Assembly: GCA_963851445.1 (NCBI GenBank)
Contig: CAWKPH010000001.1
Coordinates: 61,813-125,812 of the forward strand
Source: an uncultured bacterium
Lineage (GTDB): Bacteria > Patescibacteriota > Minisyncoccia > Phycocordibacterales > Phycocordibacteraceae
Reading direction: 5' to 3'
Length of the DNA: 64,000 bases
Part shown: positions 1-64,000 of the stretch, piece by piece
How the letters are laid out: every line of letters starts with the position of its first letter
Position numbering within the stretch: the stretch's first letter is position 1
Position numbers and translations under genes: made by a program
The notes under the pieces: model-generated
Database searches by the model: none
What the model was told of the DNA's origin: nothing
The model's input: the letters and a program-made list of their open reading frames with translations, nothing else

Positions 1-1570
1 TCACATTCGCAAGAATCTTTTGCTCAGTGTTATTGTCGACGCGCGCAGTGAAATCGTCGAGAAGGAGAATTCTTGGGTCTAGGGCCAGTGCGCGCGCGAG
101 CATGATGCGCTGTTTCTGTCCGCCTGAGAGTGAAGTCCCACGTTCGGAGACCACGGTATCAAGTCCGTCTGGTAAGTCTCCTATGAAATCGTGGAGTTCT
201 GCAGTGTCGATTGCCTTCTGCAGCTGTTCATCCGTGACCGTCGTACTAAAACCGATATTCTCGCGAAGCGTGAGATTAAAGATAATGCTGTCTTGGAAAA
301 CAAACCCTATCTGCTTGTACAAGCTCTCCTTCTGATAGGTTTGGAGCGGCTCATTATCGTATTCTATGAGACCTGCCGTGGGTTGTAGGAGTCCAGTAAG
401 AAGGTAGAGCAATTGCGTCTTCCCTGCTGCAGTTGGACCAATGATCGCATTCTTGGTCCTCGGTTTTATCTCAAACGATACATCTTTAAGCGCGTGACGT
501 CCTCCATAGTTGAGCGACAAATTCTTTACTTCGATAGCTCCCAGTAGTTTTGAGATGTTAGTGCCTGTATCTTGAGGGTCTTCACGATTCATCACTTCCA
601 TGACTCGTCCGTACGAAGCACTAGCCTGCGCGATCACGTTACTCATAAACCCAATAACAAGGATCGGGAAAATGAGAATAACGAGGTAATTATTGAAGGC
701 GGTAAAATCGCCAAGCGTCATCGAACCATGAATCACGTAGTATCCACCGAGAAAGAGAATGAGAAGTGTTGCGAAGTTCGTAACGAATGTGATTGTTGGG
801 ATGAGTAACGAGAAATATCCAATAATCTGGAGTCCAATTGAGCGCGATGCGCCTGAGGCTTGAACGAACTTGTCATACTCAGTCTCCTGAGAATTAAAAA
901 GACGTATGAGTGCCGCGCCCCAAATACTTTCACTAATGACTTTGTTGAGCCAATCAATAATCTCCTGAGATTTACGAAAAAGTTTGCGCACTCTGCCAAG
1001 GACGACATAAAAGGTAACCGCGATGAATGGGAGCGTCGCAATGACAGCTAGTGCAAGACGCCAATCAAGAAGAAGGAGAAGTGTACACGAACCAATGATG
1101 AGGAATATCGATGAGATGATCGAAGCAATCGCCTGGGAGATGAATGTTTTGACCGCATCAATGTCTGACGTGAGGTTCGTGAGAAGTCGCGCAGGGGTAA
1201 TGTGTTCGATGGTCGAGTATTCCTGTACGCTTATCTTTGCAGCGAGATGATTACGCAAGTCACGTGCGACCGTTTCTGAGGCGAGTGTTTGTACAACCGA
1301 TTGCAAGAACGTGAATATGAAGATGGCAAACGCAACGACCGTAAATTCAAGAATTACTTTTGAAATCAGTAGATGTTTCGCGGTATATGCATCGATCGCA
1401 TGTGCGGTGATCTCAGGAACAATGAGGTTAAAGCCATTTGCGAATATCGTAAGGACAGTCAACAACAGTACCCAGCCCCAATACGGCTCAAGGAGCTTTA
1501 CGAGACTACCATTATCTTTTGACAGCCACGCAGATCGTGCTGGCTGTGTATCGGGTCGGGAGGATGCCAT
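1..1570 (-). CDS. ABC transporter permease/ATP-binding protein (MsbA-like exporter), C-terminus truncated by window edge
   Basis: Reverse-strand translation from ATG at 1570 gives an N-terminal 6-TM domain followed by Walker A (GPTAAGKT), ABC signature LSGGQKQRIMLARAL and Walker B ILLLDD. Runs off the window, so not in the ORF track. Confidence 0.8.
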   Translation of the reverse strand, partial: MASSRPDTQPARSAWLSKDNGSLVKLLEPYWGWVLLLTVLTIFANGFNLIVPEITAHAIDAYTAKHLLISKVILEFTVVAFAIFIFTFLQSVVQTLASETVARDLRNHLAAKISVQEYSTIEHITPARLLTNLTSDIDAVKTFISQAIASIISSIFLIIGSCTLLLLLDWRLALAVIATLPFIAVTFYVVLGRVRKLFRKSQEIIDWLNKVISESIWGAALIRLFNSQETEYDKFVQASGASRSIGLQIIGYFSLLIPTITFVTNFATLLILFLGGYYVIHGSMTLGDFTAFNNYLVILIFPILVIGFMSNVIAQASASYGRVMEVMNREDPQDTGTNISKLLGAIEVKNLSLNYGGRHALKDVSFEIKPRTKNAIIGPTAAGKTQLLYLLTGLLQPTAGLIEYDNEPLQTYQKESLYKQIGFVFQDSIIFNLTLRENIGFSTTVTDEQLQKAIDTAELHDFIGDLPDGLDTVVSERGTSLSGGQKQRIMLARALALDPRILLLDDFTARVDNNTEQKILANV

Positions 1571-1615
1571 ATTAATTGTTTATCATGTCATTTTGCATAG
1601 TATGTGTTCCTCGAA

Positions 1616-3148
1616 TTATTCGGCAAGCATTTTGTGTGCCTCTTCTGCTGAAAGTTGGCGCTCGGGAACAACAATGAGGAACGAGAAAATTGCTCCTACA
1701 AGAAGAAATATCGCTGCGACCGTGTAAATATAGGCGTATGCATCGACCTGTGCCTTGAATTCGATGAGACCGATAAACGTTGCTAAGTTCTGGGGAGTGT
1801 TCACATACAGTTTACTCAAACTTGCGATTTGAAGTACATTCACTTTCTCGCGCCACTCCAGAAGCGTACTGAATAGAGCGATTCCGAATGCGCCTGAAAT
1901 GTTTCGTACGAGTGCGAGTACACTCGATGCGACGCCAATCTCTGATGCTGGCACCGCAACAGCGATCGCATTTGTACGTTGTGCCATGCCAAATCCGAGT
2001 CCTGTAGCCATAATAAAAAGAGGTATCATGACATCAACAGAAGTCGAACGCACATCAAGAAATGAGAACAAGTATATGCCAAAGGCGGCAACAAGCGTGG
2101 ATGCACCAATTACAATTCCAGGTTTCACTCTTCCAACAAGCGCTGCACCAAAGGGTGCAGCACCCATAAGTCCGATTGCCATCGGGATAAAAAGATAGCC
2201 GGACTGCGTGGCACTGTCGCCAAGAAAAGTCTGCGCGAAAATCGGTACGAGGAAAATGCTGCCCATGAGTCCCATGAATACTATGAAATTGTTAGAAAGC
2301 ACGTTTACGAAGACTGCATTCTTAAAGAATTTTAGGTCCACAATCGGCTCGGGGTGGTGCTGCTCAATGAGAATGAATATAAAAGTAAAAGCGATTGTTA
2401 CGATGTAGGTGATAATGCTGTAGGCTGAGAGCCAACCCCAACTTGTTCCTTGATCAAGCACGAGCACAAGTGCGGCAAGCGCAATACCCAGCGTTGCCGC
2501 GCCGAACCAATCGAATTTCACAACGCGCTCGGGTAACTTCGATTCTTTGACATAGGTGAGCGCCATGAAAGTACCGATGATACCAATAGGAATATTCACG
2601 AGGAACACCGACCTCCAGCCGAAGTTGTCGATCAAGGGGCCCCCGATCAAGGGGCCAAATACTGCGGCGGCACCGAATACGGACGACCAAATGCCGAGTG
2701 CCTGCGCTCGGTCTTTTGGTTTTGGAAACGTGACCGTGATAATGGCCATCGCCGTTGGATAGTCCGCAGAACCTGCGATGGCTTGAATGATACGAAATAC
2801 GATAAGTGACGGGAGGTTCCAGGCAAGACCTGCCAGAGCCGAACCAATAATGAAAACGACGAAGCCAATGAGGTATACCTTTTTGCGACCGATGGTATCA
2901 CCGAGCTTGCCCCAAATTGGCACAAAAACCGCGTTGGCCAAGATGTAGGCGGTGCCGATCCAGCCCGCTGCAGTAACGGTAATATGAAAATCTGTGATGA
3001 CTTTCGGAAGTGCGAGGTTCACGATCGTCTGATCCAGACGACCAAGGAATGTGCCGACGATGACCGTTATGAGGACCATCCATTTGAGATTGTCCTCACT
3101 AGACTTCACCGCTGGTTGTGCTCCATATGTAGCAGTCGCTGTCGCCAT
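1616..3148 (-). CDS. MFS transporter, DHA2 (EmrB/QacA) drug:H+ antiporter family, about 14 TM
   Basis: 510 aa ORF with the MFS motif GKLGDTIGRKK, many TM helices and DHA2-like length. Confidence 0.85.
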   Translation of the reverse strand: MATATATYGAQPAVKSSEDNLKWMVLITVIVGTFLGRLDQTIVNLALPKVITDFHITVTAAGWIGTAYILANAVFVPIWGKLGDTIGRKKVYLIGFVVFIIGSALAGLAWNLPSLIVFRIIQAIAGSADYPTAMAIITVTFPKPKDRAQALGIWSSVFGAAAVFGPLIGGPLIDNFGWRSVFLVNIPIGIIGTFMALTYVKESKLPERVVKFDWFGAATLGIALAALVLVLDQGTSWGWLSAYSIITYIVTIAFTFIFILIEQHHPEPIVDLKFFKNAVFVNVLSNNFIVFMGLMGSIFLVPIFAQTFLGDSATQSGYLFIPMAIGLMGAAPFGAALVGRVKPGIVIGASTLVAAFGIYLFSFLDVRSTSVDVMIPLFIMATGLGFGMAQRTNAIAVAVPASEIGVASSVLALVRNISGAFGIALFSTLLEWREKVNVLQIASLSKLYVNTPQNLATFIGLIEFKAQVDAYAYIYTVAAIFLLVGAIFSFLIVVPERQLSAEEAHKMLAE

Positions 3149-3150
3149 TA

Positions 3151-3813
3151 TTATTTTTTATATACCCAGATTTTTGCACTCATGCCGTTTCTCAGTTGTG
3201 GATATTTAGCGAGATCATAGGCAACTAACACATCAAATTTCTGCTCCTCGCGCTGATCAGAGACAGAAAATACTACATCGGAAGCAACATCGGTAGGACT
3301 TACTTCGCTCACTACCCCCTCGAATGTCTGGCCGGGATAAGCATCGACCGTAAACGTCGCACGGTCCCCAACCGCTACGTCGGCGAGTCCTTTGTCTTCC
3401 TCGAGCTGGCCATCGATACGCAATTGCGTTGGATCGATCATTGTGACAACCGGAGTTCCCGCACTTACTTGGCTACCTATATCGGTGTCCGTGGAAATTA
3501 CAAGGCCGCCGATAGTAGAGGTGATGAGTTGTGTGCCAACCTGGGCTACAACCGTATTTGGCTCGATAGTGTCTCCTACTGAAACGTATACTTGCTGCAA
3601 TGTTCCATCTGCATCGGCTGAAAGAGGAATTGACGGCGCTTCGACTGTTGAATTCTCTATATATACGCGCTGACCGGAAACAAGTAAATAGGCAATCGCA
3701 GCGATACCTCCGCCTATTACGATAATGATTGCTGCCGCTACCATGAGTGGCGCCCGGCTTTTTGAAGTCGTTTCCTCGTTTTCTCCCTGTTTTGTCTTTT
3801 TTTGATCAACCAT
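3151..3813 (-). CDS. HlyD-family secretion/efflux adaptor protein (EmrA-like, short)
   Basis: 220 aa ORF with an N-terminal TM and biotin-lipoyl-like and beta-barrel segments. The 3-nt gap to the MFS gene suggests an operon. Confidence 0.65.
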   Translation of the reverse strand: MVDQKKTKQGENEETTSKSRAPLMVAAAIIIVIGGGIAAIAYLLVSGQRVYIENSTVEAPSIPLSADADGTLQQVYVSVGDTIEPNTVVAQVGTQLITSTIGGLVISTDTDIGSQVSAGTPVVTMIDPTQLRIDGQLEEDKGLADVAVGDRATFTVDAYPGQTFEGVVSEVSPTDVASDVVFSVSDQREEQKFDVLVAYDLAKYPQLRNGMSAKIWVYKK

Positions 3814-3839
3814 AAAAGAAATATTACGTTGACACTCGA

Positions 3840-5372
3840 TTATTGAGAACCGACTAGGGACACCTGGTCCCCCTGTGAAAGTCCCGACAACACTTCAACC
3901 GACGTGCTGTTTGATATACCAACGGTTATGGGCGTCTCAACAGGACCGCTCGCGGCCTCCTTGAGGACATAATTTTCGGTGCCGTTTGTGATGAGAGCGC
4001 TCTTGGGTATAAGAAGTACGTTATCGGCGCTCCCTGCATGAATGGTCGCGTTTGCATGCATACCGTTCGTAATCGCAGGGTCTGCGGTATTGAATACGAG
4101 AGTCACCTTGTATCCCTGAGTACCATCAGCCTGCGTCGTTGGCGAGGTATCAATGGCTGAAACAGTCGCAGGAAAGATGCGTCCAGTTCCGTATGCATCG
4201 AGAGTTATGTCGGTTGCGTCCCCTACCGTAAGCGACGGGATATCGTTCTCGGGCAAATACACCTCGACTTCAAAATTGCCGCTCGGAATGAGCGAGATAA
4301 TTGGCGTGGTCGCCGTAACTACATCGCCTGTATTAACAAACACACTTGCAATCGTTCCTGAAAACGGCGCAATGACTTGCTGCTGTTTTATCTGTGCCTC
4401 GATACCTGAGACCACCGCTTGCTGTGCTTCGATACTCTGAGTTGATGCTCCTGCGAGCGTTTGATTTAGCTGATCCTGCGCTGATTCCACCGCAAGTTGC
4501 TGTGTAGTTATCGATTGACCAGCAGCGGTGAGCGAGGTGATAAGGCTGTTGATCGTGTCACGACCGGCATTCACTTGTGCAAGGTCTGCCGATTCTTGTG
4601 ATTGCGTAAAAGTAGGGCTGACTGGCGTGTCATTGAGAGCGGTTACAAGATCATCGAATAATGTACGGATTTGTTCAAGATTAGTGATACTCTCATTTGT
4701 TTGTGTCTCTAGCTGACTGGGTGAAGGAGCAGCGGGGACTGCTGCAACTTGTTCCTGCCACGTGTTGAACAAACTTATGAGTGCGTAACGATCCTGGTCT
4801 ACCGTGATTCCATCTGACTGGTTCGTTGTGCTTAGCATGAATGAGGGGTTGTTCGGATTTGAAAAGTTAAAAAGAGGATCTGCACCCGTGTTCACCGCCT
4901 GTTGTGCTTGCGCGTACGTGCTCTCGAGCATTTGCGGGTAATTCGTGTAGGTATTCGTAAGCGTTTGTTGCGCCGAGGTCACTGCGGTCTGTTGCCCAGC
5001 AATATCGACACTTCGAGGACCCGATTCAAGCTGATTGAGGCTCGCCTCGGCCGCTTCAAGCTGCGCACCAAGAACACTGGTATCTAAGGAGGCAAGGAGT
5101 GTTCCTGCAGAAACCTTGTCGCCAACCTTTACGTCCAAGGAAGTGACCTGGCCCCCCGATTCGAAAGTGAGGGTTGGGTTTTGTACAGGAGTAACCATAC
5201 CAGTTGCGGTTATATCCTCAGTAATATCACCTTTCGTCACGGCGGCGTAAACCACCCTTGGCGGTGCTGACTCAATAAAATAGTAGGAAAGACCTCCGAG
5301 TATGATGACAACAACGACAGCGATCGCAACTTTCACAGGGGTAGTTTGAAGTAGTTCAGAAATAGAAGGCAT
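3840..5372 (-). CDS. Efflux periplasmic adaptor (membrane fusion protein) with long coiled-coil hairpin
   Basis: 510 aa ORF with an N-terminal TM, an extended Q/A/T-rich coiled coil, and lipoyl plus beta-barrel MFP architecture. Confidence 0.65.
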   Translation of the reverse strand: MPSISELLQTTPVKVAIAVVVVIILGGLSYYFIESAPPRVVYAAVTKGDITEDITATGMVTPVQNPTLTFESGGQVTSLDVKVGDKVSAGTLLASLDTSVLGAQLEAAEASLNQLESGPRSVDIAGQQTAVTSAQQTLTNTYTNYPQMLESTYAQAQQAVNTGADPLFNFSNPNNPSFMLSTTNQSDGITVDQDRYALISLFNTWQEQVAAVPAAPSPSQLETQTNESITNLEQIRTLFDDLVTALNDTPVSPTFTQSQESADLAQVNAGRDTINSLITSLTAAGQSITTQQLAVESAQDQLNQTLAGASTQSIEAQQAVVSGIEAQIKQQQVIAPFSGTIASVFVNTGDVVTATTPIISLIPSGNFEVEVYLPENDIPSLTVGDATDITLDAYGTGRIFPATVSAIDTSPTTQADGTQGYKVTLVFNTADPAITNGMHANATIHAGSADNVLLIPKSALITNGTENYVLKEAASGPVETPITVGISNSTSVEVLSGLSQGDQVSLVGSQ

Positions 5373-5412
5373 ACGGCGAATGAGGTAAGGCTAAATAATT
5401 CTTAAAAAAGAT

Positions 5413-5865
5413 TTATGTGGTACGAGTAATTACAGTAAGTATACGAGCTAGTTCGTGACAATCGCGATCAGATAACGAGGCCATAACTCGCGAGAAAGCA
5501 TGTTCACGCATCTTCATTGCTTGATCGAGGAGGTGTATGCCTTTCTTCGAGAGTATGAGGCGCACACGGCGGCGATCTTTTGGATCCTCGACGCGCTCAA
5601 TCATTCCTTCTTTGACGAAAGTATTGATGAGCGAGGTTGCCGTTGGTGGCGCTATCTTAAGATACTCAGCAACATCACTCATGGTAGGTGTACTTCGTTC
5701 CGCTATGAATCGAAGTGTTTCGATATGCAAGAACGTAGTTATAGGACAACCTTCACGAGTTATCTCGCTCTTGAGAAGTCGGCCCACCTCAAACATAAGC
5801 GGAAGTAGCTTCTTCTTGTTCAGCGTGCCGAGATTTCGGACTTTCCGTTGGATTGTTGCTTCCAT
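5413..5865 (-). CDS. MarR family transcriptional regulator
   Basis: 150 aa winged-HTH MarR-like ORF (…SDVAEYLKIAPPTATSLINTFVKEGMIERVEDPKDRRRVRL…) at the head of the efflux cluster. Confidence 0.85.
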   Translation of the reverse strand: MEATIQRKVRNLGTLNKKKLLPLMFEVGRLLKSEITREGCPITTFLHIETLRFIAERSTPTMSDVAEYLKIAPPTATSLINTFVKEGMIERVEDPKDRRRVRLILSKKGIHLLDQAMKMREHAFSRVMASLSDRDCHELARILTVITRTT

Positions 5866-5873
5866 GCGCTAAT

Positions 5874-5888
5874 AGTTAGCCTAACTAA
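5874..5888. promoter_or_regulatory. Perfect 7-1-7 inverted repeat TAGTTAG-C-CTAACTA, candidate MarR operator
   Basis: Palindrome lies 9 nt upstream of the MarR start codon (5865). Dyad operators are typical of MarR regulators. Confidence 0.4.
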
Positions 5889-5935
5889 CTATATATGAAG
5901 AGGCCCTGAAATGCAAGTGTATCCGCGGACTCGGC

Positions 5936-6487
5936 TCAACGAAATGTGTCGATATAGGCGGTAAATGCAGCGAGTGCAGAATCGATAAATGTGAGAGTGT
6001 CTTCATCGACAAGGTTACCCTCCGTATCGAATTTCTTCTGGGCCGAACCTAGATAAAATTCTGGTTGACCGGGAACCCGCGCGTTTAGATAGCCCAATAC
6101 CTGTTTCAAGGAGTACTGTGCTAAAGCTGTGCCGATATTGCCGCCCGATGCTCCAGTAACATATACCGGTTTCTCGTTCCACGCACTATCGCCATAGGGA
6201 CGTCCTGTCCAGTCAAGAGCATTCTTAAGCGGACCCGGTATTCCACGATTATATTCAGGTGTCGCGATGAGTACGCCGTCAGCTGATTTAATCTTATTCT
6301 TCAGGTTGGTAACTACTTGCGGAAAATCTGTTTCAAGATCCTGATCATAGAGGGCAAGGTTCCCTATCTCGAGTATTTCGATGGTAACTCCCTCAGGCGC
6401 CCTTTCTTTGAAGGTGCGAATGAGCGCAGAATTATATGAAGCTTTGCGAAGGCTGCCGGAAATGGCAACAAGGTTGTAGGTAGGCAT
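5936..6487 (-). CDS. NAD(P)H-dependent FMN reductase (flavodoxin-like fold)
   Basis: 183 aa ORF; N-terminus LVAISGSLRKASYNS and the GIPGPLKNALDW motif are typical of the family. Confidence 0.8.
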   Translation of the reverse strand: MPTYNLVAISGSLRKASYNSALIRTFKERAPEGVTIEILEIGNLALYDQDLETDFPQVVTNLKNKIKSADGVLIATPEYNRGIPGPLKNALDWTGRPYGDSAWNEKPVYVTGASGGNIGTALAQYSLKQVLGYLNARVPGQPEFYLGSAQKKFDTEGNLVDEDTLTFIDSALAAFTAYIDTFR

Positions 6488-6494
6488 ACCTCTT

Positions 6495-7157
6495 CTATAG
6501 CACAGGGCGTTCTATGGGTTCGCTGTGGATAGCGTTCTGATGATACACATCATGGTAAATGGGTATTGAAAGCGAGAACATAAGCCAGAATGCGCCGAGA
6601 AGGTAGCCCCCCACCACATCGCTTGTGTAATGATAGTTAAGCGCTAGCCGCGAGAATCCAATAAGAAGAATGAAACAAGCGGGAATGATAAGGGCAAGAT
6701 TCTTTCGAAGTCGTGAGGGAGCATGCACGTATAGAAGGAGGCCGATGAATCCATACAACACTACGCTTTCATTTGCATGACCACTTGGAAATGAATACGA
6801 AGTAATGGTAGGGAGCCACGGTAGAGTCTCAGGCCGTAGACGTTGGACTAAATCCTTTATGTATTCGGCAGAGACAGTTGCACCAAGTAAGGCGATCACA
6901 AGTCGCGCTATTATATCGGGACGATGTCTGTACAAAACAATAACAACAAGGAGACCGGCAACAACGCCTGTAAGACTTCCGAAGTCTGAAATTATGCTGA
7001 AGATATTCGACCAGAACGGCGTCTCTAGTGGGAGTATGAGTAGGTGTACAGAGGAATCGATACTCGTAAAAAAATCAGGGAACTTTACGAGCACGAGAGT
7101 GAAGAGCGCGAATGCAACTGCAAAAGCTATCGTGTAGTACGGGAAATATCGCCGCAT
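6495..7157 (-). CDS. PAP2 family phosphatase (phosphatidic acid phosphatase type 2)
   Basis: Carries the KDLVQRLRP, PSGH and SRLALNYHYTSDV motifs and is multi-TM. Confidence 0.8.
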   Translation of the reverse strand: MRRYFPYYTIAFAVAFALFTLVLVKFPDFFTSIDSSVHLLILPLETPFWSNIFSIISDFGSLTGVVAGLLVVIVLYRHRPDIIARLVIALLGATVSAEYIKDLVQRLRPETLPWLPTITSYSFPSGHANESVVLYGFIGLLLYVHAPSRLRKNLALIIPACFILLIGFSRLALNYHYTSDVVGGYLLGAFWLMFSLSIPIYHDVYHQNAIHSEPIERPVL

Positions 7158-7176
7158 CTATATAGCATACACGATG

Positions 7177-7874
7177 CTATTGAAGTTTTTGTTTGAAGAA
7201 GTCGAGAATAATCGGCCACGTGAGATCTGATGCTTCTTTGTCGTAACTTGGTCGATCATCAGTGAGATACGCGTGCTGTGCGCCACTAAACTCGACTTGA
7301 ATGTATTTCTTTCCTGCCGCGTCCATGGCTTTCGGAATCTGACTCCAGATATCACGCCCGAGACGCAAATCAGCACTCCCCCAAAAGAAGAGCATGGGGG
7401 CTGAGAGATTTGGAACACGATCAAGAAGGTCAGGTGCTATACCGCTGCCGTAGAGCGAAATAGCTGCCTTGAACGGTAATACGCTATTGGCTATATACGC
7501 AGAGCGACCGCCCATGCAAAAACCGATGATGCCAATGGCGCCTCCTACACCCGGTTGCGACGAAAGCCATTCATGGCTCGCTCGTGCGTCATTTTCAATT
7601 TCCTCATGTTTCAAGGCTTGTATAAGCGGCATGATTTCCTCAATGGGTGCATCCTGCTTTGCGAACCCTGGAGAAGTGCGGTAAAGAGTTCTGGCGCCAC
7701 TGCTAAATATCCCTCAGCAGCAATACGATCCGCAACGCGTTTTATATAGCCATTCACGCCAAACGCTTCTTGAAAGACGATTACACCTCCTCTTATATTC
7801 CCTTTTGGTCTTGATACATATGCCTGCATCTCACTTCCATCATTTACTTTAAGGGTCACGTAATTCTCTTGCAT
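7177..7874 (-). pseudogene. Dienelactone hydrolase family gene interrupted by a 1-nt indel (or sequencing error)
   Basis: ORFs 7611..7874 (N-terminal part, …APELF) and 7177..7632 (C-terminal part) are collinear with one DLH. Frame -1 continues …YRTSPGFAKQDAPIEEIMPLIQ…. The shift maps to a T3 run (+strand AAA, 7684-7686). Confidence 0.6.
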
Positions 7875-7944
7875 AGCATTATCCGTTACTTATTTCTTCC
7901 AAAATATCACCGCATTCATGAAGTGTCGATGAGCATGCAATTAC

Positions 7945-7984
7945 AAAACCCTACGCCCTTCGAGGCGTAGGGTTTTGTGTCTTT
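7945..7984. terminator. Rho-independent terminator hairpin (AAAACCCTACGCC-CTTCGAG-GCGTAGGGTTTT) with T-run
   Basis: Perfect 12-bp stem followed by a U-run, located downstream of the DsbA-like gene on the minus strand; the structure is symmetric. Confidence 0.55.
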
Positions 7985-7992
7985 ACTTCGAA

Positions 7993-8748
7993 CTATTTAT
8001 TCAACTGCGCGTCAATGAGTGCCGAAACTGTCTGATATGTCTGGGCTCCCTGGAGTAGGGTGGTGCCAATAAGCACACTTGGCGTGCCTTGGATACCATA
8101 GCTCTGTCCTTCAGAAAAATCAGCTTGAACCGTGTTGTCATACTGAGTTTTGTTTGCAGCAACCTCTGCCACAACTGAATTTACATTGATGCCGGGGATG
8201 GTAGCAAGAATCTTTTGAATCGCAGCAGCGTCGGCCCATCCGCCATTCTCTGTACCTTGTGAAGCATACATAGTCGTATACCAGGTGTAGAAATCTTGCG
8301 GATAGAGTGTCCAAACAGCGCGAGCATATTCAGAAGCAGTCTCTGAATCAGGGCCAATAAAATCGAAATCTTTGAAGACAATCTTCAATTTGTGAGTCTG
8401 CACGTAATTCGTGTAGAGCTGCGGCAAAACGGTTTGATCGAATTGTTTGCAGAACGGACATTGGTAGTCGAAGAAAAGCGCCATCGTTACAGGTGCATTC
8501 GCGTCTCCAATGTAGGGTTCGCCTGCAGTTTTTACGTTCGCGATATTAACCGCTACGGCTCCTGGAGTTGTACTTGTCGCCGTCGCTTGTGTGCCAGATG
8601 AGGAACGGTTTGTAAGACCAAAATAAATCGCTCCTGCCACAAGTACAAAGCCAATGAGAACGACTATGACAGTACCGTATCGGTCGAACCAAATGGGACT
8701 ATCGCTACCAATTGTTATGTGTTGAGAATTCTTTGTGTTTTCATCCAT
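7993..8748 (-). CDS. DsbA-family thiol:disulfide oxidoreductase (membrane-anchored, CPFC active site)
   Basis: 251 aa ORF with an N-terminal TM and a thioredoxin-fold CPFC motif (…FFDYQCPFCKQF…). Confidence 0.8.
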   Translation of the reverse strand: MDENTKNSQHITIGSDSPIWFDRYGTVIVVLIGFVLVAGAIYFGLTNRSSSGTQATATSTTPGAVAVNIANVKTAGEPYIGDANAPVTMALFFDYQCPFCKQFDQTVLPQLYTNYVQTHKLKIVFKDFDFIGPDSETASEYARAVWTLYPQDFYTWYTTMYASQGTENGGWADAAAIQKILATIPGINVNSVVAEVAANKTQYDNTVQADFSEGQSYGIQGTPSVLIGTTLLQGAQTYQTVSALIDAQLNK

Positions 8749-8759
8749 ATTTCCCTATA

Positions 8760-9248
8760 TTATCTGCTTTTCTTTGAGGATTTCTTAGCAACTTTCTTTT
8801 TGGGCGACGACTTCTTGGCGACCTTACGGCGAGAGGATCTGGTTGCAGTCTTCGCAGCTTTCTTCACCGCCTTACCGCTCTTGCCTGCTGCATCCTTAAG
8901 TTCTTTCTCGATCTCCTTCCAATTTTGCTTGAGCTCATGTGCAGCGAGCATAAGATCCTCGCGCTTCACGTTCCTCATACCTTCATACGACTTAGCAGCG
9001 CGGTCCACAATTAGCGCTATAGCTTTCTGGTCGAGCTTCCTGAGCACCTTCGCCTCTTTCACGACCTCCTTCTTCATGTGATCAGCCCATTTCGCGGCTT
9101 TTCTGCGATGTTTAGATGCATCACGTGATCCATAAAAATAATATCCTGCACCTGCCGCTGCAGCGGCTGCAAGTACACCTGCACCAATGCCTGCAGCCAT
9201 TTCACCGGTATGACCTTTCTTCCTAGCTGCTTTTTTCTTTTGAGCCAT
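8760..9248 (-). CDS. Hypothetical lysine-rich protein with one TM segment
   Basis: 162 aa ORF with a Gly/Ala-rich hydrophobic segment and a coiled, Lys/Ala-rich basic C-terminal tail (AKKAAKK-like). No family assigned. Confidence 0.4.
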   Translation of the reverse strand: MAQKKKAARKKGHTGEMAAGIGAGVLAAAAAAGAGYYFYGSRDASKHRRKAAKWADHMKKEVVKEAKVLRKLDQKAIALIVDRAAKSYEGMRNVKREDLMLAAHELKQNWKEIEKELKDAAGKSGKAVKKAAKTATRSSRRKVAKKSSPKKKVAKKSSKKSR

Positions 9249-9271
9249 AAAATAATAAATAGTGATAATTA

Positions 9272-9550
9272 TTAAGAACTACGTTTCTTATTTAGAATCC
9301 GTTTTCCAGCTTTTCCTGCAAATCCAAAGAGCGATAAAAGACCGAGTCTCCCATTCTTTATTCCCGCACGCGCTTCATCAAGATCTCCCTTGAGTGCGAG
9401 TGCTTCTTCCTCCACCGTGCCGGCGATTCGTTCTAGCGTCCGCACGAACTGAATGCTATAGAGCAACGCTACAATAATCAGTACGACGAGCAGAACGAAA
9501 CCAATCGATGCAATAACGAAGAAAATATCCATCATGAGGAACTGGTCCAT
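9272..9550 (-). CDS. Small membrane protein, DUF948/YtxH-like (N-terminal TM plus coiled coil)
   Basis: 92 aa ORF with an N-terminal TM helix then an amphipathic helix. The family assignment is tentative. Confidence 0.4.
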   Translation of the reverse strand: MDQFLMMDIFFVIASIGFVLLVVLIIVALLYSIQFVRTLERIAGTVEEEALALKGDLDEARAGIKNGRLGLLSLFGFAGKAGKRILNKKRSS

Positions 9551-9625
9551 ATATTTCCCACCCCCGTGGGTACCTTACTAGTGTAGTAACTAGGACGTGG
9601 TTTGCAAGTGCCCGGCGGGAACAAC

Positions 9626-9650
9626 AAAAAGCCCCAAACGGGGCTTTTTG
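9626..9650. terminator. Rho-independent terminator (GCCCCAAACGGGGC followed by TTTTT)
   Basis: GC hairpin flanked by A-run and T-run, downstream of the DEAD-box helicase gene. Confidence 0.55.
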
Positions 9651-9668
9651 AAACATCGGTGCGAATAA

Positions 9669-10974
9669 TTATTCCTGAATGAAGGTCAGTGCTTTACCGG
9701 CTGCACCTGCACGCCCTGTGCGGCCAATACGGTGGGTATAGTCCTCGTAGGTCGCGGGAAGATCGTAGTTTATAACGTGCGAAACAGCACTTATATCTAG
9801 GCCGCGTGCAGCGACATCGGTAGCTACAAGAACATTCACCTGACCTTGTTTGAAGAGGCCAAGCGCCTTCTGGCGACGCCCATGTGTCTTATCGCCATGG
9901 ATGGAATCAGCACGAATACCAACGTGATTAAGATCTCGTTCAAGACGCTCAACGCCATGCTTGGTACGGCCAAAGACGATTACCTTGTCGAACCCAGGTT
10001 GTTTAAGCAGGTTGGCAAGTACTTCGAGTTTTGATTCACCTGCCTTGATGCGGACAACATCTTGATCGACGGTCGCCGCGGTATCGCGTGTCTTTACCGA
10101 TACGACTACGGGCTTGTTGAGAAATTCGCCAACGAGCTTTTCGATTTCGCGTGAGAGCGTCGCTGAAAAGAACAACGTGTGGCGGGGGCTTGGCATTTGT
10201 CCGAGTATAAAGCGCATATCTGGAATGAATCCCATATCTAGCATACGATCAGCTTCATCGAGAACGACCGTGCCAAAGCTAGAAAAATTAAGTTCTCCTC
10301 GTTCTGCAAGATCCTTCAACCGCCCAGGAGTACCGATGACGAAGTTAGGATTGCGGCGAAGCTGTCGCATTTGTGGAACGATATTCGCCCCACCGACGCA
10401 ACAGACTGCATTAATGTTGAGAGTTTTTGCGAAGCCATAGAATTCCTGCTCGATTTGAAGCGCAAGTTCACGAGTAGGAACCATGATGAGTACGCGTTCA
10501 TCCTGTCCGAGTACGACGAAGCTTTATGATTTTGTCGAGAAGCGGAACGAGAAAGGCTGCTGTTTTACCAGTCCCTGTCTGCGCCATACCGACAACATCC
10601 TGACCCTTGAGCGCGAACGGAATTGCTTTGTCCTGAATCGGGGTTGGGGTTATATAGCCCTTTTTAATAATGTTGTCCTTGAGACGTTGGTCGATAGGAA
10701 AATCGGCGAATTGATGTTCAGGAATGAATACATCCTCGTCCTCAGTAACGACTGCCTTATTGATGAGTTTCGAAAGGTCGACGGACATCTCCTGGAAGCC
10801 TTTCTTTGACTTACCTCCTACAGAGCGGCCTCGAGAATTTGAGTACCTCGAACTGCCACGGTTACTATTTCCGCTTGAATTGTTGTTAAAACGTGAGCCG
10901 GAACTTCCACGACCGTAGTCGTTGGATCGCGGCGGGCGACGACCATCGGTACGTCGCATATATGTTGTTGCCAT
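9669..10974 (-). pseudogene. DEAD-box ATP-dependent RNA helicase interrupted by a 1-nt indel near 10498-10508 (or sequencing error)
   Basis: ORF 10498..10974 carries the Q-motif and motif I (AQTGTGKT). ORF 9669..10484 carries PTRELA, DEAD, SAT and the HRIGRTGR motifs. A second frame reads …[14 protein letters not shown] across the junction. Confidence 0.7.
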
Positions 10975-11247
10975 TGTGTATTTAGTTGATTGGCGCGCAA
11001 TTTTCTTTCGTCTCTTTTCGTACAGGCTTTGCTGCAGATTTGCGAGAACGCTGTCGCGAGATGCGCGCGATTATAAGAAGCAAAAGGAGATTTCTACTTT
11101 TCGCTCAACCGATCTCGAGAGTTTGCAGATTTCGTTCTTCATCTGGTCCTGAGCGACTCTCAAGACGATAAACGGGTAGAGATTGGTTATGTACAGAGTA
11201 GCATGCCTCGCTGTTTTTGCAAGGCCCTATAGAAAATAGACGCGCGC

Positions 11248-11400
11248 CTAAGAAATGGGATTCTTCCCTTGAATGAGGCGTATTAGTATCAGAATAATCG
11301 CGATGACGAGAAGGACATGAATGAATCCTCCAAGGGTATAGGAGGTGATGAGTCCAAGTGCCCAAAGAATAAGAAGTATGACTGCAATTGTGATCAACAT
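11248..11400 (-). CDS. Small membrane protein, lmo0937-family-like (50 aa)
   Basis: ATG at 11400; encodes MLITIAVILLILWALGLITSYTLGGFIHVLLVIAIILILIRLIQGKNPIS, two TM helices. Missed by the ORF track because an overlapping frame is longer. Confidence 0.45.
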   Translation of the reverse strand: MLITIAVILLILWALGLITSYTLGGFIHVLLVIAIILILIRLIQGKNPIS

Positions 11401-11486
11401 ATCTTGTATATTTATCTACTAATATAGCTACGAGAAACCTATATCCACACAATACTACAATACGCTCCTATAGATAGAGTACGATT

Positions 11487-13277
11487 CTATTCTTTGCGGC
11501 GAGCCTTGGCGCGCTCTGTCTCGTTGAGGAATTGTTTACGTAAACGCACAGAGATTGGCGTGATTTCGAGGTATTCGTCCTCGGCCATGATCTCGAGGCC
11601 GCGTTCAATCGTGAGGGTAAATGCAGGCACGAGATTTATGGCTTCATCATTACCCGACGAGCGAACATTGGTCAGGTTCTTACCCTTCGTAGGATTTACC
11701 ATCATTTCTTCACCTTTGGACGTATTACCTATGACCATCCCTTCATACACTTCGGTAGCAGGAACAATGTAGAGCACACCACGTTCCTGAAGGCCCCAGA
11801 GTGCATAGCCAAGTGCTTTGCCAGAAGCCATTGAAATCATGGAGCCAACTTGGCGCTTTTTAATCTCCCCCACATAAGGCTTGAAGCCAATGAACCGTGA
11901 GGAAAGGATTCCTTCGCCTTTTGTGTCGATCACAAATTGATTACGGTAGCCCAAAAGACCACGAGTTGGCCCTTCGAATGTGAGACGCACCAGATCATCA
12001 TGTTGCACGAGATTTTGCATGACAAATGCACGCGTTCCAAGGCGTTCGATAATTGCTCCCTGGAATTCACTCGGTGTGTCAATGATAACTTCTTCGAACG
12101 GTTCCAATTTCTTTCCTTCCTCTTCACGAATAATGACCTGCGGCTGCGAAACTTGGAGCTCGTATCCTGAACGGCGCATATTTTCAAGAAGCACCGCGAT
12201 GTGTAGTTCGCCGCGACCCGAGACCTTGAACGAATCTGGTGAAACAAAATCGACTTTGAGACCGACATTTACTTCAAGCTCACGCTCGAGGTATTCACGT
12301 AGCTGCCGGCTTGTCACGTACTTCCCTTCACGCCCCGCGAATGGAGAGTTATTCACGAGAAAATTAACACTAATAGTTGGTTCATCAATCGCAATTGCAG
12401 GAAGCGGATCTGCGGCTGCATCAGCCGATACTGTCTCGCCAATGAAAATATCTGAAAGGCCGGCGACAATGACAATATCCCCTGCCTGCGCTTCAGGCAC
12501 GTCAGTACGATCAAGACCTGTAAAGGTGAAAACCTTGGTAAGCTTACCCGAACGACTCGTACCATCTGGTTTCTTTACCGTCACACTCTCGCCGGCATGC
12601 ACGATACCTTCATATATACGTGCGATCGCAAGACGTCCAAGAAAGTTATCATACGCAAGGTTGAATACCTGGAGGCGAAGTGGCTTGGCGAGCGCTTCGG
12701 GCGTTGATGCGGGAGGCACCTGCTCAAGTACAACATCAAGGAGTGGCGTAAGGTCCTTGCGTTCGTCGTCAAGCTTTCGCATGGCAACACCTTCGCGGCC
12801 AATCGAATACACCGTTGTAAAATTAGCCTGCTCATCAGTTGCACCAAGCTCAAGAAAGAGTTCGAGTACTTGTTCTTCAGCGCGCGCTGGATCTGCTGCT
12901 GGCTTATCAATTTTGTTGAGCACAACGATTGGTTTGAGCCCTAGTTCGAGCGATTTCTTTAGAACGAATCGCGTTTGTGGCATGGGGCCTTCCTGTGCAT
13001 CGACGATAAGAAGTACCGAATCAATCGAGCGGAGCACCCGCTCTACTTCTGAACCGAAATCCGCGTGCCCTGGTGTATCAACGATATTTATTTTTGTGCC
13101 CTTGTATTGGATTGAAACATTTTTTGAGTAGATTGTGATGCCGCGCTCCTGCTCAAGAGTATTTGAATCGATAGATACACCCGTAGAGACCGCGCCGGTC
13201 TGAGCAAGGATCGCATCGGTAAGAGTTGTTTTACCGTGGTCCACGTGCGCTATGATCGCAATGTTACGAATTTCCAT
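11487..13277 (-). CDS. typA: Translational GTPase TypA/BipA
   Basis: 596 aa ORF with G-domain motifs (AHVDHGKTT, DTPGH, NKID) and EF-G-like domains. Confidence 0.95.
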   Translation of the reverse strand: MEIRNIAIIAHVDHGKTTLTDAILAQTGAVSTGVSIDSNTLEQERGITIYSKNVSIQYKGTKINIVDTPGHADFGSEVERVLRSIDSVLLIVDAQEGPMPQTRFVLKKSLELGLKPIVVLNKIDKPAADPARAEEQVLELFLELGATDEQANFTTVYSIGREGVAMRKLDDERKDLTPLLDVVLEQVPPASTPEALAKPLRLQVFNLAYDNFLGRLAIARIYEGIVHAGESVTVKKPDGTSRSGKLTKVFTFTGLDRTDVPEAQAGDIVIVAGLSDIFIGETVSADAAADPLPAIAIDEPTISVNFLVNNSPFAGREGKYVTSRQLREYLERELEVNVGLKVDFVSPDSFKVSGRGELHIAVLLENMRRSGYELQVSQPQVIIREEEGKKLEPFEEVIIDTPSEFQGAIIERLGTRAFVMQNLVQHDDLVRLTFEGPTRGLLGYRNQFVIDTKGEGILSSRFIGFKPYVGEIKKRQVGSMISMASGKALGYALWGLQERGVLYIVPATEVYEGMVIGNTSKGEEMMVNPTKGKNLTNVRSSGNDEAINLVPAFTLTIERGLEIMAEDEYLEITPISVRLRKQFLNETERAKARRKE

Positions 13278-13311
13278 AAATTAGTCCTGAAAAGCAGTTT
13301 GCCCTGGTCGG

Positions 13312-13339
13312 TAGAAAAACAAAACGGCCCTGCGGCCAG
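13312..13339 (-). terminator. Hairpin GGCCGCAGGGCC followed by a U-rich tract (terminator or attenuator) between mltG and typA
   Basis: Minus-strand RNA reads CTGGCCGCAGGGCCGTTTTGTTTTTC. Confidence 0.4.
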
Positions 13340-13377
13340 TTCTTCTCACAATACCTTTATAGTATGATAGCGTCAAC

Positions 13378-14355
13378 CTATTTGAGATATTCTTTAATAT
13401 TCGCAATCTGCCCTGCGTACGTATCCGAACAGTGGATCTGGCCTGTTGGGTCGTGGAGATAGTAAAGACAGTCTGTCTGTTCCGGGTTGAGGACAGCATT
13501 TATTGCCGCGAGGCTTGGTTCATCAATAGCATGCGGGGGTAACCCAGCGTGTTCATAAGTATTGAAGGGAGAATCAACGAGCTTATCAGCCGGAGTTGGA
13601 ACTGGCCACCAATCTGATTCATTGCCAACTACATACTGGAGAGTTGCGTCAATCTGAAGTGGCATATTATTTTTTAGACGATTAAAGATAATCCCTGCGA
13701 TGAGCGGCATATCGCTTGTGCCAGCAGCTTCACGTTCAATAAGTGAGGCAATTGTCACAACATTTGTCCACTGCAATCCTTCTTGCTCGGCTTGGTTTGC
13801 GTAGGGCGCAAATTCTTGTTGGAAACGATCCCGGAACCGCTCGGCAATTTGTGCAGGTGACTGCGCAGAAGAAATGAGGTAGGTATCGGGGAAATATACT
13901 CCTTCAACGTAAGCTGGCGAAGGATCGGTGTCTATATTCAGCCATTCGCTTTTCTGTGCGGCCGTCCAGTTAAATGTTGCCGCAAGCTTGTCAGCTATCT
14001 GCTCCTTACGCCAACCTGGAGGAAAGGTAAAGAAGACCAATGATGGTGGCTGCACCAAGGCACTCGCAATGCTCCATATATCCATGCTCGCTGAGAGCTC
14101 ATATCCTCCAGGTTGAATAGTTATACCTTTGTCGACATACTCGTACGCGATCTTAAGCGCAAGTCGACTTCGTACAAACCCCTGTGACTTTAAGGTATCG
14201 AAAACCTGATCAGAGGTTTCACCAGGATTTACCGTGAATTCTGTCTGGCCGGCATAGAGATCGACTGGACCAAAGTAATGCGCATACAGGAGCGCAATGA
14301 CAAAGAGAGCTAGAACGACTCCGCCTATGCTGATTGAAAATAAACGTCGTCTCAT
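13378..14355 (-). CDS. mltG: Endolytic murein transglycosylase MltG (YceG-like)
   Basis: 325 aa ORF with an N-terminal TM and a YceG-like domain (…LIEREAAGTSDMPLIAGIIFNRL…). Confidence 0.9.
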   Translation of the reverse strand: MRRRLFSISIGGVVLALFVIALLYAHYFGPVDLYAGQTEFTVNPGETSDQVFDTLKSQGFVRSRLALKIAYEYVDKGITIQPGGYELSASMDIWSIASALVQPPSLVFFTFPPGWRKEQIADKLAATFNWTAAQKSEWLNIDTDPSPAYVEGVYFPDTYLISSAQSPAQIAERFRDRFQQEFAPYANQAEQEGLQWTNVVTIASLIEREAAGTSDMPLIAGIIFNRLKNNMPLQIDATLQYVVGNESDWWPVPTPADKLVDSPFNTYEHAGLPPHAIDEPSLAAINAVLNPEQTDCLYYLHDPTGQIHCSDTYAGQIANIKEYLK

Positions 14356-14461
14356 TATGCTCTCTTGCGCCTATCAGTGTGTCTTGACGAACTATGATTC
14401 TCCCCTCCTGCAAACTTCAAAAGCAACATTTTCTCATTCTAACATCCTCATTCAGTTGCAT

Positions 14462-14704
14462 CTATTTTATGAGCTCTAGCTTATCCTGCCGACGAAGCTG
14501 TTTTAGTCCATATTCGCGCTTCTGAGCCTCGCTTCGTGAGGCGCACTTCTCCCAGTAGCGAAGCACGACAGGTCGCCGGTTTTTCGTATACTGCGCTCCG
14601 TGAAGACTTCCGTTATGTTCAGTTATTCTTCGTTCAAGGTCAGTTGTATATCCGCAGTACAAGGTGCCGTCCGCGCATTCGACCATGTACACAAAATGAT
14701 TCAT
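14462..14704 (-). CDS. GIY-YIG nuclease family protein (YhbQ/URI-like, 80 aa)
   Basis: Contains the FVYMVECADGTLYCGYTTDLERRITEHN GIY-YIG core. Confidence 0.8.
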   Translation of the reverse strand: MNHFVYMVECADGTLYCGYTTDLERRITEHNGSLHGAQYTKNRRPVVLRYWEKCASRSEAQKREYGLKQLRRQDKLELIK

Positions 14705-15306
14705 GAAAGCTTATAGGTACTAATGATCCTGGCAGCCGCCTCAGAAAACTGCATTCCTATTGGAACAATTTCAAGCGGCATATTCGCTTCTTCAAGCGCT
14801 TGGCGCTTCTGTTCATCACTATGCATCCGTTCGAGACGCTGGTGATCAGGTCCGTTAAGCTCTATAGCGAGGATAGGCTGGAGCCATGCATTACAAATTA
14901 CAAAATCCAGATGTTTTGGGAGTATCTTATTGCGATTTACGTAGTATTTGCTACCGTGCATCGTCTCAATAACATCAGCGATTCGCATCTTTGGAAAAAT
15001 ACGAAAATCCTTCCCGATTTGTCGCTCAAGTTCGCGGTAAAAGGCGGTCTCCGTCGAGGTCATGACCATGCGACGTTTCCGATATGCGTGGGCCTCCTCT
15101 GGCCGTGCATGCATCGGCTCTGATCGTTGCACATCATGATATTGTTGTGCCAAACTTCGTTCACGGTGTCGTCCTCTGTGATTTTCTGTGTGAGCTAAAT
15201 GTGGATGATGAGTGTGCCATTCTGCTCTACCCACGAGAAAAATGAGTGCTGTGATGAGAACGATAATTACGAGAGAAAATACAAGCATCCTGCTCGCAGT
15301 ATACAA
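14701..15306 (-). CDS. Membrane-anchored DUF2726-like (restriction-endonuclease-like fold) protein with His-rich linker
   Basis: 201 aa ORF: N-terminal TM, a His/Arg-rich segment, then a DUF2726-like block (FYRELERQIGKDFRIFPKMRIADV…HLDFVICN…LAIELNGPDH). Its stop overlaps the GIY-YIG start (ATGA). Confidence 0.55.
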   Translation of the reverse strand: MYTASRMLVFSLVIIVLITALIFLVGRAEWHTHHPHLAHTENHRGRHRERSLAQQYHDVQRSEPMHARPEEAHAYRKRRMVMTSTETAFYRELERQIGKDFRIFPKMRIADVIETMHGSKYYVNRNKILPKHLDFVICNAWLQPILAIELNGPDHQRLERMHSDEQKRQALEEANMPLEIVPIGMQFSEAAARIISTYKLS

Positions 15307-15347
15307 CGCGTGTAGGACACTATCGCGTTATCTACACCTCACATATC

Positions 15348-16835
15348 TCAATTCGCCAAATCAAGAGTTAGATCGATTCGAATTTGCGAGACAAAATCCT
15401 GTACGTGACTCACGAGAATCATCGCGCCTTCGTATTGATCGAGTGCTTTAGCAATCACGGGCAAATGCCGGAAATTAATATGGTTAGTTGGTTCATCGAG
15501 AATGAGAAGCCCCGGGCGTTCAAGCACAAGACTTGCGAATGCCACAAGTCCTTTCTGCCCTTCTGAAAGCATGCCAATCTTCTTATGCATATGACTGCTG
15601 GTGAGGAGAAATCCTGCAGCAGTTGCCCGCATACGTTCCTCGTTTGGCTTTTCCATGGCTGCTAAAAGAGACTGGAAAACAGTCTTTTCGAAATCAAGTG
15701 TTGAGAAATCCTGACGGTAGTAGCCAACTTTTAGGGCTTTTGCAATCTTTGCACCCTCTGCGTGTCCGCTTGCAAGAGCTTCGAGAAGAGTGCTTTTCCC
15801 CGCACCGTTGGGACCCTTGATAAGCAAATGGTCCTTCTTTTTAAGCGAGACGCCGGCCGTGTGTATTTTGGGTTTGTGTGATTTAAAGCTCATTGACATA
15901 AAGGAGGTTATGCTCACGATTTCGCCAACGAGATTCTCTTGGACCGGAATTATAAATGGTCGAATGGTTTTATCCTCTTTACGTACGTCGACAACTGCTT
16001 CCTCCATCTCTTCAACTTCGCTGCGCATTTTCTTCGCAACGAGGCGCATCTTGCCTCCTTTTTGTGCGAAAAAGTTTGCTTTGTCCTTATTGGCTTGGAT
16101 CTTCTTCTCAAGTTGCGCATTCAGGCGATTCTCGCGTTCGATGCGAGCCGTTATTTCCTTGAGAAGATCAAAATAATTGCCAGTGTATTGTTCTACTTTC
16201 TGAGAGTGTAGATCGAGGTAGAGTACGCCCTGTGTAAATGAGTTGAGAAACTCTGCGTCGTGCGAAATAACAAGGCATGTCTTTTGATACTCCTTGAGAA
16301 ACTTGGTCAGATGCTCAATACCTGCAGCATCCAGATTATTCGTTGGTTCATCAAGAAGCAGTAGGTCGGGATTCTGGATGAGCGCAGATGCGAGGAGTAA
16401 TCGCGCTTGTTGGCCTCCGGAAAATGACTTAATGAGACGATCATGGGATGCCTTAAAGTTCACAATTTCGAGAGCGGCATCGATCTTTGGATCAATGTCA
16501 TACACTTTCTCGGTAAAACATTTCTCGAAGAATTCGCGGATTGTGAGGTCGCGCTCAGAAGCTGTGATCGCTTGATTTGCCATGGCAATAGAGAGTCCAT
16601 GCTGCTTCACAACCTTACCCTCGTCGGGTATAAGAGCGCCGGTTATGAGCTTGAATATCGTGCTCTTCCCCGCGCCATTTTGCCCCATCACCGTCACCTT
16701 CATGCCACGCCGAACTGAAAAATCCACCTCCTTTAATATAGGATGGTTGTGGCCGTAGCCGAATGAAAGCCCTTCAAAACGTAGGGCCGCTTCTCGCGGT
16801 CCTTGAGGGTTCGCATTTTTAGGAGTGGTGTCCAT
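15348..16835 (-). CDS. ABC-F family ATPase (two tandem ABC domains, no TMD)
   Basis: 495 aa ORF with two Walker A motifs (GQNGAGKST, GPNGAGKST) and two ABC signatures (LSGGQQARLLLA, LSEGQKGLVAFA). Confidence 0.85.
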   Translation of the reverse strand: MDTTPKNANPQGPREAALRFEGLSFGYGHNHPILKEVDFSVRRGMKVTVMGQNGAGKSTIFKLITGALIPDEGKVVKQHGLSIAMANQAITASERDLTIREFFEKCFTEKVYDIDPKIDAALEIVNFKASHDRLIKSFSGGQQARLLLASALIQNPDLLLLDEPTNNLDAAGIEHLTKFLKEYQKTCLVISHDAEFLNSFTQGVLYLDLHSQKVEQYTGNYFDLLKEITARIERENRLNAQLEKKIQANKDKANFFAQKGGKMRLVAKKMRSEVEEMEEAVVDVRKEDKTIRPFIIPVQENLVGEIVSITSFMSMSFKSHKPKIHTAGVSLKKKDHLLIKGPNGAGKSTLLEALASGHAEGAKIAKALKVGYYRQDFSTLDFEKTVFQSLLAAMEKPNEERMRATAAGFLLTSSHMHKKIGMLSEGQKGLVAFASLVLERPGLLILDEPTNHINFRHLPVIAKALDQYEGAMILVSHVQDFVSQIRIDLTLDLAN

Positions 16836-16879
16836 ATATGTACCTTACCGTATCCAAGACAGATTAGTAACTGTAGGGA

Positions 16880-17428
16880 TCAAATTCGATATTCTTTACG
16901 CAATTCACTTCTACACGCCTTGTAATCGGGAACGGTCTTTGTAACTAATTTCCAAAACCGTTCTGAATGATTCATTTCCTTGAGGTGGCAAAGCTCGTGC
17001 ACAATAATGTAGTCCGCAAGATGCGACGGCAGGAGTGCAATACGAAAATTAAAACTGAGTGTGCCCCTTTTTGAACAACTCCCCCAGCGTGTTTTCTGAT
17101 TTCTCATAGTTACTCTCGAGTATTGAAACCCATAAAACTGATTGAAGTACGTGAGTCGTGAAAGAGCCAGTGTTCGGGCATGATCCCTATATCCTTTACT
17201 CTCAGCTACAGAAAACTTTTTAGGACCACTTATTTCTTTTTGCCTCCCATCCTCGAATTTAGTGAATGTTTTCTCAATCCATACTGATTTTGTCTTAAGA
17301 AATTGCTCTACTACTTCAACGGAGACCTTCCGAGGTGTGGTAACCACAATTCGACCATCAGGATGGATTGTAAGTATCGTACTTTTCGCACGACGATTTA
17401 TTCTGTGAGTATAATTCCATTCGCGCAT
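16880..17428 (-). CDS. YgjP-like metal-dependent hydrolase (DUF45/SprT-like, HExxH)
   Basis: 182 aa ORF with WGSCS and HELCHLKEMNHSERFW motifs. Confidence 0.75.
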   Translation of the reverse strand: MREWNYTHRINRRAKSTILTIHPDGRIVVTTPRKVSVEVVEQFLKTKSVWIEKTFTKFEDGRQKEISGPKKFSVAESKGYRDHARTLALSRLTYFNQFYGFQYSRVTMRNQKTRWGSCSKRGTLSFNFRIALLPSHLADYIIVHELCHLKEMNHSERFWKLVTKTVPDYKACRSELRKEYRI

Positions 17429-17466
17429 GCAAACGTAGCTTTGATCTGTAAATTTACGCTTGAGTA

Positions 17467-18687
17467 TTACTGATACTGTATAAACATCGGTTGCGGTGTA
17501 AGCTGAAGCACTTCCTGTGGCGTCATCATACCCGTTGAAGGGGGACGCAAATCATTAACGAAAAATAGCTTGAACCCGGTGAATTGAACTGGCTCGTCTT
17601 CAATAAATTTCGCATACGTGTTCTTTTTTCGCGCAGGTGAGCCCCAGCCGTCCATGTCCATCACAATCTCGACTTGCGGGAGCGGCGTAATGTCCTGTGT
17701 ATTCGTAACCATATCCTGGGTGAAGCGGTGTACGATGAGGATTTTTGGTGGCAGATTGTACTCCTCTACAAGACCCGCGAGGTAGTTGGCAGCAAAATTT
17801 ATGTCGCTTGCGTCCAGTGTGCCAATCTCTGTTCCTGGAGGGGCACCGTCTTTCATCGAGAATTCTGGATCAAGTGCGAGTTCAACATTGGGTAGTGCGA
17901 GATATTTCTCAAGAAGCGGCACCTCTGTCTGCACATTACTGAGACCCACTTGTACATCGAGTATGAGGACACCGTGTTCTTGATTTGCTAATCCAAGCGC
18001 TTCCTCGATCTGGCTATCGGGCATACGGAGCCTATATTTGCCATCTGCACCTGGACTTCCCTGCGCGGTAACGGCGATATAATCAATTCCCGGTACAACA
18101 GGGGTACTCGGGTCTGCGGCCTGCCACTGGGCTACGGTCGCGTTCAGCATCTGAAGCATCTGCGGCACGGGATACTTTCCGAGAACTCCCATTGAGGTGG
18201 AGTAGAAGTTTCCGTAGTAAGCGACAATGCGACTAAATGGGAGGATTGCACCTGCATTTGGATAAACCGTTTTCACTGGCCATAAGGGGGGTGGGTCGGC
18301 AACTGCCACCGCGGCTGAGGCGGTGGAGCTACTCATCATAGAAGCCGAAGAGGTTGCAACAGGAACAATTGGTTCATTGGCAATTTCTTGCAGTTTTTGG
18401 TTGTAAAGGGCGATGTTGAGGGTCGGAACTACGGGGGGTGTTGAGGTTGCTGCAGTGGAACTTGCGGTCACAACGATTTGCGCATGTACATGGTCATAAA
18501 GTCCTGTGAAAAAGTTAGTGAAGGTAAGGAAATAAAGCGTCGTAAGATATATGATGCAGGTAATGAAACTGAAAATAAAAACGAGCCGTTTTCTATCGGC
18601 TTTCGATTTTTCTTGCATTTGATCGTTCTCCAAGCGATTCTTATTTTTCTTCGTAAACAAAGCCATGTGGTACACCCTACTATACAA
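17467..18687 (-). CDS. Hypothetical membrane-anchored extracytoplasmic protein (possible glycoside-hydrolase-like TIM-barrel domain)
   Basis: 406 aa ORF with an N-terminal TM and a Ser/Thr/Ala-rich linker. The C-terminal domain is unrecognized, so the call is low-confidence. Confidence 0.4.
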   Translation of the reverse strand: MYSRVYHMALFTKKNKNRLENDQMQEKSKADRKRLVFIFSFITCIIYLTTLYFLTFTNFFTGLYDHVHAQIVVTASSTAATSTPPVVPTLNIALYNQKLQEIANEPIVPVATSSASMMSSSTASAAVAVADPPPLWPVKTVYPNAGAILPFSRIVAYYGNFYSTSMGVLGKYPVPQMLQMLNATVAQWQAADPSTPVVPGIDYIAVTAQGSPGADGKYRLRMPDSQIEEALGLANQEHGVLILDVQVGLSNVQTEVPLLEKYLALPNVELALDPEFSMKDGAPPGTEIGTLDASDINFAANYLAGLVEEYNLPPKILIVHRFTQDMVTNTQDITPLPQVEIVMDMDGWGSPARKKNTYAKFIEDEPVQFTGFKLFFVNDLRPPSTGMMTPQEVLQLTPQPMFIQYQ

Positions 18688-18746
18688 GGATTCCTACAGT
18701 CTATCACGCACCCTGCTACCCTCTGGAATATTATCTGAAGGCTTGT

Positions 18747-19124
18747 TTACCGCTCTGCAATCGTTATTTGATTGCCGTCTGGGTCCGCAAAACGAAACCA
18801 CTTCACGCCTGAACCGGGGCCGTAGAGATCATCTTTAATTTCGCTGACTGTTACACCCTTCTCGCTAAGCCCCGTATGTGATGCTGTGACATCGGAGGTT
18901 GCAAAATAAAGCATCATCGTGCCGGGCTTCATATCTTCGTGATAGGTGGAGAGGGTGATAGTAGCTCCGCCTTCTGGCAAGGTAACTGCTACCCACCAGT
19001 TATTGTCGTCTTGGCGGTAATCCGTAGTGACTTTGAGACCAAGCTTGTCTGCGTAGAACTCTTTAGCCTTAGGCATGTCACTGACAGCCATCATGACCAT
19101 CGTTAGTTTGTCGGCAATTTGCAT
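18747..19124 (-). CDS. VOC family protein (glyoxalase/bleomycin resistance/dioxygenase fold)
   Basis: Paired beta-alpha-beta-beta-beta modules. Start placed at the internal Met MQIADK to avoid overlap with the upstream gene. Confidence 0.65.
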   Translation of the reverse strand: MQIADKLTMVMMAVSDMPKAKEFYADKLGLKVTTDYRQDDNNWWVAVTLPEGGATITLSTYHEDMKPGTMMLYFATSDVTASHTGLSEKGVTVSEIKDDLYGPGSGVKWFRFADPDGNQITIAER

Positions 19125-19158
19125 AGTGTATATTTTGCCATTAATTATAAATGCCGAT

Positions 19159-19512
19159 TTACATACCTCCTCTAGGATTCGCATCCATCAGTTCTACGTA
19201 GGAACTTGGAATCATTTGAAGATGTGGATTACTCTGCACAAGAGTAGCGGCAGCATCATGTGATTCAGCTTGGACCATCATGCACCAGTTCATATCGTTC
19301 TTCATATCCGTAATGCTGTCTTTGGTCACGCGCTTGGTCTTCCCAAGAGGAAAACCGTCCTCGACAATGGCATCCTTGTGGGCTTCACGCCATGCCTTCC
19401 ACTCCTGCATGACTTTATCAGACTGTTCTTTACGAGTTGCCTCGTCAACGGTGGCCATCCAATCCTTCATGGAGTCAGCTGGAATACAAAAGATTGCTAC
19501 ATACTTATTCAT
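19159..19512 (-). CDS. YciI-like (Dabb-fold) small protein
   Basis: 117 aa ORF. Segments DGFPLG and MMVQAESHDAAATLVQSNPH resemble the YCII-related domain. Confidence 0.45.
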   Translation of the reverse strand: MNKYVAIFCIPADSMKDWMATVDEATRKEQSDKVMQEWKAWREAHKDAIVEDGFPLGKTKRVTKDSITDMKNDMNWCMMVQAESHDAAATLVQSNPHLQMIPSSYVELMDANPRGGM

Positions 19513-19603
19513 AGAGATGTTGTTATTGGTATGTGTCTATTCTACCAAATTGATTCGTGAGTTACACGTGAATTGTGCTAGCACAAGATTCGAACAAAGT
19601 TCG

Positions 19604-21445
19604 CTAATGCGATGCAATGAACGCAATGGTCGATGGTCCGAGAACGCCTGTGCCCACAGAAAGATTGAATGGTGCAAGTATGTTTGTGGTGTGAGCTTCC
19701 TGGAATTTGACAAGTGCGTTAAAAGTGAGCGTGCCAAAATAATCGGTTTCTTGTCCTGGAGAACCTGTGCCTGCGGCGGCAATTGTAAAGCCATGGGAAT
19801 TGAGATACTGCTGAAGTGCCATCACGTCGCTACCCTCCATGCCACGTTCTAGATAACGCTTGAAGGCAACACTTGTAGCAGAGGTTGAGCTACCGACTTC
19901 TGCCACCGGTGGAGCAGCGATTGATGGAACAACGACCGGAAGCGAGGAGGAGGCAACGGGTGGGAAAAGATTTGGCCACTCTGTTTCAAGTGCCTGAGCT
20001 GCCTTTGTATTACCCGTGCTATTAAGATACGTTACTTGTGAAGTTACCGAACCGCCGCCCGAAACGCCTTCGTCGTTTGGTGCAATCGTATCAATGACAT
20101 AGTTAGCGGAAGTCGAAGGTGAAATTACACCGGTGATCTTGGTTACGCTGTCTCCTCCAGAAATCTCGTTGTTATTATTATTTGCGGTCCACATGTTCGT
20201 ACCGTCGAAGGCAATTTCAGCAGGACTGAAACCGACACCGGTGTATGTGACCATCGTGCCGTTAGGGGCAATCTCAGTGACAGCACCTTCCTCAGTACCG
20301 GGAACACCAAAATCAGTCACCCACATATTTGTGCCGTCGAAGGCGATACCATTGGGGCCGTCGCCAGTGCCAGTATATGTGGTTATCGCACCGGATGGGG
20401 TTATCTTCGAGACACTCTTGCTGTTGTTTTCAAAATCAAAGTATGGTGCGGGGCTGAAGCCACCGTAGTTGGCAGTCCACATATTTGTGCCGTCGAAGGC
20501 GATGCCGATGGGTCCAAGCCCAGTCCCTGAATAGCTTGTTGAGGTGCCTGTTGGAGATATTTTTGTAACACTGTCGCCGCTGCCGGTATCGTTACTGCCA
20601 TAGTTAGCGGTCCACATATTTGTGCCGTCGAAGGCGATGGATTGGGGTCCCGGAGTCGTGGTGGCGGTGAGGAGTACAGCGCTCGTAGAAGCAATTTCGG
20701 TGACGATACCTGGAGAGACGCCGTCAACGTAACTTGATACCCACATATTTGTGCCATCGAAGGCGATGTCGTCTGGAGCTTGCGCTACGGTAATGGGAGA
20801 ACCGATGATAGAACCATTTAAACCAAGCTCTCTTACTGTGGTACCGTTGCCTGATCCTACACCGAGAGGACCTCCATAATTTGTTACCCACAGGTGCGTG
20901 CCGTCGAAGGCGATGCCGGAAGGACCATCGAAGCCGCTGTATGCGGTGACGGTGCCGCTTGGAGTGATCTTGTCTACGTCGTCGTTATTCCCATTCGTTA
21001 CCCACATGTTCGTACCATCAAAGGCGATGCCGTAGGGCTGGTTAAAGCTCGGGTCTTTATAGGTCGTGCCTATCACTTTCCCTTTTACACTAATTACATT
21101 TGTTCCTGCACTCGTGTTTGCACTCGGAGTGAACGTCGCTGTATAGACGTCGGGGTTTGTGGTGGATGCAAGATTCGTGAGGATGCCGTTTGTCGCTGAT
21201 GTATCGCTAGCAGTAAAGTCGAGCGGCGCTGCTGGGAAGGTAAAGGTAACGGTCGCAGTTTGACCGACGCCCAAATTAGAATTGCTGATCGTAATAGTCG
21301 GTCCTGCAAGTGGAGCAGGCATGGATCCCGAAGTCGTAAGCGGAAGTATGCCATTAAAAGAAGCAAACGCAGACAAAGGGAGCATAAACGAAAGTGCGAG
21401 CATAATGACCGCACCCAAGGTATGAGGCCGATAGATTGTTTTCAT
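19604..21445 (-). CDS. Secreted beta-propeller repeat protein (NHL/Vgb-lyase-like IAFDGTNMW repeats) with Ig-like N-domain and C-terminal peptidoglycan-binding (PG_binding_1) domain
   Basis: 613 aa ORF with a signal peptide, about eight repeats of P.GIAFDGTNMWV(T/A)N…SVTKI(T/S)P at ~50-aa spacing, and a C-terminal …VMALQQYLNSHGF…GTLTFNALVKFQEAH domain. Confidence 0.6.
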   Translation of the reverse strand: MKTIYRPHTLGAVIMLALSFMLPLSAFASFNGILPLTTSGSMPAPLAGPTITISNSNLGVGQTATVTFTFPAAPLDFTASDTSATNGILTNLASTTNPDVYTATFTPSANTSAGTNVISVKGKVIGTTYKDPSFNQPYGIAFDGTNMWVTNGNNDDVDKITPSGTVTAYSGFDGPSGIAFDGTHLWVTNYGGPLGVGSGNGTTVRELGLNGSIIGSPITVAQAPDDIAFDGTNMWVSSYVDGVSPGIVTEIASTSAVLLTATTTPGPQSIAFDGTNMWTANYGSNDTGSGDSVTKISPTGTSTSYSGTGLGPIGIAFDGTNMWTANYGGFSPAPYFDFENNSKSVSKITPSGAITTYTGTGDGPNGIAFDGTNMWVTDFGVPGTEEGAVTEIAPNGTMVTYTGVGFSPAEIAFDGTNMWTANNNNNEISGGDSVTKITGVISPSTSANYVIDTIAPNDEGVSGGGSVTSQVTYLNSTGNTKAAQALETEWPNLFPPVASSSLPVVVPSIAAPPVAEVGSSTSATSVAFKRYLERGMEGSDVMALQQYLNSHGFTIAAAGTGSPGQETDYFGTLTFNALVKFQEAHTTNILAPFNLSVGTGVLGPSTIAFIASH

Positions 21446-21480
21446 ACTTAAACTATATCATCCGATATTGCGCTCAACTC

Positions 21481-21663
21481 TCAACGATGAGGCAACCCTG
21501 CCCAGCAGCAAGGGCTTCGCATTCCACTGTTAAGCTTTGAGATTCCTTTTTTGATACAGATGCTGTTTCGAATCCGAATCTTCTTTGGAAAAGCCTTGCT
21601 TGCTCTTTGCGTGAGTCCTTGGAAATCTGTACGAGGTTTCTCGCACGCTATAAAAAGTGACAA
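21481..21663 (-). pseudogene. Possible remnant of a YdeI/OmpD-associated family gene
   Basis: 60 aa ORF ending …KKGISKLNSGMRSPCCWAGLPHR resembles the C-terminus of the intact YdeI-like protein at 23116..23418 (…LIEGMRRPCCWIGCIHR). Confidence 0.25.
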
Positions 21664-21695
21664 AAGTGACAGAGGAACGCACTTCTAGGTGTCAC

Positions 21696-22220
21696 TTAAA
21701 TAGTTACATCCATCTGTAACGTTTCCTTAATTTCATTCAGCGTTTCTTGGATATTCTTGTCTTTTGTATCTATAACAACCGCATCTAATCGCTCCTTTCT
21801 AAGCGCATCAGCTTTCTCCCACAACTTTCCCACCTTTTCTGGAGTAAGAAGGCTTCCCGGCCTATATCCACGCTCGTCTGCACGCGCTTGGGTGGTGGCT
21901 TTGTCAGCAAACAAGAGAAACTCGTATACCTCTGCGTTGTACTTCTTGGCTACAGCAATAAACAACTCAAGAGTATCTGAGTACGAAATAGCCTTATCAA
22001 TAATTACGCTCTGCCCATTTCTAAAGGCTCCGTCGATGGCGCCTGCTGCTTTCTCATAAGCAAGGCTGAGACTTTCTTCCTGGTTTTCCTTGTAGTCTGG
22101 TATCGAGCGGCGAATCTCATCTACATCAATAAGAACCGAGTTCGGCATATCTGCATGTAGTAATGTCGAAATTGTAGACTTGCCCACTCCCGACGGACCA
22201 TTGAGGATGATAAGTTTCAT
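21696..22220 (-). CDS. P-loop NTPase, AAA_33/zeta-toxin/CPT-like small-molecule kinase
   Basis: 174 aa ORF with Walker A (LNGPSGVGKST) and a small kinase-like fold. Confidence 0.6.
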   Translation of the reverse strand: MKLIILNGPSGVGKSTISTLLHADMPNSVLIDVDEIRRSIPDYKENQEESLSLAYEKAAGAIDGAFRNGQSVIIDKAISYSDTLELFIAVAKKYNAEVYEFLLFADKATTQARADERGYRPGSLLTPEKVGKLWEKADALRKERLDAVVIDTKDKNIQETLNEIKETLQMDVTI

Positions 22221-22228
22221 ATTTCCGC

Positions 22229-22729
22229 TTAGCCTATTAGCTTCTTAAGTTCTGCGACATCTATACGATCTGATTCCCGTTGCCACATGAGCATCTCTTT
22301 GTTTTTTATGATAAGTGCCTTGGAAAGAAGTGGTAATTTGAATCTCTGCCATTCGACTACTTCAACATTAGGGAAACCGTCTTTGTAGAAATTCTCGTAC
22401 TTTTGGATTTCCTTATCAAAAATATCCATCTCGGACATAGGACAGATATCCAAAATTTCCATCACTTCTACGTTGTAGTTGTCGTAGTTCTGGTCAAAAA
22501 AATGTTCGAGGGGACTCGTGATGTATGGCTCCACAATTGAGAGAAATTCCTTGAAGACAGCGTCATCTTTGGAGACTTCAATATCAATGTCAATGTCCGT
22601 GATACTGCGAGGTACACCGTACACGTAGCATGCAAATCCACCCGTGATGCACCAGCGCAAATTGAGCTTTTCAAGAATCGGAATTATATACGTAAGCGCT
22701 TCATATGCTTTTTGCTGTTCGGGACTCAT
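22229..22729 (-). CDS. Nucleotidyltransferase-fold protein (aminoglycoside/lincosamide NTase-like)
   Basis: Contains the NTase signature GGFACYVYGVPRSITDIDIDI (GS…D.D). Start taken at MSPEQQ to avoid overlap with the dgkA-like stop. Confidence 0.5.
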   Translation of the reverse strand: MSPEQQKAYEALTYIIPILEKLNLRWCITGGFACYVYGVPRSITDIDIDIEVSKDDAVFKEFLSIVEPYITSPLEHFFDQNYDNYNVEVMEILDICPMSEMDIFDKEIQKYENFYKDGFPNVEVVEWQRFKLPLLSKALIIKNKEMLMWQRESDRIDVAELKKLIG

Positions 22730-22740
22730 GTTGAATTTTT

Positions 22741-23091
22741 CTAAGCAAACTTCCGAATCAGGATGAAAGCAAGACAAACGAGTCCGAATATCGCTGCCCA
22801 AAAAACAGCTGCCGAAGCTAAATCCTTACTGCGTCCAATTGCTTCATCACGTGCAGGGTGGATCTTGCTGAGCGCCATTTCAATTGCTGAATTCTGTAAC
22901 TCAGTGACTATTACAAAGAACCAGCAGAATGTAAGTAATAGCATGTCATCCGGAGAAAGATCGAATAAGAAATAAACAATTGGGAGTCCAATAACAGCAA
23001 GCGCGATATCGATTTGGATAGCGCTATCATGCGTAAGAGCGTAGAGCAATCCACGAAACGGGTGTGAGAATCTTGTAATCCAATACTTCAT
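22741..23091 (-). CDS. Diacylglycerol kinase family protein (prokaryotic DgkA/undecaprenol kinase type)
   Basis: 116 aa ORF with three TM helices and the ALTHD…NSAIE…DLASAAV motifs. Confidence 0.75.
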   Translation of the reverse strand: MKYWITRFSHPFRGLLYALTHDSAIQIDIALAVIGLPIVYFLFDLSPDDMLLLTFCWFFVIVTELQNSAIEMALSKIHPARDEAIGRSKDLASAAVFWAAIFGLVCLAFILIRKFA

Positions 23092-23115
23092 AACATCATT
23101 TTACCTTGAGAATCA

Positions 23116-23418
23116 TTACCTTTTAGCTTTTTTCTTGCGCAGTATCCCTCGTACCGACTGGCTGATTGGCTTGTCAGTTCGGTGAATGCAGCCTATCCAG
23201 CAACACGGTCGCCTCATCCCCTCGATGAGTTCCGAACATACTCTTCTCACATGATCTTTCCGCGTCTCCGGGGTCTTAACTGAGATGGTCCAGCAAATCC
23301 ATTCATTCCGTGCGAGCGGCGTAATGTCTTCCCATGCAGCGAGCGCTTTCGGTGAAGTAACGAGTGCCTTCTTTAAATCTGCAGGTAACTTATGCGCAGT
23401 TCCTGATGATACTTTCAT
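23116..23418 (-). CDS. YdeI/OmpD-associated family protein
   Basis: 100 aa ORF; …LAAWEDITPLARNEWICWTISVKTPETRKDHVRRV…RRPCCW matches the family. Confidence 0.6.
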   Translation of the reverse strand: MKVSSGTAHKLPADLKKALVTSPKALAAWEDITPLARNEWICWTISVKTPETRKDHVRRVCSELIEGMRRPCCWIGCIHRTDKPISQSVRGILRKKKAKR

Positions 23419-23500
23419 AACAGCATATTAACATTTAACTTTCTGTGCCTGTCCATGAATGGCACTGGGTCTAGTATATAAAGTTAAGGTTTAAAGAGTT

Positions 23501-23521
23501 GGTTCGAGTCTTAGAGAGGTC
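23501..23521 (-). repeat. Copy 3 (inverted orientation) of a 21-nt repeated element GGTTCGAGTCTTAGAGAGGTC
   Basis: Shares about 21 of 31 positions with copies 1 and 2, on the opposite strand, and abuts the ICMT-1 stop codon. Confidence 0.35.
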
Positions 23522-24197
23522 ACCACACAAACGGCACTAAGTGATATTTCACTTTCTTCTCGTACTCCACATAGCCCGGAAGATCTCTTGCCAATACTCG
23601 CTCTTCGTCAAGAAGTCTCCAAACGAGTACTAGTGTGAAAAGAACGAGCGTAAGGAGTCCCCACCACGAACCAAGTGCAAGTGGAGTCCCCAGAATGAGG
23701 ATGAGAGCTCCGCTGTACATAGGATGTCGGACCCAGGCGTATGTACCAGTAGAGATGACCTTCTGTCCGCTATCTACTTCAATAAGTGCAGAAGCGTACG
23801 TGTTTTCTTTAAAGACAAGGAATACGATATAGAAACCAATCACAACAAGAATATCGCCTATAATGCTTACATACGATGGCACTATGGACCAGCCGAAGCG
23901 ATGATCAAGTGCTGGAAGAATAATGACTAAAAGGAATGAGACCTGGGCAATGGATTGTATTATCTTCTGACTTGTCTCTTTCTCGTTGAGCGGACCTGCG
24001 CTTATTCGCCGCTCCAAAAGCTTCGGGTCGCTTTTCATCAAGTTGATGGTGATCGCGAAAGCCGGCCCAAAGAACGCTATGAGGAAAACCCATGCTTGCC
24101 AGTAATTAAAGGTCCATGCTGAAATAAAGAGCATTGCTGCCGTGACAGCGAGAAGTGTAAGAGATCCAATAACTGCTTTTAGGTTCACATTTTTCAT
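23520..24197 (-). CDS. Isoprenylcysteine carboxyl methyltransferase (ICMT/PEMT) family membrane methyltransferase, paralog 1
   Basis: 225 aa multi-TM ORF with C-terminal …RHPMYSGALILILG…LLDEERVL…EYEKKV, typical of ICMT. Confidence 0.75.
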   Translation of the reverse strand: MKNVNLKAVIGSLTLLAVTAAMLFISAWTFNYWQAWVFLIAFFGPAFAITINLMKSDPKLLERRISAGPLNEKETSQKIIQSIAQVSFLLVIILPALDHRFGWSIVPSYVSIIGDILVVIGFYIVFLVFKENTYASALIEVDSGQKVISTGTYAWVRHPMYSGALILILGTPLALGSWWGLLTLVLFTLVLVWRLLDEERVLARDLPGYVEYEKKVKYHLVPFVW

Positions 24198-24210
24198 CGT
24201 AAAGCTTGAA

Positions 24211-24885
24211 TTAGAAAATTCCCGGTATTAGGTGCCAGTGAACCTTCGCTTGATATTCCGTATAGCCCGATAGATTTAATGCAAGAAATTTTTCTTCGTC
24301 AAATAATCGCCAAACAAAACCTAGAGCCAGGAGAACAACTGGAACAAGTCCCCAATAAGAGCCCAGAGCCAAAGATATACCGATGAAATAGAGTATCGCA
24401 CATGAATACATTGGGTTTCGCACGATTGCATAGGGACCGGTTGAAACGACTTTTTGATCTTTCGTCACCTCGATACTCGCGGAACCAAAAGAATTTTCCT
24501 TGAACACTCGATACACCATCCACATGCTCAGTATGATGATGAGGTCGCCCATGATGGGAACCCAGGATGGCGCGCTCGACCATACAAAACGGTGATCGAA
24601 CCCGGGAACAATGAATGTAGCGATGAGCGGCACTCCTAGAGCCCATACTATGATCTTTTGGATAGGCCGGTGTTCTTCGGTTGGTCCACCTCGAGTTCTA
24701 TTTTCGAGTAGTATCGGATCGTTAGTTATGTAAAGGGTTATGGGGATGCTCGTCACGACGACGACTCCAAGAAATAGCCATGCCTGCCAGTACTGTATGG
24801 TCCCAGCCGAAAGAAATATTGCAAGTCCCATAAGGATAATTGTTATAACAAATCCGAACCAGGCTCCTGCTTTAGGATTCTTCAT
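24211..24885 (-). CDS. ICMT/PEMT family membrane methyltransferase, paralog 2
   Basis: 224 aa ORF with the same architecture as the adjacent paralog (…RNPMYSCAILYFIG…FDEEKFL…EYQAKV). Confidence 0.75.
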   Translation of the reverse strand: MKNPKAGAWFGFVITIILMGLAIFLSAGTIQYWQAWLFLGVVVVTSIPITLYITNDPILLENRTRGGPTEEHRPIQKIIVWALGVPLIATFIVPGFDHRFVWSSAPSWVPIMGDLIIILSMWMVYRVFKENSFGSASIEVTKDQKVVSTGPYAIVRNPMYSCAILYFIGISLALGSYWGLVPVVLLALGFVWRLFDEEKFLALNLSGYTEYQAKVHWHLIPGIF

Positions 24886-24906
24886 GACTTAAGGATAGCA
24901 CTATTC

Positions 24907-24927
24907 GACCATTCTCGGATTCGAACT
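24907..24927 (+). repeat. Copy 1 of the 21-nt element (+strand GACCATTCTCGGATTCGAACT; mRNA-sense AGTTCGAATCCGAGAATGGTC)
   Basis: Matches copy 2 at 20 of 21 positions. Lies about 20 nt upstream of the ICMT-2 start codon within a ~60-80-nt homologous upstream block. Confidence 0.5.
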
Positions 24928-24992
24928 GATTTCGCGTCCAAGAATATGAAAGCCCTTGGTCTTTCGATATTTCGATTCGAGTCTCAGAGGGA

Positions 24993-25595
24993 TCAGAATG
25001 ATCCTGTTTTGACTTCGCCTGCGCGTTGAAAATTAGCGATGATGACACCACTCGGGGTATGTATGCATTTCTCCAAAGTAAAAGCTGCAGGAATCGTACC
25101 AACTTCGAAAAGTCGTTTCCCGACACCGAGCGTAATGGGGAAAATTTTGAGCCAAAGCTCGTCAACAAGATCGTATTTAAGAAGTGTCTGGATGAAATTC
25201 CCACTGCCGTGCACCTGCAATTCCAGACCATCTTGCTGCTTCAATTTCTGGATTTCACCGATCACATTTTCTTTGAGCACAACTGTCTTCTCCCAATCGG
25301 TTTCAAGTGGCGTAGTGCTGGCGACGTATTTCGTTGCTTTGTTGATGCTGTTTCCAATCGGGTTGTCATTATGGAGCGGCCAATACGACTTGAAGATGTC
25401 GTATGTCTTCCTGCCGAGGAGCAAGTCGAACGGATGTTCCAATTGCTCAAGCATCACTTTGCCGCCAACCTCGTCCATATACGGAACTGTCCATCCGCCG
25501 TATTTGAAATCACCCGAAGTATCTTCTTGCGGGCCTCCTGGCGCCTGCATAACACCGTCGAGTGTAACAAAAGACAGGACAATTATCTTTCTCAT
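24993..25595 (-). CDS. Dihydrofolate reductase family protein (RibD C-terminal domain type)
   Basis: 200 aa ORF; N-terminus MRKIIVLSFVTLDGVMQAPGGPQED…GRKTYD is typical of the RibD_C/DHFR-like family. Confidence 0.75.
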   Translation of the reverse strand: MRKIIVLSFVTLDGVMQAPGGPQEDTSGDFKYGGWTVPYMDEVGGKVMLEQLEHPFDLLLGRKTYDIFKSYWPLHNDNPIGNSINKATKYVASTTPLETDWEKTVVLKENVIGEIQKLKQQDGLELQVHGSGNFIQTLLKYDLVDELWLKIFPITLGVGKRLFEVGTIPAAFTLEKCIHTPSGVIIANFQRAGEVKTGSF

Positions 25596-25622
25596 CCAGA
25601 GATTTTAACACACCAAGATGAT

Positions 25623-25643
25623 GACCTTTCTCGGATTCGAACT
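25623..25643 (+). repeat. Copy 2 of the 21-nt element (+strand GACCTTTCTCGGATTCGAACT)
   Basis: Matches copy 1 at 20 of 21 positions and lies about 30 nt upstream of the DHFR-family start codon. Confidence 0.5.
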
Positions 25644-25804
25644 CAATCTATGACTTACATACTCATCTCGAATCTTAGACCCGTTATGACTCCTCTAGGA
25701 AATTATTTTCCGCTCGCCAAACGGCGCCTTAGATATTCGCATGTGTCCTGGTCGTTCGATACTTAACTAGACTGCTGGAAGTGTGGAACGATATCCGAAC
25801 AGAA

Positions 25805-26209
25805 TTAGCTTTTTCTTCTGTTCAATAAAGTCACAGAAAATTGAAGAATGGTAGCGAATGTTACCCACGCGAGATACGGGAGATTACTATACGCAATCCA
25901 AGGTGCATATGTATATACAGAAAGAAGAGCCCACACTAAGGTAATGTCGACGAGCAATATATCGACAAGAGCAAGCGAGAAGTTCTGTAATCGGAATTGA
26001 ATAGTTGTGTAAGAGAAATTAAAAATTAGATTCAATAGAAACGGGAGTATTACTACAAAAGGCACTCCTTTATTAAAATATTCCAAGAATATATATCCAA
26101 AAGAAATTACGATCACTACGTAAAGAACCGTCCATACAGGAGCGAATAGCCATGCGGGAGGCGACCACGACGGTTTTCGGTATTCTTTGTATCTAGAGTC
26201 ATTCTTCAT
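25805..26209 (-). CDS. TspO/MBR (tryptophan-rich sensory protein) family
   Basis: 134 aa ORF with the PPAWLFAPVWTVLY motif and a multi-TM, Trp-rich sequence. Confidence 0.7.
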   Translation of the reverse strand: MKNDSRYKEYRKPSWSPPAWLFAPVWTVLYVVIVISFGYIFLEYFNKGVPFVVILPFLLNLIFNFSYTTIQFRLQNFSLALVDILLVDITLVWALLSVYTYAPWIAYSNLPYLAWVTFATILQFSVTLLNRRKS

Positions 26210-26271
26210 TCAAAAAGTATAGCCCATCTAGATTGGCTGGGAGTCTGGTACGACGTGGGAACCTTTTTGCG

Positions 26272-26910
26272 CTAGCGTACAGGTTGTCCAGCTAGGATTT
26301 GGAATACAAATTGCAAAAGCATAAATTGGTCGTAAATATCCTTCATTATCTCGCTTAAGGTTTCATCCTTCATCGAATTAATCTTTTCTATCAATTCAGG
26401 ATTCTCGGGATACCTAAGTAGTAAATTTTTCGGGTCAGGATATGGCCGACCCAAATATAAGTGATTCCTATATTTCAAGATTATCTCGGGTAATTTCTTC
26501 TCCCAGTAAAGAAGTGTTCCTGAATATATAAGAACTTGTGGAAGTTTTGTTTTCTTTCCTTGTATATCTACTTCCACATAATCAAAGGCATTCTCAAGCT
26601 CATCTACAGGAAGTGTTCGAAGAAGTAAGGAAATCTCTTTACCTACTTTCCGAAGGTCATGCTCATTCCGAATAGGTATCTTAAACTGAATGCTATAAGC
26701 CTTCATGGCTAATTCCAACCCATGTTTGAAGAGATAGATGGCCACTCCAATTCCATTTTTCTGTGTTCCCCAATCTTTTCTATCCTGTATCTCTTTAGCT
26801 AAGATTTTTGCATTAGAGAGATATTCTAGCGCAAAGCTAAACCAGTCCAAGAAGCCTTTCTCAAACGGCTGTCCTTCAACAATATTATCTTTGTTTATTC
26901 TTACCGCCAT
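26272..26910 (-). CDS. Hypothetical protein encoded in AT-rich (~33% GC) segment
   Basis: 212 aa ORF with no recognizable family. The local GC drop relative to ~50% flanks suggests foreign origin. Confidence 0.5.
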   Translation of the reverse strand: MAVRINKDNIVEGQPFEKGFLDWFSFALEYLSNAKILAKEIQDRKDWGTQKNGIGVAIYLFKHGLELAMKAYSIQFKIPIRNEHDLRKVGKEISLLLRTLPVDELENAFDYVEVDIQGKKTKLPQVLIYSGTLLYWEKKLPEIILKYRNHLYLGRPYPDPKNLLLRYPENPELIEKINSMKDETLSEIMKDIYDQFMLLQFVFQILAGQPVR

Positions 26911-27312
26911 TTTGAATTAATTATTTAAATGTAACGCGTTTCTTTTTAAGGTACACTCCAAGTCCAAGAGCTACCATATATGACCATGCTGTCCATTTTC
27001 GTCCAAAATCTTTTCTCCCACATATTTCTCTCTGGATCTCCACCAAATTTACTACTATTGGCCATCGTCTTATAAACATCCTCAGAAATAAAGATATTTA
27101 AGGAATCATCATTTATGGATGACAACTTTACGGCATAAAGCATTTCAATCGAAAATTCTAGGACAGAAGGAAGAAGAATGTAAGGCGAAGGAGGTAGATA
27201 TAAGAAACTATGCCAAATATCTCTTACGTGAAGGAGCTGACGTAGAGAAGCGAGAATTGCTCGGATGCCTTAGAAGCAAAATACTTTTAAGCGACAAGAC
27301 TATTTCTCTCGG

Positions 27313-27825
27313 CTAGGCTGTGTAATTCGTCTCAATATTTAGCTGAGCTTTTATTTCAAGTGCACGCGCCATCAGATGATCGCCTATCTCCCCCCAATCG
27401 AAATACTCCTTATAGTCCTTAGGGTCTATTAATTTTATCTCGGTAATATCTCCGTCGGGATCACTTACAAAATTTCCATACGGTTCGACCAAACAAACAG
27501 AGCGCGTCTGCGAGATGATCCCTTCAGAATTGTGAATATCTTGATAGCCAATAAATCGCTGTTTAAGTACACGCATGTTAGTTTCCTCTTTTACTTCACG
27601 GCTCACAGCTTCTCGAGCAGTTTCTCCTTCTTCAACACCTCCCCCGGGAGGAGTCCAATACCCTTTATTCTTTGCATACACGATAACTAACTGGTCTTTA
27701 TAGAAACAATATGCGTGAACTCCACTAATCTTTTTATCGCCATAATCTAGCTCACTATTAATATCGTGGTATTCAACTTTTAGTACTTCACCTGAAGCGT
27801 TAGTTAGATTTGATGAGATGTTCAT
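27313..27825 (-). CDS. NUDIX hydrolase
   Basis: Contains the Nudix box GGGVEEGETAREAVSREVKEETN. Confidence 0.8.
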   Translation of the reverse strand: MNISSNLTNASGEVLKVEYHDINSELDYGDKKISGVHAYCFYKDQLVIVYAKNKGYWTPPGGGVEEGETAREAVSREVKEETNMRVLKQRFIGYQDIHNSEGIISQTRSVCLVEPYGNFVSDPDGDITEIKLIDPKDYKEYFDWGEIGDHLMARALEIKAQLNIETNYTA

Positions 27826-28802
27826 ACGTACAGCTTTTGAATTATATCTCCTTGAATAAAGTCCCTAAGTAACCGAGCTTCATGCGACACAAAGTGATTT
27901 CCTCGAGCGTCTCCTAGATCGTAGTAATGGTTCTCAAGCCATGAAGTTAGTACCATGCGGCGAAGTCGGACTTCTAGTCCATCCAGTAGTTCCTTTCTTA
28001 AAATTGGATAAATGGAATTGTATCCAGCAATAATTTCATTCGCTGAAGCAACTCCACTTTCTTCGGTATAGTCACCGGTAAAGCTTATGTAAAGAATAGC
28101 GCGAGCAAGTTCAGCTGCACGAGGAGCCATTTCTGCCTTTTCCCAGTCACATACTCCGATGATTTCTCGACTCTTTGTATCTATAAGAAGATTTCCCGCC
28201 TGATAGTCACCGTGCGTCAGAATATCGCTTGGTAGTACTATATCCATACTAAGCGTTGAAATGAGATCGAGCTTTAGTTGTGTGTACGAAATAAATTCTT
28301 CGTCGATAGGATCTTTCGTTTCTTTGCTTTCAATACGCACTTTGTATTCCTGTATCTTCGCTAGCTCTCCTTCCTTTGGTTTTTCTCGAAATGACTTCTG
28401 CGTGAGAAGTTCTGGAACATCTTTACTGCCTGCAACATGTATCTTGCCTAAGAGAACTCCCATGTTTCTATAGCCTTCGAGGGAGTAGTTATGTGAACGA
28501 TCGCTTTCCAGGAACGGGTAGAGTGAATACGCATTACTGTCATATACCACAAACTTCTCTCCCATATTTGAAGGAATCATACAGACAGCAGGAATGTCTC
28601 GTTCGCTCATAAGCTCCTCAACTAATGCAGTTGCTGGAAGTATATCCTTGCTCTTCTCTCGCACTTCCTTAATGAAGTACTTTCCCGAGCTTGTCGAGAG
28701 TATGTAGTTTTTGTTGAGAATTCCTTCTGTCACCTCGCTAATAGATTGAACGTCACCCAAGCTAAAATCTGTAACTAGCTTCTTGAGGTGCTCGGGGCTC
28801 AT
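27822..28802 (-). CDS. Phosphotransferase enzyme family protein (APH/choline-kinase-like)
   Basis: Contains the HGDYQAGNLLID catalytic loop and a CDWE motif. The stop overlaps the NUDIX start by 4 nt. Confidence 0.75.
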   Translation of the reverse strand: MSPEHLKKLVTDFSLGDVQSISEVTEGILNKNYILSTSSGKYFIKEVREKSKDILPATALVEELMSERDIPAVCMIPSNMGEKFVVYDSNAYSLYPFLESDRSHNYSLEGYRNMGVLLGKIHVAGSKDVPELLTQKSFREKPKEGELAKIQEYKVRIESKETKDPIDEEFISYTQLKLDLISTLSMDIVLPSDILTHGDYQAGNLLIDTKSREIIGVCDWEKAEMAPRAAELARAILYISFTGDYTEESGVASANEIIAGYNSIYPILRKELLDGLEVRLRRMVLTSWLENHYYDLGDARGNHFVSHEARLLRDFIQGDIIQKLYV

Positions 28803-28804
28803 GT

Positions 28805-30868
28805 TTAAATATTAGACTTACTGCCCACTCCGAGTTGATCAAACACAAAGCTCCATACATCCGCCTCCTGCTCAACTGCACGTGAGACAGCAAATGCTCC
28901 GCTGTGTCCAGCTTTCATTTCGACACGCATAAGTATCGGATGATCTGAGACATTTGCTTCCTGCAAGCGAGCAGCGAGCTTATAGGCGTGAAGTGGATGT
29001 ACTCGATCATCTCCGTCCGAGGTCATGATGAGCGTTGCCGGATACTTTTCGCCGTCCTTTACGTTATGGTACGGACTATAGCCAAAAAGATACGGAATCA
29101 TATCTGGATCATCAGGATCTCCAAAATCAGGGATCCAATGCCTACCGCCGTGGTGAAGATGGAAACGCAACATGTCAGATACAGGAACTCGGCAAACCAC
29201 AGCCTGGACCAAATCAGGTCGCTGTGTTTCAAGAGCAGAGACAAGTAGACCGCCGTTGCTTCCTCCCATAATGGCAAGCTTCTTTTTTGAAGAGTACTTC
29301 TGTGCGATTAAGTATTCCGCAGCTGCAATGAAATCATCAAACACATTTTGCTTGCTCTTCTTCATACCAGCTTCGTGCCACTTACGCCCAAACTCACCAC
29401 CGCCGCGAAGATTCGCTACTGCATAGATACCCCCACGCTCGATGAGTGGTATTGGATTAATCGTATACGCTGGGCGAAGGCTAATATCAAATCCTCCGTA
29501 TCCATAGAGCATAGTCGGATTATTCCCATCCTTTTGCAGACCTTTCTTGTACACGAGGAACATAGGGACTTTCGTACCATCCTTTGATGTAAACCAAACT
29601 TGCTCAGTTACGATCTCGTCCGTATTGAAGGTCGCTTGTACTTTGTGAAAAATGGAAGTAGTTCCAGACTCCAAATCCATCCTAAAAATAGTCGGCGGGT
29701 ACGCGAACGAGGTAAATGAATAAAACATTTCTTTACCCTCTGATTCGCCAGACATTCCTCCGGCAGTTCCGATGCCAGGCAATTCAATATTTCGTACACA
29801 CTCTCCTGTTAGCGTGTACTCGTTAATGACCGACTGAACATTATGGGTATATTCCACAAATAGTTTTTCACCGATAAATTTAAAGGCAGCGAGGAGATCA
29901 TCACTCTCTGGCAAAATATCGGTAAATTCTGGCTTACCTGCAAGTGCCTTTTCAACGGGAGTTGCCATGAGCTTGAAGTGCGGTGCATTATCATTTGTAC
30001 TTACGTAGAGCATGTCGCGATGAATATGTCCGCCCTGCTCTGCACCAGGCACACGCTTCAATACGAGTGTGAAATCAGATTTTGTGTTTGCTTCCTTAAT
30101 ATAAATCTCTGACCAGTTCTCTCCATTTTCTTGACCCCATATTGTCCCAAGGAGGTACTTATTGTCATCTGACAAACGTACTGATGGCTGCCACTCTTTC
30201 GCAAACCCCTTACCCCATACATAAGAATCTTTATCCGAAGTCTCTCCAATTGTATGGAAGTACAGTCTCTTGTGGAATTTAGGTTCATTTTCTGGTGCAT
30301 CAGGATCACGCCGTACATACCAGAAGCCAGTACCGTCTGCATTCCATGCGCTCATAGCGGGATACAGGTCGTCTGGAATGAGGTCTGGAAGCGTATCGCC
30401 CGTATCGACGTTCAGTACATGCAAATCCCGTTTATCATTTCCAGATTTTGAAAGACCATATACAATCCATTTCCCGTCGCGTGACGGTGTCCAGCCTGAA
30501 AGAATAGTTGTCTTATCAGGAGATAGTGTATTTGGGTCTATGAGTATTCGCTCATTTCCTTCGAGATCTTCTCGAACATACAGCACTGGCATGTCCTGCT
30601 TTGGTTCGCGCTTGCTGTAGAAGTAACGGTTATTCCGCACAATAGGAGTCCCGACTGATTCAAATTCAGCGAGTTCTTTAAGCTCGTCTCGAAGTATGTT
30701 TCGTATAGGAAGTGAGGAAAAATATTCCGAGGCGACATTACCCTGTTTAGTGAGCCAGTCATGTAGTTGCGTTTCATTTGGATCGCCTTCTAGCCAACGG
30801 TATGGATCAGGTACTTTTGTGCCGTGTAAATCTTCAATAAGATCTTCCTTTCGAGTCTCTAATTTCAT
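28805..30868 (-). CDS. Prolyl oligopeptidase (S9A) family serine peptidase
   Basis: 687 aa ORF with an N-terminal beta-propeller and a C-terminal alpha/beta hydrolase carrying the GGSNGGLL nucleophile motif. Confidence 0.9.
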   Translation of the reverse strand: MKLETRKEDLIEDLHGTKVPDPYRWLEGDPNETQLHDWLTKQGNVASEYFSSLPIRNILRDELKELAEFESVGTPIVRNNRYFYSKREPKQDMPVLYVREDLEGNERILIDPNTLSPDKTTILSGWTPSRDGKWIVYGLSKSGNDKRDLHVLNVDTGDTLPDLIPDDLYPAMSAWNADGTGFWYVRRDPDAPENEPKFHKRLYFHTIGETSDKDSYVWGKGFAKEWQPSVRLSDDNKYLLGTIWGQENGENWSEIYIKEANTKSDFTLVLKRVPGAEQGGHIHRDMLYVSTNDNAPHFKLMATPVEKALAGKPEFTDILPESDDLLAAFKFIGEKLFVEYTHNVQSVINEYTLTGECVRNIELPGIGTAGGMSGESEGKEMFYSFTSFAYPPTIFRMDLESGTTSIFHKVQATFNTDEIVTEQVWFTSKDGTKVPMFLVYKKGLQKDGNNPTMLYGYGGFDISLRPAYTINPIPLIERGGIYAVANLRGGGEFGRKWHEAGMKKSKQNVFDDFIAAAEYLIAQKYSSKKKLAIMGGSNGGLLVSALETQRPDLVQAVVCRVPVSDMLRFHLHHGGRHWIPDFGDPDDPDMIPYLFGYSPYHNVKDGEKYPATLIMTSDGDDRVHPLHAYKLAARLQEANVSDHPILMRVEMKAGHSGAFAVSRAVEQEADVWSFVFDQLGVGSKSNI

Positions 30869-30914
30869 ACATGCATTTTATCAGAAGTATCTCCTTTCTA
30901 TAACTAGCGATGGC

Positions 30915-30929
30915 TTTAGGACTCGAACC
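30915..30929 (-). repeat. tRNA T-arm-like fragment (GGTTCGAGTCCTAAA on minus strand), copy A
   Basis: Identical 15-mer to copy B, 65 nt away. No acceptor or anticodon arms can be formed. Confidence 0.4.
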
Positions 30930-30980
30930 GAAATCCATCCCATATTTAAAAGAGTTCTAACTTTTCCTAATCTGCACCTG

Positions 30981-30995
30981 TTTAGGACTCGAACC
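30981..30995 (-). repeat. tRNA T-arm-like fragment (GGTTCGAGTCCTAAA), copy B
   Basis: Shares GGTTCGAGTCCTA with the T-arm of the intact tRNA-Gln 60 nt upstream. Confidence 0.4.
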
Positions 30996-31056
30996 CGAGC
31001 CTTCAAAATATCCTTTAGTTATCTACGCGTCTCGAGCGCGATAACCTAGCACGAGT

Positions 31057-31130
31057 TGGCTGCGAGACTAGGACTCGAACCTAGATAACGACCTCCAGAG
31101 GGTCGCGTCCTACCATTAGACGATCTCGCA
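31057..31130 (-). tRNA. tRNA-Gln (anticodon CUG), CCA encoded
   Basis: Manual cloverleaf: acceptor TGCGAGA/TCTCGCA (U1:A72, G73), D-arm GTCT/GGAC, anticodon stem CGACC/GGTCG with loop CTCTGGA, T-arm CTAGG-TTCGAGT-CCTAG, then GCCA. Confidence 0.85.
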
Positions 31131-31254
31131 ATGGTGATGCCCAAACTGCAAACGCGGCAGCATCCTACCGCGTAGTAGTTAATAGAATACTTTAAAAGGA
31201 AGCCCCATTCAAGCAGCCTCTTTTTTAATATAATGCGCTATATCTTTCGACTGA

Positions 31255-31686
31255 TTAGAACCACATCCCGAACAATGCACCCATTAGTAGAAGCGTTACA
31301 AGAAATTGTCCCGCGTTGATCCACCAAAGTTTCCATGGCTTCCCCTCCCAGAGCACGCTCGGCAAGAGCACCGGTGCAACAAAACCAAGCCATGCGAAAA
31401 AACCGACAGAGAGTCCGGTAACAATTCCTTTGTTATCTAAGTACGCCGACGTATGCAGATACGCGCGAGAAAGTATGAATGCCATTACGAGTGCTCCAAT
31501 GAATTGGAGGAGGTATTTACCGCCCATACCCTTTCGCATCTTCATCTTTTCTTCGTGAGACATGTTCTTCATATCCATGCCTGTCATGCGCATCCACGGT
31601 TTCCCAAATAACGGCCCATACCAGAGTGTACCAACCACCATGGCGAGAACTGCAGCCACCACTACTGCTAAAAGATGAATTGACAT
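31255..31686 (-). CDS. DUF1761 family membrane protein
   Basis: 143 aa ORF; N-terminus MSIHLLAVVVAAVLAMVVGTLWYGPLFGKPW and four TM helices match DUF1761. Confidence 0.55.
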   Translation of the reverse strand: MSIHLLAVVVAAVLAMVVGTLWYGPLFGKPWMRMTGMDMKNMSHEEKMKMRKGMGGKYLLQFIGALVMAFILSRAYLHTSAYLDNKGIVTGLSVGFFAWLGFVAPVLLPSVLWEGKPWKLWWINAGQFLVTLLLMGALFGMWF

Positions 31687-31742
31687 AGTATCTACGGATT
31701 TATTAGAGCGGATTTTTGCCCGCTAACGCAAAGATACCATGA

Positions 31743-32588
31743 CTACGGGTTTGTTGGAGCAGTTGTTGATGTATTACTTGAGCCCTTCACTGCGACGTAG
31801 ATCGTGGCAATATCAGCACGTGCTGCTTTAAGATCATTGGTCGCAGTCTGAATTTTTGACTTAGCGTCTTTGATCGTCGCGCTGTTTGAAGCCTCAATGG
31901 TTGTATTCCCCTGATCAGGCTGCAGGCCCACTGTCTCGCTAAGTGCAGCTGCAGCTTGCGTGTTTGCATCAGATATCTTTGCGTTCATATCGGTATACGC
32001 AGATACTGCAGCAGAAGGATTTCCAGCGGCAGTAATGCGCGTTTCGAGTTTTGGTGCAAGACCTTGCATAAGACCGACGATGGTATCAATACGATCGGAG
32101 GTTGCTGCAATCCGTACTTGTGGAAGCACGAGCAGATAAATACGATAGTTCTTGGTGATCGTTGCAGCGTCTGCTCGAAGAGTCGCCCCAGTTGTATCGC
32201 TGTTAATTTGTGCCTCAAGGGTATTCATTTCAGTTATTTGCGCTGAGAGAATTCCCTGAAGAGACGTCACCTCACTTGCCGAAAGATTTTTCACCCCACC
32301 AAGACGTGTTGAGGCTGAGTTCAAGGATGAAATGCGCGCGCTGATTGCCGCATCTGCTGCAGTCTGCGCCGTGGTGAATCGTGCGCTAGTATGGGTACCC
32401 GTAGTTGTAGTGACGGGAGCGTTAGTAACTGAAACACCGGTAGTTGCACCCACTACGGTACTTGTGACAGGAGTTTGTACTCCAACGTTTGCGTTTACAC
32501 CTATAGTCTGTGCTAATGCCGCTACTGGTAAAGTTGCCGCGAGCACGGCGATGCTAAGTAAACTTGCTATACGTGATGTTTTTTTCAT
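31743..32588 (-). CDS. Secreted hypothetical protein (signal peptide, Thr/Ala-rich, helical)
   Basis: 281 aa ORF with a signal peptide (MKKTSRIASLLSIAVLAATLPVAALA) and no family assignment. Confidence 0.45.
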   Translation of the reverse strand: MKKTSRIASLLSIAVLAATLPVAALAQTIGVNANVGVQTPVTSTVVGATTGVSVTNAPVTTTTGTHTSARFTTAQTAADAAISARISSLNSASTRLGGVKNLSASEVTSLQGILSAQITEMNTLEAQINSDTTGATLRADAATITKNYRIYLLVLPQVRIAATSDRIDTIVGLMQGLAPKLETRITAAGNPSAAVSAYTDMNAKISDANTQAAAALSETVGLQPDQGNTTIEASNSATIKDAKSKIQTATNDLKAARADIATIYVAVKGSSNTSTTAPTNP

Positions 32589-32612
32589 AAGTATTGATGT
32601 TGGTTTAGGGAG

Positions 32613-32906
32613 CTATGGGTTGATCGTGTTCTGCGCATTGGCATTATCCGTAGCGAGGCCTCCCATTTGGGTGTCAATTGCAGCAGTATCTTCTTCAAGC
32701 GCCGTATTAGAATCACTTGACCCTCCGGGAAGCGCCGTACTCGCCCTTGGCAGTGTGCCAGAAGCAGCGACTGCCGCTGCTGAATTAGTATTAGCGCTTC
32801 CTCCAAGCGTCCCAGAAGCCATACGTGTGGTCAGGTAATACGCGCCTCCCACAAGCACCAAAATTACAACAACGCCAACCACTGCCTTAGTCGTAGCATT
32901 AGACAT
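32613..32906 (-). CDS. Small membrane-anchored hypothetical protein
   Basis: 97 aa ORF with an N-terminal TM helix and an Ala/Ser/Thr-rich tail; paired with the upstream secreted protein. Confidence 0.4.
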   Translation of the reverse strand: MSNATTKAVVGVVVILVLVGGAYYLTTRMASGTLGGSANTNSAAAVAASGTLPRASTALPGGSSDSNTALEEDTAAIDTQMGGLATDNANAQNTINP

Positions 32907-33012
32907 AGATCAATTTATTAATCATATAACTAGTATCTCCTGATTATATCGCCTTTAACGGGCTTACTAACGAGCAGGTTGTATAACCTTCTCAAAGAAT
33001 AAGACGATTGTC

Positions 33013-34664
33013 CTAGGCTTTCCTTTCAGCTCTTTTTGCAGAAGCTTTAAGAAATGCTGTAAATAGGGGGTGTGGAGAGAGCGGACGCGCCTGGAGCTCG
33101 GGATGAAATTGTGTACCGAGATAGAACGGATGTTTGTCCTTAGGGAGTTCTGCAATCTCCATAAGCACATTATCGGGAGAGGTGCCTGAGAAAACGAGGC
33201 CTCCTTTTTCGATTTGCTCTACATATTGAGGATTTATCTCATAGCGGTGACGGTGACGTTCTTCAACAACCTCTTTACCGTATGCTTCCTGAGCAACACT
33301 CCCCTTTTTAAGATGTGCTGGATATACGCCAAGCCGCATAGTGCCGCCATATTGATTCTGTTCGAGAAGCGCAATCTGTTCGGGCATTACGTCTACCACG
33401 GGGTACTTAGTCCCAGGATTTATTTCGACGGTGTGGGCTCCCTCAAGACCAAGGACATTTCGAGCGTATTCGATGACGAGCATATGGAGTCCGTAGCAGA
33501 GTCCGAATAAGGTATTTTATTCTCGCGCGCAAAGCGTGCGGCTTTAATCTTCCCTTCGATTCCTGTTTTGCCAAAACCTCCCGGCACAATGATGCCATCA
33601 TATTTCGAAAGCGTTTCGATATCAGTATCCTTTTCGAAATCCTTTGCATTAACCCACTCTATTTTGGGCTTGACTCCGATCTCCGCACCAGAGAATTTCA
33701 ACGCTTCGATTACTGAAAGGACGCATCAGAAAGCACGTAGTCACCCGTATCAAAATACTTTCCAACGATTCCGATGGTGACTTCATCGTCACTCAGCCTG
33801 GCCTTCTGCACAAAATTGCGCCATTCGTGAAGTCCTGTCGATTCGGATTTAGGGAGTGAAAGTGACTCAAGTAGTAGCTCACCAAGGTTGTCCTTTTCAA
33901 AATTGAGTGGGACATCATAGATGCTTTCAACATCGGGTGCAGAGATTATGCATTCGGGAGAAACATTACACCATATGGCAAGTTTTTCTTTGCGCTTCTC
34001 ATCCATAGCGCCCGTCGATCGTGCAATGATGAAGTCAGGTTGTACACCATAGGAGTTGAGTTCGCGAATGGCGGTCTGCGTGGGCTTGGTCTTCATTTCG
34101 CCAAGCGTACCTGGAACAGGTAGGTACGAGACCATGACAAAACGGACATCGTTTGGGTGCTGGAGTCGAAGTACGCGCGCTGCCTCTATGAAAAGTGCGT
34201 TCTGAAAATCTCCTACCGTTCCGCCTATTTCTATTACTGAAATCTGGCTACCGTTCTGGGCGGATGCCGCATAGATCCGACGCAGGATCTCGTCGCGTAC
34301 ATGAGGAATTGCTTCAATCGTTTTACCGCCATACTCGAGTGCACGTTCGCGATTGATTACGGATTGGTACACCATGCCACTTGTCATGTAGTCTTCGCTT
34401 GAGAGGTCGCGACCAAGAAAAACGTTCGTAATTACCCATATCCTGGTCAGTCTCAAGCCCACTACGCAGCACAAACACCTCCCCATGCTCAGTCGGATTC
34501 ATCGTGCCCGCATCAACATTAAGGTAAGGGTCAATCTTTACAAGATTGACCGTATACCCACGCCCTGTAAGAAGGAGTCCCATCGATGAAGTTGCGATGC
34601 CCTTGCCTACACCAGACATCACCCCTCCTATTACGAAGATATACTTGTGTCCTTCGGTTGCCAT
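33013..34664 (-). pseudogene. pyrG: CTP synthase (pyrG) broken by three single-nucleotide indels (or sequencing errors)
   Basis: Four consecutive ORFs (34323..34664, 33710..34486, 33420..33701, 33013..33483) are collinear with PyrG: synthetase N-terminus ([11 protein letters not shown]…[13 protein letters not shown]), middle, and GATase domain (…GIIVPGGFG…, …[21 protein letters not shown]…, …HRHRYEIN…). Junctions lie near 34424-34428 (A5 run), 33717-33722 and 33505-33509. Confidence 0.8.
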
Positions 34665-34695
34665 ACCAATTACTTACGTAGAGCTTTGTGCATAC

Positions 34696-35625
34696 TTAAA
34701 TGCGCAAATACCGACGAACTGCTAAATAACTTGCAAACCCACCGAGCAAAATACCGGAACCGAGAATGATGCCCGCTATCATGAGAAAGTTCTGTAGGTA
34801 GTACGAAAGAATATCAAATCCTCCGAGCCACGAGGAATAATTACTACCGATATACCAAATGGCTGGTGAGTAAATGAGAAGCGCGATAAATCCTGAAATG
34901 ATGCCAGCGAGTACCCCAGCGACGATAAAGGGACCTCGAATATAGGCGTTGCTTGCTCCTACGAGGCGCATTACAGCAATCTCATCGCGCGAGCTATAGA
35001 TAGCTAGACGTATAGTTGCAAGAGCAATGATAGTAGACGCAAGTGCAAAAATAATGACGATAATAAGCCCTGCTTGTTCGGTCGTATGAATAGTAGAGGT
35101 AAGACGATTAATAATCGTTTCATTCTCGTAATAGTTGATGTGATCGACAATTGAGGTTCCGTTGACGTTTAGACCTTGATCATTGTTAATGTAATTTACA
35201 ATATCCGGGTAATCCGCAGGATTTACGGCCTTAATATCGAGTGATGCTCCGAGTGGATTCGAACCAAGTTCATTAAGCGCATTCAAGGTAAGCTGGTCGC
35301 CTGCGTGGCGCGTCGTGAACTGTGAAAGTGCATCGGCGGCAGAGGTATAGGTTACCTGAGCGACTTCAGGATTTTGTTCGAGCTGGTCCTTGAGATTAAG
35401 TACATCGCCTTCGGCGGCGCTCGTAGTGAAATAGACTGTTACGTCAACTTTGTTCTGAATCTGCTGAAGTGTGTATGAAAGGAGCGCAGAAAGGAAAATG
35501 AGGAAACCGATGATCATGAGTGTCACGGTCATAATAAGTACTGTCGCAAATGAGACAGCGCCGCTTCGAAAGAAGTTTTTTGATCCACCAGAGAGCACGC
35601 GACGAAGTGAAGTGAACATGCTCAT
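34696..35625 (-). CDS. ftsX: Cell division permease FtsX
   Basis: 309 aa ORF with four TM helices and a large extracytoplasmic loop; immediately follows ftsE. Confidence 0.9.
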   Translation of the reverse strand: MSMFTSLRRVLSGGSKNFFRSGAVSFATVLIMTVTLMIIGFLIFLSALLSYTLQQIQNKVDVTVYFTTSAAEGDVLNLKDQLEQNPEVAQVTYTSAADALSQFTTRHAGDQLTLNALNELGSNPLGASLDIKAVNPADYPDIVNYINNDQGLNVNGTSIVDHINYYENETIINRLTSTIHTTEQAGLIIVIIFALASTIIALATIRLAIYSSRDEIAVMRLVGASNAYIRGPFIVAGVLAGIISGFIALLIYSPAIWYIGSNYSSWLGGFDILSYYLQNFLMIAGIILGSGILLGGFASYLAVRRYLRI

Positions 35626-35627
35626 GA

Positions 35628-36308
35628 TTATAGTATGTACTGGCCTTGTGGATCGTCGCGGATGACACGCCCGCGATCCATCGTAATAACTCGTCTGCCC
35701 ATTGCATCGACTACACCCTTGTTGTGCGTCGTGATAATAACGATTGTGCCGAGTTCATTGATTTTCTTCAATATCTCAACGATTTCATAGGTGTTAATTG
35801 GATCAAGGTTGCCTGTGGGCTCATCGGCAATAATGACATCAGGTTGATTGATGATTGCACGGCCAATCGCAACGCGCTGCTGCTCACCGCCAGAGAGCTG
35901 ATGGGGAAAATGATTTGCTTTTGAAACGAGATCTACAAGATCAAGAATATAAGGCACATCCGACTCAATCTCATCGTCAGGTCTTCCTGCGGCTTCCATA
36001 GCGAATGCAATATTCTCGTACGCAGTCTTGTTCGGAATAAGACGAAAATCCTGAAATACCATACCTATCTTGCGTCGATAGTTATGCATCATGCTTGGAC
36101 GAAGTGAGTGCACATCGATGTCCTCGAAATAGACTGCACCTGAAGTAGGACGCTCCTGCGCGAGGAGCATCTTAAGGAGGGTGGTCTTGCCAGCGCCTGA
36201 GTGGCCAACGACCGATACAAATTCTTTTGGATTAACCGTGAGGGTGATGTCTTCTAGAGCCGGGGTTCCATCACGATAAATCTTTGAAACATTGTCGAAT
36301 TGAATCAT
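35628..36308 (-). CDS. ftsE: Cell division ATP-binding protein FtsE
   Basis: 226 aa ABC ATPase (GHSGAGKTT, LSGGEQQRVAIGRAI) located upstream of ftsX. Confidence 0.9.
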   Translation of the reverse strand: MIQFDNVSKIYRDGTPALEDITLTVNPKEFVSVVGHSGAGKTTLLKMLLAQERPTSGAVYFEDIDVHSLRPSMMHNYRRKIGMVFQDFRLIPNKTAYENIAFAMEAAGRPDDEIESDVPYILDLVDLVSKANHFPHQLSGGEQQRVAIGRAIINQPDVIIADEPTGNLDPINTYEIVEILKKINELGTIVIITTHNKGVVDAMGRRVITMDRGRVIRDDPQGQYIL

Positions 36309-36322
36309 GAGCGGTTCGTCTC

Positions 36323-37210
36323 CTATTGTACCTTATTTGCCGCAGCTGCGTCCATGAAATTATCAAGCTCTCCTCCAAGAACTGCCTCGGGGTCATGCGA
36401 TTCATACCCGGTTTCGTGGTCTTTTACGAGTTTATAGGGGTGGAGAATGTAGGAACGCATCTGGCTACCCCATTCATTGGCGGTTTCGGCGGCTATAGAC
36501 CGACCCTTGGCTTCAAGTTCTTGTTTTCTTTCTTCCCGAGCGAACAATTTTGCACGAATAAGTTCCATCGCTTTCTCTCGATTAGCTTGCTGAGAACGCT
36601 CGCTCGAGACGTGGACTGAGACTCCTGAGGGTGTATGGGTAATACGCACCGCAGTCTCACGCTTATTGACGTTCTGACCGCCCGCTCCTCCCGAGCGTGC
36701 AAATTGAATGTCCAGGTCTTCCGGACGCAGATCAACTTTCTCATTAGGCGCAAGCTTGGGGAGTACTTCGACGAGCGCAAATGAGGTCTGACGCTTGCTA
36801 TTAGCATTAAATGGAGAAATTCGCACCAAGCGATGCACGCCGGACTCATGCTTTAGTCGTCCGTAGACGCCTACACCACTAATTTCAAGGAGTACATTGC
36901 GGTAACCACCGTTATTGTTCTCGTTGGCATGGAGCTCCCAGGTAGTCCATCCTTTTTTCTGTGCATACCCCTCATACATCCTGCGCAGCATACGTGCGAA
37001 ATCCTCTGCGTCATCGCCACCTGCACCCGCGAGAATGGCAAGTGTTGCGGACCCACGATCATGAACGTCCCCCCCAGCATTACCCAGAGTAGCTGCATCT
37101 TTTAAGTTCTGATATTCACGCACGAGTTTCTGCGCCTCATCTTTGTCTGCCCAGAATTCGGGCGTGGCCATTAGCGCTTCAATTTCTTCGAGTCGCAACT
37201 TTTCATCCAT
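36323..37210 (-). CDS. prfB: Peptide chain release factor 2 (N-terminally short, no programmed-frameshift site)
   Basis: 295 aa ORF with the SPF tripeptide (RISPFNA) and GGQ (SGGAGGQ) motifs. It aligns to RF2 from about residue 30, and a tRNA gene lies 45 nt upstream. Confidence 0.85.
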   Translation of the reverse strand: MDEKLRLEEIEALMATPEFWADKDEAQKLVREYQNLKDAATLGNAGGDVHDRGSATLAILAGAGGDDAEDFARMLRRMYEGYAQKKGWTTWELHANENNNGGYRNVLLEISGVGVYGRLKHESGVHRLVRISPFNANSKRQTSFALVEVLPKLAPNEKVDLRPEDLDIQFARSGGAGGQNVNKRETAVRITHTPSGVSVHVSSERSQQANREKAMELIRAKLFAREERKQELEAKGRSIAAETANEWGSQMRSYILHPYKLVKDHETGYESHDPEAVLGGELDNFMDAAAANKVQ

Positions 37211-37255
37211 TAATCGAGTATAGCAAAGATGGATACTTTACTGTTTTACTGCCTT

Positions 37256-37331
37256 TGGAGCCATCTCGGAGGATCGAACTCCGGACCTTTACGTTACGAA
37301 TGTAATGCTCTACCAACTGAGCTAAGATGGC
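37256..37331 (-). tRNA. tRNA-Thr (anticodon CGU), CCA encoded
   Basis: Cloverleaf: acceptor GCCATCT/AGATGGC, D-arm GCTC-AGTTGGTAG-GAGC, anticodon loop TTCGTAA (CGT), T-arm CGGAG-TTCGATC-CTCCG. Has an A31·C39 mismatch. Confidence 0.8.
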
Positions 37332-37383
37332 ACTCTATAGTTATAGCAAACCGCATGACGACGCGCGACGGATCAAACCGTGA

Positions 37384-37456
37384 GCCGATGTCCGGGATCG
37401 GACCGGAGACCTCATCCTTACCATGGATGTGCTCTACCAACTGAGCTACATCGGCT
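37384..37456 (-). tRNA. tRNA-Thr (anticodon GGU), CCA not encoded, unusual T-loop (TCCGATC)
   Basis: Acceptor GCCGATG/CATCGGC, D-arm GCTC-AGTTGGTAG-GAGC, anticodon stem CATCC/GGATG with loop ATGGTAA, T-arm TCCGG-TCCGATC-CCGGA. Confidence 0.75.
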
Positions 37457-37545
37457 TCTATTCCTTCACAATAACCTCCGTATCCTAACGCAAACCCTAC
37501 AATTCCTCAATCTATTAGGGTCTTGAATGTTTCTTAGTCGTGTTT

Positions 37546-38838
37546 CTACAAAGTTGCAAACATCGCAACTGCTGCCGTTCCCATCGCAAGGAATGTAATC
37601 CAAACAATGGTGTTCGAAAGCCAACCGCTTCTATTTTCACCCATGATTTTCTTGCTCGCGGCAATCTTTGCAATAAGAAAGATGAGCGGCACCGCGACCA
37701 CCCCGTTAATTACCGCAGTAACCACGAGTGCCTTTATAGGATCAATACCAACAAAGTTGATCGTGAGTCCGATAAGCGTCGCAACGGTTATAACTCCGTA
37801 AAAGCCATGAGCTTTCGTGAGCTTCAAATTGAGACCTTCATTCCACTTGAAGGCCTCCGATACGGCATAGGATGCAGAGCCCGAAAGAATGGGGATCGCG
37901 AGGAGCCCAAGACCAATTATGCCGATGGAGAAAATGAGTTTTGCGAGATACCCGGCGTGAGGGAATGTTTGTACCAAAGGTTCGAGGGCACGAGCTGCAT
38001 CTGCAGATGTTTGGATGTTGGTAATACCATGAGCGTTCAGCACTGCGGCGCACACCACAATAATGCACCAGGTAGCTATCTCCGAAGCGACCATTCCGGC
38101 AGCATTGTCTATGCGAAGAGCTCGTATATATGATTTTCCGATGGTTGGCTTACCATGTGCGTCGATAAGCCCCTTTTCCTTCTCCTCTTCCACTTCTTGC
38201 GAAGCTTCCCAAAAAAACATGTACGGCGAGATCGTCGTACCCAACACACCGGTGATGATGAAGAGGAACGCGAAGGTGAATTGGAAATGCGGGATGAAAG
38301 TTGCTTCAAGAACGGTATACCACGGTAAGTGTACGAGAAAGACGGTGATCGGATATGCAAGCAGAACAATAGCGAGCCATTTGAGAATCCTTGCGTATAC
38401 CTTATATGAGGTAAAGATTTCGAGTACGAGAATAAGTGCCGTGAAAAAAAGCGTCGCAATGACAAAATCAACCGGCAGTATAAGCTCTACTGCCGCTGCC
38501 ATCGCACCAATATCAGCGCCTATGTTTATGGTATTGGCAACAATGACCAGGACCACCATGGGGTACAAAACCCATTTGCTGTAATTGTCGCGCACAATCG
38601 CTGCAAGACCTTTGCCTGTGACCGCGCCAATACGCGCACATGCTTCTTGTATCGCGATCAAGAGCGGAAGCATGAAAAGGGCTGTCCAGAGCTGGCCATA
38701 CCCAAACTGCGCGCCTGTTTGTGAATAGGTCGCAATGCCAGAAGGATCATCGTCGGCCGCACCTGTAACAACACCAGGTCCGAGAACCCTGAGAAAAGAG
38801 CCGAGCATGCTACCTTTTTTTTGTTCTGTTTCTTCCAT
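37546..38838 (-). CDS. NRAMP family divalent metal (Mn2+/Fe2+) transporter
   Basis: 430 aa ORF with 11-12 TM helices and NRAMP consensus segments (GPGVVTGAADDDPSGIATYSQTGAQFGY…). Confidence 0.85.
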   Translation of the reverse strand: MEETEQKKGSMLGSFLRVLGPGVVTGAADDDPSGIATYSQTGAQFGYGQLWTALFMLPLLIAIQEACARIGAVTGKGLAAIVRDNYSKWVLYPMVVLVIVANTINIGADIGAMAAAVELILPVDFVIATLFFTALILVLEIFTSYKVYARILKWLAIVLLAYPITVFLVHLPWYTVLEATFIPHFQFTFAFLFIITGVLGTTISPYMFFWEASQEVEEEKEKGLIDAHGKPTIGKSYIRALRIDNAAGMVASEIATWCIIVVCAAVLNAHGITNIQTSADAARALEPLVQTFPHAGYLAKLIFSIGIIGLGLLAIPILSGSASYAVSEAFKWNEGLNLKLTKAHGFYGVITVATLIGLTINFVGIDPIKALVVTAVINGVVAVPLIFLIAKIAASKKIMGENRSGWLSNTIVWITFLAMGTAAVAMFATL

Positions 38839-38914
38839 AGAATAGCGAGCTTAGGAGTTGGTGGGTAGATACATGTTTTCGATAAGTATAGCAGGAGGGT
38901 ACCTACTGAAAGCA

Positions 38915-39613
38915 TTAATTTACGTCTACGAGTTCACTTGCTGCAGCAAAAGCTTCTGCTTCAGCTCTTTTCCGTTCTGCACGTTCTTTCGCTTTTGGTA
39001 GTAGTCCGAAAATACGCTCCGTGAATGTGAGCGAGCCGGGGATAATGTTGAAAATAATAGGAAATAGGAAGAAGAGTACGCTCGCCGGAATGAAAAAGAA
39101 TGAGATGAAAATGCCGATAAGATAGGAAACGATTGTGAGACGAATACGAATCTGTGCTTGTCGAACGACTAGTAAGGAGAGGTCTTCATTACGGAGTTCG
39201 CTGCGCCTGCGTACATAGCGAATCATTGTCGCGGTTAATAGTGCGACTGCAAGAATGTTCAACCCGTATACGAGTACTGCCGCTTGCGCATTAGGATAGG
39301 TACCAAACAGTCGCGCAGAGAATGGTATGAATACCAAGAACATGAGGTACACCATGTTGAGCAGGTTTAAAGAGCGATCCACGGTCTTCGTAAATCTGTG
39401 AAAAAGGAATTGGTGATTGATCCAGAAGACCGAGAGCACGAGAAACGTGAATGCATAGCTACCAACGAGCGGCCAGATGCTGCCAAGGAGATATATAACA
39501 CGAGCGTTCGTTACTATGCCGCTTACAATTGGTACCTGTACATCGAACACAAGAAGCGTCATTGCTACTGCAAAGACGCTGTCGCTTAGTGATTCTACTC
39601 GGTCCTTATTCAT
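38915..39613 (-). CDS. TMEM175/DUF1211 family membrane protein (putative K+ channel family)
   Basis: 232 aa ORF; N-terminus RVESLSDSVFAVAMTLLVFDV matches the RxxxFSD motif of DUF1211. Confidence 0.6.
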   Translation of the reverse strand: MNKDRVESLSDSVFAVAMTLLVFDVQVPIVSGIVTNARVIYLLGSIWPLVGSYAFTFLVLSVFWINHQFLFHRFTKTVDRSLNLLNMVYLMFLVFIPFSARLFGTYPNAQAAVLVYGLNILAVALLTATMIRYVRRRSELRNEDLSLLVVRQAQIRIRLTIVSYLIGIFISFFFIPASVLFFLFPIIFNIIPGSLTFTERIFGLLPKAKERAERKRAEAEAFAAASELVDVN

Positions 39614-39626
39614 GGGCGCAGTACGT

Positions 39627-40589
39627 TTAATTGGTAAAGTCTTGAGTCACCATCTTACCGTATAAACCACCATCGATAATACCGATGCCTACTTTGTGAA
39701 AATTAGGATCAAGAATATTAGCACGATGTCCTGGCGAATTCATGAGTCCAATTTCTGCGAGTGCCACCGTTGGTGCAAGCGCAAGATTCTCCCCTGCGGT
39801 AGTGTAGGTGATGCCAGCGGCGTGCATGCGATCGAACGGACTAAGTCCATCGGGCGTTATATGCGAGAAATACTGACGTTCCCACATATCTTGCGAATGT
39901 GCCCGTGCGATTGCAGTGAGTGTGGAATCTAGAGTGAGCGGACCTACGCCTGCCTGCGCACGCGCTTGATTGACGAGTGCGAGCATTTCTCCTTCCCCTA
40001 CCTCATCAATGCTTGTACCGCTCGGTCTAAAGGGGAGGGTCTCGGTGCCTTCCGTGTCTGAATCCTTTGTAACGAGCGTTATCGCCTGATCGACATTTCC
40101 CCCGGTAATTCTATTAAGGAATGCAGTGACCGTAGGTAGTTCCCGCTGTACAAGCATGTTGGTATACGAGTCAGAAATATCTTGAGCTACTTTCGTTGGA
40201 AGTGGAAGCACCGTCGATGCGATAACTAAAAGCACGATCAGTATGAGTGCTTCAAACGCGGCGGGTATAATTGCGAGAGTGCGCGTTATATTATTTTCAG
40301 TAAATACGTGCGGGGACTCTTTCATGATCGCGCGAAGCACCGCGTACAAGATTTCTTGTATAACGACCATTAGGAATATGAAGGCAGCTATATAGCCATA
40401 CGTTGGTGGAATGCTGAGGTGCGCGTCTATATAGGCCCCGAGTGGGTTGTAATACACAAACGCAACATAAAAACTGACTGCTAGAGCAAGTAAGCGCGCA
40501 ATCAGGACCCAGAACCCCGTTCGTATACCCAGATAAATGTAGGTCAGCAATATGAGGAATGCGATCAGGTCGATGTAGTTAAGAGCCAT
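39627..40589 (-). CDS. CvpA-family membrane protein fused to a C-terminal CAP (SCP/PR-1-like) domain
   Basis: 320 aa ORF: four N-terminal TM helices (CvpA-like), then …HSQDMWERQYFSH…GENLA…SPGHRANIL…, typical of CAP domains. Confidence 0.6.
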   Translation of the reverse strand: MALNYIDLIAFLILLTYIYLGIRTGFWVLIARLLALAVSFYVAFVYYNPLGAYIDAHLSIPPTYGYIAAFIFLMVVIQEILYAVLRAIMKESPHVFTENNITRTLAIIPAAFEALILIVLLVIASTVLPLPTKVAQDISDSYTNMLVQRELPTVTAFLNRITGGNVDQAITLVTKDSDTEGTETLPFRPSGTSIDEVGEGEMLALVNQARAQAGVGPLTLDSTLTAIARAHSQDMWERQYFSHITPDGLSPFDRMHAAGITYTTAGENLALAPTVALAEIGLMNSPGHRANILDPNFHKVGIGIIDGGLYGKMVTQDFTN

Positions 40590-40631
40590 AACCTCAGTAT
40601 AGCGAACCTATAACCTCGTCGCGAGGTTTTG

Positions 40632-41228
40632 TTAGTTGTCGGGTTTTCGACCAGTGAGGCCAAGAAGTTTATCCTGCAAGCTGGCGCTTTGAGGAACTTC
40701 CACTTTTGGACCAAACACACCATATGAACGCCACTCTTCTGCATTAGGTGTAATCTCGTCCCAGAGTCCCTGCACGAGATCCTCAGGAAGTTTGCTATCA
40801 ACACCTATCACAAGTGCGAGATCATGAGCGCGCAGTCCCCTGAAAGAATTTATTTGCCAAAAGTAGTGCTGTGCACTGTAGTCACCAAATGAACAATGCA
40901 CAGTACGTGAGAGATCTGTAAATTCACGAGCCGCGTCGCAGGCATTGGCCGCAAATCTCACGAAGTTTTCCTTTGGATAATCACCTAGGAGATCTCCATC
41001 GAATTTTTCTCTCCCCGCTTGATCCATCGTCTTACCCTCGAGCATATCGGGTACCCACGCATCATCGTATGCGTGATAATTGATAACCCCACGAAGTGTT
41101 ATCGGTCCTGGCTTGCTATGCATTTCAAATTCGGATGGCATGATCATAGACCACTGATCATCCTTAATCTGCTCAACCACTTTCACAAGAGCTTCATCCG
41201 CGAGTACGAATATTTGCTGTTCGTTCAT
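40632..41228 (-). CDS. DinB/MDMPI_N-like superfamily protein (TIGR03086-like)
   Basis: 198 aa soluble helical protein. The family call is by overall resemblance only and is low-confidence. Confidence 0.35.
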   Translation of the reverse strand: MNEQQIFVLADEALVKVVEQIKDDQWSMIMPSEFEMHSKPGPITLRGVINYHAYDDAWVPDMLEGKTMDQAGREKFDGDLLGDYPKENFVRFAANACDAAREFTDLSRTVHCSFGDYSAQHYFWQINSFRGLRAHDLALVIGVDSKLPEDLVQGLWDEITPNAEEWRSYGVFGPKVEVPQSASLQDKLLGLTGRKPDN

Positions 41229-41272
41229 GACGTACTAAAAGGTAATTTAATATAAGTACTTTGTAGTATATA

Positions 41273-42448
41273 TCATGCGACGCGAGGCTCTTTTGGTTTT
41301 ACGAGCATGAACGTTGCAATAAGGGTCGTAATGGGCACGGCAAGGATGAGACCGATGCTGCCGATGACTGTCCGGATAATCTCGGTAGCAAATATTTCCT
41401 GATTTATGCTGGCGCCAAATGAAAGATTTGAGAAGTGAAGAAGGAGCAGAAGCGGAAGCGATGCTCCTACATAGGCAATCGCAAGTGTGTTGATGAGCGC
41501 ACCAATGTGTTCCCTGCCAATGCGCATTGCGTGCCTGAATACACGCGGACGCGAATAGTGTTCTGCCGCAGTGCTGAGTTCTTCGATGGCAACTGCCTGA
41601 CCAATCGCCGCATCGTACAAAATGCCAAGTAAGCCAATCATGATAGCGCCAAGAAGAAGCCCAACGAAATCGATTGTTCCATTCGTTTGTATATTTAATT
41701 CAGCAGCTTCTTCATTGGTATAACCCGAAAGATGCGTGGTGTGCACAGCAGCGTATGCAAGAAGGCCGGTGATAACAATAGTTACGATCATCCCAAACAC
41801 CGCTGCAGTGGTCGTCCTGTTGAATCCATGTGTTATATACGAACCAATAACTACGATGAACGAGCAGATTCCCATGCTCAGAAGAATTGGTGAGTAGCCA
41901 TGAAGTATTCCCGGTAGGAGCAGATAGAAAATAGCGGCAATGCTTATGACGAGCGATAGTAACCCGCGTATGCCCTGCTCACCACCGAACACGAGCGCGA
42001 CCACGAGGAAAAGACCGACCCAGAATAGCATCGACGGAATACGGTAGACGTCTGAAACATAATACAGATCAACACCGTCGTCAGGATTGATTTCATGCGT
42101 CAGATAAAACTGATCACCAGGCTTCAAGTTGAGATAATCATTTGTAACGGTGACCGAGTCCCCTTTGTCAGGACCGCTTTGAACGGTCGCGACGAGCGTT
42201 TGATAGGAGTGCAGTGTCGTAGTCCCAGGAATCTCTTTTTGCGTCTGCGCGATGACGGCGGTGACTTTTGCTAGCTCCACATAATCCTGCCCTGCTTCGG
42301 CGTCCTGCGGAGGAGCTTGTGTGCTTTGGTCGCTAGCGGACTGGGCAGTGGGACTCGTGGACGTCGCATGCACTGCGATAGGTACCCAAAGGCTGAGAGC
42401 AAGGCTAGCCGCGAGGACGAGCGCAAAAAGACCTACTGCTTTAGTCAT
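41273..42448 (-). CDS. YibE/F family membrane protein
   Basis: 391 aa ORF with a signal/TM segment, a periplasmic domain and a C-terminal polytopic region typical of YibE/F. Confidence 0.7.
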   Translation of the reverse strand: MTKAVGLFALVLAASLALSLWVPIAVHATSTSPTAQSASDQSTQAPPQDAEAGQDYVELAKVTAVIAQTQKEIPGTTTLHSYQTLVATVQSGPDKGDSVTVTNDYLNLKPGDQFYLTHEINPDDGVDLYYVSDVYRIPSMLFWVGLFLVVALVFGGEQGIRGLLSLVISIAAIFYLLLPGILHGYSPILLSMGICSFIVVIGSYITHGFNRTTTAAVFGMIVTIVITGLLAYAAVHTTHLSGYTNEEAAELNIQTNGTIDFVGLLLGAIMIGLLGILYDAAIGQAVAIEELSTAAEHYSRPRVFRHAMRIGREHIGALINTLAIAYVGASLPLLLLLHFSNLSFGASINQEIFATEIIRTVIGSIGLILAVPITTLIATFMLVKPKEPRVA

Positions 42449-42505
42449 GTTTGCATGAATTGTAACTCTCTATCCCCATTCCTAAAAGGATCCTTACTTG
42501 CAAGT

Positions 42506-42534
42506 ATTTTGCGTCTGCAGTAGACTGCAAAATA
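42506..42534. promoter_or_regulatory. Inverted repeat TATTTTGC-N13-GCAAAATA overlapping the start of the Fur-family gene; candidate Fur/Zur-type operator
   Basis: A perfect 8-nt arm pair ends at the ATG (42534). Confidence 0.4.
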
Positions 42535-42959
42535 TGAAAAACAATACTGTGCCGTCAGTAGAGATACTTCGTGGAGCCGGTATGCGCGCTACACCAGGCC
42601 GCATAGAACTTATCGATGTACTCGCCAAAGAGAAAGGCCCCCTCACGGTGAAGGAAATTCAAGAGAAACTTCCCCGCCTGCTAAACGAGGTAACTCTCTA
42701 TCGTGCCCTTGAATCACTGGTGGAAATTGGACTGGTGACCCATGTCGATTTGCAGCATGGTCATGCGCATTTCGAACTTGCCGCAACACGTAAACACCAT
42801 CATCACCTCGTTTGCACTGGCTGCGGTGCGATTGAGGACTTCGTGAATGAAACATGCGAATCACTTTTGGTGAATGTTGCGAAGAAATCTACTCTTTTCA
42901 AGGTTGCCGTAAGTCATTCTATGGAAATCTTCGGGCTATGCCAAAACTGTTATGGATAA
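42534..42959 (+). CDS. Fur family transcriptional regulator (likely Zur/metal uptake regulator)
   Basis: Winged-HTH N-terminus and C-terminal HHHLVCTGCG…C..C metal sites. Heads a metal ABC transporter operon and overlaps the next gene by 8 nt. Confidence 0.8.
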   Translation: MKNNTVPSVEILRGAGMRATPGRIELIDVLAKEKGPLTVKEIQEKLPRLLNEVTLYRALESLVEIGLVTHVDLQHGHAHFELAATRKHHHHLVCTGCGAIEDFVNETCESLLVNVAKKSTLFKVAVSHSMEIFGLCQNCYG

Positions 42960-43887
42960 AAACACCCGTATCATATTTATTGTTGTTATTGTCGTTGTGG
43001 TAGTCGGTGCACTCGGCTTCTTTCTTGTTCACGTAACCAAATCGAGCACGACTGCACAATCTAATACCAACAAGTTGCAAATCGTTGCAGGAGAGAATTT
43101 CTGGGGTTCAATCGCGTCACAGATCGGTGGTTCCGATGTACAGGTCACGAGTATTGTCTCTGACCCGAACGCCGATCCACATGAATACGAAAGCAGCACA
43201 AACGATGCGCGCGCAATCGCAACCGCCAATTACGTTATTTTAAATGGCGCTGGTTACGACAGCTGGGGCGATAAGCTTGTCGCAGCTAGTCCTAATCCCA
43301 GTCGTAAAGTTCTTGAGGTAGCAACGCTGCTTGGTAAGAAAGAAGGCGATAATCCGCATTTCTGGTACAACCCGGTCTACGTAAACGAGGTAGCCAAACA
43401 AATGGAAGAGGACATGATATCTCTTGATCCGTCCCATGCCACCGATTACGAAAATAATTACGCTACACTCCAAGCTTCATTTGCTGAATATCAAAATCGC
43501 ATCGCTTCGATCCAAAAACAGTTCGGTGGTACGCAAGTAGCGGCAACCGAAGATATCTTCGCGTATCTCGCCACTGCTTCTGGACTTGATCTCATTTCAC
43601 CACCCACCTTTACCGAAGCCGTCGCGGAAGGTAATGATCCACCTGCAGACAGCGTTGTAACGTTCCAGAACCAATTGAAGAGCGGCCAGGTGAAAGTGCT
43701 CGTATACAACGAACAGACTGTGACTCCTCTCACCGAAAGTATGAAGGCACTCGCTGCACAAGAGAATATACCTATTGTTGGTATCACTGAAACAATTCAA
43801 CCGCCTGACGCTACATTCCAAGAATGGATGAATGCTGAGCTTATTAATCTAGAGAATGCACTCAACGCGCAAGCGCTTGGTCAATAG
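42952..43887 (+). CDS. Metal (Zn/Mn) ABC transporter substrate-binding protein (ZnuA/TroA-like)
   Basis: 311 aa ORF with an N-terminal TM/signal anchor and a cluster A-I SBP fold (…DPHEYE…, …NPHFWY…). Confidence 0.85.
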   Translation: MDKNTRIIFIVVIVVVVVGALGFFLVHVTKSSTTAQSNTNKLQIVAGENFWGSIASQIGGSDVQVTSIVSDPNADPHEYESSTNDARAIATANYVILNGAGYDSWGDKLVAASPNPSRKVLEVATLLGKKEGDNPHFWYNPVYVNEVAKQMEEDMISLDPSHATDYENNYATLQASFAEYQNRIASIQKQFGGTQVAATEDIFAYLATASGLDLISPPTFTEAVAEGNDPPADSVVTFQNQLKSGQVKVLVYNEQTVTPLTESMKALAAQENIPIVGITETIQPPDATFQEWMNAELINLENALNAQALGQ

Positions 43888-43916
43888 TAATTCTCGTTCG
43901 TGCTAAGGTAAAAAAC

Positions 43917-44762
43917 ATGGAGCGGAACGAGGAATCTAAAGACAATGCTGAGTTTGTCATAACTGCTCAAAATCTTTCGGGCGGGTATAGCGATCATGCC
44001 ATTTGGAACCAGGCGGATTTCTCTATTGCCAAGGGGGAGTTCATTGCAGTACTGGGACCCAATGGTTCCGGCAAGACAACACTCTTTCGGATGCTGCTCG
44101 GACTTATTCGCCCTATCGATGGAACACTTTCAGTGCTAGGCAGAAGTCCGCGTCGCGGTGACGCGCGCATTGGGTATGTACCACAACGGCATGATGTGGA
44201 CCGAGACACCGCAATTGAAGCGCGTGAGTTTGTGAAGCTTGGACTTATCGGCACGCGCTGGGGTATCGGTTTGCCATCAGAAGGTGGTCGTGAAGCAGAT
44301 GAGGCATTAAAAATTGTTAATGCTGAGGACCTTTCCCATACGCCTCTTGGAAAAATGTCAGGGGGAGAACTACAGCGTATCTTCCTTGCACAAGCGCTTG
44401 TTTCGAATCCAGATATCTTACTTCTTGATGAACCGCTGGCCAATCTTGATATCAGACGCGAGTCAAACTTGGTAAATTTGATTGCAGATATTGTTAAAGA
44501 ACGAAAAGTCACCGTTCTTTTGATTGCACATAATATTAATCCCTTGCTGCCAGTGCTTGATCGTGTGCTCTATATTGCAAACCGCAAAGTGACACTCGGC
44601 ACGCCAGAAGAAGTGCTTACCTCTGAATCACTCTCGCGTCTCTACGGGATTTCTATAGAAGTACTACGCGACTCGCAAGGCCGCCTTGCGATTATCGGTA
44701 TCGAGGAATCAGGACAGCACGATCACGATCACGAAAACACCACTTCCCATCACCATGAATGA
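43917..44762 (+). CDS. Metal ABC transporter ATP-binding protein with His-rich C-terminal tail
   Basis: Walker A GPNGSGKTT and signature MSGGELQRIFLAQAL; the C-terminus reads …ESGQHDHDHENTTSHHHE. Confidence 0.85.
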   Translation: MERNEESKDNAEFVITAQNLSGGYSDHAIWNQADFSIAKGEFIAVLGPNGSGKTTLFRMLLGLIRPIDGTLSVLGRSPRRGDARIGYVPQRHDVDRDTAIEAREFVKLGLIGTRWGIGLPSEGGREADEALKIVNAEDLSHTPLGKMSGGELQRIFLAQALVSNPDILLLDEPLANLDIRRESNLVNLIADIVKERKVTVLLIAHNINPLLPVLDRVLYIANRKVTLGTPEEVLTSESLSRLYGISIEVLRDSQGRLAIIGIEESGQHDHDHENTTSHHHE

Positions 44763-45579
44763 CCTCGTTTTCAGCTGGAATATCTTCGCAGACCTAAATG
44801 CAATGCTGCAGTACGATTTCATGCAGCACGCATTTGAGGCAGGCACGATTATTGCAATCGTTGCAGGCGTCGTTGGGTATTTTATCGTAATACGTAAATC
44901 ATCGTTTGCGGCTCACGCACTTTCACATGTTGGATTTACCGGAGCTGCAGGCGCGGTGCTTCTCGGTCTTACTCCTCTTTTTGGACTCCTTGCGTTCACG
45001 CTGGGCGGTGGACTCTTGATAGCAACCCTTGGCGCGCGCGCCGCCGAACGTGATGTTCAGATAGGAACAGTGTTGGCTTTCATGCTTGGTCTAGGTGTCC
45101 TTTTCATTAGTCTCTATACCGGCTACGCAACTGAGGCGTACTCAATCTTATTTGGAGAGATACTAGGTATAAGCGCAAGTGACGTAATTGTTACCGCCAT
45201 TGCTGCAGTCATCATCCTCGTACTCGTTGCAGCTCTTTATCGTCCACTCCTCTTTATGTCGCTAGATCAAGACGTGGCTGAGGCCAAAGGTGTCCCGACG
45301 TACACTCTTGGCATCCTGTTTATGCTTATCGTTGCAGCAACAACTTCGATTTCCGTTCAAGTCGTTGGAGTCCTGCTCATTTTCGCACTCATGGTCACCC
45401 CAGCGGCAGTCGCGCAACGTCTTGCACGTCGTCCCATGCACGGCATTCTTATTTCCGTGACGATTGCTCTATTTTCGACTTGGTTCGGTCTTTTCATTGC
45501 ATTCTATCTCCCATATCCAGTCAGCTTCTTCATTACGACAGCAACCTTTGGTATATATCTTCTCTCACGGATTCTTTAA
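44755..45579 (+). CDS. Metal ABC transporter permease (ZnuB-like)
   Basis: Start at MNDLVF overlaps the ATPase stop (ATGAATGA). ABC-3 family polytopic permease. Confidence 0.85.
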   Translation: MNDLVFSWNIFADLNAMLQYDFMQHAFEAGTIIAIVAGVVGYFIVIRKSSFAAHALSHVGFTGAAGAVLLGLTPLFGLLAFTLGGGLLIATLGARAAERDVQIGTVLAFMLGLGVLFISLYTGYATEAYSILFGEILGISASDVIVTAIAAVIILVLVAALYRPLLFMSLDQDVAEAKGVPTYTLGILFMLIVAATTSISVQVVGVLLIFALMVTPAAVAQRLARRPMHGILISVTIALFSTWFGLFIAFYLPYPVSFFITTATFGIYLLSRIL

Positions 45580-45720
45580 AATAAAACTGGTTCTCTGGAG
45601 GGTCGCGCAGATACTCTTGACGACATGAGTATAATGTGTGACTCTATAAATAGCTTTTGTACCGTGCATTCTGCGCTCTGGGTGTTACCCAGGTTCCAAG
45701 GACACAGGAGAGGATACGTT

Positions 45721-46089
45721 ATGTGGTTTACTCGATGCGCGAGGGTCTTTGCCGCCGCTTTCGCAGCTCTCGCTATTCTGCTCGTGACTGGCATCGTGGA
45801 GGAGCGTCTCCTCTCCAGCTTGCTACTCATTCGGGTGATTAGCTGCATGTTTTTTCTGGCCGGTTTGTTCGATATCTTTCGATCTCTCACACCGCCTCGC
45901 TTGACCTCGCAAGCAGGTGAGACATTGTTTTGGATCGGTGTCGCAAACGGTTTTCTGCCCGCCTGCGCGATGATGGGGCAACCTGACTGGTTTGTTGGCC
46001 ATGGTATTTGGGTGAATTGGGTAATCAGTGCAGGGCTCATCTTTCACGCCATCATCCTGTACATCAACAACCCTCGAGAGATTGCGTAA
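45721..46089 (+). CDS. Hypothetical small membrane protein
   Basis: The plus-frame ORF has 3-4 TM helices, whereas the overlapping minus-frame ORF looks non-proteinaceous. Start chosen at MWFTRC. Confidence 0.3.
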   Translation: MWFTRCARVFAAAFAALAILLVTGIVEERLLSSLLLIRVISCMFFLAGLFDIFRSLTPPRLTSQAGETLFWIGVANGFLPACAMMGQPDWFVGHGIWVNWVISAGLIFHAIILYINNPREIA

Positions 46090-46113
46090 CCGCCGCCTCG
46101 TCGATTCGAAGAT

Positions 46114-46150
46114 CGCTTCTTCGTTTCGGCGAAGAAGCGGTTTTCTTTTT
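46114..46150 (+). terminator. Rho-independent terminator (CGCTTCTTCG-TTTCGG-CGAAGAAGCG followed by GTTTTCTTTTT)
   Basis: Perfect 10-bp stem followed by a U-run. Confidence 0.6.
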
Positions 46151-46204
46151 GTACTTACTTCCCTTTCACAACTATCAACCGAAAATTCAGTGATTTTGTC
46201 GTGG

Positions 46205-46233
46205 TTGACAATAAAACTCCCCTATTGTAGTAT
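46205..46233 (+). promoter_or_regulatory. Sigma70-type promoter: -35 TTGACA, 17-nt spacer, -10 TAGTAT; followed by ~100-nt leader of a cold-shock gene
   Basis: Consensus -35 with canonical spacing, upstream of csp (46336). Confidence 0.5.
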
Positions 46234-46335
46234 AGGACTATCAAACGCAGTGCTGTGGATCGAAGAACTCGTCGAGTCTCTTGTTCCAGCCTCCTGCACT
46301 TGATTTTTATCAGGTGCATCGCAACTACACTCAAC

Positions 46336-46536
46336 ATGCAGCAAGGAACAATTGCCGGCCTCAACCCTAAGGGTTTTGGTTTCATCAAGCGCGACGGTGA
46401 AGAAAAGGATCTTTTCTTCCACATGAACGAATTGGTGAACGCGAAGTTCGACGAACTTCGTGAAGGCGACAAAGTTGAATTCGAAGTCGGGGAAGGACCT
46501 AAGGGACCTAACGCGGTTCGTGTCAGCAAAATCTAA
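46336..46536 (+). CDS. Cold-shock protein (CspA family)
   Basis: MQQGTIAGLNPKGFGFIKRDGEEKDLFFHMNEL… carries RNP1/RNP2 motifs of the cold-shock domain. Start chosen at the internal Met. Confidence 0.9.
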   Translation: MQQGTIAGLNPKGFGFIKRDGEEKDLFFHMNELVNAKFDELREGDKVEFEVGEGPKGPNAVRVSKI

Positions 46537-46546
46537 ATGAAGACAA

Positions 46547-46578
46547 GCGCCTCCTCAACAGGGGCGCTTTCTTTTATA
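46547..46578 (+). terminator. Terminator hairpin GCGCC-TCCTCAACAGG-GGCGC followed by TTTCTTTTAT
   Basis: GC stem plus U-run between the two csp genes. Confidence 0.45.
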
Positions 46579-46582
46579 TATT

Positions 46583-46792
46583 ATGGCAACCCAAAAAGGC
46601 ACAATTACTATACTTACTGACCGGCAATCCGGTTTTATAAAGCGCAAAGGCGTTGCGGAAGATCTTTTCTTCCACTCAGACCATGTGATAGAAATTCAAT
46701 ATAAAGATCTTAAGATTGGAGATCACGTTGCGTTCGAAGTAACAGAAACACGCAACGGTCCCTACGCAATCTCAGTAACTCGTATCAAATAA
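46583..46792 (+). CDS. Cold-shock protein (CspA family), second copy
   Basis: 69 aa ORF: MATQKGTITILTDRQSGFIKRKGVAEDLFFH…. Confidence 0.9.
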   Translation: MATQKGTITILTDRQSGFIKRKGVAEDLFFHSDHVIEIQYKDLKIGDHVAFEVTETRNGPYAISVTRIK

Positions 46793-46798
46793 GGATTT

Positions 46799-48625
46799 CT
46801 ATCCGAAGGTGAAAGTATAGGCTTGAAGACCAGCACCCATGACTTTAATCATGACGGTATGCACTCCTGGAGTTGCATCCTGCACGAGTGTGTACAACCG
46901 ATCCGCGCCAATGACTGCGGTAGAGGTTGTTGGATTCACATCACTTCCCGCAAGTTTCCCAACTGGCGCGCCATCAAGAAATACTTCAATGGTCGTAGGT
47001 GTTTGAGCGCTTGCTACCATATAAAGATTGTGGGCGTCATACATGTACTCGATGGTATCGGAAGTTCCTACTGTCTGCGCATACTCTGGCTCAAAATCCC
47101 ATGTACCTCCGAGATAGAGTGCGTTAGGACCGATTGCTCCTGAAGGAATCGTGAGCGTCTGATCTCCCGATTGGCCCTGCGTCCCATTTGCTAGGTATCC
47201 ATTCCTATTCGAACCGAAATAGGTTTCCGGGCTCTGTATTGCATCGAGGCCGGGGTCGGGGAGGGTTGTTAGAGGAGTGCTTGTAACAGACGTTGCTATA
47301 CCTAGACGTGCAGCGCGCTCAGCAAGCGCTGCTTGTATAGCTTTTTCAGTCTCACTATAATCGCCTTCACCTGCATGATCATCGGTTATGTATCCATCAA
47401 TGTCGATGACATAGTCGTGCGGCCAGTATTCGTTACCATAGGCATTCCAAGTGTTGTATTCATTATCAAGCACGACTGGATAGGTTATGCCGAATTGCTT
47501 GAGCGCTGCGGCTACATTGCTCACAAGATGCTCAAATGCAAATTCAGGTGTTGATACGCCGATGATGACGAGGCCCTGATCCTTGTACTTCGCATACCAC
47601 GATTCGAGGTATGGAAGTGTGCGCTGACAGTTGATGCAACTATAGGTCCAGAAATCGAGGAGTACAACGTTTCGTTCGCGATATCCTGCAAGCGTGATGG
47701 GCTTACCGCCCGTATTGAGATAAGCATCAGGCATCACGAGTTCTGGTGCAAGATGATACTGTGCATTCTTCATTGCAAGTGTCGCTGCTGATGGCGGAGA
47801 AACTACTTGAGATGAGGCATCTGGTTGAAGGTATGTCGTGGCAATACTGGTTGACGCAGTACCTTCTTCGTTTGGTGTTGAGCTTCCTGTACTACCTAGT
47901 GTAGTTCCCTGCTTTGCTAAAAGACCTTGCTCGATTTTCGTCTCATCAAAGACACTGTAAAGCGGCGCCTCGATGGCTGCAGCGAAACCCGTAATGATCA
48001 GGATGCCGATGAGAATGAAAATTGCACCAATAGTTCGTTTGAGCCACCCATTTGGATCAGACGCGATATTCAACCTATCCATGATGCGCTGACCAACGAA
48101 TGATATGAGAAGCAGTGAAACGCACATGCCGACGATATACGCGAGAATATCAGCAATACCTACCGAAAGACTAACGGGCAGTACCGTTGCAAGAACAAGG
48201 AAATAGGTGGGACTACAGGAAGAGAATACGGGTCCAAGTGCCGCACCCACAAGAATATCTCCCCAAAATGTTTGTTTGTTGAATGCGCTCGACATTGCAT
48301 CACTTGAACGGCTGTTCATTTTGGCCGCAAATGGAATCATGTCCCACAATTTCGGGAACAACATAAAAAGTCCGATGACTATAATCAATCCCCCGGAGAA
48401 CGTAGTCCAAAACCAGGGCGGCACTGCGATAAAAACGGTTGAGACCTTAAGAAGTAGTGTGAAAAGAAATACCGATATGCCAAGCGAGAGAGTGACAGTA
48501 GCTGCGCGTCGTATACTTGTTCCCCCTGCGAGTGATCCGCCAACGACAACTGGTAAAAAAGGAAGAACACAGGGTGAAAGAACTGTAAGTACGCCCGCTA
48601 AAAGTGCTATAAGAAATAGTGCCAT
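46799..48625 (-). CDS. CcdA/DsbD-like cytochrome c biogenesis transmembrane domain fused to thioredoxin-like (redoxin) domain and an extra C-terminal beta-rich domain
   Basis: 608 aa ORF: N-terminal polytopic region with LSPCVLP and SSCSP cysteine pairs, then WTYSCINCQ thioredoxin motif, then a ~180-aa C-terminal domain. Confidence 0.75.
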   Translation of the reverse strand: MALFLIALLAGVLTVLSPCVLPFLPVVVGGSLAGGTSIRRAATVTLSLGISVFLFTLLLKVSTVFIAVPPWFWTTFSGGLIIVIGLFMLFPKLWDMIPFAAKMNSRSSDAMSSAFNKQTFWGDILVGAALGPVFSSCSPTYFLVLATVLPVSLSVGIADILAYIVGMCVSLLLISFVGQRIMDRLNIASDPNGWLKRTIGAIFILIGILIITGFAAAIEAPLYSVFDETKIEQGLLAKQGTTLGSTGSSTPNEEGTASTSIATTYLQPDASSQVVSPPSAATLAMKNAQYHLAPELVMPDAYLNTGGKPITLAGYRERNVVLLDFWTYSCINCQRTLPYLESWYAKYKDQGLVIIGVSTPEFAFEHLVSNVAAALKQFGITYPVVLDNEYNTWNAYGNEYWPHDYVIDIDGYITDDHAGEGDYSETEKAIQAALAERAARLGIATSVTSTPLTTLPDPGLDAIQSPETYFGSNRNGYLANGTQGQSGDQTLTIPSGAIGPNALYLGGTWDFEPEYAQTVGTSDTIEYMYDAHNLYMVASAQTPTTIEVFLDGAPVGKLAGSDVNPTTSTAVIGADRLYTLVQDATPGVHTVMIKVMGAGLQAYTFTFG

Positions 48626-48725
48626 AAACTTTGTCTAGGAATATATAGCAAGTGTAGTTAATTTTTTAAGCTATGTAAAGCGAGCTTTACATAGGTTGTG
48701 GATGACTTCCAATTCACTTTTTAAG

Positions 48726-49094
48726 TTATCCATGAGTGTCCCGATACTCACGGGTTCCAAGTTTTGCAAGGATCATTACCGCTAATGTTGCTGGTATCCA
48801 CAAATCTATGGTGTGTGTAAGACCCTGGTATATAAGTGCGATTGTGAGCATGCCTGCGGCTACGAGATACGCAGTACGTCCGGAAATCGTCCGATTAATT
48901 TCTTCGCGCTCATCGCGAGCATTTTCGGTAAGCACAAATCCCACCCACACGAAGACAAGGGCTGTTACACCCGTCAGTACCACCATAAGGAGTGTGCTAG
49001 GCATCCAGAACATAAAAGGATTCGAAAGAAGCACGAGGAGTGCGACAAGTGCGAAGGTAACGAGGTATTCGAAGAATCTGCGAGGGGTTTTCAT
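48726..49094 (-). CDS. Hypothetical membrane protein (DUF2178-like) co-transcribed with an XRE regulator
   Basis: 122 aa ORF with 3-4 TM helices, overlapping the upstream HTH gene by 4 nt. Confidence 0.4.
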   Translation of the reverse strand: MKTPRRFFEYLVTFALVALLVLLSNPFMFWMPSTLLMVVLTGVTALVFVWVGFVLTENARDEREEINRTISGRTAYLVAAGMLTIALIYQGLTHTIDLWIPATLAVMILAKLGTREYRDTHG

Positions 49095-49300
49095 ATAGGT
49101 GAGATATAAAAGAGATCTTCGACAGGCATGCCGAATGTGTGTGCTAGCTCGAGCGCTAGTGAAACCGATGGCGTGTAGTTCCCTTTCTCAATAGCAATAA
49201 TGGTCTGTCGAGAGACTCCGACACGCTCTGCAAGCATTTCTTGAGTCATGCCACGGTCGATACGTACTTTGTTGATGTCATTTCTTACTTCCCGGGCCAT
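49091..49300 (-). CDS. XRE-family helix-turn-helix transcriptional regulator
   Basis: …RIDRGMTQEMLAERVGVSRQTIIAIEKGNYTPSVSLALELAHTFGMPVEDLF… is an HTH_3 domain. Start placed at the internal Met MAREV. Confidence 0.7.
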   Translation of the reverse strand: MAREVRNDINKVRIDRGMTQEMLAERVGVSRQTIIAIEKGNYTPSVSLALELAHTFGMPVEDLFYISPI

Positions 49301-49363
49301 GCGACTACTATAGAAGTATACAAAGTCTATGTCAAAGGAACTTGTCATTCGTTTTTAAGACCC

Positions 49364-50104
49364 TTACGAAGTTGTGTAGTCACCTACTTGGTCAGCGCAG
49401 TAATTCGTATTATTGCTCAAGAACGCGCATAACGTGAAATCAATACCTTGGTCCGTAGCGCTATATGTATAAGGCTCGTGCGTGAAGGGGTCAGTGGGTA
49501 TGATTTGCAAGTAATTTGGAGCAAGTTCATTGAGTGAATCAGGATACGTATTTTGGTTATCGAAATACGCGCCCAGTGCCTTTTGAATCGTTTGTATATC
49601 AGATTCCCGCAAGGTATCAACGGTGGTTCCATCGACTTGAACTCCCTCGGTCTGACCTGGTGTAGTTGTTGTAGCGGGAATTTGTGATGCGGGCGTAGGA
49701 TTGCCGAAGAATCTTGGGTCAATAGATCCCTCGACCCTATTTACAGTGGATACCGCAGTTGGTACCCACAGGTTTTGTGTAAACATAAGTGTACCGCCCA
49801 GGATAATAAGGATACCGAGAAATATGCTTGTCGAGACGATTGCAGCTGATGTTCTTTGCTTTGGAGAATTGTCGGGAACATATTGGGTTGCTTGAACAGG
49901 TGCTGGCTCGGCGTTTACTTGCACTACAGGCATGGGGGTTCCTGGTGCAGGGGTAACGTTGGCGTAAAGGAACTCATTAAAGCCAGCATTAATATCCTCT
50001 ATCTCCCAGTGGTTTTCGAGTAATACACGCGTAATCTGCTCACGGGCTATCCCTTTTGAGAATCCTTTACGGATGAAATCTATAAGCTCGGCAGGTACTG
50101 CCAT
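49364..50104 (-). CDS. Hypothetical membrane-anchored extracytoplasmic protein
   Basis: 246 aa ORF with one TM helix in the middle. No family assigned. Confidence 0.4.
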   Translation of the reverse strand: MAVPAELIDFIRKGFSKGIAREQITRVLLENHWEIEDINAGFNEFLYANVTPAPGTPMPVVQVNAEPAPVQATQYVPDNSPKQRTSAAIVSTSIFLGILIILGGTLMFTQNLWVPTAVSTVNRVEGSIDPRFFGNPTPASQIPATTTTPGQTEGVQVDGTTVDTLRESDIQTIQKALGAYFDNQNTYPDSLNELAPNYLQIIPTDPFTHEPYTYSATDQGIDFTLCAFLSNNTNYCADQVGDYTTS

Positions 50105-50139
50105 GATGAATAGTTAAACACAATACTACTCGCTTTTCA

Positions 50140-50523
50140 TTAAGACCCGGTGGAACCTAGATACCACAAAACGAGACCAATAATAACAGCTACAACGCCA
50201 CTTGCGACAAGGATCGAATTCGATGCGAGCTTTCGATAAAAGGATATCGAGGTGTTCGGAAAGAGTGTGATAAATGTACCCTTGATAAGCATGAGCCATC
50301 CGATGATCGTAATGACCAACTGCAGGTTAGAGCTCCAAACATTGTTGAGCCCTATCGTCACTGCTCCTGCGATGAAGGTGATTACTCCAAGGGTCCATGT
50401 TAGACCCTTGCTCTCCTTCAGATCGTTCATTACTGCCATGAAATATTTCTTATTGAGTACGGAGAGACCAACCAAAACAAATACCGCACCGAGGACTTCA
50501 GACAAAACATTTGTTGCAGCCAT
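50140..50523 (-). CDS. Hypothetical 4-TM membrane protein
   Basis: 127 aa hydrophobic ORF. Confidence 0.4.
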   Translation of the reverse strand: MAATNVLSEVLGAVFVLVGLSVLNKKYFMAVMNDLKESKGLTWTLGVITFIAGAVTIGLNNVWSSNLQLVITIIGWLMLIKGTFITLFPNTSISFYRKLASNSILVASGVVAVIIGLVLWYLGSTGS

Positions 50524-50693
50524 ACGAGTGATCGTTAATAGTACCTCTAAATTCTAGCACTCTTATGTAAGCTAAAGTCGATGTTGCGAACAATCCGCCA
50601 TAAAAGCCCATTTCATTGGTCTTTTATAAACCTGGGCTCTCAAGAATACTGTTGGAACCTAGCTTGAGAAACTCGGCAAAGAGAGGCCTTGTA

Positions 50694-51887
50694 TTAGCTT
50701 TCTATAACGACCGCTGCCGTCGTGAAGGTGCTTGGGAGTGTTTCTAAGTTAGAGTACGCAGTTGAATCTGAAGGACCGTATTGAATATGATCAAGTGTTG
50801 CGTAGTAAAACTGACCTCCTCCTCCTACTTTCGAAGCTGTCACAGTAAGACTTTCGGTTTGGCCAGCCGGAATGAGGAAATTGCCGTCTGCAGTTCGAGA
50901 AGCAGTTGAGGAAACAGCTTCCGCTGTTGGGACGCTTGACGTACCTGTTCCCGAGCTATGAATAACTGGTTCGAAACCCGCCGGACCACCATAAACATAC
51001 AGAGTTTCCCCGCCTGCCGTCACATTAAAGGTAAAGGTGAAATTGCCAGTTTGTGTGGTGACACCAGATCCGTTGTTGACTACCGTCACGGCGGTGGTCG
51101 GTGTACCAACGGTCAAAGCGTTGCTTGTTATGCCAGCTCCACTTGTCGTAAGTGTACCCACTGTAAGCAGATTAGACTGAGAATCATAAGTAAGAACAGT
51201 GTAGGTTCCAGCTTTAAGAGCACCGAAGTTGGCGGACCAGTTTGTACCCGATATTGTTTCTGCTGCTGCAACTGCTGGTCCGTCTCCCTTGAGAAGCTGA
51301 CTTACTGTACCCCAATCCGTACTGCCCTTGTAATTTGGTCCTACAATCACAACTTGTGTTGGTAGGGACACTATGCCGCTCAGTGTAAAGGGTGTATTTG
51401 GTGCTGGGTGAAGACTACTCTCAGTTATCGACTCGGAGGAAGAGATGTTTTGTGTGACGCTGCATGTAGCTGTCACACCTAATGCTCCATGAAACACAAG
51501 TGTGTACGTCTTAGAGTATGGTGCTGACAATCCACTCGAGGTCCATGAGGATGTGGACTGACCATTTGCTGGTAAGTTTCCTTTACCACCTAGCAATCCA
51601 CTTGCCTCGGTCATGTAGAGGGCATTTGTGCTGCTCCAGGTAATTGTAGATTGCTGATCCGGCATGACCGATGTTGCGCTTAACGTAACATGGCATGTAG
51701 GCTTGACAGCAGCTACTGGAGGAGAAGAGATTGCGGTTACTGCAGCTGCTTGTAACGAATTAACTTGTGTAAGCAACGCTTGTAGTTCGGTCTCAAGATT
51801 GCTTATGGTGTCCGCATGGGCAAATGGCGCGATAAAGAAAAAGGCAAGGAAAACCGCTACGCCACTAAAGGCTAGTTTCTTAGTCAT
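50694..51887 (-). CDS. Secreted hypothetical protein (signal peptide, N-terminal coiled coil, beta-rich Ser/Thr/Gly-rich body)
   Basis: 397 aa ORF with a signal peptide. No family assigned. Confidence 0.45.
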   Translation of the reverse strand: MTKKLAFSGVAVFLAFFFIAPFAHADTISNLETELQALLTQVNSLQAAAVTAISSPPVAAVKPTCHVTLSATSVMPDQQSTITWSSTNALYMTEASGLLGGKGNLPANGQSTSSWTSSGLSAPYSKTYTLVFHGALGVTATCSVTQNISSSESITESSLHPAPNTPFTLSGIVSLPTQVVIVGPNYKGSTDWGTVSQLLKGDGPAVAAAETISGTNWSANFGALKAGTYTVLTYDSQSNLLTVGTLTTSGAGITSNALTVGTPTTAVTVVNNGSGVTTQTGNFTFTFNVTAGGETLYVYGGPAGFEPVIHSSGTGTSSVPTAEAVSSTASRTADGNFLIPAGQTESLTVTASKVGGGGQFYYATLDHIQYGPSDSTAYSNLETLPSTFTTAAVVIES

Positions 51888-52005
51888 ACGAGCTGAAAGT
51901 GAATATGTTTAATACCTTAAGAATACACTGACTTCTACTCAGCGTATTGGGAGATGGGGATAGTTACGATGGAATCAATAGACATCCCGCACACATGCCT
52001 CATGC

Positions 52006-52063
52006 GAAGCTTGTATTTACGTATCCAAACGACCCGTACTCTTGTGGGCGCTGTTGGAACCAG
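52006..52063 (+). repeat. Intact copy (X) of a ~58-nt repeated element: A-part (GAAGCTTGTATTTAC…TCCAAACGA) plus B-part (CGCTGTTGGAACCAG)
   Basis: A-part is ~80% identical over ~45 nt to 56931..56975. B-part 15-mer is identical to 57546..57560. Order and orientation are the same. Confidence 0.5.
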
Positions 52064-52082
52064 AGTCGTTAGGGATTTTTAA

Positions 52083-55000
52083 TCAGTTTTCCTCTGTAGC
52101 AAACTGTGCCTTCACGGCCTTGCCCGGCCAGCGTGTATAGATTATCGGGATGAGGAGGAGTGTCAGCAACAGTGAAAAAGCGAGACCGAACATAATAGTG
52201 AACGCGAGCGGACCCCACTCCGGTGAGACAAGGGAAAGAGGAATCATGCCAATGACTGTGGTGATGGTCGTAAGTAGAATCGGTCGTAGTCGTATCGATG
52301 CCGCCTGTACAACAACTTCATCTAGTGTCCGCCCCCCGTGTTCCCTACCGATACGGGAAATAGAGTCCATGAGTATGATCGCGTGATTTATGATGACACC
52401 CGCAAGCGCAACGATACCGAGCATCGCTGGAAATGAGAGGGTGGAGTTCGTAATGAATAGGCCCGCAAAGACACCAGTAAGCGAGAGAGGGACGATGAGT
52501 AGTAAATACAGGGACTGCCTGAATGAATTAAACTCCAGGACCAAGATGGCGAGCATGAGTACGAGTCCGGCAATGAAAGCGATAACGACATCACTGAACG
52601 AATTTGCGATGCTCTGCGCATCTCCCTGTACGTTGATCGTAACGCCGGTAGGAATCTGCGAGGCAAATTTCTTTTCGAACTCTTGGGTGATTTGTGTCGC
52701 GTTACCTGTATTGGTCACGTCGGATGAAAGCGTTACGTCACGGTTGCCGTTGTCATGATCGATCTCCGTCTGGGACGGCTGATACGAAACCGTAGCTATC
52801 GACGAAAGTGGCACGGGGCCATTCGCGCTAGGAACCGTAAGAGCCTCAATGGCATCAATCGTCGTGTTCGTCGTCTGGCTTGGATCAGTATAGTTTGGAT
52901 TAAGTGCGATCTTCACATACACATCGATCTGGTTCGTGCCTGATTCAAGCGACGTCGCTTCGGTCCCATAGAGCGCAGAACGGAGCGTGCCCGCCACCAC
53001 AGTTGGCGAAATACCGAGATTCGCGGCTTCAGCTGCATTCAGCGTGATATCAAATTCTGAGCTGTCATTCTTTGTACTGGTGGTGACATTCGTTGTGCCT
53101 GGAATCTGTGCCAGTACCTGAGCACCCTTTTCCACAGTTTCGGTAAGTAGTGCGGTATCAGTGCCCTCGAATTCAATCGATACAGGCGCGCTGGTTGAGG
53201 GTCCAGAAACTGGTCCTGATACGGTAACGTCGGCATCTTTTACCGGTGCCAGCTCCGTACGAAGATCCTCAATATATTTATTACTATCTTCATGGCCTGA
53301 TTTGAGGGTGACGGTTATATTGGCCACCTGGCTTCCCGAGGATCCGCCGCCAGTAAATGCGCTGCCCTGTCCCACACTCGTCACAAAATTCGCGATCCGC
53401 TTGTCGTTATAGAGAATCTCTTCCACCTCGCGCGTCGCAAGGTCGGTGGTGCTAAGCACGGTTCCCACCGGTTCTTCAATCTGTACATAAACCGAATCTG
53501 TAGAACTCGCTGGAAAGAAATCAACTTTTATTAATCCTAGTACAGGGAACATCATTGCGATGACAAAGAGAATACCCATTGTCCAGAGGAAGCGGTTCTG
53601 GAATGTGCGGTCGTGAAGCACGTTCGACAAGAACTTCACATACCACGTCTTTATGCGATGCATGATGCGCTCCTGATTACTTTCTTTTATATGCCTTTTT
53701 GGCGGCTTCACGAAAAAGGTCGCAAGGAGTGGCACCATACCGAGTGCAACACAGATGGAAGCAAGGAGTACGAAAATGATAGTGAACGGAATACTTTGAA
53801 TGAACTTGCCTACAATGCCGCTTAGAAAAAGAAGCGGCACGAATACCGCAATAGTAGCGCAGGTACCAGCGAAGAGTGGCAAGGCGTAATCATGGAGCGC
53901 CTCGACCGCCGCGTTGAAGCGATTTTCTCCAGCTTCAATATGTGTATGAATGGCTTCGACGACCACGATACCTGAATCTACGAGAATACCTATGGCGAGA
54001 ATAAGAGCGAACAATGAAATGAAGTTCAGTGTGTTGCCTGAAAAATCCAAGCCGATGAACGCTATAAGAAACGAGAGAGGAATTGAGGCGGCCGCCACGA
54101 CCGCTTCACGCCATCCGAGTGTGAGAAGGAGAATAACGATTACAAGCGCTACCGTTTCGAGACCTGCTTGGGTCAGTTCGGATAGATCCTGGTCGACGAG
54201 CATCGAGCCGTCACTCGTGATAACGACTTGTGTGCCTGAGAGTGTGGTCTTCTGGAGCGTAGCAATCTCTTTTTTTACTGCTGTTCCAACCGTATCTATG
54301 TTACTGTCGGTACTTTTGTAAACAGAGAGCGTGAGCGCTGGTTGAGAAGGATGACCGCCTACCGATACACGCGAGTACGTCGTGGGGTCCTCAAGACCAT
54401 CGACGACATTTGCTACTTCGCCTACCGTTACCGTTGCTCCCGAAGGCGTCGTGAACGACACGTTCGCTACGTCTTCAGGAGTTGCGACACTTGCATCGAG
54501 TCTTACGTCGTAGGAAACACCGCTAACAGTGATAGAGCCTTCGGGCGATGCAAGACTCGCAGCAGAAATGGCGCTCGTGATGTCTGAGATGCTAATCCCA
54601 TATTGCTGTAGTGCCGACTGCTGAACAATCACTTGTACCTCGCGAGGCTGGACCCCGGTGAGATCGACGGTAGCAACGCCTGACACGCGTTCTAAATCGG
54701 TTTGTACTTCCTGCCCAAGTTCAGTAAGCTCTCCCGGTGCTAGATCCCCTGAAACGGAAGCAACGATGACGGGCTGGTTTGTGAAGTTTACCTGTGTTAC
54801 GGTAGGCGTTTTCGCCTCCGCGGGGAGCTCGCTCTGAAGCTGGTTTACTTCATTCTGAAGCGATTGGATAGACTGATTGACATCAGCATTTGCATCAAAC
54901 TGTACTTCGATGGTGGAAACACCGTCTACAGATGATGAGGTGACTTCCGATACATTCGAAAGTCCAAGCACACCGTTTTCAATCTTATTCGTTACGAGCT

Positions 55001-55184
55001 GCTCGACATCACTTGCCGATGCACCAGGAAGAATAGTTGTTACGATACCGATCGGAATCGAGATGGCTGGAGAGGCTTCCTTGGGTATGGTTAAAACTGC
55101 ATAGAGGCCCGAGAATACAAGCGCAATCATCAAGAGCACCGTGAAATGTTCTCTTTTCAGGAAGAATTTCCAAAATCCGGTCAT
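52083..55184 (-). CDS. RND superfamily efflux transporter permease (AcrB/HAE-like, 12 TM)
   Basis: 1033 aa ORF with AcrB-like domain order and conserved TM4 and TM10 regions. Confidence 0.9.
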   Translation of the reverse strand: MTGFWKFFLKREHFTVLLMIALVFSGLYAVLTIPKEASPAISIPIGIVTTILPGASASDVEQLVTNKIENGVLGLSNVSEVTSSSVDGVSTIEVQFDANADVNQSIQSLQNEVNQLQSELPAEAKTPTVTQVNFTNQPVIVASVSGDLAPGELTELGQEVQTDLERVSGVATVDLTGVQPREVQVIVQQSALQQYGISISDITSAISAASLASPEGSITVSGVSYDVRLDASVATPEDVANVSFTTPSGATVTVGEVANVVDGLEDPTTYSRVSVGGHPSQPALTLSVYKSTDSNIDTVGTAVKKEIATLQKTTLSGTQVVITSDGSMLVDQDLSELTQAGLETVALVIVILLLTLGWREAVVAAASIPLSFLIAFIGLDFSGNTLNFISLFALILAIGILVDSGIVVVEAIHTHIEAGENRFNAAVEALHDYALPLFAGTCATIAVFVPLLFLSGIVGKFIQSIPFTIIFVLLASICVALGMVPLLATFFVKPPKRHIKESNQERIMHRIKTWYVKFLSNVLHDRTFQNRFLWTMGILFVIAMMFPVLGLIKVDFFPASSTDSVYVQIEEPVGTVLSTTDLATREVEEILYNDKRIANFVTSVGQGSAFTGGGSSGSQVANITVTLKSGHEDSNKYIEDLRTELAPVKDADVTVSGPVSGPSTSAPVSIEFEGTDTALLTETVEKGAQVLAQIPGTTNVTTSTKNDSSEFDITLNAAEAANLGISPTVVAGTLRSALYGTEATSLESGTNQIDVYVKIALNPNYTDPSQTTNTTIDAIEALTVPSANGPVPLSSIATVSYQPSQTEIDHDNGNRDVTLSSDVTNTGNATQITQEFEKKFASQIPTGVTINVQGDAQSIANSFSDVVIAFIAGLVLMLAILVLEFNSFRQSLYLLLIVPLSLTGVFAGLFITNSTLSFPAMLGIVALAGVIINHAIILMDSISRIGREHGGRTLDEVVVQAASIRLRPILLTTITTVIGMIPLSLVSPEWGPLAFTIMFGLAFSLLLTLLLIPIIYTRWPGKAVKAQFATEEN

Positions 55185-55187
55185 GAG

Positions 55188-56843
55188 CTATTGGCTAGCT
55201 GCACTGGCACCTGTGTTGCCACTTGTGGGAGAACTCGATGCTACAAGCACGGCGTCTCCTGCTGAGAGACCGCGCGCATCCGTGACTATTTCAAGGTTGG
55301 CGGGAAGCGCCGTTGTTATTTGTATAAGATCGCCTATGACCTGACCAATCTGCACCGCATGTGCGACGAGATGTCCGGTCGAATCAACGGTAAAGACATC
55401 TCGCTCATTCGGAAGGAGTTTTACCGCGGTGAGAGGGACTTCAATATTCGGAGTTGTGGATGCTATTCCTTGAGTCGAAGTCGCTACGGTAGTAGCGGAG
55501 GTGGGCAGTGGCGGAAGTGCTACTTGCACGGACTGCCCATTCACAAGGTCTGCACCTGCGTTCACCGCAACCTCGACTTCAATTTGTTCTGTCGTGGGAT
55601 CGAGCGCTGGTGCAATGGTTGTCACCACGCCACTGTAGGAATTGTCGATAGTAAGCGTATCGCCTATCATCAAACGATTTGCATCTTGCTGCGAGAGCTC
55701 TAGGATTACTTGAAGCGCATTATTTTGAGCAACAGTTGCGACATGTTGATCAAGGCTTACATAATTCCCAACGGTAATCGGAAGATAATTAACCGTACCC
55801 GCAAATGGTGCACGTATGATGGTCTTTTCATAAGCAGCCTGCGCAGCGCGTAGTCCCCCAAGCGCTTCTTCAACGCTCGCCTGCGAACTGGTAACTCCTG
55901 CACCAGAAGAATCATTAGTGCTTTGTGTTTGACCGACTGCTGCTGCAGTGACACTTGCGTTATAGGACGTTTGAGCATTTGTTACACCTGCCTGTAATGT
56001 GCTAACAGTACTTTGTGCCGCGGCAAGACCAGCAAGTTGTGCAGCGGTTGCGCCCGATCCCTGCATGCTCGCAAGCGTCGTTAGACTCGTGAGGAAGGAC
56101 GCAATCGTTGTTAGATTGCTTTGCGCTGTTGAAAGGAGTGTCAACGGATCGGTCGTGTTGGCGGTTGCGAGGCTTGCCTGCCAATTCTGCATAAGAACCA
56201 TGATGTTTGCGTCCTCGCGCGAAAATGTGTAGTTGGTGTTAAGTGTGTTGATAAGCAATTCCGGTCCTACCGGCGTATTATTACCAAAAAGTGTGCTTAC
56301 ATCTGTCGCGAGCACATCCTGTAAACTTGTGTACGTTGATTGATAGGTGTTGCGTGCCGATGTCTGTGCCTGTGCAAGCGAGACTGTTGAGTTTTGGGAT
56401 TGTAGCGACGTCGCGTGTTCTGCAGCAACCGCTGCATCGTATGCCCCTTGCGCCTGTAATACCGCAGCATCTGCTGCAGATCCATCAAGACTCGCAATGA
56501 CGAATCCCGCGGGAACCGTTGCACCGAGTGTCGTATTGACGGCTTCGACCGTTCCTGCCGATTGTGCAAGAATATTTGCCTCGCTTACTGACTGAACCGT
56601 TCCGGTAACGAAAACACCGTCAGTACTCTCATTAAAGGAATCAAGACTCGCAAGTGTTACCGTCGGCACTGAGCCAGAAGCTGTAGCGGGCTTGGTAATA
56701 TGGGCGAGTGCGAGTCCTCCACCTATGATGATAAGAACTATTACGCCGATAATGATTTGTGTACGGCGCGAAAATGAAGAAAACTTTTTCCAAAGTTTTG
56801 TAAAAAAAGCGCCAACCCGCGCGACTGCGGAGGATAGATTCAT
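55188..56843 (-). CDS. Efflux RND periplasmic adaptor subunit (membrane fusion protein) with long coiled coil
   Basis: 551 aa ORF with an N-terminal TM, extended Ala/Gln/Thr-rich coiled coil, lipoyl and beta-barrel regions. A 3-nt gap to the permease indicates an operon. Confidence 0.8.
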   Translation of the reverse strand: MNLSSAVARVGAFFTKLWKKFSSFSRRTQIIIGVIVLIIIGGGLALAHITKPATASGSVPTVTLASLDSFNESTDGVFVTGTVQSVSEANILAQSAGTVEAVNTTLGATVPAGFVIASLDGSAADAAVLQAQGAYDAAVAAEHATSLQSQNSTVSLAQAQTSARNTYQSTYTSLQDVLATDVSTLFGNNTPVGPELLINTLNTNYTFSREDANIMVLMQNWQASLATANTTDPLTLLSTAQSNLTTIASFLTSLTTLASMQGSGATAAQLAGLAAAQSTVSTLQAGVTNAQTSYNASVTAAAVGQTQSTNDSSGAGVTSSQASVEEALGGLRAAQAAYEKTIIRAPFAGTVNYLPITVGNYVSLDQHVATVAQNNALQVILELSQQDANRLMIGDTLTIDNSYSGVVTTIAPALDPTTEQIEVEVAVNAGADLVNGQSVQVALPPLPTSATTVATSTQGIASTTPNIEVPLTAVKLLPNERDVFTVDSTGHLVAHAVQIGQVIGDLIQITTALPANLEIVTDARGLSAGDAVLVASSSPTSGNTGASAASQ

Positions 56844-56887
56844 GCCAGAAAAGCTTGTATCGAGTTTCGGGGGGCACTCATAGTCGA

Positions 56888-56916
56888 ATTATAGCATTTT
56901 AGACACTAGTTTCTAA
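56888..56916 (-). promoter_or_regulatory. Candidate promoter of the RND operon (minus strand: -35 TTAGAA, 17-nt spacer, -10 TATAAT)
   Basis: Consensus -10 lies about 45 nt upstream of the adaptor ATG. Confidence 0.35.
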
Positions 56917-56936
56917 CGTTCCTTAGGTCGCCATAC

Positions 56937-56964
56937 GAGCTTGTATTTACTTCTCCAAAACCGA
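56937..56964 (+). repeat. A-part copy (Y) of the repeated element
   Basis: GAGCTTGTATTTACTTCTCCAAAACCGA versus X GAAGCTTGTATTTACGTATCCAAACGA. Confidence 0.45.
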
Positions 56965-57015
56965 TGCGCGTCTTAGCGGATACTATCCGCAGTAAATGAA
57001 ATAGCGGCTGAAGTT

Positions 57016-57366
57016 TTACCTCCGGCCGCTGCGCTTTTTGTTCCTTTGGAAATGCTTGGGGAAACGATCTTTCTTCTGCTGGTTGCACTTGCCGCACGCA
57101 ACCACCATATTCTCGATATCGAATTCCGAACCCCCTTTTGAGACTGGAATCCTATGATCTACCGTGGCCCTGTGAGATCGCCTTGCTGCTGCGAGCTGGC
57201 GTTCGCGGGTTGAACGCGGATTCTTCTCAATCTCCACAGCCAGATAAACATCGTGACGGCAATAATGACAAATCTTTCCATCCCGCTCGATAAGGAGCGG
57301 AAGGAAGTACGCGGTATCTCCCGCAGTCCATTCTCGAGGCAACGTAAGTCTCCCATGCCAAGTCAA
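57016..57366 (-). CDS. HNH endonuclease family protein (small, free-standing; TTG start inferred)
   Basis: 116 aa ORF with the HNH motif CHYCRHDV…VDHRIPVSKGGSEFDIENMVVACGKCNQQK. It lies in the ~560-bp segment separating the Y and Z repeat halves. Confidence 0.7.
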   Translation of the reverse strand: MTWHGRLTLPREWTAGDTAYFLPLLIERDGKICHYCRHDVYLAVEIEKNPRSTRERQLAAARRSHRATVDHRIPVSKGGSEFDIENMVVACGKCNQQKKDRFPKHFQRNKKRSGRR

Positions 57367-57545
57367 AGATTAAAAAAGATCAGCCATTTGCTCGGCTCTT
57401 CCTCATCTCATCTAGTAGATGAAAGAACTCCTCCCTCAGACAGTCATCTGTCTTGCTAGGAACGACGAGTGCAATAACAATGTTCTAAGCTAAGACACAA
57501 ATACACTGAAAAGTGCATCTTGTCAATTTTGCGCAGCCTCGTAGA

Positions 57546-57560
57546 CGCTGTTGGAACCAG
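57546..57560 (+). repeat. B-part copy (Z) of the repeated element (CGCTGTTGGAACCAG)
   Basis: Exact 15-mer match to X 52049..52063 in the same orientation. Confidence 0.4.
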
Positions 57561-57708
57561 CTTAAAATCTGCATCCTAGGAGTTTGTATTATCGGGTTTA
57601 TTCTGCACTCTTCCTCTGTGGCCGTGAGAATCCCCATGAATTGCTCTACGTATTAATCTTTCTTCGGTTTCCCTTGCAATCTTGGGATGCGGTGTATGGT
57701 CCTTTAAT

Positions 57709-58092
57709 TCAAGGTTGTCTCGAAAGAGTTCCGTCTTCTACAGAAGCTTTACTAGATTCAGCCCCAGCTTCCCTATGTCGATCCTCATATGGGATGCGGC
57801 CATTACGTGTAGCGCTCGAAGCGTAATTTGCAGCGTCGGCTATTTGTCGATCATATAAGGTCTCTCCTGGATCCATGTCATATGTGGGAGTCTTATCAAA
57901 ACCGTTGCCATAAGCATAAGAATGACGCTCTTCGTCAATTGAACTTTCAGAATCCAGCTCAGATATTTCCTGTATATCCTGCAGCCTTAGTCCTTCTTCT
58001 GTCGTAGCAGGGTCAGGCACTTCTTCAATGGGTATGAATTTCTTTTTCTTCGGAGCTTCGCCGCCCTCTGACCAGCCACTTTCAAATTGCAT
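57709..58092 (-). CDS. Hypothetical acidic low-complexity protein
   Basis: 127 aa Glu/Asp/Ser-rich ORF. Coding status is uncertain. Confidence 0.3.
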   Translation of the reverse strand: MQFESGWSEGGEAPKKKKFIPIEEVPDPATTEEGLRLQDIQEISELDSESSIDEERHSYAYGNGFDKTPTYDMDPGETLYDRQIADAANYASSATRNGRIPYEDRHREAGAESSKASVEDGTLSRQP

Positions 58093-58116
58093 GTTGTTGG
58101 AACTAAGATGCGGCTA

Positions 58117-59226
58117 TTACTGAGAAGTCACTGTAAATGACACGCTACTTGATTTCAAATTGGTAGAGGTGTACGGGCCTTGAGTTAAAAAGATTTCATA
58201 ATTGCCAGGCTGTAGAGGAAAAGTGGTTCCAGCACAGTCCCCGCCAGGAGCTGGTGCGGTTGCTTCATCTATATCACATGAGAATTCTGAGGGTGGGATG
58301 GTAAATGTCATTTGTGTTCCCGCAGAATTAATCAATATTCCTCCATATCCTGGCGTAAAAGTATATCCACCAAAATGTAATATGGTGGTGCTTGAAAATC
58401 CGCTGCCATTTAGAGTTAGATCTGTACCTATTGGGCCCGCGGAGGGGATCACCGAGCTCAATATCGGTACAGTCTGTCCGTTATAGGGAGTATTTGGTAT
58501 TACACTTTGCGGAGTATCTACACGTATTGTTGCAGTACCTGCCGAAACAGCGTTCAGTGTGTATATTTCCCCACCGACAAATTGGGGTTCATTAAGCACA
58601 AGTGTTGCCGGTGCTGTTACTGCAGGACTAAAACCTGATGATGTTCCAGAGTATTCCGTCACAACTGTTATCTGTGCGGTATTGTTTACTGTGTTTGTCT
58701 GATCAAGGGTGAAGACCGTTACCATTCCTACGGACGTATTTTGTGTCGCACTTTCTCCAGATGTAAGAGTGACAGATCCTGGCACTGTCATCGTGACGCT
58801 TCCAGTAGAACTTGGTGGTGTTGCTGGTGAAGTGGTACATGGTTCACCTGTCGTAGAACTGAAGGCTGCTCCTGGAAGACATCCCGTCACGGTTGGTGTG
58901 CCGGGACTATATACTGCCAACAGAGCGTTTGCTGAGGCGCGGGTGATTGGACCGAAGTAACCAACTGCTGGTGAAATACCGTTAGCCTGTTGATAGGCTA
59001 CAACTGCTGCTTGAGTTTCGGTACCGAAGTAACCGGTTGCTCCAGCGGGAATTGAGTACCCCTTAGAAATGAGCCAAGTCTGAAGTGCTGTTACATCAGA
59101 TCCAGTTGAACCTGTGGTGAGATTAGTGCTGAAAGTCGTGCTCGTCATTACTGAAGTTGTTTGGGCAAATACCAGAGCAGGGAGAATCAGGGTCGATACA
59201 AGGAGCGCAATTATTGCTTTTTTCAT
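58117..59226 (-). CDS. Secreted protein with N-terminal peptidoglycan-binding (PG_binding_1) domain and IPT/Ig-like beta domains
   Basis: 369 aa ORF with a signal peptide, then GSDVTALQTWLISKGYSIPAGATGYFGTETQAAVVAYQQANGI and a Thr/Ser-rich beta-rich body. Confidence 0.55.
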   Translation of the reverse strand: MKKAIIALLVSTLILPALVFAQTTSVMTSTTFSTNLTTGSTGSDVTALQTWLISKGYSIPAGATGYFGTETQAAVVAYQQANGISPAVGYFGPITRASANALLAVYSPGTPTVTGCLPGAAFSSTTGEPCTTSPATPPSSTGSVTMTVPGSVTLTSGESATQNTSVGMVTVFTLDQTNTVNNTAQITVVTEYSGTSSGFSPAVTAPATLVLNEPQFVGGEIYTLNAVSAGTATIRVDTPQSVIPNTPYNGQTVPILSSVIPSAGPIGTDLTLNGSGFSSTTILHFGGYTFTPGYGGILINSAGTQMTFTIPPSEFSCDIDEATAPAPGGDCAGTTFPLQPGNYEIFLTQGPYTSTNLKSSSVSFTVTSQ

Positions 59227-59382
59227 AAGAGCGACGGTGAAAGAATGTTAATAAAGTAACTATATCACCCCAACACATATTTATTTAGAAGCTGTAGATA
59301 GTAACGATCGAATTAGTTCAGAGGTCCGTAGACCAATTCATACGGACTTGCATTACTTATCAAAAACTAATGCGCGGTCGAC

Positions 59383-59456
59383 GGGACTTGAACCCGCAGC
59401 CTCGTCCGTGACAGGGACGCGATCTAACCAATTGATCTACGACCGCAGTATTGCGA
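59383..59456 (-). tRNA. tRNA-Asp (anticodon GUC), CCA not encoded
   Basis: Acceptor GCGGTCG/CGACCGC, D-arm GATC-AATTGGTTA-GATC, anticodon stem CGTCC/GGACG with loop CTGTCAC, T-arm GCGGG-TTCAAGT-CCCGT. Confidence 0.85.
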
Positions 59457-59477
59457 TTGCACATTAACTCCCTGACT

Positions 59478-59726
59478 TTAACGGTTTTTGGGTCCTCGAG
59501 CAAGGCTTTTGAGAAGATCGCGAAGCGCAACGATGGCCCACACCAGATTCAATATAAGGAAAGGCAAGCTCCCGATCAGATAGGAATAAATGATCAACAA
59601 CGCACTCCCGAGAAGATTCCCAGCATCATATATCAGGGAGTGACGATCGATTTTATTGAGTTCGTTTGCGACAAAACACACTAATATAAGAAAAGCACCT
59701 GCGACGCCGATGGATGTGGTAATCAT
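59478..59726 (-). CDS. Hypothetical small membrane protein (2-3 TM)
   Basis: Start moved to MITTSIG to avoid overlapping the tRNA-Met gene. No family assigned. Confidence 0.3.
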   Translation of the reverse strand: MITTSIGVAGAFLILVCFVANELNKIDRHSLIYDAGNLLGSALLIIYSYLIGSLPFLILNLVWAIVALRDLLKSLARGPKNR

Positions 59727-59738
59727 AGTGTCGAGGGT

Positions 59739-59812
59739 GGGAGTTGAACCCACGACCTTCTCTTTATGAGTGAGATGCTCTAACCAACTGAGCTACCCCG
59801 ACAGTAGCTTTA
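59739..59812 (-). tRNA. tRNA-Met/Ile2-type (anticodon CAU), CCA not encoded
   Basis: Acceptor GTCGGGG/CCTCGAC (one G·U), D-arm GCTC-AGTTGGTTA-GAGC, anticodon loop CTCATAA, T-arm GTGGG-TTCAACT-CCCAC. Has an A31·A39 mismatch. Confidence 0.7.
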
Positions 59813-59849
59813 CCTTACTATGCGTCCTGAGGTTCTTCAACCGTTTCTT

Positions 59850-60887
59850 CTACGATTGAGAGAACATTACATTGATGGTATAGGGACCCACTTGGAAAGT
59901 TTGTACTTCGTTCTGGTTGCTGTTGTTGCCCATATTCCCTGTCGTGAAACTATAGCGAAAGATGTGCATCGTTCCTGATCCATCATACGGGAAAGTTGTA
60001 CTACCTGATTGGAAAAATCCGGCTGGAAATCCATAACCAGAGGGATCTACGAATCCTTGTACACCATCACCACCGCGTGAGAATCCTCCGCGATAAAGAT
60101 GTACAGCGCGTGGCATCACCTCTGAAGAAGCAGTACTTCTGGTTACCGCAAAACTTTCTCCGTCAGCGCCGATTGGACTAGGCGAAGCAAGCACAGAAGA
60201 ACCTCCCGCCACCATGGTAATTGCGTTAGGATTACTATTGACAAGAGTTACGGTCGAACCGTTTACCGTTGCGGTGGCATCGTCAAAGGATACTGAACCG
60301 AAGTCATCAAGAGGTATGAGACCGACCTGGTCGCTTGGCATTTCCTCAATCCATTCAGCAGAAGAATTAGAAGATGCATAGTTCACGGTATTGGAATAAC
60401 TTTGACCGGTTGTATTGTCACGGATAGTTATAAGCCAAAGATTTGATGACTGCTCGCTAAGAGTTGCCGTGACTGAATCGCCTGGAGAAACGGTAAGTGA
60501 CACCGGGTTCGAGCTGCCAGGTAATACCTCATACCACGCTTGGTACTGGGTCGATCCATTTTGAGTGATTGCTTGAGTGCCAGCTTGAATAAGATCGTCG
60601 CTTGATACCCCACCAATGCCTACCCACGTCGCGTCAGCAGCAACCGAAGCACTGGTCGTGACCGACGGAACGGTCCAGGTTCCCGTAACACCCGTATAAT
60701 CCCCGCTCGAGTCAGCAATATACCCGGACCAATTGCGCGAAAGGTTCGTACTTATAGCGGAATTCGGCGCAGCAGCATGCGCGATCCCGGAACTGAATAT
60801 ACCTATCAAAGCGAACACCATTATAAATGCGATGCCACGGTGAGCTGCTTTTACAGCGAATTTAGAAGATGAAATGCCTCTTGCCAT
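59850..60887 (-). CDS. Secreted peptidase G1/A4 (eqolisin/scytalidoglutamic peptidase)-like protein
   Basis: 345 aa ORF with a signal peptide. Segments …NWSGY…GVTGTWTVP…ATWVGIGG…LIQAG…YQAWYEVLPG… match Peptidase_A4 conserved blocks. Confidence 0.55.
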   Translation of the reverse strand: MARGISSSKFAVKAAHRGIAFIMVFALIGIFSSGIAHAAAPNSAISTNLSRNWSGYIADSSGDYTGVTGTWTVPSVTTSASVAADATWVGIGGVSSDDLIQAGTQAITQNGSTQYQAWYEVLPGSSNPVSLTVSPGDSVTATLSEQSSNLWLITIRDNTTGQSYSNTVNYASSNSSAEWIEEMPSDQVGLIPLDDFGSVSFDDATATVNGSTVTLVNSNPNAITMVAGGSSVLASPSPIGADGESFAVTRSTASSEVMPRAVHLYRGGFSRGGDGVQGFVDPSGYGFPAGFFQSGSTTFPYDGSGTMHIFRYSFTTGNMGNNSNQNEVQTFQVGPYTINVMFSQS

Positions 60888-60951
60888 ACCTTACATACGT
60901 ATTTGACGGGGCAGATGGTGCGAACTTACATACCATACGTGGGTCTAGATG

Positions 60952-61632
60952 CTAGAATTTTCCGAAATCAATGATTGGTTTCCCTATGACTGCGTTCTGT
61001 GGAATCGCGAAGATTGGATTAAGTGAATCGTTGGTATCTGAAATGAAATATTCCCCCGACGGAACCACGCTGCTATCTATGGTGTCACCTGGGACTCCTA
61101 TAATTTGTTGAAGCTGGTATTCACTTGGGTTGTCTGCCGTGCCTGCAACGTGCGCAATTACGACGTCTCCCTTCAGGGCATGGGTACTCCATTTTTCGAC
61201 GAGAAGATAATCACCAACCTCATATCGTGGAGCCATGGTATTGTCCGTCACGATAAACGGCTCCACAACAAATGAGGGAATGGAGATAATGACTGTGGTA
61301 CCCAGTATCCCCCCGACGACACAGGTGGTAAGCCATACCATGAGGAATCGTAGTATCGAAGCATCGTAGTAAAGCTTGTAGAGAAGATATGCTCCGTAAG
61401 AGCCCAGTAGTAGGCCGGCGACATACCAGAGCCAGGCAAAGCCCCCAAAGGCCTCGCCGAGAATATAAAAAAGCACCACCACTATGGCAGAAACGAATAT
61501 GACAACCACTGAGTGTGCATAGGTGCTCTCATCAGGCATATACAGGCTTGTTATGACCCGGAGAAGGAGCGAACCGAGGAGAAGTGCGGCTATTACAATG
61601 AATAGAACGAGCAGTATAAAAACCACATACAT
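60952..61632 (-). CDS. Signal peptidase I (S26)-like membrane protein with non-canonical catalytic positions
   Basis: 226 aa ORF with several N-terminal TM helices. S26 boxes are present but read NTMAP (Thr where Ser is expected) and YQLQQIIGVPGD (Gln where Lys is expected). Confidence 0.5.
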   Translation of the reverse strand: MYVVFILLVLFIVIAALLLGSLLLRVITSLYMPDESTYAHSVVVIFVSAIVVVLFYILGEAFGGFAWLWYVAGLLLGSYGAYLLYKLYYDASILRFLMVWLTTCVVGGILGTTVIISIPSFVVEPFIVTDNTMAPRYEVGDYLLVEKWSTHALKGDVVIAHVAGTADNPSEYQLQQIIGVPGDTIDSSVVPSGEYFISDTNDSLNPIFAIPQNAVIGKPIIDFGKF

Positions 61633-61775
61633 ACGGATATTGTAGCATTTGAAAGATTTTGCCCATTTCCAGGCTTTGGTCTACCATACGTGCATGCCTA
61701 TGATAGGCTCTTGACTTCTCAAACATGTGATGCCAAGTGGACGTTCAATTACTTATAGAGTTAAATCTTATCTGT

Positions 61776-62882
61776 ATGACTATCGCATCTACTCTGTCGG
61801 CCCGTCAGTGGGCCTACCTCGCACTATCGGGGTTGCTTTTAGTAGCGGCAGTTTTGTTCTTTGGTGCACATATGAGTCGCGCAGAGAGTTCTTCAGTGAT
61901 GATCACCTCAAGCGATGCAAATCCAACAGTTGCAAAGGTGGGTGACACCGTTACTCTTTCATTCATTACGAGTGCAAGTACTACCAACCCTACGGTCGCA
62001 ATCGAAGGCCATAGCGTAGGTGTTTCAGGAGGCCCAACCAACTGGACGGCAAGCTATACCATCCAAGCATCTGACCCAGCCGGCATCGTTCCTTTTGTGA
62101 TCGATGCAAGCGGTACGGTACTCACCAGCACAACTAATAATTCAAGCGTTGTCGTGTACAACGGCGGCCCAACAGTCGTGTTGACGACTCCGTCTGCGAC
62201 AGAGCCGAATCGTACGAATCAGACTACTGTACCAGTCATGGTTACATTCTCTGAGCCGGTGCTTGGTTTTAGCGCAGGAAACCTAAAGACGCCTGAAGCG
62301 TCGGTGAGTAATTTCGCTGCACAACCTGGAGGTCAAATCTATACATTTGATTTGACCCTTAATCCTCAGTACAACACTTTCTTTGCCTACGTTAAGGCTG
62401 ACCAAGTGACTGATGCTGCGGGAAATTACAACTCTTACTCTAACGAGCTGTCGTTCCTCTATAGCCCTACGGGGCTAGGAGAAGGTCCTAGTAACATGGG
62501 AGGAGTAGTTATGACGCAAAGTGCTCCCCACGTTACCGTTACAACTGTTACAACGACTCCCCCTCCGCAAACTGAACCGAGCCTCATGACGGGCACGGCA
62601 GCCGGTACGGGTAACATGACTACTCACGAGAACTCGATGCCAGCGGGTATGGTAATGAGTGCTACACCTCCTTCTACGAGAGCCACAAGCATGACAAGCT
62701 CGACGAGTGGTCTCATGGGAACCTCAAGCAATATGATGGCTTCTTCGAGCGCATCCACAACTCCAGGAACAAGTGGTTCTGGTCTAGGCTCTCCAGCAGT
62801 ATGGGCAGGTATTATCATCATCCTTATCCTTCTTATAGGAGGAGGTTGGTGGTATTCACGCAACGTAACTCCTACGGTCTAA
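61776..62882 (+). CDS. Cell-surface protein with Ig-like (Big-like) domains and C-terminal TM anchor
   Basis: Signal/TM N-terminus, beta-rich repeats, a Ser/Thr/Met-rich stalk and a C-terminal hydrophobic anchor (WAGIIIILILLIGGGWWYSR). Confidence 0.5.
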   Translation: MTIASTLSARQWAYLALSGLLLVAAVLFFGAHMSRAESSSVMITSSDANPTVAKVGDTVTLSFITSASTTNPTVAIEGHSVGVSGGPTNWTASYTIQASDPAGIVPFVIDASGTVLTSTTNNSSVVVYNGGPTVVLTTPSATEPNRTNQTTVPVMVTFSEPVLGFSAGNLKTPEASVSNFAAQPGGQIYTFDLTLNPQYNTFFAYVKADQVTDAAGNYNSYSNELSFLYSPTGLGEGPSNMGGVVMTQSAPHVTVTTVTTTPPPQTEPSLMTGTAAGTGNMTTHENSMPAGMVMSATPPSTRATSMTSSTSGLMGTSSNMMASSSASTTPGTSGSGLGSPAVWAGIIIILILLIGGGWWYSRNVTPTV

Positions 62883-62911
62883 TCACCTCAGGGTTCTAGT
62901 GAACTAGAATA

Positions 62912-62944
62912 AAGCGACCTGGAGATTCTCTCCAGGTCGCTTTA
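62912..62944. terminator. Bidirectional terminator hairpin (AAAGCGACCTGGAGA-TTCT-CTCCAGGTCGCTTT) between convergent genes
   Basis: A 13-bp perfect stem flanked by A-run and T-run. Confidence 0.6.
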
Positions 62945-62989
62945 TGTAAATCATATTCGAGCCTCTCACATAGATCTTTACGTGGAAAA

Positions 62990-63619
62990 CTATGTGCAGG
63001 CGGCATCCGTTTTCTCAAGCGCCTTCTGCACGGCTGGGTGTGAATTTATTTCGTCAAACCAACGCGAAACATTTGGGTAGTCGGCAAGAGAAGCGCCGTC
63101 CATACTCTTAAACGCACGTACCCAAGGCCAGGTCGCCATGTCCGCGATTGAGTAGTCACCTGCTAAGTAGCTAACCGTACCAAGACGCTTATCGAGTACT
63201 TCAAGAAGGCGTTTTGTTTCGTCGGTGTAGCGTGTTATCGCATAAGGGATCTTCTCGGGCGCGAAACGTGTAAAGTGAGCAAGTTGTCCAAACATAGGCC
63301 CAACACCTGCCATCTGGAACATGAGCCACTCAATGACCTGGTATTTACCTTGCAGGTCTTTGGGCATAAATTTTCCGGTCTTTTCTGCGAGATACTCCAG
63401 TATCGCTCCAGACTCAAATATCGTTAGTGTTTTATCAGGTGCATCGCTATCAACCAGAACCGGAATCTTGTTATTCGGGTTGAGTGCGAGGTATTCAGGG
63501 GTCTTCTGCTCCCCTTTCGCTATATTGATAGGGATTAATTCATACTCAAGACCAAGCTCTTCTAGTAGAATCGGCACTTTGTATCCATTTGGTGTTTTCC
63601 ATACATATAGTTTCAGCAT
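62990..63619 (-). CDS. Glutathione S-transferase family protein
   Basis: 209 aa ORF with an N-terminal thioredoxin-like domain (…KIPVLVD…ESGAILEYL) and a C-terminal helical domain. Confidence 0.85.
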   Translation of the reverse strand: MLKLYVWKTPNGYKVPILLEELGLEYELIPINIAKGEQKTPEYLALNPNNKIPVLVDSDAPDKTLTIFESGAILEYLAEKTGKFMPKDLQGKYQVIEWLMFQMAGVGPMFGQLAHFTRFAPEKIPYAITRYTDETKRLLEVLDKRLGTVSYLAGDYSIADMATWPWVRAFKSMDGASLADYPNVSRWFDEINSHPAVQKALEKTDAACT

Positions 63620-63730
63620 AAAAAATTGTTACTGGTATCTTCTCAGTGTACACACGCCGCTCAAAACCCCACTAAGGGGATAACTGCACGCAAGTAAGCT
63701 CATTGTTACAGCGATTAGATGAAGATTCGG

Positions 63731-64000
63731 TTACGGCAAAAGCGGCGCCAGTGAAATGGCCACACAGAATGCTACAAGCACGACTAGTGAGAATAGGAAC
63801 GTTTTTCGAGCCCACGTAGCGTCGTCGCTTACTCTAAACCCCCGAACACCCTGTACGAACCAGGCAAGACCGACTATCGCTATGAGAATGAAATAAACAT
63901 AACCGGCGTAGCCCACTGCAAAGAGGAGTGAGGTAAGAGCAATGAACGCGATTATATAGGAGAGAATGTGAATCTTTGCAGCACGCATGCCTTTGACAAG
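63731..64000 (-). CDS. Hypothetical membrane protein, possibly the C-terminal part of a longer protein running off the window
   Basis: The frame remains open upstream of the first Met to the window edge, and the sequence has 2-3 TM helices. Confidence 0.3.
   Translation of the reverse strand, partial: LVKGMRAAKIHILSYIIAFIALTSLLFAVGYAGYVYFILIAIVGLAWFVQGVRGFRVSDDATWARKTFLFSLVVLVAFCVAISLAPLLP

Follow-up and report, generated by a model that had tools for sequence, protein, structure and literature searches.

The window, by which we mean the whole 64-kb stretch of DNA analysed, contains two copies of an intergenic element of about 100 nt that bracket an efflux operon, and one of these copies is divided by a segment whose only gene encodes an HNH domain protein. 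The two copies are very probably homologous, with the HNH segment representing an indel between them. We also lean towards the view that this indel reflects a selfish, homing-type, free-standing HNH gene in one copy of a duplicated intergenic sequence, which is what the geometry of the two copies and a similar pair in a second genome suggest.

The host is an uncultured member of the Parcubacteria/Paceibacterota (candidate phyla radiation), and the region is chromosomal. Among GTDB species representatives, the nearest relatives of the operon's membrane-fusion protein (MFP) all come from Patescibacteria MAGs and share at most 48% identity with it. The minus strand carries every gene around the HNH locus, and the coordinates below are given on the plus strand.

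59728-59802, minus: tRNA-Met
59372-59446, minus: tRNA-Asp(GTC), 2 kb upstream of the HNH gene
58117-59226, minus: peptidoglycan-binding protein
57709-58092, minus: 127-aa ORF
57538-57622, minus: Z arm of the interrupted copy, upstream of the HNH gene, with blocks C (57622-57611) and B (57560-57538)
56974-57537, minus: segment present in the Z-Y copy and missing from X, ~565 bp with boundaries of ±10 nt; its only gene is the HNH ORF
57016-57366, minus: HNH ORF at its longest; likely product 57016-57342
56932-56973, minus: Y arm of the interrupted copy, with block A (56959-56932) and at most ~14 nt of weak linker homology
52083-56843, minus: MFP-RND operon, bracketed by the two repeat copies
55188-56843, minus: HlyD-type MFP
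52083-55184, minus: AcrB-type RND permease
52001-52100, minus: element X, the uninterrupted ~100-nt copy
50694-51887, minus: 397-aa secreted protein without a family match, downstream of X and between X and W
50649-50665, minus: W, a possible third copy with only a B part (AAGCTAGGTTCCAACAG) and no A part

The duplicated element and the segment within one copy

Read on the minus strand, element X consists of block C (52100-52089), block B (52063-52041), an 11-nt linker, and block A (52029-52001), with block C overlapping the last five codons and the stop codon of the RND gene. Block B matches its counterpart in the Z arm at 20 of 23 positions (52041-52063 versus 57538-57560), and inside it the 15-mer CGCTGTTGGAACCAG is shared exactly (52049-52063 and 57546-57560). 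Block A matches the Y arm at 20 of 22 positions without a gap (52008-52029 versus 56938-56959), or at 25 of 29 positions with one gap when the alignment is extended (52001-52029 versus 56932-56959). Block C adds a further colinear match (52089-52100 and 57611-57622). The order and orientation of the A and B pairs are identical in the two copies. No additional copy of A or B was found in the 64 kb at up to two to three mismatches, and no residual similarity was found downstream of A.

The region beyond B (52064-52100 versus 57561-57622) aligns with a z score of 3.4, a value that 3 of 1000 shuffles equal (p~0.003), and its core reads GCYACAGAGGAA. Because homology runs past B as far as the 3′-terminal codons of RND, the repeat unit is about 100 nt, rather than the ~58 nt assigned to it by an earlier, sequence-only reading of this DNA. 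The same reading described an A part of ~45 nt at ~80% identity, which realignment reduces to ~29 nt at 86% and shifts 5 nt to the left. Its claim that the 15-mer of the B part recurs exactly at 57546-57560, in the same order and orientation, survived realignment.

Matches this short might be coincidental, in which case no repeated element exists. Taken singly, they are indeed at chance level, given that a self-BLAST of the whole window returns E values of ~1 for A and ~12 for B and reveals other exact repeats of 15-18 nt without evident meaning. When X alone serves as the query, no other hits in the window score better than A and B (E = 0.004 and 0.014). What speaks against coincidence is the chain that the two hits form, which we define as colinear hits on the same strand, at most 100 nt apart in one copy and at most 1000 nt apart in the other. 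None of 400 windows simulated with a second-order Markov model contained such a chain. As a control on real sequence, the same test was applied to 561 kb of Patescibacteria loci, where it returned exactly one chain, and this chain involves another HNH gene (locus L034). Global alignment of X with the joined Z and Y arms, insert removed, gives z = 10.4, and none of 1000 shuffles scored as well; the third colinear block is significant independently. We regard coincidence as highly improbable, and the notion of a repeated element that flanks the RND operon and is split in its upstream copy is borne out by the chain and alignment tests.

In a split alignment, X switches from homology with Z to homology with Y between 52044 and 52034, and the boundaries of the interrupting segment are accordingly placed to within ±10 nt. 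This comparison of X with both arms, which had been proposed as a check on the earlier claims, supplied the boundaries but no target-site duplication. Terminal inverted repeats of the ~565-bp segment were likewise not found, nor was a second copy of the segment or of the HNH gene anywhere in the window. The separating segment had been put at ~560 bp with a free-standing HNH gene, and this description stands at ~565 bp, with Pfam matches above the cut-offs and a negative Rfam search.

Within the segment, 195 nt lie upstream of the HNH ORF. A TTGACA hexamer is present there as had been noted (57526-57521, minus strand, ~180 nt upstream of the HNH gene), but the promoter attributed to it is doubtful: the partner at 17-nt spacing is TATTTG, a poor -10 sequence, and a consensus scan for promoters did not call the pair. 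A terminator-like hairpin with a T-run (57397-57382) is located between TTGACA and the HNH start codon. Downstream of the ORF are ~42 nt that include the 15-nt palindrome GCGGATACTATCCGC (56976-56990).

Several other identities for the segment and its flanks were considered and set aside. A known RNA family or intron was rejected, as the flanks are intergenic and Rfam searches of 56840-57720 gave no family at E<=1; across the window and eight related loci, Rfam detected no group I intron. A and B do not appear to pair into a hairpin that carries the HNH gene in its loop, since complementarity between the flanks in the window is at chance level. Nor does the Z arm look like the remnant of another RND gene, given that tblastn searches with the RND, MFP, and 397-aa proteins against 56844-59300 returned only low-complexity noise. 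Furthermore, the element in the window differs from MITE or REP-like sequences in having only two or three copies, all within 7 kb of the 64-kb window, and in missing inverted termini, a target-site duplication, and a significant fold.

The HNH gene and its relatives

The HNH protein is genuine, with its catalytic motif intact. The ORF matches Pfam families HNH (PF01844; 39.0 bits, cut-off 21.4) and HNH_5 (PF14279; 39.2 bits, cut-off 27.5), and an alignment of 11 family members identifies the residues C25xxC28, D61-H62, N78, and C83xxC86-N87 in the protein from the window. These residues are conserved across the family, except that D-H is replaced by S-R in relatives P0002 and P0003, in which the catalytic His is lost. 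The ORF at 57016..57366 exists as first described, but because the ATG starts of the homologues align with an internal TTG at 57342, which is preceded by GGGAG, the product probably begins there and is 108 aa in length. This complete protein is free-standing, being encoded outside any intron or intein, and its gene is transcribed in the direction of the operon.

The family is small. Ten homologues of 101-109 aa and 59-71% identity were found in a database of 5.8 billion sequences, and the family forms 10 clusters at 90% identity. A profile search of 1.84 billion representatives at 50% identity recovered one cluster (P0001) and a 199-aa relative (P0131, 1.3e-30), and beyond these two nothing better than 1e-13. 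A metagenome scan with the HNH alignment found only three loci, and a scan of viral contigs found nothing. The proposed comparison with phage HNH proteins did uncover relatives, but only with domain-level similarity: small phage HNH proteins are 31-36% identical to the protein from the window, and many PHROG HNH families match at strengths that do not exceed 1e-13 (best 2.4e-13). A protein of known structure annotated as an HNH endonuclease (PDB 4H9D, 112 aa) is similar in size and has a beta-beta-alpha-metal core, but its sequence match to the family profile is marginal (E = 0.005) and offers no basis for inferring function. DNA homology among family members stops at the borders of the ORF, and the idea that an HNH "cassette" has conserved non-coding ends across the family was rejected for this reason.

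The one chain in the control loci, which surfaced unplanned, comes from a Patescibacteria MAG (L034; NCBI JAUYOM010000169) that carries a homologue of the HNH protein (P0010, 63% identity, 8001-8306). There, a 167-nt element is uninterrupted at 2619-2785 and interrupted at 7908-7982 and 8315-8398. The arms are identical at 75 of 75 and 81 of 84 positions, and the two element copies are ~97% identical. The insert of 332 nt comprises a Shine-Dalgarno sequence and the HNH ORF with almost nothing else, and 8 nt take its place in the empty copy. The empty copy reads ...ATATCTGCCACGGCAGGTAT..., and the occupied copy reads ...ATATCTACAG[HNH]CTGTAGGTAT....

The uninterrupted copy in L034 forms a 30-bp hairpin (-42.4 kcal/mol, z = -9.4), and the HNH gene sits at the tip of this hairpin. 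The closing base pairs differ between the two copies yet stay complementary through compensatory changes. Thus, the stem of a hairpin can be kept even when an HNH gene has lodged at its tip. Such a flanking inverted repeat occurs in L034 only and not in the window, and the host elements of the two loci are unrelated in sequence. A scan for the 20-mer of the left arm in L034 found nothing. Because the genes downstream of the two copies in L034 are only distant paralogues, the 97-100% identity of the element points to recent copying or gene conversion. The window differs in that its two downstream genes show no homology. The same architecture in a fresher state raises the prior for the same cause in the window.

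The genomic settings of the closest HNH genes show a recurring link to tRNA genes. In the window and in the closest loci (L040, L041/L045-47, and L043/44), the HNH gene follows tRNA-Asp on the same strand at a distance of 1.2-2 kb, and in two others (L033 and L035) it follows tRNA-Asn at 1.5-4.6 kb. The tRNA genes beside the HNH gene in the window are intact and uninterrupted. The linkage to tRNA-Asp in the four closest HNH loci suggests long vertical residence rather than recent arrival. Every relative has different genes in the interval from tRNA-Asp to the HNH gene and also beyond it, and among family members at 59-71% identity the neighboring genes differ from locus to locus. The HNH gene thus looks like a long-term resident of a variable region. 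One of these loci (L043) contains three copies of the 3′ part of tRNA-Asp around a beta-lactamase-like gene, with the HNH gene located 69 nt past the last copy, an arrangement which indicates that repeat-bounded cargo modules exist in this neighborhood. As a side observation, tRNA-Asp and tRNA-Asn are the two tRNAs that carry group I introns in Patescibacteria.

Relatives of the MFP gene were also compared. The protein database contains, besides the window's own genome, only MFP relatives of at most 83% identity, namely L048 (83%), L049/L050 (78%), L051/L052 (73%), and L053/L054 (65%), and at 65-83% identity these are too diverged for non-coding comparison. The gene upstream of MFP in the 78%, 73%, and 65% relatives is something other than HNH: an unrelated partial ORF in the first, and a ~195-aa protein in the other two, beyond which the 65% relative also has a MarR-type regulator on the upstream side. 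The L048 contig extends only 126 nt upstream of MFP, which is too little to tell its gene content. The search of related genomes that had been proposed found no uninterrupted second copy at the window locus among public contigs. Besides the window itself, a single public contig carries this MFP gene (L055), and it matches the window at 100% identity.

Alternative origins of the repeat

In our preferred reading, a small selfish HNH endonuclease gene would have come to occupy one copy of the element or would since have been lost from the other. The nuclease would cut or nick its cognate unoccupied site, and recombinational repair would then use the occupied copy as a template, with the flanking repeat supplying homology. 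Cleavage by the nuclease, its target specificity, its present activity, and the gain-or-loss direction of the event are all inferred. Gain by Z-Y and loss by X would both fit the known life cycle of such genes. Because the arms in the window are only ~86-87% identical over 23-29 nt, the event looks old, and its "empty" site is a diverged paralogous copy (X) rather than an allele, whereas the L034 pair is clear, with arms of 97-100% identity. The earlier proposal that an HNH cassette entered one copy of a repeat fits both the geometry in the window and the matching architecture of L034, although the target-site duplication that might have marked such an entry is missing. Other findings also weigh against homing. 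The arms are short and diverged, no terminal repeat is present, the shared tRNA-Asp position of the four closest HNH loci hints at old residence, the family is tiny and in this respect unlike a rampant mobile gene, and two of its members have no catalytic His. Moreover, the possible B-only copy W suggests that B can exist without A.

Perhaps the repeats are instead att-like junction scars, left where genes were inserted as modules into a variable region that follows tRNA-Met and tRNA-Asp. This possibility, which we hold to be a minority prospect but one deserving consideration, was also raised in the sequence-only reading. By this account, copies of the B core in Z, X, and W delimit one module composed of the HNH gene and the MFP-RND genes and another composed of the 397-aa gene, and the HNH gene is a hotspot resident or module cargo rather than an insertion into a prior element. 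Several observations agree with it. The ~100-nt direct repeats enclose the 4.8-kb MFP-RND unit precisely, and one of them contains the end of the RND frame. MFP-RND pairs occur in differing contexts among the relatives, genes on both sides of the HNH gene vary as described above, and L043 provides a beta-lactamase-like gene bracketed by tRNA-Asp 3′ copies with an HNH gene right after it.

The possible third copy is also relevant to this account. W starts 29 nt downstream of the stop codon of the 397-aa gene, and its 11-nt core GGTTCCAACAG (50649-50659), 35 nt past that stop codon, is identical to X and Z. It also shares AAGCT with Z. This core has three exact copies on the same strand, all intergenic and within 7 kb, and occurs nowhere else in the 64 kb. 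If real, W together with Z and X would delimit two modules. However, with no more than an 11-mer and 5 further nt, W could have arisen by chance, as by calculation a window is expected to contain ~0.15 additional exact copies of one or another 11-mer from the shared 15-mer. The three B copies yielded no consensus structure, and the folds of X and W are no better than those of shuffles.

Other evidence runs counter to junction scars. No integrase, recombinase, transposase, or phage gene is encoded in 40-64 kb of the window, and the repeats are not derived from the neighboring tRNAs. We rejected X, Y, and Z as tRNA-Asp or tRNA-Met att sites because their similarity to these tRNAs lacks significance except for a single 11-mer, in 1 of 12 comparisons, that 3 of 300 shuffles reached. 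Furthermore, B and A are contiguous in X and 572 nt apart around the HNH gene in the other copy, so that modular insertion would need an added gain or loss of HNH. This requirement leads back to a homing-type HNH gene as the main explanation.

It is also conceivable, although we judge it unlikely, that A and B function independently, as short motifs belonging to neighboring transcription units. In that case, B would act as a signal close to gene 3′ ends and A as a site preceding promoters, and the two would be adjacent in the short spacer at X and apart at Z-Y simply because a gene intervenes. Consistent with this proposal, the RND and 397-aa genes are each followed by B, 20-35 nt past the stop codon, the promoter-like sequences of MFP and of the 397-aa gene are each preceded by A at a distance of ~20-60 nt, and W has B without A. 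The MFP promoter has its -35 element at 56915 and its -10 element ending at 56888, and the Y arm lies just upstream. However, neither motif is found elsewhere among the ~60 genes of the window, B has no consensus hairpin or stable fold, and the homology also spans block C and the linker, which extends beyond two discrete motifs. In addition, the -10 region is retained in L048, but the 126 nt available upstream contain no A part, a finding that led us to reject A as a conserved operator of the MFP operon.

Known systems and biological meaning

The homing-type reading would not make this locus a new type of system, and its proposed mechanism is the textbook one for homing endonuclease genes. T-even and other phages carry free-standing HNH homing endonuclease genes, such as mobE of T4, that engage in "intronless homing" (PMC2790892, PMC2988022). 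Like these genes, the one in the window is a small, lone, intergenic HNH ORF without an intron or intein, it is present in one and absent from the other of two otherwise homologous sequences, and its proposed spread would proceed by a break at an unoccupied site followed by gene conversion. Unlike them, it resides in a Parcubacteria chromosome rather than a phage, and its occupied and empty sites are paralogous copies in one genome. Its product is a bare 108-aa HNH/zinc-finger core with no recognizable DNA-binding extension, and its identity to phage proteins reaches only 31-36%.

In Patescibacteria, HNH genes have been described inside group I introns at position 35/36 of tRNA-Asn (PMC13011429). 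The intron genes and the family studied here share a phylum and a nuclease superfamily, and members of the latter lie near tRNA-Asp and tRNA-Asn. Moreover, the ORF in L034 is looped out from the tip of a hairpin in the way that intron ORFs are looped out from peripheral stems. However, no intron is present at the window locus, the neighboring tRNAs are intact, and a host element of 100-170 nt is too small for a ribozyme.

Phage "HEG islands", in which nuclease genes bound exchanged blocks of DNA (PMC10448857), offer another parallel, as the nuclease gene in the window lies at the edge of an MFP-RND module with variable neighbors. The differences are that a single nuclease gene flanks the module, that the genome is cellular, and that no exchanged block of high identity was detected. 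The att repeats of tRNA-linked islands resemble the window in that direct repeats bracket a module a few kb downstream of tRNAs, and L043 has true tRNA-Asp 3′ repeats around a cargo gene. Such islands differ from the window locus in that an integrase is missing from the latter, its repeats have no significant similarity to tRNA, and one of them is interrupted. The att-like direct repeats proposed earlier agree with the bracketing of the 4.8-kb unit and possibly with W, but no integrase or transposase is encoded in 40-64 kb.

One might speculate further that the members of this HNH family act as free-standing homing endonucleases in Patescibacteria, residing a few kb downstream of tRNA-Asp or tRNA-Asn and driving cargo-carrying gene conversion. 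Cuts in or near conserved tRNA genes or nearby repeats would then drive conversion, which would carry cargo between genomes, including the RND pump here and the beta-lactamase-like gene, a glyoxalase, and others elsewhere. We consider this broader proposal improbable, although if true it would reveal a cellular counterpart of phage HEG islands.

If the homing-type reading is correct, a free-standing homing-type HNH gene would be present in the reduced chromosomes of the candidate phyla radiation, together with two pairs of occupied and empty sites. The L034 pair is fresh enough to fix the insertion point to the base and could be used as a cleavage substrate. The locus is of modest interest overall, owed mostly to the clean L034 site and to the tRNA-linked variable region. 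The region downstream of tRNA-Asp and tRNA-Asn stands out as a place of accessory-gene turnover, the RND efflux pump included, and the linkage of an intron-less HNH family to intact tRNA-Asp and tRNA-Asn genes is a lead worth following.

Occupied and empty copies of repeated elements

Contig L034 (NCBI JAUYOM010000169, GCA_030695865.1) carries a homologue of the HNH gene of the window and has a 167-nt upstream element in two copies:

2619-2785, copy of the 167-nt upstream element
7908-8398, copy of the 167-nt upstream element

The copies are 97-100% identical, and the genes downstream of them are distant paralogues only. In one copy, a 30-bp hairpin carries the HNH homologue at its tip, and the closing pairs of this hairpin exhibit compensatory changes (CTGCC/GGCAG versus CTACAG/CTGTAG).

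In the occupied copies of the window (57538-57546) and of L034 (7977-7984), the upstream junction reads TCTAC(R)(R)GG, and in both CGGT immediately precedes the downstream arm (window 56960-56965, L034 8311-8316). At the corresponding place, the empty copies of the window and of L034 both read CCAC...CGG. This likeness, which comprises matches of just 4-5 nt, may reflect a shared cassette end or a target preference.

Association of the HNH family with tRNA genes

Members of the small HNH family are located 1.2-4.6 kb downstream of an intact tRNA-Asp or tRNA-Asn gene on the same strand, and the cargo genes between the tRNA and the HNH gene differ from locus to locus. The loci are as follows:

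Near tRNA-Asp: the window (tRNA 59372-59446; HNH gene 57016-57342, minus strand) and contigs L040, L041 and L043
Near tRNA-Asn: contigs L033 and L035

These same two tRNAs are the ones from which group I introns have been reported in Patescibacteria; HNH endonucleases are encoded by four of the introns in tRNA-Asn (PMC13011429). A small ORF (79-83 aa) with a GIY-YIG domain adjoins or overlaps tRNA-Asn (L033 3016-3453, L035 6194-6508) and is kept in both genomes with 81% DNA identity.

The 2-kb contig L043, on which there is no integrase, contains three tRNA-Asp copies:

152-227, complete tRNA-Asp
310-361, 3' part of this tRNA, repeated perfectly over 52 nt
1401-1527, third tRNA-like copy

The third copy follows a Beta-lactamase2-family gene and is interrupted in the T-loop region by ~59 nt. 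The HNH gene starts 69 nt past this copy.

In the window, the 11-mer ACGAGGCTGCG is common to the junction of the Z arm (57532-57542), where it is located exactly at the end of homology to the uninterrupted copy X, and to the variable-loop/T-stem part of tRNA-Asp (59395-59405). Because 3 of 300 shuffles reach the score of this match, in one of 12 comparisons, the sharing may be due to chance.

Surroundings of the efflux genes and other repeats

Relatives with 65-73% MFP identity have a ~195-aa protein of unknown family encoded ahead of the MFP-RND pair (L051 2487-3068, L053 8911-9913), and L053 has a MarR-type regulator upstream as well. The window has neither gene upstream of MFP-RND, and the HNH segment occupies that place.

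One further candidate copy of the core of repeat block B was found:

50649-50665, candidate third B-core copy (AAGCTAGGTTCCAACAG), within the spacer that follows the 397-aa gene

It lies within a 7-bp inverted repeat (TCTCAAG...CTTGAGA) that is energetically not significant. The strongest self-BLAST matches in the window come from a cluster of direct repeats at 20160-21035 (units of ~135-145 nt, 80-96% identical), which is probably a repetitive coding region. Self-BLAST also revealed near-perfect palindromes of 30-38 nt (62909-62945, 7943-7978 and 48668-48697), which are likely to be terminators separating convergent or neighbouring genes.

Gene calling and possible decay in the HNH family

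Logan contig L055 (ERR11630394) is identical to window 52533-57730. In this stretch, the public gene calls contain no genes other than MFP and RND. The HNH ORF, which has a TTG start, is uncalled, which accounts for the absence of the window's own HNH protein from the results of the exact-protein look-ups and the homologue search. In family members P0002 (from L033) and P0003, S-R replaces the catalytic D-H dipeptide (alignment A5), and because of this replacement the two proteins are probably inactive as nucleases. Such a loss of catalytic residues is consistent with the decay of a selfish gene.
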